Position numbers and translations under genes: made by a program
The notes under the pieces: model-generated
Databases searched by the model: none
Told to the model about the DNA's origin: nothing
What the model saw: only the letters and a program-made list of their open reading frames with translations
Part shown: one piece after another, positions 1 to 45,223 of the stretch
Layout of the letters: the number at the start of each line of letters is the position of its first letter
How positions within the stretch are numbered: the stretch's first letter is position 1
NCBI GenBank assembly: GCA_028292285.1
Contig: JAQGMP010000137.1
Location: 1 to 45,223, forward strand
Length of the DNA stretch: 45,223 bases
Direction: 5' to 3'
DNA from: Variovorax sp.
GTDB lineage: Bacteria; Pseudomonadota; Gammaproteobacteria; Burkholderiales; Burkholderiaceae_C

Positions 1-1078
1 GGCTTACACCTCGGGCACCACCGGACCGTCCAAGGGCAGCATGCTGTCGCATGCGGCGGCGCTTACCTACGGCACGAGCGCAGCGGAGGCGCAGGGCTAT
101 CGCGCCACCGATGTGTTCTATGTCTGCTTGCCGCTCTTCCACAACAACGCGCTGCTCGCGGCCACCGGGGCGGCGCTGGTTTGCGGTGCGTCGGTGGTGC
201 TGTCGCGGCGCTTCTCGGTGTCGCGCTTCTGGGGAGAAATCCGCGATTCGCACGCAACCATCACCAACTTCCTCGGCGCAATGTCCAGCTTTCTGTGGAG
301 CAGTCCGCCGTCGCCCGACGATGCGAAAAACGATCTGCGCCTGGTGAGCATGGCGCCGACGCCCAGGTACGCTGCGCAGTTCGAACAGCGATTCGGGCTG
401 AAAGCCATGAACAACTATGGCCTGTCGGATTTCGGCATGGTCACGTCGTTTACCGCGCACGAGCCGGTCGGCAAGCTCGGTTCCATCGGCAAGCCGCGCC
501 GCGGTTTCCACGTGAAGATCGTCGACGAGGACGATTTCGAGTTAGCAGATGGCGAGGTCGGCGAGATGGTGCTGCAAAGCGACGAACCCTGGCGCGCCAC
601 CACCGGCTACTACAAGATGGCCGAGGCCACGCTGGCGGCCAACCGAAACCAGTGGTTTCACACCGGTGATCGCGGCATGCGCGATGCCGACGGCTACCTG
701 TGGTTTGTCGATCGCAAGAAAGATTGCATCCGCCGCCGCGGCGAGAACATCTCGGCCTTCGAGGTCGAGCAGATCATCGCGACGCATCCCGAAGTGGCCA
801 ACGCCGCAGTGTTTCCGGTCGCGACGCAGACCAACGACGAAGAAGTCGGCGCGGTAGTGGTGCGTCTGCCCGGTTCGTTCGTGAGCGAGCAGGATCTGGT
901 CGAACACTGCCAGCGCAACATGGCCTACTTCATGGTGCCGCGCTATATCCAGTTTCGCGAGGCGCTGCCCACCACGGTGAATCAGAAGGTCGAGAAGTTC
1001 AGGCTTCGGACCGAGCTCGAGCGCGACCTGTCGGCGGCTTGGGACCGCGAGGCGGCCGGGATGGTGCTGTCGCGCTAG
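1..1078 (+). CDS. ATP-dependent acyl-CoA ligase (DitJ/CaiC-like), 5' truncated by window edge
   Basis: Frame is open from nt 2 (AYTSGTTGPSKG P-loop). Contains YGLSD, WFHTGD, DRKKDCIRRRGENIS and terminal QKVEK motifs of ANL-family ligases. Confidence 0.93.
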   Translation, partial: AYTSGTTGPSKGSMLSHAAALTYGTSAAEAQGYRATDVFYVCLPLFHNNALLAATGAALVCGASVVLSRRFSVSRFWGEIRDSHATITNFLGAMSSFLWSSPPSPDDAKNDLRLVSMAPTPRYAAQFEQRFGLKAMNNYGLSDFGMVTSFTAHEPVGKLGSIGKPRRGFHVKIVDEDDFELADGEVGEMVLQSDEPWRATTGYYKMAEATLAANRNQWFHTGDRGMRDADGYLWFVDRKKDCIRRRGENISAFEVEQIIATHPEVANAAVFPVATQTNDEEVGAVVVRLPGSFVSEQDLVEHCQRNMAYFMVPRYIQFREALPTTVNQKVEKFRLRTELERDLSAAWDREAAGMVLSR

Positions 1079-1868
1079 CCGGCGATCCCGCCGACGCCAC
1101 CGACGCACGTACGCCGGGCGGCAGGCCACGTGCTTTCACCATGTAGCCCTGATGCAGTTTGGTCAGCGCCGAAGCCATTTCTTTCACCGCTTTTTCCGCG
1201 TCGCGCTTGCGCAGATGCCCGAGCAACCGTCGCCGCGACGGCAGTGTGTAGGTCTGGTCTTCGGTCGGGCCGATCGCCTTCACGAACTGGCGCGTGATTT
1301 CCATGATGCCCTCGGTGGTGGCCAGCAGGATCGGGTTGTGCGTGGCCTTGGCCAGCAGCACATGGAAAGCCTGGTGGTACTTGGTGCGCTCTTCGAAATT
1401 GCCGGCCTTGTCCATTTGCGCAGCCATCGCCACCGTGCGTTCGAGCGCCTCCATGTCCTCTTCGGTCAGGCGCTCGCACGCCATGCGGATCACGGCCGAA
1501 CTGACCGAGATGCGCGCCTCGGTCAGATGGTCGGGCGTGATGGCACCGAGGAAGTACAGGTCGCGCATTCCGTTGACCACGGCGTTGGAACTCCCGGGCA
1601 GCACGAAGGCGCCGCCGGCCGAGCCGAGCTTCAGTTCCAGCAGGCCGCTGAGCTCGAGTGCGCGCAGTGCCTCGCGCATGGTGTTTCGGCTCACGCCGAA
1701 CATCTGCGCCAGATTGCGCTCCGGCGGCAACTTGTCACCGGGCTTGAGCTTGCCTTCGGAGATGTTGCGCCGGAGCTGGCTGGCGACTTCCTGGTAGATG
1801 CGCTGTGGGCTGATCGGCTCGATGCCGAAGGAGGAGGGGGTCTGGCCGGGTGCTTTCATGGCTGCCAT
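999..1868 (-). CDS. GntR/FadR-family transcriptional regulator (wHTH + FCD)
   Basis: LKPGDKLPPERNLAQMFGVSRNTMREAL wHTH; FCD with FH..L..ATHNP; AAGGAGG SD upstream. The 3' tail overlaps the ligase. Confidence 0.93.
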   Translation of the reverse strand: MAAMKAPGQTPSSFGIEPISPQRIYQEVASQLRRNISEGKLKPGDKLPPERNLAQMFGVSRNTMREALRALELSGLLELKLGSAGGAFVLPGSSNAVVNGMRDLYFLGAITPDHLTEARISVSSAVIRMACERLTEEDMEALERTVAMAAQMDKAGNFEERTKYHQAFHVLLAKATHNPILLATTEGIMEITRQFVKAIGPTEDQTYTLPSRRRLLGHLRKRDAEKAVKEMASALTKLHQGYMVKARGLPPGVRASVASAGSPASATAPSRPPRGPKPPTGRARARSEA

Positions 1869-1913
1869 GTTAGTGAGGGTTCCTCCTTATGCGCCCGACC
1901 GCAGAAATGCGAG

Positions 1914-1928
1914 AATGGTTAGACCAAT
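1914..1928. promoter_or_regulatory. Putative FadR/GntR operator AATGGTTAGACCAAT
   Basis: TGGT-N3-ACCA palindrome between divergent gntR and livH; the motif recurs in six other promoter positions. Confidence 0.75.
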
Positions 1929-1942
1929 GATAGATTAGAACA

Positions 1943-2809
1943 ATGCTTGACGCCATCCTGTCCCAGACCGTGAACGGCCTCGTGCTCGGCTTTCTTTTCG
2001 TGCTGATCTCGATCGGCCTGTCGATCGTGTTCGGGCTGCTTGGCATCGTGAACGTGGCGCACGGCGCCTTCTTCGCGCTGGGCGCCTATTTCGCGCTGAC
2101 CCTTCAGCAGCAGTTCGGCTGGTGGTCCGTCGTCCTGGCACCGATCGGCGTGGGCATCGTCGGCATCGTTGTCGAGCGCGTGCTCGTGCGCCGGCTCTAC
2201 GGCAAGGACCCGCTGATGACGCTGGTGCTGACCTTTGCGCTCTCCTTGTTCATTGAAGCGTTGATCCGCACCATCTGGGGTTCGAGCGCGCAACCGTTGA
2301 CGCCACCGGCCGTGCTGTCGGGCTTCATCGAGTACGGCCCCATTCTCACCACCACGTACCGGCTAGCCGTGCTCGGCATCACCGTAGCGATTCTGTTTGC
2401 GCTCTGGACCTTTTTGTCGTTCACGCCTTACGGCCGAATCTTGCGCGCGGGCAGCCGCGATCCTCAGATGGTCGGCATGCTCGGCATCAACCTTCCGCTG
2501 GTGCTCACCGGCGCTTTTGGCGTCGGATGCATGCTGGCCGGCGCCGGTGGCGTGCTGGCCGCGCCGCTCTGGTCGGTCACCCCGGGCATGTCCGCGCAGG
2601 CCATCATGCCGGCCTTCGTGATCGTCACCATCGGTGGACTTGGTTCTTACGGCGGCGCGGTGGTGGCGGGGCTGCTGGTCGGCCTCGTCACGGCCATGAC
2701 GACACAGTTCTACCCGCAGGCCGCGGGAGTGGCCATGTACCTGCTCATGGTCTTCATCCTGCTGGTGCGCCCGCGCGGGTTGTTCGGCGAACACTGGGAA
2801 CACTTCTGA
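1943..2809 (+). CDS. livH: Branched-chain amino acid-type ABC transporter permease (LivH-like)
   Basis: IGLSIVFGLLGIVNVAHG motif, TPYGRILRA loop, IGGLGSYGGAVVAG; hydrophobic throughout. Confidence 0.9.
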   Translation: MLDAILSQTVNGLVLGFLFVLISIGLSIVFGLLGIVNVAHGAFFALGAYFALTLQQQFGWWSVVLAPIGVGIVGIVVERVLVRRLYGKDPLMTLVLTFALSLFIEALIRTIWGSSAQPLTPPAVLSGFIEYGPILTTTYRLAVLGITVAILFALWTFLSFTPYGRILRAGSRDPQMVGMLGINLPLVLTGAFGVGCMLAGAGGVLAAPLWSVTPGMSAQAIMPAFVIVTIGGLGSYGGAVVAGLLVGLVTAMTTQFYPQAAGVAMYLLMVFILLVRPRGLFGEHWEHF

Positions 2810-5382
2810 TGAAAGCGCTGTGCAAGCATCCGGTCGCGCAGGCGGCGGCGCTTTTGCTGTTGATGAGCCTGCTGACGCTCGTAACGCATCTGCCGCTCGG
2901 CCGCGTGACGCAGATCGCCATCTACGTGCTGTATGCAGCCGGCATCGGCCTGCTGGTCGGCTATCTCGGGCTGGTGCCTTTCGGTGGCTCGGTGTTCTTC
3001 GGCCTCGCGAGTTACGCGGCGGCGCTGTCGTTGCTGCATTGGTTCGGCAACATCAACGAGTTCGCGGGTCTGGCCTTTTCGGTGATCTTCACCACCCTCG
3101 TGGCCCTGCCGGTGGGCGCGCTCATCCTCCGGCGCAAGGGCCTGTACTTTTCGCTGTTGAGCCTGGCCTGCACGCAGATCTGTTTCGAGATCGCCTACAA
3201 GTGGACCGACCTCACGGGTGGCGAAAACGGCCTCCAGCGTGTGCCCCGCCCAATCCTCGATTCGGCCATCGCGTTTCACGTCTTCGTCGTGCTGCTGGTC
3301 CTCGGCACACTGTGGCTCATGTGGAGGCTGGTGCATTCGCCCCTCGGGCGCCTCTTTCAGGCGATCCGCGACAACGAGCAGCGCGCCGCGAGCCTGGGCT
3401 ACGACGTCTACCGCGTCAAGCTCGCCGGGTTTGCGCTGTCGGCAGCCATCACCGGGCTGGCAGGCGGAATGCTTGCGCTCTTCATGCGCGGTGTCTATGC
3501 CAACCCCCTGAGCTGGGAGCATGCCGCCGATCCGCTGCTCATGACGGTGTTGGGTGGCATGCATCATTTCGTCGGTGCGATGTGGGGCGCGGTCCTGTTC
3601 ATCGTGCTCGAAGACCAGCTCGGCGCGCTGCTGAACAACTGGTGGCTGGTGTTCGCGCCGATCCTTATCCTGGTCGCGCTGCTGGCGCCCGAAGGTATTC
3701 ACGGGCTGATACGCCGGGCCTTCGGTGGCAAGGGCTGGACGCTGGTTCGCAACGGCATCCCCGAACGACCCGCGCACATCGTGCCCTATGCGCCCGGCAC
3801 GGTGGCTGTCGCGATGGCCGGTACCGCCGGCGAACCGCTGCTGACCGTACGCGGCCTTAGCAAGAAGTTCGGTTCGCTCGCGGTGGCTTCGGGCTACGAC
3901 TTCGATGTGCACCAGGGCACGCTGCACAGCTTCATCGGGCCCAACGGCGCGGGCAAGACCACCTTCTTCAACATGCTGAGCGGCGTGATCGCCCCCGACG
4001 CCGGCGTGGTTCGCTTTCTGGGCCAGGACATCACGCGGCTGCCGATGCACAAACGCATCCGGCTGGGTCTGGCGCGCTCTTTCCAGATCGTCAGCGTGTT
4101 CACCAACCTCACGGCTTTCGAGAACGTGCGCGTTGCGGTGCAAGCCACGCTGCCCGGTGCACATGATTTCTGGCGCGATGCGCATGCTTCACCCGCCGCC
4201 AACGAGCGAACCTGGTCGATCCTCGATGCCGTCGGCCTGGCCGACAAGGCGGGCGAGCTGTGCACCGACCTGTCGCACGGCGAGCGACGGTTGCTCGAGA
4301 TCGGCATCACGCTGGCGACGCAGGCCCAGCTGTTGTTGCTCGACGAGCCGCTCGCCGGGCTGGGCGAAGCCGACCGTGTCCGCGTGGCCAAGCTGATTCG
4401 GGCGCTGGCGCGCTCGCACGCCGTGGTGCTGATCGAGCACGACATCGACCGCGTGCTGGCGCTGTCGGACCGCATCACGGTGCTGCATCAGGGTCGCCTG
4501 ATCGCAGATGGCAAGCCGGCCGAGGTGGCGGCCAACCCGGAGGTCGTGCGCGCCTACCTCGGCGCGCCGCCCGCCGGCCTGCTGGCCGTAGCGTCGCAAC
4601 GCGTCGAGCGCACCGCGTCGCGCATCGTGCTCGACGCGCGCGGGCTCGCAGCGGGCTACGGCGGTGGGCGCATCCTCGACGGCATCGACCTGCAGATTCG
4701 CGATGGCGAAGCGGTTGCGCTGCTCGGGCGCAATGGCGTCGGCAAGACCACGCTGCTGCGCGCGCTCTACGGCATGCTGCCCGTGGACGAAGGCAGCATT
4801 CAGTGGAACGGCAATGCGATCGAGCGGCTGCGACCCTTCGAGATCAACCGGCTCGGCATCGCGATGGTGCCCGAGGGCCGGCGGCTGTTCCCGAACCTCA
4901 CGGTGCTCGACAACCTGCTCATCGCCGTCCGCAAAGGCGGCATGCCGATGCATGAAGTTTTCGAGTTGTTCCCGCGCCTGAAGACCATTCAAAAGTCGCG
5001 CGCCGAGAACATTTCCGGTGGCGAGCGGCAGATGGTGGCGATTGCACGCGCGCTCGTTGCGCCCAGTCGGCTGATCCTGCTCGACGAGCCGTTCGAAGGC
5101 TTGGCCCCCGCGGTGGTCAACGAGGTGATGGCCGCCATCCTCAAGCTGCGCGGCCGCGTCGCCATGGTGCTGGTGGAACACCACGCCGAGCAGGTGCTGG
5201 CCATCGTCGATCGCGCCGTGGTGCTGGTCAATGGCCGGGTCGCCTACGAAGGCGGCGCTGCAGAACTCGCGCATGACGCGGCGCTGCAGGCGCGGCTGCT
5301 CGGCCTGGTCGATCCTCATCAACGCAGCGAATTGTCGCCTGCCGTCCCTGCTGCCGCGGCCGATGCTTCGGCGCTCATCTGA
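2809..5382 (+). CDS. Fused ABC transporter permease + two ATPases (LivM-LivG-LivF fusion), 857 aa
   Basis: ATG at 2809 overlaps the livH stop (TGATG). LivM region (GLYFSLLSLA, LTGGENG, AIRDNEQRA) is followed by two NBDs (GPNGAGKTT/LLLLDEP and GRNGVGKTT/ISGGERQ/LILLDEP) with no stop. Confidence 0.9.
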   Translation: MKALCKHPVAQAAALLLLMSLLTLVTHLPLGRVTQIAIYVLYAAGIGLLVGYLGLVPFGGSVFFGLASYAAALSLLHWFGNINEFAGLAFSVIFTTLVALPVGALILRRKGLYFSLLSLACTQICFEIAYKWTDLTGGENGLQRVPRPILDSAIAFHVFVVLLVLGTLWLMWRLVHSPLGRLFQAIRDNEQRAASLGYDVYRVKLAGFALSAAITGLAGGMLALFMRGVYANPLSWEHAADPLLMTVLGGMHHFVGAMWGAVLFIVLEDQLGALLNNWWLVFAPILILVALLAPEGIHGLIRRAFGGKGWTLVRNGIPERPAHIVPYAPGTVAVAMAGTAGEPLLTVRGLSKKFGSLAVASGYDFDVHQGTLHSFIGPNGAGKTTFFNMLSGVIAPDAGVVRFLGQDITRLPMHKRIRLGLARSFQIVSVFTNLTAFENVRVAVQATLPGAHDFWRDAHASPAANERTWSILDAVGLADKAGELCTDLSHGERRLLEIGITLATQAQLLLLDEPLAGLGEADRVRVAKLIRALARSHAVVLIEHDIDRVLALSDRITVLHQGRLIADGKPAEVAANPEVVRAYLGAPPAGLLAVASQRVERTASRIVLDARGLAAGYGGGRILDGIDLQIRDGEAVALLGRNGVGKTTLLRALYGMLPVDEGSIQWNGNAIERLRPFEINRLGIAMVPEGRRLFPNLTVLDNLLIAVRKGGMPMHEVFELFPRLKTIQKSRAENISGGERQMVAIARALVAPSRLILLDEPFEGLAPAVVNEVMAAILKLRGRVAMVLVEHHAEQVLAIVDRAVVLVNGRVAYEGGAAELAHDAALQARLLGLVDPHQRSELSPAVPAAAADASALI

Positions 5383-5410
5383 CACATCACAACCAGCCAG
5401 GAGACAAGCC

Positions 5411-6643
5411 GTGCACAGCCGAATTTCATCCCTCGATTTTCCCAACCGACGACACGTGCTTCGCACCGCAGGCGCCGGTGTCGTCGCGCTGGGCCTACCC
5501 GCGCTGGTGCTCGCCCAGGGCGATGCACCCATCAAGATCGGCAGCCTGTTGCCGCGACAAGGCCCGTTCGCGCTGCAAGGCGAAGCCACTTCGCTCGGCA
5601 TCAAGGTAGCGCTGGACCAGGTTGGCAACAAGGTTCTCGGCCGCCCGATCCAGCTCGTCGCGTACGACGAGCCCAACCCGCTCGGTGCGCAGCAGAACAT
5701 GCAGAAGCTGATCCAGGAGGACAAGGTTGCAGCGGTGATCGGCGGCAGCAACAGCGCAGCCGGCCTGGCCATCGCGTCGGTTGCATCGCAATCCAGGACG
5801 CCGACCATCATCAGCGCGGCGCTGGCTCGCGAGATCACCGGAAAGAACTGCAACCGCTACGTGTTCCGCAACAACGCGCCGCCGCCGGTTTACGCCAAGC
5901 TGCTGGCGCGGCAGATGCTTCCCGTGGGCAAGAGGTGGTACTTCCTGGTTGGCGCCTATGCCTATGGCCAGGAGGCTTACCAGATGCTCAAAGCCGAGCT
6001 GACGGCAGCCGGCGGAACAGACCTTGGAATGGATGCCGCTGCGGTCGGCACCACCGACTTCAGTTCCATCATCCTGAAGATCCGCCAAGCCAAGCCAGAC
6101 GTGGTGATGCTCGGCATTTCCGGCACCGACCTTGCGGCCTTCCTGAAGCAATACAACGAGTTCGGCTTGCGCGGCAAGATCCCGCTCGGCAGCCTCACGG
6201 TGGCCGACGAGGAGCTGTGGTCGCAGACCGGCATCTCGGGCGTGATGGGCAAGTACTGGCACTTCAATAACCCGGCCAACGGACCCGCCGAGAAGGCGCT
6301 CAACGAGGCCGTATTGAAGGAAACCAAGCATCCGGCATCGGCGAGCTGTGCGCAGGGCTGGGTCTGCACGCGCATGCTGCTGGCAGCGATCGAAAAGGAG
6401 AAGTCGGTCGATCCTGCCGCCATCGTGCGGGGCCTGGAGACCGTGCGGCCCGAGGGCGTGCCCGGCTACTACCGCGAGTGGGACCACCAGTTCATCACTC
6501 GGCTGGTCATGGCACAGGTGCGCGACACCATCACCGACAAGTACGACCCGGTGACCGTGCTCAACGCCTCGATGAAGATGAGCGATTTCGAAACGCTCTA
6601 CGGAACAAGGGAAGAGATCGGATGCACGATGGGACCGATCTGA
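5411..6643 (+). CDS. ABC transporter substrate-binding protein (Liv/PBP1 type), probable Tat signal
   Basis: AGGAG SD then GTG at 5411; NRRHVL twin-arginine-like signal; PIKIG, GRPIQLVAYD and TDFSSIILKIRQAKPD motifs. Confidence 0.88.
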   Translation: MHSRISSLDFPNRRHVLRTAGAGVVALGLPALVLAQGDAPIKIGSLLPRQGPFALQGEATSLGIKVALDQVGNKVLGRPIQLVAYDEPNPLGAQQNMQKLIQEDKVAAVIGGSNSAAGLAIASVASQSRTPTIISAALAREITGKNCNRYVFRNNAPPPVYAKLLARQMLPVGKRWYFLVGAYAYGQEAYQMLKAELTAAGGTDLGMDAAAVGTTDFSSIILKIRQAKPDVVMLGISGTDLAAFLKQYNEFGLRGKIPLGSLTVADEELWSQTGISGVMGKYWHFNNPANGPAEKALNEAVLKETKHPASASCAQGWVCTRMLLAAIEKEKSVDPAAIVRGLETVRPEGVPGYYREWDHQFITRLVMAQVRDTITDKYDPVTVLNASMKMSDFETLYGTREEIGCTMGPI

Positions 6644-6665
6644 CACGACCGCTGAAGGACCGCAA

Positions 6666-7472
6666 ATGAAGCTGCAAGGACAGGTCGCCATCGTCACCGG
6701 CGCGGCGCGCGGACTCGGGCGAGCCTATGCGCTGCGCCTGGCTTCGTTGGGCGCCAATGTGATCGTTGCAGACATCGACCTCGCGTCGGCACGTGAGTTC
6801 GATGAGGCGCTTTCGGCAGCCACCGTCTCCGACGAGATCCGGGCGCTCGGCCGGCGCAGCTTGGGCGTGCAAGGCGACCTGACGAAACGCGACGCTGCGC
6901 GTGCGCTGGTCGCCGCCGCGCTGGCCGAGTTCGGCCGCATCGACATCCTGGTCAACAACGCGGGCGGCGCCTTTACGCCGGTGGAGCGCAGCACTGCGTC
7001 ATTGGTGCCCGATGAGGACAGCGCGCTGATGTTCGGCGTCAACTACATGTCGGCGCTGTACTGCTGCCAGGAAGTCGCTCCGACGATGCGCGCACAAGGT
7101 TCGGGTGTGATCGTCAACATCGCGACGATGGCCGCGCTCGACGCGTCGCGCAGCGCCGGACGGCTGGTGCCCTATGCGGTTGCCAAAGGCGCCGTACTGC
7201 AGTACACGCGCTACCTGGCAACCGAGCTGGGGCCCGATGGCATCCGCGTCAACTGCCTGTCGCCGGGGCCGATGCTCACTGCGCGCATCCGCAAGCAGGC
7301 CGCCGAACGCGGCATGCACAACGACAAGGAAGTTCGGCGCATTCCGCTGCGCCGCTTCGGCGAGGTCGAGGACTGCGCCAACGTCCTTGAGTTCCTCGTT
7401 ACGCCGCTGTCGGGTTACGTGACCGGGCAGTGCATCTCGGTGTGCGGCGGGTCGGTGCTGACACCGTCTTGA
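6666..7472 (+). CDS. Short-chain dehydrogenase/reductase (SDR)
   Basis: TGAARGLG, NNAG, YAVAK catalytic motif, IRVNCLSPG. Confidence 0.93.
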   Translation: MKLQGQVAIVTGAARGLGRAYALRLASLGANVIVADIDLASAREFDEALSAATVSDEIRALGRRSLGVQGDLTKRDAARALVAAALAEFGRIDILVNNAGGAFTPVERSTASLVPDEDSALMFGVNYMSALYCCQEVAPTMRAQGSGVIVNIATMAALDASRSAGRLVPYAVAKGAVLQYTRYLATELGPDGIRVNCLSPGPMLTARIRKQAAERGMHNDKEVRRIPLRRFGEVEDCANVLEFLVTPLSGYVTGQCISVCGGSVLTPS

Positions 7473-7508
7473 TCGCCGTCGCGATCCCACTTAATACCGG
7501 TGAGAACC

Positions 7509-8759
7509 ATGCCCGCATCAGCTTCCCCCGCTACGCAGGAAGGCCCGCTGGCCGGCCTGCGCGTCATCGACTTCACGCATTTCCTGGCCGGCCCGGTTGC
7601 CACCATGATCCTGGCCGACGGCGGGGCCGAGGTCATCAAGATCGAGGACGCGGCGCGTGGCGACGCGTTTCGCCACTTCCTGCCACCGGACGAACGGCTG
7701 GGCGGCGAGGGAGTGCCTTTTCTCTGGTGCAACCGCAACAAGAAGAGTGTGGCGCTCGATCTCAAGAGCGATGCGGGACGCGAGATCGCGCTGGCGCTGG
7801 TGAAGGACGCCGATGTCGTGGTCGAGAACTTCTCGGGCAAGGTGATGGCACGGCTCGGGCTCGGTTGGGAGACGCTGTCGGCGCTCAACCCGCGGCTCAT
7901 CTACTGCGCAATCTCGGCCTACGGCCGCGAGGGCGAATTCGCCGACCGGCTCGGCTTCGATCCGGTGACCCAGGCCGAGAGCGGCTTCATGTCGCTCAAC
8001 GGCTACGCAGATCGCGACGGCGTGCGCACCGGCTCGTCGGTGATGGACATTTCGACCGGCATGATGGCGAGCAATGCGGTGCTGTCGGCGGTAATCGCGC
8101 GCAGCCGCACCGGCCGCGGTCAGCGCGTGGAAGTGGCTCTGTACGACACGGCCATCACGATGACCGGCTATGTCACGCTGCAGAATTTGTTCAACGACTG
8201 GCAACCCCGGCGTGTCGGCAACGGCAGTGCGGACACCGTGCCGACCGGCGTGTTCCAGGCATCCGATGGACCCTTTTTCATGGTGTGCGCGAGCACGGTG
8301 ATCTTCCAGCGCGTGTTCCGCGACGTGGCCGGCAGGTCCGACATCGCCGACGACGACGAACTGAAGCGTCCCGCCGGACGCATGGCACAGCAGCAGCGCC
8401 TGATCGACATCCTGAGCGAGCTCTTTGCCTCCGATACGCGGGCGAACTGGCTCGTGCGACTTCAGCAAGCGGGCGTGCCCGCGGGCGCGGTACGCACCGT
8501 CGCCGAGGCATTGCGTTCGCCCGAGACCAAGGCGCGCGGCCTGGTGACGCAGCTGCCGCATCCGACGGCCGGTACCGTACCCAACGTTGCATTTCCGATG
8601 CGGTTCATGGGCACGCCGGCGCCTTTGCCGGTCGCTGCGCCGACGCTCGGTCAGCACACGCGAGACGTACTGCGCGAGCTGCTCGGCTACGACGAAGACA
8701 GGTTGGACGAAGCGTCGCGTGCCGGCGCGTTCGGCGGTTCGGCTGAACTCAGGTCGTAG
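7509..8759 (+). CDS. Family III CoA-transferase (CaiB/BaiF)
   Basis: GPLAGLRVIDFT, AEVIKIE, NRNKKSVALDLK, DVVVENF, SVMDISTG (catalytic Asp region), APTLGQHT. Confidence 0.93.
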   Translation: MPASASPATQEGPLAGLRVIDFTHFLAGPVATMILADGGAEVIKIEDAARGDAFRHFLPPDERLGGEGVPFLWCNRNKKSVALDLKSDAGREIALALVKDADVVVENFSGKVMARLGLGWETLSALNPRLIYCAISAYGREGEFADRLGFDPVTQAESGFMSLNGYADRDGVRTGSSVMDISTGMMASNAVLSAVIARSRTGRGQRVEVALYDTAITMTGYVTLQNLFNDWQPRRVGNGSADTVPTGVFQASDGPFFMVCASTVIFQRVFRDVAGRSDIADDDELKRPAGRMAQQQRLIDILSELFASDTRANWLVRLQQAGVPAGAVRTVAEALRSPETKARGLVTQLPHPTAGTVPNVAFPMRFMGTPAPLPVAAPTLGQHTRDVLRELLGYDEDRLDEASRAGAFGGSAELRS

Positions 8760-9541
8760 ATTGCCGACCGCGCGGCCATGCCGCCCTCGGCATAGACGGT
8801 TTGTCCGTTGACGTGCGCGCTGAGTTCACTGGCCAGAAACAAGATCACCGAAGCGATCTGCGGCGGCGTGCCGATGCGCCCGAGCGGATAGCGTGAGCCG
8901 GCATTGCGGATCATGGCTTCGCTCAGGTTGCCGCGCACCCGCGGCGTCGACACCAGGCCCGGCGCGACCGAGTTGATGCGCACGCCCACACTGCCGTACT
9001 CGAAGGCAGCGGCTTTGACGAACTGCTGGAGCGCGGCCTTGCTGGCACCGTAGGCGGCCCGGTTCGACGTGACGGCGATGCCTGCGGTCGATCCGACGAA
9101 CACCATGGCGCCGCCACCGCTTTGGCCGATCAGCGGTGCCACGATCTGCGTGGAAAGAAAAACGTGCTTTAGGCTGACGTCGAACTGCCATTGCCAGTCG
9201 GCATCGTCGAACTGGGCAATCGGCTTGATGCGGGGCATGCCCAGGATGTCGACCAAGCCGTCGATGCGTCCGAACTTCTGCATGACCTCGTCGGCAATGC
9301 GCTGCATGTCGGCACGCTCGGTGGCGTCGCCGGTGATGGCCACGCCGCCGATCTCCGCTGCAACGGCCTCGGTCGGCTCCGCGCGACGGCCCACGCACAC
9401 GACCTCGGCGCCCGCCTGCGACAGCGCGTGCGCGGCCTGGCGGCCGATGCCCTGGCCCGCGCCGAGCACGATGAAGACCTTGTCGTCCAGGCGCAGCAGC
9501 CCGGTGTAATCGGGCACGGGAGTGTCATCGGCTTTGGTCAT
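8687..9541 (-). CDS. Short-chain dehydrogenase/reductase (SDR)
   Basis: Start MTKADD at 9541; GAGQGIG, YGASK, VRINSVAPG. Its 3' end overlaps the convergent CoA-transferase. Confidence 0.88.
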   Translation of the reverse strand: MTKADDTPVPDYTGLLRLDDKVFIVLGAGQGIGRQAAHALSQAGAEVVCVGRRAEPTEAVAAEIGGVAITGDATERADMQRIADEVMQKFGRIDGLVDILGMPRIKPIAQFDDADWQWQFDVSLKHVFLSTQIVAPLIGQSGGGAMVFVGSTAGIAVTSNRAAYGASKAALQQFVKAAAFEYGSVGVRINSVAPGLVSTPRVRGNLSEAMIRNAGSRYPLGRIGTPPQIASVILFLASELSAHVNGQTVYAEGGMAARSAIYDLSSAEPPNAPARDASSNLSSS

Positions 9542-9561
9542 CGGCGTCTTTCTTGGGTTGT

Positions 9562-11217
9562 TCAGCGCTGCAGTACGATGCCGGCCCGTTCGCGGTCCCA
9601 CACGGTATCGAGCGCGGCTTCCATGCGTTGCTTGAGTTTGAATTTCTCGATCTTCTGGTTGGTCGTCGCCGGCAGCTCGGACAACGACTCGACATAGCGG
9701 GGCACCATGAAGTAAGACATGTTGCGCGCGCAGTGCGCAATGAGCGCCTTCTCGTCCAACGTCGCGTTCGGTCGCAGTACGATCGACGCGCCCACCTCCT
9801 CGTCGCCGTCCGCTGTCTTTACCGGGAACACTGCGACGTTGGCGATGGCCGGGTGACTCATGATCACCTGTTCGACCTCGAAGGCCGAGATGTTCTCGCC
9901 GCGGCGGCGAATGCAGTCCTTCTTGCGGTCCACGAACCAGTAGTAGCCGTCGGCGTCGCAGCGCGCACGGTCGCCGGTGTGGAACCACTGATTGCGATGC
10001 GCGGCCAGCGTGGCCTCGGGCATCTTGTAGTAGCCGGTGGCTGCGCGCCAGGGCTCGTGACTGCGGATGACCAGCTCGCCGATCACGTCGGTTGCGCACT
10101 CGAAGTCGTCGTCGTCCACGATCCTGAATTCGAAGCCGCGCCGGGCCTTGCCGAGCGAGCCGAGTTTATCTGCCGGTGCGCCCGGCACGAATGCACTGAC
10201 CGTGCCGAAGTCCGACAGCCCGTAGTTGCTCATCGCCTTCAGGCCGAAGCGCTTTTCGAATGCGGGCACGAAGCCCGGCATCGGCGACATGCTGACAAGG
10301 CGCAGATCGTTCTCGGCATCGTCGGGCTGTGGCGCACGTGTCCACAAGAAGGTGGACATCGCACCGAGAAAATTCGTGATGGTGGCTCGCGACTGCCGGA
10401 TTTCGCCCCAGAAGCGCGAGGCCGAGAAACGCTCCGACAGCACGATCGAGCCGCCGCATATCAGTGCCGCGGCGCTTGCGGCCAGCAGCGCGTTGTTGTG
10501 AAAGAGCGGCAGGCACACATAGAAGATGTCGCTGTCGCGGTAGCCCTGTGCTTCCGCAGCGCCGGTACCGTAGGTGAGGGCGGCTGCATGCGAGAGCATG
10601 CTGGCCTTCGACGGGCCGGTGGTGCCGGAGGTGTACGAGAGCATCAGCAAGTCGGCGCATTTCAACTGCACATCGGGGGCGCCGTCGGGCGCCTCGTCGA
10701 TCAGCGCCGTGAAGTCGTGCGATGGCTTGCTGCATCGCAGCGTTGTCGCCGAGGTTGTTGCACCGTTTTTTCCGAGCACGATAACGCGCTGCACGGTGCC
10801 GAGCAAAGGCAGGATTTCTTCCAGCCGTTCAGCCAGTTCTTCGTCGACGATGGCGAGTACCGCATCGCCGTGCTCGAAGTAGTAGCGCAACAGGTCGCCG
10901 CGGGCGGCGGTGTTGATCGGCACCGCGACGGCGCCCAGCTTGCCGATGCCGAAGAAGATCGCGAGATGTTCGGCCGAGTTGCCGAGCAAGGTACCGATGT
11001 GCTGGCCCCGGCGGAAGCCGAGCCCATGCAGCGCATTCGCGACGCGGTTCGACAGCGTATCGAATTCGGCATAGGTCCAGCTTCGGCCCGTCGAGAGTTC
11101 GGTCAGGAAGACTTTGTCGCCACGGTCTCGACGCTGGCGGGCGAGCACCTGCGAAACCGTCAGCTCGCGCAACGCGAAAGTGTCGACTGCATAGCGCACC
11201 GAATCAGAATCAGTCAT
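9562..11217 (-). CDS. ATP-dependent acyl-CoA ligase (DitJ/CaiC-like), paralog of the ligase at 1-1078
   Basis: Start MTDSDS at 11217; YTSGTTGPSK, WFHTGD, DRKKDCIRRRGENIS, QKIEK. Confidence 0.93.
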   Translation of the reverse strand: MTDSDSVRYAVDTFALRELTVSQVLARQRRDRGDKVFLTELSTGRSWTYAEFDTLSNRVANALHGLGFRRGQHIGTLLGNSAEHLAIFFGIGKLGAVAVPINTAARGDLLRYYFEHGDAVLAIVDEELAERLEEILPLLGTVQRVIVLGKNGATTSATTLRCSKPSHDFTALIDEAPDGAPDVQLKCADLLMLSYTSGTTGPSKASMLSHAAALTYGTGAAEAQGYRDSDIFYVCLPLFHNNALLAASAAALICGGSIVLSERFSASRFWGEIRQSRATITNFLGAMSTFLWTRAPQPDDAENDLRLVSMSPMPGFVPAFEKRFGLKAMSNYGLSDFGTVSAFVPGAPADKLGSLGKARRGFEFRIVDDDDFECATDVIGELVIRSHEPWRAATGYYKMPEATLAAHRNQWFHTGDRARCDADGYYWFVDRKKDCIRRRGENISAFEVEQVIMSHPAIANVAVFPVKTADGDEEVGASIVLRPNATLDEKALIAHCARNMSYFMVPRYVESLSELPATTNQKIEKFKLKQRMEAALDTVWDRERAGIVLQR

Positions 11218-11227
11218 GGATGCGCAC

Positions 11228-11992
11228 TCAGGGCATGAAGGTGCCACCGTTGACGTCGAACACGGCACCGGTGACGAAGGACGATCCTTCGGAAGCAAGA
11301 AACGCGACCACCGAGGCGATCTCTTCCGGCTCGCCGTAGCGCCCGAGCGGCACGCTGCGGGTGAAGGCAGCACGCACCTCGGGCGAGGAGCCGGCGGTCA
11401 TCGCGCTGTTGATCGGACCGGGCGCGACACAGTTTGCGGTGATGTTGTCGGCAGCACCTTCGAGCGCGGCGATGCGCGTGAAGCCGATCATCCCGGTCTT
11501 GGTCGCCGCATAGTGCGCGCTTGCCACCGGTGAGGCGGTGCGCCCGCCGCGCGACGAGATGTTGATGATGCGGCCCCACTTGTGTCGGCGCATCAAGGGC
11601 AGGGCGAGCTGGCAAAAGATGAAGGGTGCTGTCAGATTGATCGCGAGCACTTCTTGCCACTGGGCCGAGGGGATCTGCTCGATCATCCATTTGCCACCAT
11701 CCTTCTTGGGATGAATGCCGGCGTTGTTGACAAGGATGTCGCAGCGGCCGTGCGCCTTTTCGACGCTCTGCATCGCACTGCGGATCTGTGCCTCGTCGGA
11801 CACGTCGCAGACGATGGCCTGGGTGCGCTCCTTGTCCAGCCCGGCTGCAATGCTCTGGATTGCGGCCGAACGATCGAGCATCACGGTGAAGAAGCCGTCG
11901 GCGACGAACTGCTTCGCGATGGCAAGTCCGATGCCGCTGGCTGCGCCCGTCACGAGAACGATGCGGTCCTGTGCGAGGTTCCGGGTTGTCAT
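11228..11992 (-). CDS. SDR (3-oxoacyl reductase-like)
   Basis: Start overlaps the upstream stop; TGAASGIG, NNAGIHPK, YAATK, PLGRYG, VNGG. Confidence 0.92.
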   Translation of the reverse strand: MTTRNLAQDRIVLVTGAASGIGLAIAKQFVADGFFTVMLDRSAAIQSIAAGLDKERTQAIVCDVSDEAQIRSAMQSVEKAHGRCDILVNNAGIHPKKDGGKWMIEQIPSAQWQEVLAINLTAPFIFCQLALPLMRRHKWGRIINISSRGGRTASPVASAHYAATKTGMIGFTRIAALEGAADNITANCVAPGPINSAMTAGSSPEVRAAFTRSVPLGRYGEPEEIASVVAFLASEGSSFVTGAVFDVNGGTFMP

Positions 11993-13080
11993 GGTGCGAC
12001 CAACGCCAGTTCGGCCGGCAGCCGGTAGGCCCGCACGGCGCTGCCGGCGAACATGTCGGCCTTCTCGCTTTCGGAGAAACCTTCGGTCATGCGCTTGAAG
12101 GTGTTCCACATGACGCGGTAAGTACAGCAGGACTTGTCGACCGGAAAATTGCTTTCGAACATCGCGCGCGACGGGCCGAAAGCCTCGATGCAAGTCTGCA
12201 CATAGGGGCCCCATGCCTTGGCCAGTTCTTCGGAAGTCGGTGGCAAGGCGCGTTCATGAAAGTCGAAGCCACCCAGTCGCATGCCGATGCCGCCGAGCTT
12301 GACGGTGACGTTCGGCCGCTGCGCGAGAGCCTGGATAGAGGCCTTCCAGGTCTTGAAGACTTCTGCGCTTTTTGATGCATAGGGGCCGAGCCCGGCGCGT
12401 CCGCCGAGATGGTTGAGTACCACCGGCGTGTCGGGCACGGCATCGATCAGGTCGATGAGCTGCGGCAGCTGCGGGTGATACATCCAGGCATCGAAGCTCA
12501 GGCCCATTCGACCGAGCACGGCATAGCCTTCACGAAACTTCGCATCGAGCAGCAGATCTTTCGGCGGCGGACGCAGCAGCGAGCTCACTTCGGGACTCGC
12601 GTCCCAGGCCGCCATGTGCCGAATGCCGCGAAACCGCTCGGGTGCGCGGGCCACGCAGGCTGCAAGCACCTCTTCGGCGAAGCTGCCGAGCATGAGGTCG
12701 ACCTTGCCGACAATGCCGGCGCAGGCGCGCACCGCGCCGTACACGCCGCTCGCGCTCATCGCTGCGATGCCGTTGACGAACTCCACTTCTCCGACACTCG
12801 CAAAGCGCGGATCGCCGTCGGCGCGGTACATCGAACTGCATTCGGCGAAGACGGTGCCGCGGATGTGGTGGCCGGTGTTGAGGTCGGCCAGCAAGTCGGG
12901 CAGCAAATAGCGGTGGTGCGGTCGATCCCACAGGTGGTGGTGCGGATCGACGATCGGGCGGGCGGCATCGAGCACGGGCTCGTCGCGCAGCGCCAACCAG
13001 TCGTTGTCGATGAAATGATGCGGGGGCGCACCGCGCCGCTTCGCGTTGTCGGAGACGTCGTGGTTATGGTCTGAACTCAT
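11989..13080 (-). CDS. Amidohydrolase family 2 protein (lactonase/hydrolase-like)
   Basis: PIVDPHHHLWD metal motif, FRGIRH, VVLNHLGG, MFESNFPVDK. Confidence 0.88.
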   Translation of the reverse strand: MSSDHNHDVSDNAKRRGAPPHHFIDNDWLALRDEPVLDAARPIVDPHHHLWDRPHHRYLLPDLLADLNTGHHIRGTVFAECSSMYRADGDPRFASVGEVEFVNGIAAMSASGVYGAVRACAGIVGKVDLMLGSFAEEVLAACVARAPERFRGIRHMAAWDASPEVSSLLRPPPKDLLLDAKFREGYAVLGRMGLSFDAWMYHPQLPQLIDLIDAVPDTPVVLNHLGGRAGLGPYASKSAEVFKTWKASIQALAQRPNVTVKLGGIGMRLGGFDFHERALPPTSEELAKAWGPYVQTCIEAFGPSRAMFESNFPVDKSCCTYRVMWNTFKRMTEGFSESEKADMFAGSAVRAYRLPAELALVAP

Positions 13081-13108
13081 GGGATGTCCTTGGATGTCGC
13101 GTCGGGCG

Positions 13109-13873
13109 TCAGCACATGTAGGTGCCGCCGTTGACATCGATCACGGTGCCGGTGAGGTAGCCGGAGTGCTCCGATAGCAGGAATTCGACGACGTGGCCAA
13201 TCTCGTCCGGCGTGCCGATACGGCCGACCGGAATGCGGCCGACCAGCATGGCGCGTTGCGCGTCGCTGCCTTGACTTGTCATGGGCGATTCGATGCGACC
13301 TGGCGCGATGCAGTTGGCGGTAACGCCGTCGCCCGCCACCTCGGAGGCGATGATTCGCGTCATGCCGATCATCCCGGCCTTGGCGGCTGCGTAGTGGATG
13401 CCGGCGGTGTCCACCAGCGTGCGGCCCGCGCGGGACGACATGTTGACGATGCGGCCCCATTTCCCTCGCCGCATCAGCGGTGCCACTTCGCGGCACAGCA
13501 CGAAGGCGGCTGTCAGGTTGATGCCGATCACCTCGTTCCATTGGGGAGTCGTCATCTTCAGGAAGCTGTTGCGTTCGCCGTCGATCTTCGGGTGGATGCC
13601 GGCGTTGTTGACCAGAATGTCGAAGCGGCCGTATTCGGCGTCGACACCGGCCACCATGCGCCGCACCGCGTCTTCGTCGGCGATGTCCAGCACCACGGCT
13701 TGCACTTTCAGACCCTCTGCGCGCAGGCCCGAAGCCACCGCCTCGACTTGCGGCGCGCGATCGATGGCGACCACCTGGTAGCCCGCGCGCGCCAGTCGTT
13801 GCGCGATGCCGAGGCCGAGCCCGCCCGCGGCGCCCGTGACGGCCGCGACACGGGTTTGCTGATTGCTCTGCAT
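13109..13873 (-). CDS. SDR (3-oxoacyl reductase-like)
   Basis: GGAG SD before MQSNQ; TGAAGGLG, NNAGIHPK, YAAAK, VNGG. Confidence 0.92.
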   Translation of the reverse strand: MQSNQQTRVAAVTGAAGGLGLGIAQRLARAGYQVVAIDRAPQVEAVASGLRAEGLKVQAVVLDIADEDAVRRMVAGVDAEYGRFDILVNNAGIHPKIDGERNSFLKMTTPQWNEVIGINLTAAFVLCREVAPLMRRGKWGRIVNMSSRAGRTLVDTAGIHYAAAKAGMIGMTRIIASEVAGDGVTANCIAPGRIESPMTSQGSDAQRAMLVGRIPVGRIGTPDEIGHVVEFLLSEHSGYLTGTVIDVNGGTYMC

Positions 13874-13904
13874 GTGTGATGTCTCCATGAAGTTCCGTCG
13901 AGGA

Positions 13905-14924
13905 TCAGACCGTGCCGACGGGCATCGGCGGCGAGCCGACCAGGCCGGGCAACCGCAACGGCGGTGCGGTCAGAAGGAAACGGCTGCGTTTGTGCTGGCG
14001 CAGCCAAGGCCCCAGTTCGCCGAAGTACCAGATCTCGCCAAGAAAGATGCCGAGCTTGAAGATGCAGTGCTCGTGCAGCGGCATCATCGAGTGCTTGGGG
14101 CCGCCGCCCGCGGCCGCTGCGCTGCCGACGGCCTCGACACCGAGGTTGTCGGCGCATATCGCAACCAGGCCGCTGTCGGTGATCCAGTTGAGCAACGCGT
14201 TGTCCTTGCCATCGAGCACCGCGCACGAGCGTTTGAGGCGGTCGAAGTCGGGCTGCTTGTTCATGCCGAGCACCAGGTCGGCCCAGCCGGTATAGAGGCA
14301 CATGAAGTCGCCCGGCTCGACGGTGGCCTTCTGGCCTTCGAGCACGCGCATCAGCCCGTCGTAGCCGACCTGCGCCGGCTCCTCGCCGTAGGCTGCCTGC
14401 AGGTCGACCATCACGCCACGGCCCTGCACACCGGTCTCGGCCAGCGACTCCATTCCGAGTTTGAGGGCGAAGGGGCCGCCCTTCTGGTCGGCGCCGAGCA
14501 CGTGCTCGCCGCCACGCCAGCCGTTGTAGTAGACGACCTCTGGCGTGCCGTCGCCATCGGCGTCGAATTCCTGGCCCCAATGCGCGAGCGAGTCCCACTG
14601 CGATGAGTACTGCGTCCATATGGTGACCGCGTCGTCCGACACCACGTCGAAGAGCGAGTGGTTCTGACACGAGAAGCAGAAGTTGTAGCTGAGCTCCCCG
14701 GTGGCGCGGCGCGTGGCCTCGATGCGCGGTGCGCGCCGGCTCGGCACCAAGTCGCCGCCACCCGGATAGTCCAGTGGCAAGCTCAGCGAGAAGGCCAGGC
14801 CTTCGGTGACTTCGCGCACCGCCGCGAGCCGCCGCGCCGGCGTGATGAGGTTCATTCGGCCGACCTGATCGTCGTCGCCGAAATCGCCCCAGTTGGCGCC
14901 CTCGGGCCTGTTTTTCCATCGCAT
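13905..14924 (-). CDS. Cyclase-family metal-dependent hydrolase (kynurenine formamidase-like fold)
   Basis: AGGAG SD; NWGDFGDDDQVGRMN, QYSSQWDSLAH, GRGVMVDL, ADNLGVE, LGEIW, GSPPMP. Confidence 0.85.
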   Translation of the reverse strand: MRWKNRPEGANWGDFGDDDQVGRMNLITPARRLAAVREVTEGLAFSLSLPLDYPGGGDLVPSRRAPRIEATRRATGELSYNFCFSCQNHSLFDVVSDDAVTIWTQYSSQWDSLAHWGQEFDADGDGTPEVVYYNGWRGGEHVLGADQKGGPFALKLGMESLAETGVQGRGVMVDLQAAYGEEPAQVGYDGLMRVLEGQKATVEPGDFMCLYTGWADLVLGMNKQPDFDRLKRSCAVLDGKDNALLNWITDSGLVAICADNLGVEAVGSAAAAGGGPKHSMMPLHEHCIFKLGIFLGEIWYFGELGPWLRQHKRSRFLLTAPPLRLPGLVGSPPMPVGTV

Positions 14925-14972
14925 GGTTTGTCTCCTTTTGCTTTGGCGTTCGAGTATAGACATCGTGCTAGT

Positions 14973-14987
14973 ATTGGTCCATCCATT
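14973..14987. promoter_or_regulatory. Putative FadR/GntR operator (reverse strand reads AATGGATGGACCAAT)
   Basis: Palindrome variant in the divergent cyclase/thiolase intergenic region; minus-strand TATACT -10-like element at 14953-14958. Confidence 0.68.
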
Positions 14988-15037
14988 TAACAATCCGATA
15001 TTTAGATGCGCCTGCGGCCATCGCGAGGGGACAAGGC

Positions 15038-16219
15038 ATGACGGACAGATCACTGCGGGGACGCGTTGCCATCGTCGGCATCGGCGAAACCACTTACTAC
15101 AAGCACAGCCAGTCGCCCGACGCCGAGTTCAAGCTCGCGCTGAAAGCGGTGCTGGCCGCCTCGAAGGACGCCGGCATCGATCCGCGCGACATCGACGGCT
15201 TCGCGTCGTATTCGAACGATCGCACCGACCCTTCCCGTTTGTCGGCCGCACTCGGTACCAAGCAGCTTCGTTCGACCACGATGCAATGGGGTGGCGGCGG
15301 TGGCGGCAACTGCGGTGCGGTGGCCAATGGCGCAGCAGCGGTCGCCTCCGGTCTGGCCGATTGCGTGGTGGCCTACCGTGCACTGGCGCAAGGGGAGTTC
15401 GGCCGCTTCGGCAAGGCGCCGACCGCGCCCACCATCGCGGGAGATATGGCTTACCAGGCGCCCTATGGCGTGCTGTCGCCAGGACAGAAATTTGCGATGA
15501 AGGCACGCCGTTTCATGCACGAGCACGGCGTGAAGCAGGAGGCCCTCCGCGCGATCGCGATGGCTTCCTACCATCACGCACAGTCGAATCCGCGGGCGGT
15601 GATGTACGGCAAGCCGCTGAGCGAGGCCAAGTACGATGATTCGCGCTGGATCGTCGAGCCCTTCCATTTGTTCGACTGCTGCATGGAGAACGACGGCGCG
15701 GCGGCGGTGATCATCGTGCCGGCGGAGCGTGCCAAGGACTTTCCGAACAAGCCGGTGTACGTGCTCGGCGCAGCCACCGGGTCCGACCACCGCGTGGGTG
15801 CCAATGCGCACAACCAGCCGAACTACGGCAGCTCGAGCTTTTCTACCGTGGCGCCCAACATGTTCCGCATGGCCGGCCTCGGCCCGAAGGACGTTGGCGT
15901 GGTGCAAAGCTATGAGAACTTTACCGGCGGCGTGTTGATGGCGTTGGCCGAGCACGGCTTCTTCGAGCCTGAGGAGGCCAACGATTTCCTCAAGCTTGAA
16001 AACCTGATCGCACCGAACGGGAAGATGCCGCTCAATACCAGCGGTGGCAATCTCGCGGAGTGCTACATGCACGGCTTCGAGCTGGTGCTCGAGGCCGTGC
16101 GTCAGGTGCGCGGCACCTCGACCGCGCAGGCGCCGCGCAGCGACGTGGCACTCGTCATCGGCGGCCCGATGGTCACGCCGGTGAGCAATCTTCTTCTGGG
16201 ATCGGAGGCAACGCTGTGA
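15038..16219 (+). CDS. Thiolase-fold protein, Ltp2/SCP-x-like (probable acyl-CoA retro-aldolase)
   Basis: VAIVGIGET, Gly-rich WGGGGGG at the usual nucleophile loop, HAQSNPRA, DCCMENDGA, YENFT, NTSGGNLAECYMHG, EAVRQVRG. Confidence 0.88.
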   Translation: MTDRSLRGRVAIVGIGETTYYKHSQSPDAEFKLALKAVLAASKDAGIDPRDIDGFASYSNDRTDPSRLSAALGTKQLRSTTMQWGGGGGGNCGAVANGAAAVASGLADCVVAYRALAQGEFGRFGKAPTAPTIAGDMAYQAPYGVLSPGQKFAMKARRFMHEHGVKQEALRAIAMASYHHAQSNPRAVMYGKPLSEAKYDDSRWIVEPFHLFDCCMENDGAAAVIIVPAERAKDFPNKPVYVLGAATGSDHRVGANAHNQPNYGSSSFSTVAPNMFRMAGLGPKDVGVVQSYENFTGGVLMALAEHGFFEPEEANDFLKLENLIAPNGKMPLNTSGGNLAECYMHGFELVLEAVRQVRGTSTAQAPRSDVALVIGGPMVTPVSNLLLGSEATL

Positions 16220-16692
16220 CCCCAAACGACCAGGTTTCGATCACCGAAGAATCCTATCTGCCGGCCGGCTTGCCGATTCCGGTTCCCGAGGCAGACGGCC
16301 TGTCGGCACCGTTCTGGAACGGGCTGCGCGAGAACCGCGTGATGGTCCAGCACTGCAAGGAATGCGGAACCTTTCAGCACGGCCCCGAGTGGATCTGCCA
16401 CCACTGCCATGCCTTCGATCCGCCGTTCGATCAGGTGGCGCCGCGTGCGCGCATTTTCAGCTGGGAGCGCGCATGGCATCCGGTGCACGCGTGCCTGAAC
16501 GGACACGGTCCCTATGTCGTCGTAGTAGTCGAGCTGATGGGCGCGCCGGGCGTGCGCATGCTCGGCAATCTGCTGGGCGACCCGATGGCAGACGTCGTGA
16601 TCGGTGCCGAGGTGGAGGGCGTGTTCGAGCATCATCCGCAAGCGGCGCCACCGTTCACGCTGCTGCAGTGGCGCTACACGAAGTCGAAATAA
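16216..16692 (+). CDS. DUF35 Zn-ribbon/OB-fold protein
   Basis: GTG overlaps the thiolase stop; PFWNGL, CKECG..CHHC Zn ribbon, PYVVVVVEL, RMLGNL. Confidence 0.88.
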   Translation: MTPNDQVSITEESYLPAGLPIPVPEADGLSAPFWNGLRENRVMVQHCKECGTFQHGPEWICHHCHAFDPPFDQVAPRARIFSWERAWHPVHACLNGHGPYVVVVVELMGAPGVRMLGNLLGDPMADVVIGAEVEGVFEHHPQAAPPFTLLQWRYTKSK

Positions 16693-16750
16693 GGACCGAC
16701 GCGTAACGGAGCGGAAGGCCGAAGCGGAAGGCCGGCGGCGGTTGGCGACG

Positions 16751-17977
16751 TCAGGCGGTGTGCGCCGCGAGCGCGCGCCGATGCAGCGCGGTAGCGAATC
16801 CCCAACCTGCGAGCGGCAAGACAAGTCCTGCGGCGATCAGCATCGGTACGAAGCCCAGGTGATCGATGGTCCAGCCCGACACCGATACGCCGAGGGCTTG
16901 ACCCGAGAAAAGGCAGAAAGCGAACAGTGCGACCGAGGTGCCGCGCATGGCCGGCGCCATCTGCGTGGCATGGGTCTGCAGCGTGTTGTGGAAAAGGTAG
17001 GTGCCGAAGCCCAGGCACAGGGCGATCGGCGCCGCGGCGATCCACACCGGCGAAAGCCACAAGAGCAAAAAACAGGAGCCCATCAGCACGCCACCGGCAA
17101 AGGCCATGCGGCGCTCTCCGAGTGCCGCCACGATGCGCCGCGCGGTGATCGCATAGACCAGGCCTCCGACGGCATAGAGCGCGAGCAGCGCAGAAGCCGT
17201 CGACAGCGCCACGCCGTGGCGGTGCTGCAGGTAGGCCGGCAGGTAGCTCATCGGTCCAAGTAGAAAGATGCCTTCGGCTCCCACCGAGACCAGCACCGCG
17301 CGCGCCCACGGCACCCGCAACACCGCCACCAGTTGTGCCACGAAGGCCGGGTGCGCCGACCCGTCGGCGCGTGCCGGCACCGGCGCATGCCGTACGCGCG
17401 CTACGAGCAGTGATCCGACGCAAGTGAATCCGACGGCCAGCGTGAGAAATGCGCCGCGCCAGCCGGGCACCGAGTCGGCGAAAAGACCGCCCGCGAGTTG
17501 GCCGGCCGTCATGCCCGACAGCGTGCCGGTGAGGAATCGGGCGAGGGTCGCCTGCCGCTGCTCGTACGGCACGTTGTCGCCGATCCAGGCCATCGCCAGC
17601 GGGATGATGCCCGCGGCGGCCATGCCCCATGCGATGCGCGCGCCGACCAGCGAGCCGAAGCCCGGTGCCAGCGCCGATGCCGCCGAGCCCGCTGCGCAGC
17701 CGAACATGGCAATGCACATCAGGCGTGTCTTGCCGTAGCGGTCGCCCAGAGGTCCGAACACCAATTGCATCCCGCCGTAGGCGACCGAAAAGCCGATCAC
17801 CACCTGACCTGCCTGGCCGGGACTGATGTCGAAATCACGCGCCAGCCGCGGCAACAGCGAATCGCAAATGCGCAGCGCAGCGCCGCTGAAAAAGGCCGCA
17901 ACGGCCAGCAGTGTGACAGTGCTGCGTGTGTCTGTCGAAGCGTTCGGCGCTGGCGTTGGTGGCGTTGGCGGGCTCAC
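16751..17977 (-). CDS. MFS transporter
   Basis: GTG start overlaps the racemase stop; motif A GPLGDRYGKTR; about 12 hydrophobic segments. Confidence 0.88.
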   Translation of the reverse strand: MSPPTPPTPAPNASTDTRSTVTLLAVAAFFSGAALRICDSLLPRLARDFDISPGQAGQVVIGFSVAYGGMQLVFGPLGDRYGKTRLMCIAMFGCAAGSAASALAPGFGSLVGARIAWGMAAAGIIPLAMAWIGDNVPYEQRQATLARFLTGTLSGMTAGQLAGGLFADSVPGWRGAFLTLAVGFTCVGSLLVARVRHAPVPARADGSAHPAFVAQLVAVLRVPWARAVLVSVGAEGIFLLGPMSYLPAYLQHRHGVALSTASALLALYAVGGLVYAITARRIVAALGERRMAFAGGVLMGSCFLLLWLSPVWIAAAPIALCLGFGTYLFHNTLQTHATQMAPAMRGTSVALFAFCLFSGQALGVSVSGWTIDHLGFVPMLIAAGLVLPLAGWGFATALHRRALAAHTA

Positions 17978-19071
17978 ATCCAGCGCGCCAGCACATGGGC
18001 AGCGTCCACCGCCTCCTTGGGCGCCGGCCCCTGGATGGCCGAGGGCGTGCGCGAGAAACGCGGTGCCGGCGCCGGCTGGCGCACACCCTGCACGTCGACG
18101 AAGGCCTTGCGCGCGAGGTTGTGCGGATGGTCTGGCGCTTCGCTCAGCGGCACCACGGGCGCAAAGCAGACGTCCGTGCCTTCCAGCAGGGCGACCCACT
18201 CGGCCTGCGTCTTCGCGCGAAAGCTTTGCTCGAAGAACGCCCGCAGCTCGGGCCATCGCGCGCGCTCGGACTGCGCGTTGTGCAGCGCCTCGGGTACTTC
18301 GAGGCGGCGACAGATGTCGGCGAAGAATTGCGGCTCGATCGAGCCGATGCACACATGCTCGCCGTCCGACGTCTCGTACACGCCGTACCAGGGCGCGCCG
18401 CCGTCGAGCAGGTTGCTGCCGCGCTGTTCGTTGAAAACGCCGCGCAGGCCCTGGCTCACGAAATTGGTCATCAGTGAAATCACCCCGTCCGACATCGCAG
18501 CATCGACCACCTGGCCCTTGCCCGAGCGCTGCGCCTCGTGCAGCGCGGCCAGGATGCCGACGATGAGGTAGAGGCTGCCGCCGCCATAGTCGCCGACCAG
18601 GTTGAGCGGTGGCACGGGAGGGCCGCCCGCCGGCCCGATGGCATGCAGTGCGCCAGTGATCGAGATGTAGTTGATGTCGTGACCTGCCGCGTTGGCGAGC
18701 GGGCCTTCTTGCCCCCAGCCGGTCATGCGCCCGTATACCAGCCGCGGGTTGCGCGCTGCGACCACGTCGGGGCCGAGGCCGAGACGCTCCATCACGCCGG
18801 GGCGAAAACCTTCGATCAGGACGTCGGCCTTGTCGAGCAGTGTCAAAGCTTGTTCGCGCCCGGCCGGATCCTTCAGGTCGGCCAGCACCACGGTGCGGCC
18901 GCGGCCGGTGAGATTGCTGCGCTCACCGAGTTTTTTTCCTGGCCGGTCGATGCTGACCACGTCGGCGCCCATGTCTGACAAGAGCATGCAGGCGAAGGGA
19001 CCGGGGCCGATACCGGCGAACTCGACGACGCGAAGGCCCGACAACGGGCCGGTGGCTGAGAAATTGGACAT
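17974..19071 (-). CDS. CaiB/BaiF-family protein, alpha-methylacyl-CoA racemase (Mcr/AMACR)-like
   Basis: GPLSGLRVVEFAGIGPGP, GHDINY (His base) and NLVGDYGGG (Asp acid) motifs typical of AMACR; PAPAPRFSRT. Confidence 0.88.
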   Translation of the reverse strand: MSNFSATGPLSGLRVVEFAGIGPGPFACMLLSDMGADVVSIDRPGKKLGERSNLTGRGRTVVLADLKDPAGREQALTLLDKADVLIEGFRPGVMERLGLGPDVVAARNPRLVYGRMTGWGQEGPLANAAGHDINYISITGALHAIGPAGGPPVPPLNLVGDYGGGSLYLIVGILAALHEAQRSGKGQVVDAAMSDGVISLMTNFVSQGLRGVFNEQRGSNLLDGGAPWYGVYETSDGEHVCIGSIEPQFFADICRRLEVPEALHNAQSERARWPELRAFFEQSFRAKTQAEWVALLEGTDVCFAPVVPLSEAPDHPHNLARKAFVDVQGVRQPAPAPRFSRTPSAIQGPAPKEAVDAAHVLARWM

Positions 19072-19146
19072 GGCGAGTCTGCTTTCGGAAGAGGGTACGT
19101 GGGCGATGTGAGGGGAAGAGGCGAGAAAAAGCGAGGCCAGGAGGCT

Positions 19147-20559
19147 TCAAAGCGCCGGGCGCATCAGCATCGACGCGGTGCCGAGCGCCACCGCGGCGAT
19201 GCCGAGATAGAGGATGGCGAACACATGATTGATTCGCACCGTGACGGCGTAGATCGAAAAGCCCGAGTAGCGGCTGGCCATGAGCGCCATCATCGAGAAC
19301 GGCGTAGCGCAGCTTGCCACCGACCATCCGACCAGGATTGCCGCGAGGTGCGCCACCGGCGCGAGATGCAGCACCGACGGCGGCAGCGACGAAGCGACCA
19401 ACACCGCCGACAGCACCGGGTGGACCGCCGCGAACCCCAGCGCGATGATGGCCAGCATCAGCACCAGGCAGGCCAGGATGGCCGAGTGCGACAGGGCACC
19501 GCCGACCAGCGTGGTCCAGGCGATCGGCACCGCGCCCGCAATGATGGTGCCGCCGCAGCCCGCCACCATGAAAAGCGCCACTTCGCCGGCCAGCGCGGGC
19601 AGCGCGAGCACGTCGGCTCGCAGCAGCCGCGAAGCCTGCGCGAGGCGGAGTGGCCCGCGGGCCTGCGCGCAATGAAGCGCGAGGACCGCGAACGGAATCA
19701 CGATCACGATGGCGCCCGTCACGGTGATGTGCACCAGGTGCGACACCAGAATCACCGTGCCCAGAAAAGTCGCCATCACCGCGACCATCGGCCCCAGCGC
19801 CGAGCCCAGCGAACGTTCGGGCCGTTCGAGCGGCGGCGGCGCCGTGCGCCCGCGCAGCCGCCACAGGTCGAGCGCCGTGCCCACCACGATCGATCCGGCC
19901 GCAAGGCCGAGCGTGAGCGGCACCACGGTCGACCAGCTCAGGCCCGGGTACAGCGCCAGCAGGATCGTCAGGTTGCTCACCATCGGGCTCCACAGCGTGG
20001 CGGCCGAAAAACTGCGCGTGATGGCTGCGAACATCGACAGCCGGTCCTCGTCGATGCCGGCCTCGCCGCGCGACGCCATCTGTAGCAGCAGGTTGACCCC
20101 CGCCATGCCGAGCAGACCGCCGAAGAGCTGGGCTGCGAACGAGAACCAGGCATAACGGCTGCGCATGCTGCTCGTGAGCAGGTACTGCGCGACGATCCGC
20201 GTGTAGGAGCTTTCGAGCGCCGCGCGCGCGAGCAGCGAGACCGAGGACACGAGCGACACCATCAGCCCGCCGATCGCGATGCCGCGCCCCAAGCTTTGCA
20301 ACGGGTCGGCCGACAGCGGCAGGAGCGCAAGACTCACGCCCGCCACCGCCAGCGTCACGCGCCGGATGCTATGCGGAATGCGTCGGTGCGCCAGCAGCAG
20401 GAACAGCGCCGCTGCCGCGCCCATGAGCCAGACCGCGCCCGAGTCGGGCCGGAACTGCGTGGCCAGCGTGCTCAGTGCCACCACGATCAGGCAGACAGGC
20501 GCCCACCATTCGCGCGGCGCCGCTGCCACAGCGGCCGCTTCGCTTGACCGGGTCTTCAA
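19147..20559 (-). CDS. Hypothetical polytopic membrane protein (possible transporter)
   Basis: 470 aa with many hydrophobic segments; TTG start coupled to the upstream stop; no family motif recognised. Confidence 0.7.
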   Translation of the reverse strand: MKTRSSEAAAVAAAPREWWAPVCLIVVALSTLATQFRPDSGAVWLMGAAAALFLLLAHRRIPHSIRRVTLAVAGVSLALLPLSADPLQSLGRGIAIGGLMVSLVSSVSLLARAALESSYTRIVAQYLLTSSMRSRYAWFSFAAQLFGGLLGMAGVNLLLQMASRGEAGIDEDRLSMFAAITRSFSAATLWSPMVSNLTILLALYPGLSWSTVVPLTLGLAAGSIVVGTALDLWRLRGRTAPPPLERPERSLGSALGPMVAVMATFLGTVILVSHLVHITVTGAIVIVIPFAVLALHCAQARGPLRLAQASRLLRADVLALPALAGEVALFMVAGCGGTIIAGAVPIAWTTLVGGALSHSAILACLVLMLAIIALGFAAVHPVLSAVLVASSLPPSVLHLAPVAHLAAILVGWSVASCATPFSMMALMASRYSGFSIYAVTVRINHVFAILYLGIAAVALGTASMLMRPAL

Positions 20560-21401
20560 TTCAGCAGGAGCAGCGATGCCTGCCTCGCGCTCTGGCCCAC
20601 CTGCACGCCCTTGTCACGCGCGTGCTTGTTGGCCGCGCTGATCACGCCGTCGAAATAAGTGCTCTGGCCATCGCCCATGCGCGCGGTGAGAGCGCTGACC
20701 GACGCGCCCGCGATGCCGTCGGGCTCGACGGCCTCCAGGGCGCTCAGGCCCGAGTTGTTCTTGCCGATCCCGCCGTCTGAACAAATGAATGCCCAAGGCC
20801 GGAAGTCTCGAAAGTAGCCGATCACACTGCGGCCGGTATGGCCCGCGGTGCACAGCACGTTGTGCTCCTTGTCCTCGGGCAGTGCGTAAGCGATCGAATC
20901 GGTGCACACGATGCTGCGGCCGTTGGCGGCTGTGTGGATCAGGCGCCGGCGCGTCGGATCGAACACTTCGGGTTTCTTTTCGCCGCTTAGCATGTATTGC
21001 GCGCAGTCGCGGGCGCGCATGCCGGGCTCGATGCCCAGTGCCTGGGCGGCATCGTTGACGCGGCTCACGATGCCGTTGTCGTAGAGGTCGGCGCCATTGC
21101 CCATTTCGGCAGTCATGACGTCGACCGCGGCCGAGGGCACGCCGAGCGCCTCGTAGTACCAGAGCCCGGCGACGCCGGCACCGTCCTTGCCGATGGCGCA
21201 GTCGAGGCCGATGACGAATTTTGGCCGGGCCGACATCACCATGCGGGCGCACAGCACGCCGGAATACGAGGCGTTGACGACCAGGTCGCCCGCCGTGGCA
21301 GGCGCCTCGGCGACATGGCCCTCGACGTAGGTAGCCGAATCGAAGATCAGGATGCGGCCTTGCGGGCTCTGGATGATTCTGGGCGCGTGGCTGGATGCCA
21401 T
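20556..21401 (-). CDS. Hypothetical protein with two tandem homologous domains
   Basis: 281 aa; both halves share D-S, D..IGK...G...L, TA.MG.G...Y..G..S..N..A...G...G..AR. Confidence 0.8.
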   Translation of the reverse strand: MASSHAPRIIQSPQGRILIFDSATYVEGHVAEAPATAGDLVVNASYSGVLCARMVMSARPKFVIGLDCAIGKDGAGVAGLWYYEALGVPSAAVDVMTAEMGNGADLYDNGIVSRVNDAAQALGIEPGMRARDCAQYMLSGEKKPEVFDPTRRRLIHTAANGRSIVCTDSIAYALPEDKEHNVLCTAGHTGRSVIGYFRDFRPWAFICSDGGIGKNNSGLSALEAVEPDGIAGASVSALTARMGDGQSTYFDGVISAANKHARDKGVQVGQSARQASLLLLN

Positions 21402-21458
21402 ATGAAACCTTCGCTCGAAAAGAAATGGATGGGGTGCCACTGAAAGGCGGTTAATCGT

Positions 21459-21473
21459 AATGGTAAATCCATT
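21459..21473. promoter_or_regulatory. Putative FadR/GntR operator AATGGTAAATCCATT
   Basis: Palindrome in the divergent region upstream of gntR (21551) and the hypothetical gene (21401). Confidence 0.72.
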
Positions 21474-21550
21474 TGCCCAAATCGCGCGCATGCACAATGG
21501 TTCGAGCGCCGCCACCACGGCGGAGCCAACAACATCGAGGGATAGAAAAT

Positions 21551-22402
21551 ATGGACGTGACTCAGGACCTGGCTTTCCAGCAGATCAAAACCCGTCGCGT
21601 GTTCGAAGAAATCTGCGAACAGATTCGCAACCGCTTGAGCTCAGGTGCCCTGAAGCCCGGTGACAAGCTGCCGGCCGAGCGTGACCTCGCGGTGGAATTC
21701 AAGGTCAGCCGCCCGGCCGTGCGCGAAGCGCTGCGCACGCTGGAAATCTCAGGCGTTGTGTCGCTGCGCAAGGGTGTCAAGGGCGGGGCGTTCATCCGCG
21801 ACGGCAACCCGGCGATGCTTACGCAGTCGCTGCAGGACCTGATGTTCCTGGGCAGCGTCTCGCTGCGCAGTCTGGCCGAGGCACGCGTGCTCATCAATGG
21901 CATGGTCATCAAGCTGGCGTGCGAGCGCGCCACCGAAGAGGATTTCAAGGCCATCCAGGAAAACATCGACTTTATCGAGAGCAGCGCAGACCTGCTTCAC
22001 CGCGCCAATGCCGGCGTGATGTTCTTCCGGATCATTGCCCGGGCAACGCGCAACGAGGTGTTGATGATGTTGGTCGATTCGCTCGGCGACATCATCCGTG
22101 TGGTGATCGATCGAACCGGCCGCGTCGCCCGGCCTGAGCTGGTCGCCGTGCGCAGACGGATCCTCGATGCGATGAAGGCGCGCAATGCCGACGCGGCCAT
22201 CGAAGGCATGAACGAATACCTGAGCGTGGTACATCGTGGCATCGATCTTGGTGTGCCGACCGAGCCAATCGAGGTGGTGAAGCCCGGCCGCGCCGTGGCA
22301 GCCGTGGCGAAGCGGGCCGCAGCAACGCGCAAGCCCGCGGCCGCGTCGCGCGTCGCGCTCAAGCGTGCACCTGCAGTTCCGACGCGGCGCGCCGCGCGGT
22401 AG
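21551..22402 (+). CDS. GntR/FadR-family transcriptional regulator with basic Ala/Arg/Lys-rich tail
   Basis: LKPGDKLPAERDLAVEFKVSRPAVREAL wHTH; FCD with ATRNEVL. Confidence 0.93.
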   Translation: MDVTQDLAFQQIKTRRVFEEICEQIRNRLSSGALKPGDKLPAERDLAVEFKVSRPAVREALRTLEISGVVSLRKGVKGGAFIRDGNPAMLTQSLQDLMFLGSVSLRSLAEARVLINGMVIKLACERATEEDFKAIQENIDFIESSADLLHRANAGVMFFRIIARATRNEVLMMLVDSLGDIIRVVIDRTGRVARPELVAVRRRILDAMKARNADAAIEGMNEYLSVVHRGIDLGVPTEPIEVVKPGRAVAAVAKRAAATRKPAAASRVALKRAPAVPTRRAAR

Positions 22403-22507
22403 ACGACGACAGTAATCCCGACGCCGATGCCGACGCCGTGCCAACCAAGTGCCGGTCGGCCAGAAGCTCTCTCGATACGTCGGGCACGGACGCCCCGCAT
22501 GCCGGTG

Positions 22508-22547
22508 TTGACAAAGCGATTTTGTCTTCTAGAATGGTAATACCATT
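22508..22547 (+). promoter_or_regulatory. Sigma70 promoter (TTGACA-16-TAGAAT) overlapped by perfect operator AATGGTAATACCATT (22533-22547)
   Basis: -35 at 22508-22513, -10 at 22530-22535; the palindrome covers the -10/+1 region upstream of the amidohydrolase. Confidence 0.82.
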
Positions 22548-22596
22548 AGAATCAAGATCGCTCGTCAACCTACCCACCCGCATTACGAGGCCCAAC

Positions 22597-23829
22597 ATGA
22601 CCGAAATCGTTGTCAACGAACAGAACAAGTGGCGTTTGAACACGCCCGGCGCAGAAGGCTGGGATAAAACGCCCCGACCCGGCGCTCCCAACAAGTACCT
22701 GATGATTTCGTCGGACACCCATGCCAACGAGCCCGGCAACCTGTGGGCCGAGCGCATCGACGCCAAGTACAAAGACCGTCTGCCCAAAATGTGGATCGAC
22801 GACAAGGGCATTCAGTGGCGCAAGATGGAAGCTTCGGAGCAGCCTGACCGCCTGGTGCTCGCCCGCCTCGAAGGCGAGGATCTCGCACGTTCCAGGGCCG
22901 GCGCCACCGCCACCGAACAAGGACCCTCTGTCGAGCAGCGTCTGAAAGACCTGGAGATGGACGGCATCGACGGCGAGGTGATCTTCCCAGGCAAGGGCTT
23001 GGGCATGTGGTACACGTTCGACCCCGAATTCGCGCATGCGCAGGTCGAGGTTTACAACACGTGGGCATGGGAAACCTTCGGCGCCCATATCGACCGGCTG
23101 TCGCCCGCCGCAGCGCTGGCCACTGGCGACCTGCCCGCGACCATCAAGGAGGTCGAACGCTGCCTGAAATTGGGCTTTCGCCACTTCACACTGCCGTGCA
23201 AGCCGCTCTTCGGCCCTCCCAAGACCAACGAACTCAACTACAACAAGGTCGACTTCGATCCGCTGTGGGCCATGTTCTGCGAGGCCGATGTGCCGGTGTC
23301 GTTTCACGTTTCGACCGGCAAGGATCCGCGTACCACGCGCGGTCTGGGCGGCGCAGTGGTCAACTACGTCGTGCACTCGCTTTCGCCCACGCTGGAGCCG
23401 CTGGTGAACATCTGCGCATCGGGCGTCGGCGAGCGCTTCCCCGACCTGAAGTTCGGCAGCGTCGAGGCCGGTATCGGCTGGCTGCCCTGGATGCTCGATG
23501 CCATGGACGAGGCCTACCTGAAGCACCACTTCTGGGTCAAGCCGAAGCTCAAGGCGTTGCCGAGCGATTATTTCCGCGCCAAGGGTTTTGCCACCTTCGG
23601 CGAAGACCGCCCGGGCCTCGCGCTGATCGAGGAATACGGCCTGCAGGACAACTTCATGTGGGCCAACGACTATCCCCACCATGAAGGAACCTGGCCGCAT
23701 TCGGCCGAGGCCATCGAGCGCCAGATGGGCAAGCTCACCGAAGTGACGCGTGCCAAGGTGCTCGGCGAGAACGCCGCCAAGGTATTCGGCTTCAAAGAAG
23801 CGATCGCCCGGTACAACGCCAAAAGCTGA
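22597..23829 (+). CDS. Amidohydrolase family 2 protein (decarboxylase/hydratase/C-C hydrolase-like)
   Basis: ISSDTH, DGIDGEVIFP, PVSFH, VEAGIGWLP, WANDYPHHEGTWP, GENAAKVF. Confidence 0.9.
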   Translation: MTEIVVNEQNKWRLNTPGAEGWDKTPRPGAPNKYLMISSDTHANEPGNLWAERIDAKYKDRLPKMWIDDKGIQWRKMEASEQPDRLVLARLEGEDLARSRAGATATEQGPSVEQRLKDLEMDGIDGEVIFPGKGLGMWYTFDPEFAHAQVEVYNTWAWETFGAHIDRLSPAAALATGDLPATIKEVERCLKLGFRHFTLPCKPLFGPPKTNELNYNKVDFDPLWAMFCEADVPVSFHVSTGKDPRTTRGLGGAVVNYVVHSLSPTLEPLVNICASGVGERFPDLKFGSVEAGIGWLPWMLDAMDEAYLKHHFWVKPKLKALPSDYFRAKGFATFGEDRPGLALIEEYGLQDNFMWANDYPHHEGTWPHSAEAIERQMGKLTEVTRAKVLGENAAKVFGFKEAIARYNAKS

Positions 23830-23847
23830 GCGTTGCAACGCAGACCG

Positions 23848-23882
23848 GCGCCGGGACACCGAAAAGGTTCCGGCGCTTTTTT
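23848..23882 (+). terminator. Rho-independent terminator
   Basis: GCGCCGG...CCGGCGC hairpin followed by TTTTTT, about 18 nt after the amidohydrolase stop. Confidence 0.75.
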
Positions 23883-23954
23883 GCGTGCAATGCGGATACC
23901 GGCACGGATACGGGATTCCGAGACACACAACGAACATTCCTGGAGACCACCACG

Positions 23955-24356
23955 ATGACCGCCTTCACACCCTTCCATCCCCAGCATGACGGCCTTGCCG
24001 ACGACGACTCGCGCTATGTCGATGTCGCAAGCCTTCCGTGGAAACCGACCCCCACGCCCGGCATCGACATGAAGGTCTTGATGCAGGACGACGCGAGCGG
24101 CTTGCTGACGGCCCTGTTCCGCTGGGAGGCCGGCACGCAGTTGCCGCTGCACGAGCACGTCGAGATCGAGCAAACCTACGTGCTCCAGGGCAGCATCGTC
24201 GACGAGGAGGGCGAAGCGCTCGAGGGCAACTATGTCTGGCGCCCGAAGGGCAACCGACACCTCGCACGCTCACCGCACGGCGCGCTTGTGATCTCGTTTT
24301 TCTTGAAGCCGAACAAGTTTCTCGAAGGCGAGTACGCGGGCAAGGAACTCAAGTAG
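23955..24356 (+). CDS. Cupin domain protein (ChrR-like cupin)
   Basis: GGAG SD; LPW...PG, LPLHEH..EQTYVLQG, GNYVWRPKGNRH. Confidence 0.85.
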   Translation: MTAFTPFHPQHDGLADDDSRYVDVASLPWKPTPTPGIDMKVLMQDDASGLLTALFRWEAGTQLPLHEHVEIEQTYVLQGSIVDEEGEALEGNYVWRPKGNRHLARSPHGALVISFFLKPNKFLEGEYAGKELK

Positions 24357-24391
24357 AAATTTCGCCCCCTTCAAGATCAACAGACATCCCG

Positions 24392-25369
24392 ATGAAAACC
24401 TTCCGACGCATCCTCCTGGCCATCGCTGCCGCAACTGTTGCCGTACCGGCCCTGCCGGCCTTCGCGCAGTCCGATTTTCCGACCAAGCCGATCAAGATCA
24501 TCGTGCCGTACCCGGCCGGAGGTCTGTCGGATTTCCAGGTGCGCGCCGTGGCCGAACCGCTCGGCAAGCTGCTCGGCCAGTCGATCATCGTCGACAACCG
24601 GCCCGGCGCCTCGGCCGGCATTGGCACGCAAGTGGTGGCGACGTCACCGGCCGATGGCTACACCCTGGTCTTCGTCAACAACGGCTTCGTGATCACGCCG
24701 CTGGTAAACAAGACCACCATGTACGACCCGGTCAAGGATTTCGCGCCGGTGTCGGTGGTGTCCACCTCGCCGATGGTGCTGGTCGTCAATTCCGAGGTGC
24801 CGGCCACCGACGTACCCAGCTTCATCGCTTACGCCAAGGCGCAACCGGGCGGTGTCGAGTACGGCTCGGCGGGCACAGCATCTTTCGGCCATATGGCAAC
24901 GGCGCTCTTCTCGCAGGCGACGGGGTTGAAGATGACGCACATCCCGTACAAGGGCGAGGCGCCTATGAGCCTGGCATTGCGGACCGGCGAAGTGAAGACC
25001 CTGATCACCACGCCGTCGCCTCAGATCATGGGCGCGGTCAAGGAAGGCAAGCTCAGGCTGCTGGGCGTGGCGTCGAGCAAGCCGGCGCCGTTGCTGCCCG
25101 GCGTCAAGCAGATCTCCGACACGGTGCCCGGCTTCACGGCCGAGGTGTGGTTCGGCCTCTTTGCCCCGAAGGGCACGCCGCCCGACGTCATCGCCAAGCT
25201 CAATGCTGCACTCGTGAAAGTGCTGGCCACGCAAGACATCAAGGACAAATTCGCCACCGTAGGCGCAACAGCCGAAAGCAACGCACCGGCCATTTACGGG
25301 AAGATGGTTCGAGAAGAATCGGCGCGCTGGGCCGACCTGATCGCCAAGACCGGTATCAAGGCCGAGTGA
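24392..25369 (+). CDS. Bug/TctC tripartite tricarboxylate transporter substrate-binding protein
   Basis: Signal peptide; FPTKPIKIIVPYPAGGLSD, DNRPGA, DGYTL, HIPYKG, WFGLFAPKGTP. Confidence 0.93.
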   Translation: MKTFRRILLAIAAATVAVPALPAFAQSDFPTKPIKIIVPYPAGGLSDFQVRAVAEPLGKLLGQSIIVDNRPGASAGIGTQVVATSPADGYTLVFVNNGFVITPLVNKTTMYDPVKDFAPVSVVSTSPMVLVVNSEVPATDVPSFIAYAKAQPGGVEYGSAGTASFGHMATALFSQATGLKMTHIPYKGEAPMSLALRTGEVKTLITTPSPQIMGAVKEGKLRLLGVASSKPAPLLPGVKQISDTVPGFTAEVWFGLFAPKGTPPDVIAKLNAALVKVLATQDIKDKFATVGATAESNAPAIYGKMVREESARWADLIAKTGIKAE

Positions 25370-26820
25370 CGCGGTCGTTCGACGTTGTCGTCGTCGGGGG
25401 TGGCGCGTCGGGGTTGAGCGCCGCCATCGAGGCCGCAGCGGCCGGAGCAACCACGGTCGTACTGGAAAAAAACGCGCAGCCGGGTGGCAGCAGCCGCCTG
25501 TCGGTCGGCTCCATCAACGCCGCCGGATCGAGCCTGCAAAAGCGTGCTGGCATCGTCGACACACCCGACGCGCATTTCGAGGACATGGATTACTACGTGG
25601 GCGCGTTCGCGTCGCGCGACAACCTGGCCTTTCGTCGGCTGCTGGTCGACCATGCGGCCGAGACGCTCGACTGGCTGATGTCGCTCGGCCTGAGTTTTTA
25701 TGGCCCGACCGCCGACCCGCCCAATCGCCAGCCGCGCATGCACAACGTGGTGCCGAACTCGCGCGCCTATCCCTACTACCTGGGCCGCGAGGCCCGCCGC
25801 CGCGGCGTCGAACTGCGGCTCGGTGCGCAAGTCACCGGGCTGTTGCGCGGCGACGACGGCGGCGTACGCGGCGTGATGGCCATGCTCGATGGCAAGTCGG
25901 TGGAGATCGAAGCGCGCCGGGGCGTGGTGCTGGCGGCCGGCGACTACAGCAACAGCGCCGAACTCAAACGTCGCTTCCGGCCAGAGCTCGAGGGCATTCC
26001 CGCGGTGAATCCGACAGCGACCGGGGACGGCCACCGCATGGCCGAGGCCTTTGGCGCACGCCTGGTCAATGGCGAGGTCATTTACGGACCGGGTCTGCGC
26101 TTCGTCGATCCGGTGCGTCCGGGCCTGGCGAGTCGGTTGCCGCCCTCGTGGTGGCTCGGCAAGCTGATGCAACTGGCACTGAACCATCTGCCGATTGCGC
26201 TGTTTCGCCCCTTCGTGATGGCCTTCATGACCGCGTCGCTCGGACCTGAGGCGTCCATGCTCCGGGCGGGTGCGGTGCTGGTCAATGCGAAGGGCGAGCG
26301 CTTCGCCGACGAACTGCAGCAACCAGGCCTGGCGATTGCGCAGCAGCCGGGCGGGCAAGCATGGCTTGTGTTCGACAGCCGCGTCGCGCGCATGTTTTCG
26401 GAGCCGCCGCACTACATCTCGACGGCACCGGGCGTGGCCTTTGCCTACTTGCCGGACTACCGGCGACACCGCAAAGACCTGTACCACTGCGCCGAGACCG
26501 TCGGTGCACTGGCGAGCAGCCTGGGCATGTCCGCGCCTGCGCTGAAGGCCTCCCTCACGGCTGCGGGAAAAGCGCCTTTCCATGCGCTGGGTCCATTGGA
26601 AAGCCGCATCGTCATCACCGATGGCGGCCTGGCAGTCAACGGATCGCACCAGGTGATCGCCGAAGCCGGCGGCGTGATTGCACGGCTCTATGCAGCCGGT
26701 GCCGTGGGGCAGGGCGGTGCATTGCTTGCGGGCAACGGCCATCACATCTGCTGGGCTGTAACGTCGGGCCGGCGTGCGGGGCGCTTCGCGGCGCAGCGGC
26801 TACCGTCTCAGGATCGGTGA
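25366..26820 (+). CDS. FAD-dependent oxidoreductase (FAD_binding_2 superfamily)
   Basis: GTG coupled to the Bug stop; DVVVVGGGASG, GGSSRLS, GVVLAAGDY, TGDGH, TDGGL, LYAAG. Confidence 0.88.
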   Translation: MTRSFDVVVVGGGASGLSAAIEAAAAGATTVVLEKNAQPGGSSRLSVGSINAAGSSLQKRAGIVDTPDAHFEDMDYYVGAFASRDNLAFRRLLVDHAAETLDWLMSLGLSFYGPTADPPNRQPRMHNVVPNSRAYPYYLGREARRRGVELRLGAQVTGLLRGDDGGVRGVMAMLDGKSVEIEARRGVVLAAGDYSNSAELKRRFRPELEGIPAVNPTATGDGHRMAEAFGARLVNGEVIYGPGLRFVDPVRPGLASRLPPSWWLGKLMQLALNHLPIALFRPFVMAFMTASLGPEASMLRAGAVLVNAKGERFADELQQPGLAIAQQPGGQAWLVFDSRVARMFSEPPHYISTAPGVAFAYLPDYRRHRKDLYHCAETVGALASSLGMSAPALKASLTAAGKAPFHALGPLESRIVITDGGLAVNGSHQVIAEAGGVIARLYAAGAVGQGGALLAGNGHHICWAVTSGRRAGRFAAQRLPSQDR

Positions 26821-26824
26821 GCGC

Positions 26825-27565
26825 TCAGGGCTTCTGGCGCTCGTTCCAGAGAGCGAGGTATTTCACTTCGAGGCGCTGCAAGAACTTGGTCATCTCGAGG
26901 ACGGCGGCGTCCGCATCCCGTTCGCGCAGATGCTTCAGCAGCCGGCGCCGCGATGGCAAGGTGTAGGCGTTCTCGCTGGGCCCGATGCCCTTGATGAACT
27001 GCCGCATGACTTCCATCATGCCTTCCATCGTCACCTGAATGATGGGATTGCGCGTGGCACCCGCGAGGATGTTGTGGAACTGCCGATGCAGCTCGGCACG
27101 CTCGTCGAAATTGCCGGCTTTCTGCGCCTTGACGGCCGCCTGAACATTGGCTTCGAGCGCCTGCAGGTCTTCTTCGGTGATGCGTTCGCATGCCACTCGC
27201 ACGACGATGGCGCTGAGCCAGATGCGGGCCTCGGTCAAGTGCTGCGGCGTGATGGCGCCCAGATGGTAGAGATCGCGCAAACCATTGACGATCACCCCCG
27301 AACTCCCTGGCAACACGAAAGCGCCGCCCGTGGCGCCCTTGCGCAACTCGATCATTCCGGACAGTTCAAGCGCTCGCAGCGCCTCGCGCAGCGTGTTCCG
27401 GCTGACGTTGAACTTGGCGGACAGCCCGCGTTCGGCCGGCAGGCGATCGCCGGGCTTGAGTTTTCCGGTGGCCACCAGTTCGCGGATCTGACCGGCGATC
27501 TCTTCGAAGGCGCGTTGCGGGGTAATGGGGGCGAAGCCGAGGGCTGAGACGACGGTTTCTTTCAT
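26825..27565 (-). CDS. GntR/FadR-family transcriptional regulator (paralog of 999-1868)
   Basis: LKPGDRLPAERGLSAKFNVSRNTLREAL wHTH; FCD with FHNILAGATRNP. Confidence 0.93.
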   Translation of the reverse strand: MKETVVSALGFAPITPQRAFEEIAGQIRELVATGKLKPGDRLPAERGLSAKFNVSRNTLREALRALELSGMIELRKGATGGAFVLPGSSGVIVNGLRDLYHLGAITPQHLTEARIWLSAIVVRVACERITEEDLQALEANVQAAVKAQKAGNFDERAELHRQFHNILAGATRNPIIQVTMEGMMEVMRQFIKGIGPSENAYTLPSRRRLLKHLRERDADAAVLEMTKFLQRLEVKYLALWNERQKP

Positions 27566-27638
27566 GCAAGGCGCTGGGTGGGTGAAAACCCGGTCATTCT
27601 ATAGAGCGCTCCCCGAGCGCCCGCGCGGCGCAGCCCGA

Positions 27639-27965
27639 CTAGGTTTTGATCGAGAAAGGCACCGCCAGCAACAACTCGTTGCTTATCTTCGCGACCACCG
27701 GGCCGTCCTTTTCGCTTTCTTCCAAGGCCTTCTTCCAGTCCGGATCGGCGCGAAAAGCATTCCAGGCCGCGTCGCGCTGGTCATGCGAATCCCATTCGAG
27801 GATGTACTTGATCTCGAGGCTGTCGTTGCCCACGCCGACGGTGAAAAGTGGGCCAGGCCTGAAGCCATGCCTTTCGAACAGCCCGAGCGTGGCGCTCTTG
27901 AAGCGATTCAGCACGATCGGCATCTTGCCGGGCATGCACGTGTAGGTGCGGAATTCGTAGAACAT
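27639..27965 (-). CDS. NIPSNAP family protein
   Basis: MFYEFRTY..PGK, YILEWDS...RDAAW..FRADPDW, LL...PFS. Confidence 0.88.
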   Translation of the reverse strand: MFYEFRTYTCMPGKMPIVLNRFKSATLGLFERHGFRPGPLFTVGVGNDSLEIKYILEWDSHDQRDAAWNAFRADPDWKKALEESEKDGPVVAKISNELLLAVPFSIKT

Positions 27966-27998
27966 CGTCAAACCTTTGATGAAAACTGCAGGCAACAA

Positions 27999-28424
27999 TC
28001 AAATGGGACGCGACGCGAAAAGCGGTCCGTCCTCGAACTGAAGCGCGACCAACTCCATGGGCATTCCACACTCGAAGTTTTTGCCCTCGGTGTCGATCAT
28101 TCGCGTGGCGATGCGCAGGCCGATGTCGAGATCGACGACGCACAGCGCGTAGGGAGCTTCTTCCGTGAACACGCGCGGCGCCGCATGCACGCGCGTCCAT
28201 GAATAGAGCGTGCCACGCGCGCTCAGGTCTTTCCAAACCATCTTGTCCGACCAGCAATGGGGGCAGATCGGTTTTGGCGGAAAGGTGAATTTGCCGCAGG
28301 CTTCGCAGCAGGTGGTCTGCCATCGCCCTTGGGCCAGTCCGCTCCAGAACGGCTCGGTGAACTTCGACACGCGCGGCGGGTACGACCGCTTGCGCGCGAC
28401 GGGAATCAGTTGGAGTGTGCTCAT
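27999..28424 (-). CDS. DUF35 Zn-ribbon/OB-fold protein
   Basis: PFWSGL, CEACG..FPP..ICPHC, GTLYSWT, PYALCVVDL. Confidence 0.9.
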   Translation of the reverse strand: MSTLQLIPVARKRSYPPRVSKFTEPFWSGLAQGRWQTTCCEACGKFTFPPKPICPHCWSDKMVWKDLSARGTLYSWTRVHAAPRVFTEEAPYALCVVDLDIGLRIATRMIDTEGKNFECGMPMELVALQFEDGPLFASRPI

Positions 28425-29614
28425 CGTACGGCCTCCAGCACATGCATCAGGGCTGCGTTGTAGTTGCCGAGTTCGCCGGTCGTCAGGCCCAGCTCCGCAC
28501 CAGCCACTTGCCTTTCGCCGGCCCGGCCGCAGAGCTGGTCGGTCATCTCGATCATGTTGTAGAGCGAAGTCACGTAGGCCGGATGGCCCCGCGAGGTGAG
28601 TCCACCCGAAGTCGAAATCGGAATGCGCCCGCCCAGCTTCGTTTGCCCTTCGGCGGCGCCGGGCGCACCCTGGCCGCGGCCGAAGAAGCCGACTGCCTCG
28701 CTCACCAGAACTTCGACGATGGTGCAGGGCGCATAGAACTCGGCCACGTCGATGTCAGAGGCCGAAATGCCGGCCTCCTGATAGGCTGAAGCCGAGGCCT
28801 TCTTGGCGGCGATCAATTCGGTCATGTCGTTGGGCACTTCGTTGATCTGATGCGAGCCGTCGTGGCAAAAGCCGCGGCCGCGCACCAGCGCGTAAGGGCG
28901 GCCGAGCGTCTTGGCGACTTCCTCGGAAGCCAGCACCAGGCAGGCGGCGCCGTCGCTGCGGCCCGGTACGTCGTAAAGGCCCAGCGGCTCGACGATCGGG
29001 CGCTGCGCCATCACTTCGTCCAGCGTGATCGGCTTGCGGTATTGCGCCAGCGGATTGAGCGACGCGTGGTGCCGGTTCTTCACGGCCACCGCGCCGAACT
29101 GCTCGCGCGTCGCGCCCCAGTCATGCATGTAGCGCATCGCATCCATGGCATACCAGGAGATCGGAATGAACCCGGCGCTGGCCTGGAAGTCGATGTCGCC
29201 CGTGGTGCGCATGCTGCTCATCGCATGTTCTACAGAGGGCGTGGCGGCTTCCATGTTGATGCCGAGTGCCAGGGCCACGTTCGCCCGGCCCAGCAATATC
29301 TCATTGCAGGCCTGGTCGAAGGCAAGGGCAGCCGTCATGCCGTTGCCCATCACTTCCATCACTGTTCCCGTGCAGGCCAGGCGCAGGTGGCTTACGAGAA
29401 AGGTATGGAAGTATTTTTGCAGTGTGTAGGGCCGCGGTACCGTAAAGATAAGACTCTGAATGTCCCTTTTGTCGACGCCGGCGTCGTTGACGGCGTCGAC
29501 GACCAGGCGGGTCATGATTTCCTGCTCCAGCACCTGCAGCGGTTCATCGCTCCGCGTCTGGTGGCGCCCCACGGGGATGGCGCTGGTGCCAACGATGGCT
29601 ACCCTTCTTGTCAT
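28421..29614 (-). CDS. Thiolase-family protein (SCP-x type) lacking the usual nucleophilic Cys
   Basis: VAIVG, KNRHHASLNPLA, SDGAA, STSGGLTSRGHP; MGNGMT at the position of the usual xxACxx motif. Confidence 0.87.
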   Translation of the reverse strand: MTRRVAIVGTSAIPVGRHQTRSDEPLQVLEQEIMTRLVVDAVNDAGVDKRDIQSLIFTVPRPYTLQKYFHTFLVSHLRLACTGTVMEVMGNGMTAALAFDQACNEILLGRANVALALGINMEAATPSVEHAMSSMRTTGDIDFQASAGFIPISWYAMDAMRYMHDWGATREQFGAVAVKNRHHASLNPLAQYRKPITLDEVMAQRPIVEPLGLYDVPGRSDGAACLVLASEEVAKTLGRPYALVRGRGFCHDGSHQINEVPNDMTELIAAKKASASAYQEAGISASDIDVAEFYAPCTIVEVLVSEAVGFFGRGQGAPGAAEGQTKLGGRIPISTSGGLTSRGHPAYVTSLYNMIEMTDQLCGRAGERQVAGAELGLTTGELGNYNAALMHVLEAVR

Positions 29615-29674
29615 GCGGTGTTCCTTCGTACGAATGGGAAGCGCATTGGGCGCTCCCGCGAAAGTATAGCCATG

Positions 29675-29689
29675 AATGGACAGACCATT
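29675..29689. promoter_or_regulatory. Putative FadR/GntR operator AATGGACAGACCATT
   Basis: Palindrome variant just upstream of a minus-strand TATACT (29663-29668) serving the thiolase operon. Confidence 0.72.
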
Positions 29690-29708
29690 AATGTCGTGCA
29701 AGCCCGAA

Positions 29709-29749
29709 TTGACAACGCAACCGGCTTACGTTAGATTGGTAATACCATT
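29709..29749 (+). promoter_or_regulatory. Sigma70 promoter (TTGACA-17-TAGATT) overlapped by operator ATTGGTAATACCATT (29735-29749)
   Basis: -35 at 29709-29714, -10 at 29732-29737; same architecture as the 22508 promoter. Confidence 0.82.
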
Positions 29750-29819
29750 GAGTGACGTCTAAGGGGGTATGGTGAGTCAGCCCGGCCCGCTTCGCGTCCA
29801 GCTTTCTCCAGGAGCTTTC

Positions 29820-30797
29820 ATGTCCGAACTTGTCACCCCGGCCGATGTCTTCGACGTGCGGGCCTTTCGCAACGCACTCGGCAGTTTCCCCACAGGCGTG
29901 GCCATCATCACCGCCGTGGGATCAGACGGCCGGCCGATCGGGCTGACCTGCAACTCGTTCAGTTCGGTGTCGCTCGATCCACCACTGGTATCGTGGGGCC
30001 TGCGCATCAACAGCAAGAGCCTCGAAGCTTTCCAGCAGGCCGATGCCTTTGCGATCAACATACTGGCCGAAGACCAGAAGGACCTGTCCGGCCGCTTCGC
30101 GAGCAGCAGCATCACCGACAAGTTCGATGGCGTCGCCTGGCGCCCCGGGCTTGGAGGCCTGCCGGTCATCGAGGAGTGCGTTGCGACCTTCGAATGCACC
30201 AAGTTTGCCGAGCACATGGCGGGCGATCACGTGCTCTTTCTCGGACAGGTCGCGAAATTCGAGCATGGCCGCCACGAAGACTCGCTGGTGTTCTACAAGG
30301 GCGCTTACATGATGCTCACCCAGTCGCTGCGCGAACTTGCGGCGCGGGGACGCATGGAGCCGCAAAATCTCGATCAGGCGCGGCGCCTGGTCAACTGCAT
30401 GCTGCTGCGCCTGGCCTGCGAGAACGGGCAAGAGGAAGACTTCGAGGCCATCGAGCGCAATATCCTCGAGATCGAGAGCTATGAAGATCTGACCGACCGC
30501 GAGAAGCGGGCGGAGGCGAGCCTCGAATTCTTCCGGCTGATTACCAAGGCCGCGCACAACGAGGTGCTGGTGGTGGTGTCGGAGACGCTCACCAGCATCA
30601 TGCGTCAGGTGCTGAAGGCCGAATCGTCGCTCAAGTACCGTCCCGAGCTCGTGCCGGTGCGCAAGCGCATCCTGACGCACCTGCGCCGGCGCAACGCCGA
30701 CGAGGCCGAGCTTGAAATGACCTATTACTTCGACCAGATGCGCCGCGGCGCGGCGGCCATCGTGGCTGCCGAAGCCGAGGCGAAAGGAACCCCATGA
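29820..30797 (+). CDS. Flavin reductase (HpaC-like) fused to a C-terminal FCD (GntR effector) domain, no HTH
   Basis: GGAG SD. N-terminal half has FRNALGSFPTGV, TCNSFSSVSLDPPL, AGDHVLFLG, LVFYKG. C-terminal half (ARRLV..LACE..EEDF.AI..N, AAHNEVL, ILTHLRRRNADEA) is FCD-like. Confidence 0.88.
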   Translation: MSELVTPADVFDVRAFRNALGSFPTGVAIITAVGSDGRPIGLTCNSFSSVSLDPPLVSWGLRINSKSLEAFQQADAFAINILAEDQKDLSGRFASSSITDKFDGVAWRPGLGGLPVIEECVATFECTKFAEHMAGDHVLFLGQVAKFEHGRHEDSLVFYKGAYMMLTQSLRELAARGRMEPQNLDQARRLVNCMLLRLACENGQEEDFEAIERNILEIESYEDLTDREKRAEASLEFFRLITKAAHNEVLVVVSETLTSIMRQVLKAESSLKYRPELVPVRKRILTHLRRRNADEAELEMTYYFDQMRRGAAAIVAAEAEAKGTP

Positions 30798-32590
30798 CTT
30801 CGACAAATTCCATTCCTTCGGCGACACCGGCCTCCGAGTGCGACGTGCTGGTGATCGGCGCCGGCGCTGGCGGCCTGTCGACTGCCATCACCGCGCGCAA
30901 GAACGGGCTCGACGTGCTGGTGATCGAGAAGGCATCGGTCTTCGGCGGCACCACCGCGTTCTCCGGCGGCGTGCTGTGGATTCCTTTGAGTCCGCACGCC
31001 AGGAAGGGCGGCGTCAAGGACAGCCGCGAGGCCGTCATGCGCTACATGCGCGCCGAGACCGGCGACTTTTTCGACGCGCCCGCAGTGGAGGCCTTCGTCG
31101 ATCGTGGACCCGAGATGGTCGAGTTCTTCGAGCGCGAGACCGAGGTCAAGTTCATCCCGACGCTGTATCCCGACTATCACCCGACGGCCGATGGCGGGGT
31201 CGATATCGGGCGCTCCATTCTGGCCGCGCCCTTCGACATACGCGGCTTGGGCAACGACATGGCGCGGTTGCGTCCGCCGCTCAAGACCATCACCTTCATC
31301 GGCATGATGTTCAACTCGTCGAATGCCGACCTCAAGCACTTTTTCAACGCGACCAAGTCGCTGAAGTCGGCCACTTATGTGGCCAGGCGACTGGTCAACC
31401 ACGTCAAGGAGCTGCTGCTGTATCGCCGCGGCGTGCAGGTCACCAGTGGCAACGCTCTTGCGGCGCGGCTGGCCAAGTCGGCGCTCGATTTGAAAATACC
31501 CATCTACACCGACACAGCGGCCAGCGAGCTGATTGTCGAAGGCGGTCGCGTGGTGGGTGCGGTCGTAAAGAGCGCGGCCGGCACGCAGCGCATTGGTGTG
31601 CGCAAGGCCGTGGTGTTGGCAGCGGGCGGCTTCGCCCATGACGTCGAGCGCATTGCCCAGGCCTATCCGCATCTGCGACGCGGCGGCGAGCATTTCTCCC
31701 CCGTGCCGAGCGACAACACCGGCGACGGCGGCCGGCTCGCCGAGCAGGTGGGCGGCTCGGTACCGATCCGCTATGCCGCTGCTGCCGCGTGGATGCCGAC
31801 CTCGAAGGTGCCGCAAGGCGACGGCCGCTTCGGTGCCTTTCCGCATCTGCTGGATCGCTACAAGCCCGGCATCATCGGCGTGACGCGGCGCGGCAAGCGC
31901 TTCACCAACGAGTCCAATTCGTACCACGACGTCGGTGCCGCGATGATCGAGGCCTGCAAGGACGACAAAGAGACCGCGATGTGGCTCATCTGCGATCAGG
32001 CGACCATCGGCAAATACGGCCTTGGCTACGCCAAACCTGCACCGATACCGCTCGCGCCGCTGGTGCGCAACGGCTATCTGGCCAAAGGCGCGACGCTGGC
32101 AGAGCTTGCGCGCAACGCAGGGATCGACGCTGCGGGCCTGGAACAGACCGTGCGTCAGTACAACGAAGGCGCGGTGCGCGGCGAGGATCCGGAGTTCGGT
32201 CGCGGCAGCACCTCGTTCAACCGCTACCTGGCAGACGCCGAACACAAACCCAACCCCTGCGTGGCGCCGATCCTCAAGGGACCCTTCTATGCGCTCAAGG
32301 TCGTGATGGGCGACCTGGGCACCTTCGATGGTATCCGCACCGATGTGGTCGGCCGGGTGCTGGCTGCTGACGGACAGCCGATTCCCGGCCTCTACGCTGC
32401 GGGCAATGACCGGGCCAGTGTCATGGGCGGCAACTATCCCGGTGCAGGTATCACGCTCGGTCCGATCATGACCTTCGGGTACCTGACGGCACGCCACATC
32501 GCCGGGCTCGAGCCCGAGCCGGAGCCCGCGGCGCAGCCGTTGCAACAAGCGCAGGCAGTCAGGAAAGCGGCCGATGCAGTACCCGTCTAA
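30794..32590 (+). CDS. FAD-dependent oxidoreductase, 3-ketosteroid dehydrogenase (KstD)-like
   Basis: DVLVIGAGAGG, GGTTAFSGGVLWIP, YPDY, RFTNESNSY, GDLGT, YPGAGITLG. Confidence 0.9.
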   Translation: MTSTNSIPSATPASECDVLVIGAGAGGLSTAITARKNGLDVLVIEKASVFGGTTAFSGGVLWIPLSPHARKGGVKDSREAVMRYMRAETGDFFDAPAVEAFVDRGPEMVEFFERETEVKFIPTLYPDYHPTADGGVDIGRSILAAPFDIRGLGNDMARLRPPLKTITFIGMMFNSSNADLKHFFNATKSLKSATYVARRLVNHVKELLLYRRGVQVTSGNALAARLAKSALDLKIPIYTDTAASELIVEGGRVVGAVVKSAAGTQRIGVRKAVVLAAGGFAHDVERIAQAYPHLRRGGEHFSPVPSDNTGDGGRLAEQVGGSVPIRYAAAAAWMPTSKVPQGDGRFGAFPHLLDRYKPGIIGVTRRGKRFTNESNSYHDVGAAMIEACKDDKETAMWLICDQATIGKYGLGYAKPAPIPLAPLVRNGYLAKGATLAELARNAGIDAAGLEQTVRQYNEGAVRGEDPEFGRGSTSFNRYLADAEHKPNPCVAPILKGPFYALKVVMGDLGTFDGIRTDVVGRVLAADGQPIPGLYAAGNDRASVMGGNYPGAGITLGPIMTFGYLTARHIAGLEPEPEPAAQPLQQAQAVRKAADAVPV

Positions 32591-32918
32591 GAACCTGGTC
32601 GATCACCGCATCTATACGATCAAGCCGCGCAAGATGCCGGAGTTTCTCGAGGTGTTCGATCGGCTCGCGATGCCTGTGTTGCTCAAGACGCTCGGCACTC
32701 CGCTGGGTTTCTATGCAAGCCTCGTCGGCCCACTCAACCAGGTCGTGCACCTGTGGGGCTACGACAACCTGACCGACTACGAGCAACGTTGCCTGGCCCG
32801 TGATACGCATCCGGATTTTCCGGCGTATCTGTCGGCGTCCGAACATCTGGTCGTAGCGCAGGAGACCCGACTGATAAAGCGGATCGATCTGCCGAGCATC
32901 AAAGATTCGCAGGCCTGA
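32574..32918 (+). CDS. NIPSNAP family protein
   Basis: DHRIYTIKP, GPLNQVVHLWGYD, R...D..F..Y. Confidence 0.88.
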   Translation: MQYPSKNLVDHRIYTIKPRKMPEFLEVFDRLAMPVLLKTLGTPLGFYASLVGPLNQVVHLWGYDNLTDYEQRCLARDTHPDFPAYLSASEHLVVAQETRLIKRIDLPSIKDSQA

Positions 32919-32935
32919 TTTTCAGTCCCGCGCAC

Positions 32936-33739
32936 TCACTCGAGCACGGCCCGCGCTGTCTCGATGGCCTTCTTCGCCCAGGCGAGGTAGCCCATGGCCG
33001 ACGCCCGTGTGTCGCTCGGCACCTCAATGCTGATCGGCAGATCGCCCGGCAGCCGAGCGAACAGGCCAGCCAGGTCGATGGCACCTTCGCCGGGCAGCAG
33101 GCGTTCGCAGCGCGCGGCGTGAACCAGACCTTCTACCGTGTCCGGCCCCGGTATCGGCCCGTCGCAGATCTGGCCGTAATGCAGCCATTCGCGGCGCAGT
33201 GCAGCGACATCGTCGAGCGTGCTGCCACATCGCGCGAAGTGCAGCGCGTCGACCAGTATTCCGCCGTTGGGTCGAGCTGCGCCGCCGACGACCCGCGCGG
33301 CTGCCTGCACGTCGGGCACCTGCGTCCAGGGCATGAACTCGAGATCGGCTGTGAGGCCGAAGGGTTGCGCCGCGTCGCAGAGCGCCGCGAAGGAGGCCGT
33401 CAGGCGCGCTTCGTCGGTGTCGTCGCCGGCCACGAGGATGTGCCGGGCGCCGAGCTCCGCGCCCACTTCGAGAAAGGCGCTGTAGGCTCGCGCATCGAAG
33501 CGCGCATTGATGCGAAGCACTTCGAGGTCGAGGATGCGAACGCCGGTGCCGTTCATGCGTGCCAGCGTCTCGCGCAGCATCGGGGCGTCGGTCATCAGTG
33601 GGTAGTGCAGGCCACCCGGCGTGGTGGGCAAAAGGCGAACGCCGGCGGCAACGCAGCCTGTGTCGGCCGCAAGCTGCACCATTTCCGGCGGCGAGTAGGG
33701 CAACGCCATGAGTTGCGCGAGCGAGTAGAGATGCTTCAT
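32936..33739 (-). CDS. Sugar phosphate isomerase/epimerase-family TIM barrel
   Basis: YSLAQL, ILDLE, LEFMPW, LVDALH, QICD, RLLPGEG, SIEVP. Confidence 0.88.
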   Translation of the reverse strand: MKHLYSLAQLMALPYSPPEMVQLAADTGCVAAGVRLLPTTPGGLHYPLMTDAPMLRETLARMNGTGVRILDLEVLRINARFDARAYSAFLEVGAELGARHILVAGDDTDEARLTASFAALCDAAQPFGLTADLEFMPWTQVPDVQAAARVVGGAARPNGGILVDALHFARCGSTLDDVAALRREWLHYGQICDGPIPGPDTVEGLVHAARCERLLPGEGAIDLAGLFARLPGDLPISIEVPSDTRASAMGYLAWAKKAIETARAVLE

Positions 33740-34623
33740 GCCGGATCCAGCTGGTGCTTTTTGCGAGGAGGAATTTTTGCCGCAGGCGATGGCGCGTCGT
33801 CATCGGCAAGGTCGGCGGCCGGTGTCGAGGCATAGGCGCGGTCGAAGAGTGGCGAGGCCTTGCTCGCCGAGGCAATGTCCGCCGCTGCCGCCAGCAGTTC
33901 CGGCACGAGACTCCGCATCTTCTTGTCGGTGAGCCGGGCCGCCGGGCCGGAGATCGCGATCACGCCGACCGCACCCATTCCGACATCTGCCCCGGTGCGA
34001 ACGATGGGCGCCGAGATCGCCGAGAGTCCGCGCGCGTAAGAATCGGTCGCGATCGCAAAGCCCTGCTTGCCGGTCTGACGGACCGCCTTCAGCACGGCGT
34101 TCATCGATGTCGGGGCTTTGGGGCCGAAACGCTCGGGCTTGCCGATGCCCTGTCGCAACACCAGCGCGGTCGCATCGTCTTCGTCGAGCGTGGAGAGCCA
34201 CGCAAAGCCGGTGGCGGTGCAAGACAGCTGGGCATCGATACCCATGTCCGGGTCATAGCGCAAACCGCTGCGCGCGCCCTGGGACAGCGCGACCCAGGTG
34301 AGGTGGTCGACGTCGACCACGCCGAGCCGCACCAGTTCGCCGCTGGATTCGGCCAGGCGGTCGAGCACTGGCTGGCAGAGGTCGACCACGCCTGAATGTT
34401 TAAGGTAGTTGAGGCCGAGCGAAACGAGCTTGGTGGTGAGCACGTAGTCGCCGCGCTTGCGCGACTGCCGCACGAAGCCGTTTTCGGCCAGCTCGGTCAA
34501 CAGGCGATGCGTCGCGCTGCGCGGTATGCCGAGGTCGTCGGCCAGCACCGCGATCGACACGCCGCCCACGTCGATCGCCAGGCGCTCGAGGATCGCCAGG
34601 GTTCGCGTCATCACGCCGGACAT
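33736..34623 (-). CDS. IclR-family transcriptional regulator
   Basis: Start MSGVMTRTLAILE; HTH IPRSATHRLL..L...GFV; TATG, ISAPI, AISGP..R. Confidence 0.92.
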   Translation of the reverse strand: MSGVMTRTLAILERLAIDVGGVSIAVLADDLGIPRSATHRLLTELAENGFVRQSRKRGDYVLTTKLVSLGLNYLKHSGVVDLCQPVLDRLAESSGELVRLGVVDVDHLTWVALSQGARSGLRYDPDMGIDAQLSCTATGFAWLSTLDEDDATALVLRQGIGKPERFGPKAPTSMNAVLKAVRQTGKQGFAIATDSYARGLSAISAPIVRTGADVGMGAVGVIAISGPAARLTDKKMRSLVPELLAAAADIASASKASPLFDRAYASTPAADLADDDAPSPAAKIPPRKKHQLDPA

Positions 34624-34651
34624 CGACTCGCTCCTTCGAAAGCGACCATCT

Positions 34652-35698
34652 TCACACGAGCGCCACTGCGCACTGCGAGCGTGCGGCATCCTGCACGGCG
34701 AGCGCAGCCTGCAGCGTGCGCAGGCCGTCGCTACCCGAGCACACCGGTTGCTCCTTGCCCTCGGCCACTGCACGCAGATGGCGCATCTGCTCGACATACG
34801 GGTCGGCACGGTGGACCGGCGTGCGTGATTGCGTGAGCGGCTCGTGCCAGCCGCGCCGGCCGTCGTAGCGCCATACGTCCAGCCGCGGCAGCGTGAGCGA
34901 ACCTTCTGTGCCGCTGATGAAGTGGGAGTTGACGTCGAGCTGCGCATAGTGCGCTGCTTCGCCGGCAGCAAGATCCCAGTTCCACGGCGCTACCGTGGTG
35001 TCCGATACGGCCAGCGTGGCCAGCGCACCGCAGGCGAATCGCATCAGCACTGCGCCCGTGTCCTCGACCTCGAAGCCGCGCACCGCGTTCGAAGTCATCG
35101 CCTGCACCGACTCGACGTCTCCGATCAGAAAGCGCAGCAGGTCGATGTCGTGGATCAGGTTGATCAGCACCGGCCCGCCGCCGACCTGGCGCCGCCAAGC
35201 CGGCTCGAAATAACTGTCGGGCTTGAGCCAGGTGGCCAAGGCCGTGATGCTCACCGGCCTGCCGACCACGCCATCGGCGAGCAACTTGCGGGCGTTGCGC
35301 AGGATCGGGTTGTGCCGCCGTTGGTGACCCACCATCAGCGGGATGCCGGCTGCGGCGGCCGCGTCGCACAGGCGCTGGCCTTCGGCCACGGTGTCGGCCA
35401 CCGGCTTTTCCATCAGCACGGGCAGGCCGCGCTCGATGCAGGCAATGCCGACGTCTGCGTGGGTGCTGTTGGGCGTCGCCACGATCACGGCACCCAGGCG
35501 CGTGCGGTCGAGCAACTCGCGATAGTCGGCGAACCATGGCACCCCGATGGCTGCGGCGTAATCACGCGCGGCGTCGGTAGGGTCGGCGACTGCAGCAGGC
35601 GCGATGTCGGCGTGGCTCAGCATGCGCTCGAGATGCATGCGGCCGATGGCACCGGCGCCGATGACGGCCACTGGCATGCGAATGGGTGTGGAGGTCAT
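34652..35698 (-). CDS. Gfo/Idh/MocA family oxidoreductase
   Basis: VIGAGAIG, VATPNSTH, MEKPVA, GHQRRHNP, GGGPVLINLIHDID, VEDT. Confidence 0.92.
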   Translation of the reverse strand: MTSTPIRMPVAVIGAGAIGRMHLERMLSHADIAPAAVADPTDAARDYAAAIGVPWFADYRELLDRTRLGAVIVATPNSTHADVGIACIERGLPVLMEKPVADTVAEGQRLCDAAAAAGIPLMVGHQRRHNPILRNARKLLADGVVGRPVSITALATWLKPDSYFEPAWRRQVGGGPVLINLIHDIDLLRFLIGDVESVQAMTSNAVRGFEVEDTGAVLMRFACGALATLAVSDTTVAPWNWDLAAGEAAHYAQLDVNSHFISGTEGSLTLPRLDVWRYDGRRGWHEPLTQSRTPVHRADPYVEQMRHLRAVAEGKEQPVCSGSDGLRTLQAALAVQDAARSQCAVALV

Positions 35699-35718
35699 AT
35701 CGATTGATTTGCGAAAGA

Positions 35719-35751
35719 TGGAACACAGTTCAGAACCGGAATAGTATTCCA
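35719..35751. promoter_or_regulatory. Tandem putative IclR operators (TGGAACACAGTTCAG, CGGAATAGTATTCCA)
   Basis: Perfect GGAATA-G-TATTCC palindrome at 35738-35750 and a related site at 35719-35733, in the divergent region of the iclR-containing operon; resembles the E. coli IclR box TGGAAATNATTTCCA. Confidence 0.62.
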
Positions 35752-35783
35752 GTATTAGCCGCATTCTGCTATGGTTCGCGCTC

Positions 35784-36581
35784 ATGTTCGATTCCTATAG
35801 CGGCGCAACGCGCGTCATCTTTATCGTCGGCGACCCTATCGCCCAGGTCAAAGCCCCGTTGTTCGCCACCCGCTCTTTGCGCGAACGTGGCGCCGACGCG
35901 ATCGTGGTTCCCGCGCACGTGCGGCCTGTCGACTTGCCGAACTTCATGCGCACGGTTGCCAACCTGCCCAACGTAGATGGCGTGATCGCTACCGTGCCGC
36001 ACAAGTTCGCAATGGCGCGCCTGTGCCATGCGCTGGCGCCACGGGCCGAATCGATCGGCGCGGTCAACATCGTGCGCCGCGATGCCGAGGGCCGCTGGTT
36101 CGGCGACATGTGCGATGGCGAAGGCTATGTCGCCGGCCTTCGGAAGGCCAACTGCGAGCCGGCGGGCCGGCGCGTGCTGCTAATCGGCGCAGGCGGCGCG
36201 GGCTCTGCCATTGCGCATGCGCTGGTCGATGCAGGCGTCGCGGCGCTGGCGCTGCACGACATCGATGCTGCGCGGCGCGACGCGCTTCTCGCGAATCTGC
36301 GGGTCTACAGCACCCTGCAGCCGACGGCTGGCGCATCGGACCCGTCGGGCTTCGATCTGGTGATCAACGCCACGCCGATGGGCATGTCAGCCGCGGACCC
36401 GCTGCCCGTCGACGTGAATGCGCTCGACGGGTCTGCCTTCGTCGGCGACGTCGTCACGGTTCCCGAGCTGACGCCGCTGATCGTGGCCGCGCGCGCGCGT
36501 GGCTGTCTCACGATGACCGGCATGGGCATGTTCGAGGCGGTGCGCGACCGTCTTGTCGACTTCTATCTGGAAGCAAGATGA
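35784..36581 (+). CDS. Shikimate dehydrogenase-family protein (non-AroE, RifI2-like)
   Basis: GDPIAQVKAP, TVPHK, GAVN, DGEG, GAGGAG, INATPMGM; short C-terminus. Confidence 0.88.
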   Translation: MFDSYSGATRVIFIVGDPIAQVKAPLFATRSLRERGADAIVVPAHVRPVDLPNFMRTVANLPNVDGVIATVPHKFAMARLCHALAPRAESIGAVNIVRRDAEGRWFGDMCDGEGYVAGLRKANCEPAGRRVLLIGAGGAGSAIAHALVDAGVAALALHDIDAARRDALLANLRVYSTLQPTAGASDPSGFDLVINATPMGMSAADPLPVDVNALDGSAFVGDVVTVPELTPLIVAARARGCLTMTGMGMFEAVRDRLVDFYLEAR

Positions 36582-37738
36582 ATTTCGATCTCAGCTCTGA
36601 ACAGCGCATGCTGATCGATACCGTGCGCCGCTTCATCGCGGAGCAACTGGCGCCGCTCGAAGACGGTATCGAAGTCAGCGGGCATCTGGACGACGACACC
36701 GCGCGGTCGATCCACTCGGCGTCCAAGGCACTCGGCCTCTACGGACTCAACATGCCGACCGAGCTCGGCGGTGCCGGTCTCTGCGCAGTCGATGCGATGC
36801 TGTGCGAGGAGCAATTCGGCCACACCACCGACATCCTCATCCGCCGGGCTTTCGGCAACGTGTACGAGGCGCTGCTGGCCTGCACTGGCGACCAGGTGCC
36901 GCGTTGGCTACTGCCGTCGGTGACCGGCGATCGCACTTGCGCGATCGCCATCACCGAGCCGGGCGCAGGCTCCGATGCGCAGGGCATCCACACGCACGCA
37001 CATCCCAACGAGCGCGGCTGGCTGCTCAACGGCAGCAAGCACTTCATCAGCGACGGACTCTGGTCGGACTTCTTTCTGGTGTCCGCCCGAACCGGTGAAA
37101 AAGAGATATCGCTCTTCATGGTCGACAAAGGGCTGCCCGGTTTCACCATCGGCAAAGACCAGCCGATGATGGGCATTCGCGGCACGCCGCACGTTGAACT
37201 GTTTTTCGATGACGTACAGCTCGAATCGCTGGCCTTGCTCGGTGCGCGGGGGCAGGGCTTCAAGATGGCGATGGGCGCGCTCGGCCGGGTGCGGCTCGCG
37301 CAGGTGGGTGCGCGGGCCGTGGGCAAGGCCAGCCATGTGCTGGAGCTTATGACTCGCCATGCCAACGACCGTCGGCAGTTCGGCCAGCCGATCGGTAGCT
37401 TTCAGCTGGTGCAGCAGATGCTGGCGGACAGCGTGATAGAGATCAATGCTGCGCGCCTCATGGTGCTGCAAGCCGCGTGGATGCTCGATGCCGGCCAGGA
37501 TGCACGGGACTGGATCGCCATGGTCAAGGTGCATGCGGCCGAGACGCTCGGCCGGGTCGTCGATCGTGGCGTGCAGCTGTTCGGCGGCATGGGGTATTGC
37601 AAGGAGCTGCCCATCGAGCGCTACTACCGCGACGCGCGAATCTATCGGATCTTCGACGGCACCTCGGAGATCCATCGCACCGTGATTGCGCGCAGCGTAC
37701 TCAAGCGAGGTGCGGCGCTCTTCGAGCTTCACCGATAG
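36578..37738 (+). CDS. Acyl-CoA dehydrogenase
   Basis: MNFDLSSEQ, AITEPGAGSD, LNGSKHFIS, RRQFGQPI, QLFGGMGY, RIFDGTSEI. Confidence 0.93.
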   Translation: MNFDLSSEQRMLIDTVRRFIAEQLAPLEDGIEVSGHLDDDTARSIHSASKALGLYGLNMPTELGGAGLCAVDAMLCEEQFGHTTDILIRRAFGNVYEALLACTGDQVPRWLLPSVTGDRTCAIAITEPGAGSDAQGIHTHAHPNERGWLLNGSKHFISDGLWSDFFLVSARTGEKEISLFMVDKGLPGFTIGKDQPMMGIRGTPHVELFFDDVQLESLALLGARGQGFKMAMGALGRVRLAQVGARAVGKASHVLELMTRHANDRRQFGQPIGSFQLVQQMLADSVIEINAARLMVLQAAWMLDAGQDARDWIAMVKVHAAETLGRVVDRGVQLFGGMGYCKELPIERYYRDARIYRIFDGTSEIHRTVIARSVLKRGAALFELHR

Positions 37739-37740
37739 CC

Positions 37741-39354
37741 ATGCACGCCATGCATTCGAAATTCATCGATGCCGACGCTGCGGCCGCGCTAATCGACGAC
37801 GGCGCCACCGTTGCCCTGATGGGTGGCGGCGGCGGCTTGATGGAAGCCACGACCTTGTTCCAGGCGGTCGAGCGGCGTTTTCTTGCGTCCGCGCATCCAC
37901 GCGCGCTCACGGTGGTGCATGCGCTGGGTATCGGTGACAAGAAGTCACTGGGCATGAACTGCTTCGCGCATGAAGGACTGGTGCGAAAGGTCATCGGCGG
38001 CCACTGGGTCTGGTCGCCGCGCATGCAGCAGTTGGCGGCCACAGAAAAGATCGAGGCCTACATCCTGCCGGGTGGGGTCTCGTCGCAGCTCTTTCGCGAA
38101 ATCGGCGCCGGTCGGCCAGGGCTCTTTACGCACATCGGTCTCGGTACCGTGTGCGACCCGCGTCATGGCGGCGGCCGCATGAACGCCAGTGCGCGCGACG
38201 ACCTGGCCGAGGTGGTCGAGATCGCCGGGCGCGAGTACCTGCGCTACAAGCCCTACCGGGTCGACGTGGCGCTGGTGCGCGCATCGGCTGCCGACGCGGA
38301 CGGCAACATCAGTTTCGAGCACGAGGCCGCCAATCTCGATGCGCAGTCGATCGCGCTCGCGGCACGGGCCAGTGGCGGCAAGGTCATCGTGCAGGTGAAG
38401 GAACGGGTGCCACGCGGCGCGCTGCGGGCGCGCGAGGTGCGCATACCGGCTGCGTGGGTCGATGCGATCGTCGTCGATCCAGGCCAGCGCAGCAGCTATG
38501 CCATACCTTTCGACGCTCGCCTGTCGGGCGAGCTCACGGGCGCGGAACGACACCGGATCGATGCCGCCGATGACGAGCCATTCGGCGAACGGCAGGCGGT
38601 GGCCCGGCGCGCCGCCTGCGAGCTCTTCGAAGGCGCGGTAGTGAACTACGGCGTGGGCGTGCCCGATGCCGTCGCCCGGCTGGTCGCTCGGCGCGGCGAA
38701 CTCGGCTGCATCTACCAGACCATCGAGCACGGCACCTACGGTGGTTCGCTGCTCGACGGCGAGCTCTTCGGCTACGCACGCAACGCGTCGGCGATGCTGG
38801 ACGCGCCGACGCAGTTCGACTTCTATTCCGGCGGTGGCCTCGACATCGCGTTCCTCGGCTTCGGCGAATTCGACGCCGAGGGCAGCGTCAACGTGTCGCG
38901 CCTGGGCGGCCTCGCGGTGGGACCGGGCGGCTTCATCGACATCGCGCAGAACGCGCGCAAGGTGGTCTTCTGCGGCACCTTCGCAGCCAAGGGCGTGCGG
39001 CTGCAGACAGGCGATGGATCGATGCGCGTACTGCAGCAAGGCGGTGTGCGCAAGCTCGTGGCTGCGGTAGAGCAGATCACGTTCAGCGGACCGCAGGCCG
39101 TGGCGCGCGCGCAAGAGGTGCTGTACCTCACCGAGCGTGCCGGTTTTCGACTGACGCCGAGCGGTCTCGAACTCTTCGAGATCGCGCCGGGCATTTCCCT
39201 GCAGCACGACGTGCTCGACCAGATGAATTTCGCGCCGCGCATGGCCGCTGTTGTCGGCGTCATGCCCGCTTCGCACTTCACCAAAGACGATGACCGGACT
39301 GGCGCAATGACCCTGAATCCATCCGCTGAACGTGCTCCGGGAGAGACTACTTGA
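37741..39354 (+). CDS. Family I CoA-transferase, fused alpha/beta (YdiF/propionate CoA-transferase-like)
   Basis: GLGTVCDPRHGGG, ADADGN, NYGVGVP, TIEHG (catalytic Glu), NVS, GPGGFIDI, EQITF, TER. Start could be 37750. Confidence 0.9.
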   Translation: MHAMHSKFIDADAAAALIDDGATVALMGGGGGLMEATTLFQAVERRFLASAHPRALTVVHALGIGDKKSLGMNCFAHEGLVRKVIGGHWVWSPRMQQLAATEKIEAYILPGGVSSQLFREIGAGRPGLFTHIGLGTVCDPRHGGGRMNASARDDLAEVVEIAGREYLRYKPYRVDVALVRASAADADGNISFEHEAANLDAQSIALAARASGGKVIVQVKERVPRGALRAREVRIPAAWVDAIVVDPGQRSSYAIPFDARLSGELTGAERHRIDAADDEPFGERQAVARRAACELFEGAVVNYGVGVPDAVARLVARRGELGCIYQTIEHGTYGGSLLDGELFGYARNASAMLDAPTQFDFYSGGGLDIAFLGFGEFDAEGSVNVSRLGGLAVGPGGFIDIAQNARKVVFCGTFAAKGVRLQTGDGSMRVLQQGGVRKLVAAVEQITFSGPQAVARAQEVLYLTERAGFRLTPSGLELFEIAPGISLQHDVLDQMNFAPRMAAVVGVMPASHFTKDDDRTGAMTLNPSAERAPGETT

Positions 39355-41072
39355 GCGCGGCCGGGGCCAACGTGCCTGCGCTGAAAACCGAAGTCGATCT
39401 GATCGTCGTCGGCGCAGGCGCGGCGGGCATGACAGCCGCGCTGGTGGCCGCGCTCGAGGGCTGCGACGTGATGCTGTGCGAAGGCACGGGCCAGGTCGGC
39501 GGCACGACGGCCACCTCTGCCGGAACCATCTGGGTGCCCAACAGCAGCGCCAGCCAGAAAGCAGGTTTCGACGACAGTCTCGAAGAGGCGATGCGCTACC
39601 TCGACGGCCTCATCCCGTCGGGCGAGGGCCGACCGCTGCGCGACGCCTATCTGCGAAGCGGTCCGGCGATCATCGACGACCTGATGCGGCGCACGCAACT
39701 GCAGTTCGTGGTGGCCGGCAAACATCCGGACTATGTGGACATCCCGGGCTCGCGCGTGTTCGGTCGCGCGCTGGCGCCGTTGCCGTTCGATGGCCGCCGG
39801 CTCGGCGCGGAATTCAGCCGCATCCGGCCGCCGATGCGTGAGTTCATGGTGCTTGGCGGGATGATGGTCGGCAAGGCCGACATCGGCCATCTGGTCGCGC
39901 GCTTCAAGTCGTTCACGAGCTTTCGCCATACGGTCGGGATGGTGCTGCGCTACATGGGAGACCGGCTGCGCCACTCGCGCGGTACGCGGCTGGTAATGGG
40001 CAATGCACTGGTCGCGCGCTTCTACGCGAGCCTGAAGGACGCCGGCGTCGCTGTTTCGTTCGACACGAAGCTCGACGAACTGATGCTGAGTGAGGGCCGT
40101 GTCGTCGGTGCGCATCTCTGTCGAGGCGACCAGCGCGTCGAAGTGAAAGCACGTCGTGGCGTGGTGTTGGCGACGGGCGGCTTCGGGCGGAACGTGCAAC
40201 TGCGCGAGCAGTTCATGCCGGCCGGTCATGCGCACTGGCCTTCGCTGATCTTCGAAGGCAATCAGGGTGGCGGCGTCAGTGCGGGCATGCGTGCCGGCGC
40301 GGCGGTCGACGGCACGACGGGCGGCGAGGGCGTGTTCTGGCAACCGGTGTCCATCACGCGTCCGAAACGCGGCCCGTCAGGGTTGTTCGCGCATCTGTTT
40401 CTCGATCGCGCCAAGCCCGGCCTGATCGCGGTCGACACTGCCGGCATGCGCTTTACCAACGAGGGCGCGTCGTATCACTATTTCTGCCAGGACATGGTAG
40501 AGCGCAACGCCACCACGCCTGCAGTTCCGGCCTGGGTGGTGTGCGACGCAGCGTTCATTCGCAAATACGGGCTCGGCCTGGTGCATCCCGGCACGACGGA
40601 TTTGCGGTCGCATGCGAAGAGCGGCTATCTGAGCTGTGCCGGATCGATCGATGCGCTCGCCCTTGCCATCGGCGTCGACCCTGCGGGTCTGGCGCGGACC
40701 GTCGCGCGCAACAACGAATTTGCAGCAACCGGCATCGATGCCGACTACGGCAAGGGCAGCACCGAAGTGAGCCGCTTCAACGGTGATCCGGTGCACCAGC
40801 CCAACCCCTGCCTTGGCCCGATCGGGGAGGCGCCGTTCTGTGCGATGGCGCTGTGGCCCGCGGACGCCGCCTCGGACACCGGCCTGCGCACCGACGAAAA
40901 CGCCCGCGTGCTCGATGCCAATGGCCACCCGATTGATGGCCTGTATGCAGCTGGCAACGACATGGCGTCGGCAATGCGCGGTGCCTACGCCGGCCCCGGT
41001 ACCACCATCGGCCCCGCCATGGTGTTCGGCTACCGCGCGGCGATGCATGCCAAGGGCTCGCCCGTTCGATAA
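39351..41072 (+). CDS. FAD-dependent oxidoreductase, KstD-like
   Basis: GGAGAG SD then TTG; GAGAAG, GGTTATSAGTIWVP, HPDY, RFTNEGASY, YAGPGTTIG. Confidence 0.9.
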   Translation: MSAAGANVPALKTEVDLIVVGAGAAGMTAALVAALEGCDVMLCEGTGQVGGTTATSAGTIWVPNSSASQKAGFDDSLEEAMRYLDGLIPSGEGRPLRDAYLRSGPAIIDDLMRRTQLQFVVAGKHPDYVDIPGSRVFGRALAPLPFDGRRLGAEFSRIRPPMREFMVLGGMMVGKADIGHLVARFKSFTSFRHTVGMVLRYMGDRLRHSRGTRLVMGNALVARFYASLKDAGVAVSFDTKLDELMLSEGRVVGAHLCRGDQRVEVKARRGVVLATGGFGRNVQLREQFMPAGHAHWPSLIFEGNQGGGVSAGMRAGAAVDGTTGGEGVFWQPVSITRPKRGPSGLFAHLFLDRAKPGLIAVDTAGMRFTNEGASYHYFCQDMVERNATTPAVPAWVVCDAAFIRKYGLGLVHPGTTDLRSHAKSGYLSCAGSIDALALAIGVDPAGLARTVARNNEFAATGIDADYGKGSTEVSRFNGDPVHQPNPCLGPIGEAPFCAMALWPADAASDTGLRTDENARVLDANGHPIDGLYAAGNDMASAMRGAYAGPGTTIGPAMVFGYRAAMHAKGSPVR

Positions 41073-41099
41073 GAAAGCCCGAACCCTCGGCTGTTCGTC

Positions 41100-41114
41100 A
41101 ATGGTCAATCCGTT
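41100..41114. promoter_or_regulatory. Degenerate putative GntR operator AATGGTCAATCCGTT
   Basis: Matches the consensus with one mismatch; adjacent CATAAT -10-like element at 41117-41122; upstream of the nitronate monooxygenase-like gene. Confidence 0.55.
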
Positions 41115-41149
41115 CACATAATCAGCGGTTCGACAACAAAGGAGTAAGC

Positions 41150-42286
41150 ATGCGAACCCCGATCTGCGACCGGCTCGGTTGCGATGTCCCGATCTTTGCG
41201 TTTTCGCACTGCCGCGACGTGATCGTCGAGATCACGAAGGCCGGCGGCTTCGGCGTGCTCGGCGCTGGCACCCATTCGCCGCAGCAGTTGGAGCAGGAAC
41301 TCAAGTGGATCGACGAACACGTCGGCGGCAAGCCTTATGGCATCGACGTGCTGATCCCCCTGAAGTACGACAAGGAAGCCGATGCGAGCACGGCGGCGCT
41401 CGAGGACATCCTGCCGGCCGAGCAGAAAGACTTCCTGCAGAAGTTCCTGCGCGACGAGCACGTTCCCGAGCTCACACCCGACGAGGCAAAGGCAGCCCGC
41501 GAGGAACGCGCCGAGAAGGAGCGCAACCACAGTCCGAACGGCTCACGTCGGCTCATCGACGTGGCGCTGCGCCATCCGCAGGTCAAGCTCGTGGTCAATG
41601 CGCTCGGCCCGCCGCCGAAGGAGATCGTCGACGAGTTGCACGGGCGCGGCCTGCTGGTCGGGGCGCTGTGCGGCAAGCCGAACCATGCGGCCGCGCACCG
41701 GGCGGCCGGCGTGGACATCCTCATTGCGCAGGGCACGGAGGCCGGAGGTCACACGGGAGAAATATCGACACTGGTGCTGGTGCCGCAGATCGTCGACGCG
41801 GCCGGCCCCGAGATCGCGGTGCTGGCTGCGGGCGGCATCAGCCGTGGCCGGCAGATCGTGGCCGCCTTCGCGCTCGGTGCGCAGGGCGTGTGGTGCGGCA
41901 CCATCTGGCTGGGGACGCGTGAAAGCGAACTCACGCCGCTGGAGAAGCAGGTGCTCTTCGCCGCGCGCACCGAAGACGCGGTGCGGCGCAAGTGGATGAC
42001 CGGCAAGACCGTGCGCATGATCAAAAGCAAGACATCCGAGGCGTGGGAACAGCCCGGTGCGCCAAAGCATTTGTTGCCGCCGCTGCAGAACGCGCTCTAC
42101 CACGCAGCACGCGTTCGCATCGAGAAGGCCGGCCGCGCCGACCTGGTGTCGATGCCCGCCGGCCAGGTGGTGGGGCTTATGACCGAGGAGACATCGGTCA
42201 AACAGATCGTGATGGACATGATGAACGAATATGTCGAGACCGCCGAGCGTCTGGTACCTCTGATTCATATGGCAGAAGAGAACTGA
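41150..42286 (+). CDS. Nitronate monooxygenase / FabK-like FMN-dependent oxidoreductase
   Basis: AGGAG SD; PIFAFSHCRDV, AGGFGVLGA, AQGTEAGGHTG, AAGGI, GAQGVWCGT, PAGQVVG. Confidence 0.9.
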   Translation: MRTPICDRLGCDVPIFAFSHCRDVIVEITKAGGFGVLGAGTHSPQQLEQELKWIDEHVGGKPYGIDVLIPLKYDKEADASTAALEDILPAEQKDFLQKFLRDEHVPELTPDEAKAAREERAEKERNHSPNGSRRLIDVALRHPQVKLVVNALGPPPKEIVDELHGRGLLVGALCGKPNHAAAHRAAGVDILIAQGTEAGGHTGEISTLVLVPQIVDAAGPEIAVLAAGGISRGRQIVAAFALGAQGVWCGTIWLGTRESELTPLEKQVLFAARTEDAVRRKWMTGKTVRMIKSKTSEAWEQPGAPKHLLPPLQNALYHAARVRIEKAGRADLVSMPAGQVVGLMTEETSVKQIVMDMMNEYVETAERLVPLIHMAEEN

Positions 42287-42295
42287 GGCAATCGC

Positions 42296-43870
42296 ATGGC
42301 CGGCACCCGCAGCAGCAATTTCCGCCACCTCGACCCCACGCGGGTGCCGGTGATCGTCGGCTCGGGCCAGGTGACCGACACGACGTCCAAGCCAGGGGAG
42401 GGCCGCTCACCCTTGCAATTGATGCACGATGCAGCGCGGCTCGCCGCGGACGACAGCGGTGCTGGCGATGTGCTGATGCGTGGCATCGATTCGCTTACCG
42501 TGATCCGGCTGTTTGCGGACACGCTCCCGCGCTTCGCGTCGCCCTTCGGCAAGCTGGTCAATGCGCCGTGGTCGCTTGCGCAGCGGTTGGGCGCGGCACC
42601 GACCGACTTGGTCTATCCGCCACACGGCGGCGACTCGCCCCAAGTGATGCTCGCCCGTGCTTGCGCTCGCATTGCCGCAGGAGCATCGCAGGCGGCCCTG
42701 GTCGTCGGCGGAGAAGCGCTGCGTAGCGAGCTGGCGGCCAAGCGTGCAGGCCTACAGCTCGCGTGGGGCGAAGAAGCACCCGCACCGCCTGACGAACTCG
42801 ACGGCCCCAAGGGCATGTACACGCCGGCAGAAGAGGTGCACGGCATGCGCTCCGCGATCGCCATGTACGGAATGATCGGACAAGCGTTGCGGCAGGCCGC
42901 AGGCCAGAGCGTCGACGAATACCGTGAGGCGAGTGCGCGACTCTTTGCCCGCTTTGCGCGCGTGGCCGCTGACAACCCGCTGGCAACGCGGCGTGCGGGC
43001 TACACAGCCGAGGCCATCGCGGCTGTGACGGCCGACAACCCGTACATCGGATTTCCGTTCACCAAGCTGATGACGGCCAGTGCCTTCATCGATCAGGCGG
43101 CGGCTTTCTTCGTGGTATCCGAGGCCCGAGCGGACGAACTCGGCATCGCGCGCGACCGGCGCGTGTACCTGCACGGCACGGCTGCGGCGCACGACGAGTG
43201 GTTTGTCAGCGATCGCCCCCGGCTCGACGAATCGCCGGCGATGCGGCTGTCGGCGCAACATGCGCTGGCGCAGGCGGGAAAGTCGCTCGACGAGGTCTCC
43301 TTCTTCGACATCTACAGCTGCTTTCCGTCGGCGGTGCAGATCGCCTGCAAGGAGCTCGGCCTTGCGCCCGATGATCCGCGCGAGCTGACGGTCACGGGCG
43401 GCCTGCCTTACTTCGGCGGCCCGGGAAACAACTACGCGACGCACGCCATCGCCGAGATGGTGCAGCGCGTAAGGCGCGAACCCGGATCCTTCGGCCTTGT
43501 GATGGCCAATGGCGGGCTGGTCACGAAGGAGGCGGTCGGCCTGTTTTCAACGTCGGTGCCCGACAAACTCTTCGTCCTCGACGAGGCCTCGGTGATTCAG
43601 GACGAGATCGACAAGGCGCCGAAGGTCGCGTTCAACGAGCGGCCCGTGGGCAGCGCGGTGATCGAAACCTACACGGTACTGCACGGCAAGTCGGGATCCG
43701 AATCCGGCGTGCTGTTCGGACGCCTTCTGTCGACGAACGAGCGCTTCCTGGCGGTGACGCCGGCCGACGCGCAGATCTTGCAGCGACTCGAAGCAGTCGA
43801 GGCGCTCGGGCTGCGGGGCACGGTGTCGCAAGTCGATGGCCGCAACGTCTTTGTGCCGGAGTTCGGCTGA
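42296..43870 (+). CDS. Thiolase-like protein (acetyl-CoA acetyltransferase-like with extra C-terminal domain)
   Basis: PVIVGSGQ, GGDSPQ, PFTKLM, DQAAA, IYSCFP, TVTGGLPYFGGPGNNY, ANGG, C-terminal IETYTV. Confidence 0.85.
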   Translation: MAGTRSSNFRHLDPTRVPVIVGSGQVTDTTSKPGEGRSPLQLMHDAARLAADDSGAGDVLMRGIDSLTVIRLFADTLPRFASPFGKLVNAPWSLAQRLGAAPTDLVYPPHGGDSPQVMLARACARIAAGASQAALVVGGEALRSELAAKRAGLQLAWGEEAPAPPDELDGPKGMYTPAEEVHGMRSAIAMYGMIGQALRQAAGQSVDEYREASARLFARFARVAADNPLATRRAGYTAEAIAAVTADNPYIGFPFTKLMTASAFIDQAAAFFVVSEARADELGIARDRRVYLHGTAAAHDEWFVSDRPRLDESPAMRLSAQHALAQAGKSLDEVSFFDIYSCFPSAVQIACKELGLAPDDPRELTVTGGLPYFGGPGNNYATHAIAEMVQRVRREPGSFGLVMANGGLVTKEAVGLFSTSVPDKLFVLDEASVIQDEIDKAPKVAFNERPVGSAVIETYTVLHGKSGSESGVLFGRLLSTNERFLAVTPADAQILQRLEAVEALGLRGTVSQVDGRNVFVPEFG

Positions 43871-43889
43871 AGCGTCGTGAAGCCCGCAC

Positions 43890-44867
43890 TCAAGGATAGA
43901 GACCTGCTGCGCGCGCCTTGAGCGTGCACAACGCCACGAGCAGATCGAGCGTCGGCGTGGCAACGCCATGCTCGCGCGCCATGCGCAGCGGTGCATGGAA
44001 CATCGCCTCGAGTTCGGGCTTGCGCCCAGCCGCGGCGTCTTGCGCGATGCTTGGCACATGGCTGGATTGCCGGACGAAGGCCATGTGTGCCTCGATGTCA
44101 ATGTGCAGCGGGCATCCCATGGCGCTGGCCATGGCTTGTACTTCCGCCAGGATGCGGTAGCGCGCCTCGACCAGCGCGGGCTCCGCGAACATGTCCCTGA
44201 GCGGCACCGGCGCCAGCACGCTCAAAGGCCCCGAGCCCAAGTTGAGAGCGAGCTTGGCCCAGATCGCCTCACGGATCGCGCGCGACAGCGTCACCGGGAA
44301 ACCCGCCGCGCGCAGCAGTTCGGCCAGTGCCTGCAAGCGCTCCGACGCGCTGCCATCGGGCTCACCCAGCGTCAGAGGACGGTTGCCGCCCTTGACCTCG
44401 ACCACGCCGGGCGCAATCAGCGTGCAGGCGCTGGAGGTGATGCCGCCGATGGCGCGCTCCGGGCCCACTGCGTTCCAGAGCGCGTCGGCCGGGTCGATGA
44501 AAGGCAGCCGTCGGCCCTCCGCTTCGCCTCCGATGCCGTGGTAGTACCACCAGGGAATGCCGTTCTGCAGAAACAGCACGCCGGTCCGCGGACCAAGAAG
44601 CGCTCCGATGGCGGGCGCAGCTGCCGGCAGCGCATGAGCCTTCAGGGTGACCAGCACGGCGTCTTGCGGGCCGAGCTCGCGCACGTCGGCGGTTGCACGC
44701 ACGGCGGCGTGCAGCGGCCCGTCATCGCCGTGCAGCGTGATGCCCGAGCTGCGGATGGCATCGACGCTCGGACCACGCACCACCACACTGACGTCGGCAC
44801 CGGCGCGCGCGAGCAGCACCGCGAAATGGCTGCCGGTGGCACCGGCGCCGAAGACGCAGACCTTCAT
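43890..44867 (-). CDS. Ketopantoate reductase (PanE/ApbA)-family oxidoreductase
   Basis: MKVCVFGAGATG, LKA, QNGIPWWY, GEPDG, IWAKL..N, SIAQD..GRKPE. Confidence 0.9.
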   Translation of the reverse strand: MKVCVFGAGATGSHFAVLLARAGADVSVVVRGPSVDAIRSSGITLHGDDGPLHAAVRATADVRELGPQDAVLVTLKAHALPAAAPAIGALLGPRTGVLFLQNGIPWWYYHGIGGEAEGRRLPFIDPADALWNAVGPERAIGGITSSACTLIAPGVVEVKGGNRPLTLGEPDGSASERLQALAELLRAAGFPVTLSRAIREAIWAKLALNLGSGPLSVLAPVPLRDMFAEPALVEARYRILAEVQAMASAMGCPLHIDIEAHMAFVRQSSHVPSIAQDAAAGRKPELEAMFHAPLRMAREHGVATPTLDLLVALCTLKARAAGLYP

Positions 44868-44877
44868 GGCTGTGGAT

Positions 44878-45223
44878 TCAGTCGCGGTACCCGGCGCTGT
44901 CGCGATCGAGCTGTCGCAGCAACGCGGTCCATTCTCGCTGGCCGTTCCAGTTGCCCAGCATCGCTTCGCCGCCCGTACGGTCGGTGACGGTGGGCGGCGC
45001 GAGCACACGTGCCGTCACTGCCATGGACTCGGGCGAGGGCATGTGCAGCGGCGTATTGGCGGCCATGAAGTCGACCTGCACTTTGCAGGCCGTTTCGAGC
45101 CGCTGCATCAGCAGGAAGGTTTCGGGAATGCTGCGTCCGCAGGTGATCAGCCCGTGGTTGCGCAGGATCATCACGTCCTTGTCACCGAGGTCGGCCACGA
45201 GCCGGCTGCGCTCGTCCTCGTTG
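44878..45223 (-). CDS. Class II aldolase/adducin family protein, 5' truncated by window edge
   Basis: LGDKDVMILRNHGLITCG, LETACKVQ, W.ALLR.LD. Confidence 0.85.
   Translation of the reverse strand, partial: NEDERSRLVADLGDKDVMILRNHGLITCGRSIPETFLLMQRLETACKVQVDFMAANTPLHMPSPESMAVTARVLAPPTVTDRTGGEAMLGNWNGQREWTALLRQLDRDSAGYRD

What the first reader, a model, noticed from the sequence alone, without database searches (positions are those of the whole stretch)
29820..30797. Flavin reductase fused to an HTH-less FCD domain that mirrors the local GntR repressor: ligand-gated reductase or anti-repressor
Seen: after a complete HpaC-type flavin reductase the protein continues MLTQSLRELAARG..LDQARRLV..LACE..EEDFEAIERNI..FFRLITKAAHNEVL..RPELVPVRKRIL..RNADEA. 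The GntR at 21551-22402 reads MLTQSLQDLMFLG..LAEARVLI..LACE..EEDFKAIQENI..FFRIIARATRNEVL..RPELVAVRRRIL..RNADAA immediately after its wHTH. Similarity starts at the GntR linker (MLTQSL, nt 21815 vs 30312), as if the DNA-binding domain had been swapped for a reductase. Both lack the usual FCD His residues (FFR instead of FH), and the fusion's own promoter carries the operator. Established: FCD domains bind effectors and mediate dimerisation, and the Acinetobacter HPA hydroxylase reductase C1 is controlled by a C-terminal MarR-like ligand domain. Inference: either reduced-flavin output is gated by the same inducer as the regulon, or the protein heterodimerises with the GntR and links flavin/NADH state to derepression. 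No obvious partner oxygenase lies in the window.
Basis: partly seen in the sequence, partly recalled or inferred. Interest (0 to 1): 0.85.

Follow-up and report, generated by a model that had tools for sequence, protein, structure and literature searches.

The report
Flavin reductase with borrowed repressor sensor
This bacterial gene joins an enzyme that likely makes reduced flavin to the small-molecule pocket of a gene-repressor family, so that a pathway metabolite likely switches the enzyme; the join is real, old and shared by many relatives, but the switching is untested.

Summary
Observation confirmed. 29820-30797 encodes an HpaC-type flavin reductase plus an FCD with no HTH. The FCD is 45% identical to the GntR at 21551 (next own-genome FCD 33%), has lost all three metal histidines, and a FadR-type operator overlaps the gene's -10 box. 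It is no chimera and no local swap: all 120 listed hits share the architecture, 47 of 47 fusion FCDs form one clade (98/97) beside that GntR subfamily, and a window-specific capture is rejected (AU p=0.0005). Of 37 loci, 30 have no GntR or operator nearby and 29 of these lie within 5 kb of a luciferase-like monooxygenase; 7, including the window, are GntR-regulated with no such oxygenase. In 9 of 21 oxygenase-type genomes the fusion is the only match to this FCD subfamily, so anti-repression cannot be the general role. Best reading (0.55): an effector-gated flavin reductase, working like C1 and NtaB, whose sensor is MarR-like (NtaB tested here), not FCD. Ligand, direction and the window's flavin consumer are unknown. 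The scan found this family before on other DNA (e1-5159954). New variant of a known kind.

The parts
29820..30797 (+). Fusion gene (P0001, 325 aa): HpaC-type flavin reductase plus HTH-less FCD
29841..30311 (+). Flavin reductase split-barrel domain (about residues 8-164); R17 (= C1 Arg20), H137 (GDH) and the FPTGV and SFSSVSLDPP motifs are invariant or nearly so
   Evidence: Z 22 to C1, rmsd 1.4, 134 aligned
30312..30749 (+). FadR-type first helix (MLTQSL...) plus FCD bundle; His columns replaced by F238, R281, Y303; conserved R188, R230, R262, R281
   Evidence: (Z 17-18 to DhdR, McbR, DgoR, PdhR C-domains)
29709..29737 (+). Sigma70-like promoter TTGACA-17-TAGATT (consensus match only; conserved in L001)
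29735..29749 (.). FadR-type operator ATTGGTAATACCATT overlapping the fusion's -10
29675..29689 (.). Second operator AATGGACAGACCATT in the divergent thiolase/fusion promoter region; an equivalent site is in L001, L002, L003
29810..29814 (+). Ribosome-binding site AGGAG
21551..22402 (+). GntR_B: His-less FadR-subfamily regulator, the closest own-genome relative of the fused FCD
26825..27565 (-). GntR_C: related regulator (keeps the first His only), alternative owner of the operator
999..1868 (-). GntR_A: related regulator, alternative owner of the operator (start codon uncertain)
30794..32590 (+). KstD/ChcC-like FAD-binding oxidoreductase overlapping the fusion stop (ATGA); adjacent in L001, L002, L003, L139
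32574..32918 (+). NIPSNAP gene, third gene of the likely operon
28421..29614 (-). Lipid-transfer-type thiolase; adjacent to the fusion in all 7 GntR-type loci
27999..28424 (-). ChsH2-type Zn-ribbon/OB partner of the thiolase
22597..23829 (+). Amidohydrolase_2; near the fusion in 6 of 7 GntR-type loci (the seventh is a 1.7-kb contig)
21459..21473 (.). Operator in front of GntR_B
22533..22547 (.). Operator in front of the amidohydrolase
14973..14987 (.). Operator between the cyclase and first thiolase genes
1914..1928 (.). Operator between GntR_A and the ABC transporter

Best explanation
The protein is a two-domain fusion that is likely an effector-gated NAD(P)H:flavin reductase, in which the FCD, taken once and long ago from the His-less GntR subfamily that is predicted to run this catabolic regulon, likely binds an anionic pathway metabolite and likely switches reduced-flavin release. 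Shown: architecture, intact catalytic motifs, single origin, purifying selection on both halves, an arginine-lined pocket shared with the 21551 GntR, operator placement, and co-location with luciferase-like monooxygenases in most relatives. Inferred: (1) it dimerises like other HpaC enzymes, with the two FCDs pairing on the same dimer as in FadR-type repressors; (2) without ligand the FCD or its first helix, which runs straight on from the reductase tail (predicted helix 159-175), hinders NADH binding near R17/H137, as C1's MarR domain does; (3) ligand binding, in the window likely the inducer that also derepresses the gene, lifts this, so NADH is not wasted and H2O2 is not made when no substrate is present; (4) relatives hand the flavin to a neighbouring luciferase-like monooxygenase. 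In the window's clade the consumer is not identified: it may be encoded elsewhere or be the translationally coupled KstD-like flavoprotein. The direction (activation, or product inhibition) is not determined.
For: Catalytic columns R17, F23-V27, S46-P55, G135-D136-H137 and Y163 are invariant or near-invariant in 124 aligned fusions. R17 aligns with C1 Arg20, the NADH-binding and autoinhibition residue in PMC11618861 (passages). Pocket R230 144/145, R281 145/145, R188 125/145 and R262 123/145 in fusions, with the same residues in the GntR subfamily. 10 of 13 hand-picked pocket columns are identical between P0001 and GntR_B, while the LysR/oxygenase clade changes R188Y, N192Y and Y303L, as a retuned sensor would. 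dN/dS is 0.12-0.38 on the FCD and 0.09-0.19 on the reductase in 4 pairs. 29 of 30 non-GntR loci have a luciferase-like monooxygenase within 5 kb, including NtaA/DmoA-type ones. HpaC reductases have captured other regulator domains: MarR-like in 60 of 79 long non-FCD proteins by a local HMM (6 of them built it), IclR_C in 6 of 71, each on separate branches of the reductase tree. The known members of that pattern, C1 and NtaB, are substrate-stimulated (PMC11618861, PMC10816480, passages).
Against: No biochemical or structural test of gating. No inter-domain contact could be inspected: the monomer model has pTM 0.73 but gives no coordinates. No FMNH2-using oxygenase lies near any of the 7 GntR-type loci, nor on the same contig within 160 kb in 4 whole genomes, and no operator-like site lies on the contigs of the genome's 8 luciferase-like or 3 PF08028 genes (genome 59% complete). 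Operator-bearing contigs instead carry P450/ferredoxin and Rieske/PDR systems with their own reductases. C1's acidic clamp (E248/E251) has no identified counterpart. The 30 oxygenase-type loci are largely Variovorax kin, so they are not independent.
Confidence: 0.55

Rival explanations
1. Ordinary, ungated flavin reductase; the FCD is kept as a dimer or tetramer scaffold or as a docking handle for the partner enzyme.
For: FCDs dimerise (established knowledge). The surface motif AxHN...LRxRD is conserved. No ligand is known.
Against: Buried pocket arginines are near-invariant and the pocket is retuned between contexts, which a pure scaffold would not need. HpaC reductases dimerise without extra domains (established; many stand-alone structures).
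Confidence: 0.2
2. Anti-repressor or redox sensor: the fused FCD heterodimerises with GntR_B (or A or C) and couples flavin/NADH state to derepression.
For: 45% identity to GntR_B, including the first helix. In 7 of 37 loci the gene is operator-controlled, and in the 6 with long flanks it lies beside this GntR subfamily with no oxygenase near. These loci fall in two separate fusion lineages (L098 is on a distant branch).
Against: 30 of 37 loci have no such GntR within the fetched flank. In 9 of 21 such genomes the fusion is the only match to the GntR_B FCD at E<=1e-8 (G103 is a single contig, 99% complete), and other matches are 42% or less. In a reductase homodimer the partner FCD would out-compete GntR (inference). 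45% identity is paralogue-level divergence; GntR_A/C and C427 coexist with GntR_B at similar or greater distance.
Confidence: 0.1
3. Self-contained substrate reductase, or dedicated electron donor: the FCD holds the pathway intermediate (or docks the KstD-like neighbour) so that the reduced flavin acts on it directly, without an oxygenase.
For: No oxygenase lies near the GntR-type loci. The KstD/ChcC-like FAD protein overlaps the fusion's stop in the window, L001, L002 and L003 and is adjacent in L139. HpaC-fold proteins include a nitroreductase (NbaA, row 32).
Against: The KstD-like gene is absent from L098's flank and from all 30 oxygenase-type loci at 60% identity or more. FCD pockets are buried, away from the barrel (established). 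KstD-type enzymes are usually dehydrogenases (recalled).
Confidence: 0.12
4. Assembly chimera or recent accidental local recombination.
For: The genome is a 59%-complete assembly. There is weak DNA similarity to gntR_B (66% over 188 nt).
Against: 120 of 120 listed hits, self included, carry both domains. Syntenic copies exist in cultured strains. One clade in both domain trees. AU p=0.0005 against local capture.
Confidence: 0.01

Closest known systems
C1, reductase of p-hydroxyphenylacetate 3-hydroxylase, Acinetobacter baumannii (PDB 5ZC2/5ZYR; NF045919)
   Same: N-terminal HpaC-type barrel (E 6e-37; Z 22), Arg20 and His139 equivalents, similar length, and a C-terminal domain borrowed from a transcription regulator
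   Different: Sensor is MarR-like, not FCD; only residues 5-166 align; NF045919 score 168 against a cut-off of 340; gating is shown for C1 only
NtaB/NmoB, NTA monooxygenase component B (Aminobacter; found here as L111:3953-4921, matching 11 of 11 residues cited in PMC11618861)
   Same: About 320-aa HpaC-type reductase with a regulatory C-domain, beside a luciferase-like NtaA monooxygenase, as some fusion relatives are (L004, L096, L097)
   Different: Its C-domain matches the MarR HMM (E 6e-10) and not the FCD HMM (E 1.7) (Pfam finds no FCD). The database label 'NtaB' on P0005 is therefore a name transfer
FadR-subfamily GntR regulators (PdhR, LldR, DgoR, McbR, DhdR; Pfam FCD PF07729)
   Same: FCD bundle with the extra first helix (Z 17-18); operators of the TGGT-N3-ACCA type
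   Different: No HTH. The three metal His described for TM0439/HypR (PMC6608401, passages) are replaced by F, R and Y, so this is a metal-free arginine pocket
Uncharacterised reductase-IclR_C and reductase-GntR(HTH)-FCD fusions
   Same: HpaC reductase plus the effector domain of a regulator
   Different: Separate origin (P0283's C-part scores 12 bits on the family FCD HMM); the Actinomycetota clusters partly keep the HTH (15% and 61% of members, scores under 0.9, lead only)

Membership tests
HpaC/PheA2-type flavin reductase (PF01613) | Pfam hit over the cut-off and FMN-binding split-barrel fold | tested here: met
   141.9 bits against 27; Z 20-23 to solved members
HpaC/PheA2-type flavin reductase (PF01613) | Conserved Arg (C1 R20), S-F-x-S-V-S-L-x-P-P and GDH His | tested here: met
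   invariant in 124 rows
HpaC/PheA2-type flavin reductase (PF01613) | NAD(P)H-dependent flavin reduction | not testable with these tools
   needs an assay
FCD (PF07729) | Pfam hit over the cut-off and helical-bundle fold | tested here: met
   54.3 bits against 24.3; Z 17-18
Metal-binding FCD (TM0439/LldR type) | Three His | tested here: not met
   F238, R281, Y303
GntR transcription factor | N-terminal winged HTH (PF00392) | tested here: not met
   no hit at E<=1
C1/NtaB-type allosteric reductase | C-terminal MarR-like domain | tested here: not met
   P0001 C-part on the MarR HMM E 2.8, on the FCD HMM E 7e-61; NF045919 below cut-off
C1/NtaB-type allosteric reductase | Substrate-stimulated flavin reduction | not testable with these tools
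   needs kinetics
Reductase component of a two-component flavin monooxygenase | Partner oxygenase gene nearby | tested here: inconclusive
   met in 29 of 30 non-GntR loci, not met in 7 of 7 GntR-type loci including the window; own genome 59% complete
Anti-repressor by heterodimer formation | Co-occurs with and binds its cognate repressor | tested here: inconclusive
   co-occurrence fails in 9 of 21 oxygenase-type genomes but holds in GntR-type loci; binding was not tested (complex-prediction tool unavailable)

The most novel reading that the evidence does not exclude
HpaC reductases have at least three times taken over a repressor's effector domain (MarR, IclR_C, FCD). In the oxygenase-free clade of this window, the captured FCD reads the same inducer as the repressor of its own gene, making a one-ligand double lock (transcription and catalysis), and gates NADH-derived flavin into a non-oxygenase partner or back onto the GntR as a redox-coupled anti-repressor.
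Probability: 0.2. Interest if true: 0.75.

Novelty: new variant of a known kind. Interest (0 to 1): 0.48.

Why it matters
Only MarR-type allosteric flavin reductases (C1, NtaB, the P. putida HPAH reductase) are described in the paper read (PMC11618861). A second, unrelated sensor fold on the same enzyme would show that gating of reduced-flavin release evolved repeatedly by capture of regulator domains. It would also give a modular, ligand-switched reductase for biocatalysis with less H2O2. Because the pocket matches the local repressor's, the pair offers a direct test: find the GntR inducer, then try it on the enzyme. Four targeted searches of the paper library listed no paper on this fusion; most subscription journals are not covered.

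Tried and rejected
NtaB as an existing FCD-fusion precedent (recalled lead): rejected, its C-domain is MarR-like. The acyl-CoA-dehydrogenase-like genes next to many relatives as group D oxygenases: rejected, they are PimC/D-like; the partner there is the upstream luciferase-like gene. A local or recent capture of the 21551 FCD: rejected. Search for an operator-controlled flavin oxygenase in the own genome: none found, 0 of 10 contigs checked. Sequencing runs: no RNA holder listed, no evidence on expression. Phongsak et al. 2012 is not held; I rely on PMC11618861 and PMC10816480 (passages only; supplements not seen, and the NtaB model is in a supplement figure). PMC12288454 gave no DgoR pocket residues, so the pocket mapping rests on my alignment to canonical own-genome FCDs. 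Order-wide search: 1 of 400 other genomes, and it was in the own family; only 5 candidates per genome were scored, so this is 'not found', not absent. G368's two FCD hits are plain GntRs. Rows dropped: L101 (same contig as L007) and L187 (partial) from the 39; two Xenophilus paralogues (L113) were missed by that filter; 27 near-redundant or long rows and 14 distant outgroup rows were dropped for the AU test.

Full report
Observation. The ORF 29820-30797(+) gives a 325-aa protein (P0001) with Flavin_Reduct 21-164 and FCD 186-304 and no HTH; the 21551-22402 protein (GntR_B) has GntR plus FCD. Similarity begins at MLTQSL at the stated coordinates (E 4e-34). Among the genome's 23 FCD matches the fused FCD is closest to GntR_B (45%, 112 bits), then to the window's two other GntRs (A at 999-1868, C at 26825-27565; 32-33%), with canonical FCDs at 33 bits or less. 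The AlphaFold model (124-row alignment, pLDDT 89.8, pTM 0.73) shows a split barrel followed, through one continuous helix (159-175), by an FCD bundle. The structural search finds HpaC-type reductases for 24-162 (Z 20-23) and GntR C-domains for 169-315 (DhdR, McbR, DgoR, PdhR; Z 17-18). No listed solved chain matched both halves.

Operator. WTGGW-N3-ACCAW occurs at 7 sites in the window (11 strand-matches against 0.2 expected, 0 of 100 shuffles), all but one in intergenic regions ahead of operons (11991 overlaps a start/stop junction). It fits the FadR-subfamily TKGT/ACMA consensus with 3 nt spacing (PMC4494728, passages). One copy overlaps the -10 of a TTGACA-17-TAGATT promoter in front of the fusion and is conserved in L001; an equivalent of the second copy is in L001-L003. 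Three related GntRs sit in the window, so which one binds is open. The motif clusters on contigs C92, C654, C427 and C362 as well (32 sites genome-wide). These carry CoA-transferases, thiolase/OB pairs, a LigX-like Rieske oxygenase with its reductase, and P450/ferredoxin genes. The regulon looks like catabolism of a lipophilic ring compound through CoA esters (inference); the substrate is unknown.

Family and origin. All 120 listed best hits (self included) carry PF01613 plus PF07729. Full-length copies occur in 13 of 80 GTDB loci (Xenophilus, Variovorax, Ramlibacter, Pseudorhodoferax, one Alcaligenaceae), in 13 of 400 genomes of the own family and in 1 of 400 across the order. A profile search of 1.8 billion representatives adds 8 further two-domain clusters at 50% identity. 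In the FCD tree (95 rows, 149 columns) 47 of 47 fusion FCDs form one clade (98/97), inside a 94/99 group with the GntR_B subfamily and one own paralogue; GntR_A and C lie outside. Forcing the window-clade FCDs together with GntR_B is rejected (AU p=0.00048; 54 rows). The reductase halves of 54 fusions also lie on one side of a branch (SH-aLRT 92), with 4 short unlabelled rows inside. So one old capture from the GntR_B lineage, not a local swap or chimera. Both halves are under purifying selection.

Pocket. The three His columns (H 15/15, 15/15, 12/15 in canonical own FCDs; described for TM0439/HypR in PMC6608401, passages) are F238, R281 and Y303. Fusions keep R230 (144/145), R281 (145/145), R188 (125/145) and R262 (123/145), and the GntR subfamily shares them. 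This points to a metal-free pocket for an anion (inference). The window's protein matches GntR_B at 10 of 13 hand-picked columns; the oxygenase/LysR clade has R188Y, N192Y and Y303L while keeping R230 and R281. That is the pattern expected of a working sensor that was retuned.

Context splits in two (37 loci after dropping one duplicate and one fragment; many are close Variovorax kin). Seven loci (window, L001-L003, L098, L130, L139) have the operator within 350 nt upstream and the thiolase next door; the 6 with long flanks also have a GntR of this subfamily. None has a luciferase-like monooxygenase in the fetched flank, and 4 whole genomes show none within 160 kb on the same contig. Thirty loci have no operator and no such GntR; 29 have a luciferase-like monooxygenase within 5 kb, often the gene directly upstream, of several types including NtaA/DmoA. 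In 9 of 21 such genomes the fusion is the only match to the GntR_B FCD. One mixed case exists: two 54% paralogues in the L001 genome lie 1.6 and 10 kb from a luciferase-like gene that has an operator-like site upstream. In the window's clade the downstream KstD/ChcC-like FAD gene overlaps the stop codon. The flavin consumer for this window is thus unidentified; the genome is only 59% complete.

Comparison with known systems. C1 of A. baumannii HPAH is autoinhibited by a MarR-like C-domain that clamps Arg20, and HPA releases it; NtaB and the P. putida reductase are named as similar (PMC11618861 and PMC10816480, passages). P0001 R17 aligns with Arg20. I located NtaB in an Aminobacter plasmid (ntaR-ntaA-307 nt-ntaB), confirmed 11 of 11 residues cited in the paper, and found its C-domain MarR-like, not FCD. 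Among long HpaC reductases, 60 of 79 have MarR-like tails by a local HMM, 6 of 71 have IclR_C and 1 a GntR HTH. The Atlas, queried with homologue P0005, lists three clusters of this family and, as leads under 0.9, reductase-(HTH)-FCD proteins of Actinomycetota. P0001 is therefore not a member of the C1/NtaB family but likely works like it.

Mechanism. Best (0.55): an effector-gated reductase, as set out under Best explanation. Rivals: ungated reductase with a scaffold FCD (0.2), direct substrate or KstD-coupled reductase (0.12), anti-repressor (0.1), artefact (0.01). Gating itself, the ligand and the direction are untested.

Novelty. Searches listed no paper on a flavin reductase-FCD fusion (listings only; one search was broader and its listing showed none either). 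New here are the phylogenetic test against local capture, the two mutually exclusive gene contexts, the shared arginine pocket and the NtaB check. Verdict: a real, uncharacterised new variant of effector-controlled flavin reductases; interest 0.48.

Noticed in passing
P0279, P0339, P0345, P0346, P0352, P0377: HpaC-type flavin reductases fused to an IclR effector domain (IclR_C) with no HTH hit, one side of a branch (SH-aLRT 86): a likely third independent sensor capture.
   Followed up: partly
P0283, P0386 and Atlas clusters ranked 7 and 11: Flavin reductase fused to a GntR HTH and a C-terminal domain, in Bradyrhizobium and in Actinomycetota clusters; apparently a separate origin.
   Followed up: partly
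window 20556-21401 (-): 281-aa protein with an internal repeat and only a sub-threshold DUF1805 hit, divergent from GntR_B behind an operator; 83-87% conserved in L001 and L003. No family found.
   Followed up: no
window 999-1868, 21551-22402, 26825-27565; G000 C427, C362: A whole His-poor FadR subfamily (R at the second His column in 121 of 121 rows) runs large catabolic islands with one shared operator type; none is characterised as far as searched.
   Followed up: partly
G000 C654:11428-12100 and C427:5866-6837 (L127, L128): Two contig-end P450 fragments with near-identical overlapping sequence (CYP153-like by recalled motif) on operator-bearing contigs: two close paralogues or one gene split by the assembly.
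   Followed up: no
L113 (G401:C142:678-11756): Inverted duplication of a TctC / Fe-ADH / fusion / enoyl-CoA hydratase block, giving two further fusion paralogues next to a luciferase-like monooxygenase.
   Followed up: partly
L099 (G262): Oxygenase-clade fusion whose upstream luciferase-like gene and downstream acyl-CoA dehydrogenases are missing, while LysR and the CoA ligase remain.
   Followed up: no
L005-L012, L102-L109: Conserved Variovorax-type operon: luciferase-like monooxygenase, fusion, PimC/D-like pair, enoyl-CoA hydratase, ADP-forming CoA ligase, SDR, glyoxalase, SnoaL; substrate unknown.
   Followed up: partly
window 19147-20559 (-): Membrane protein with no Pfam or NCBIfam hit, 71% conserved in L001.
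   Followed up: no
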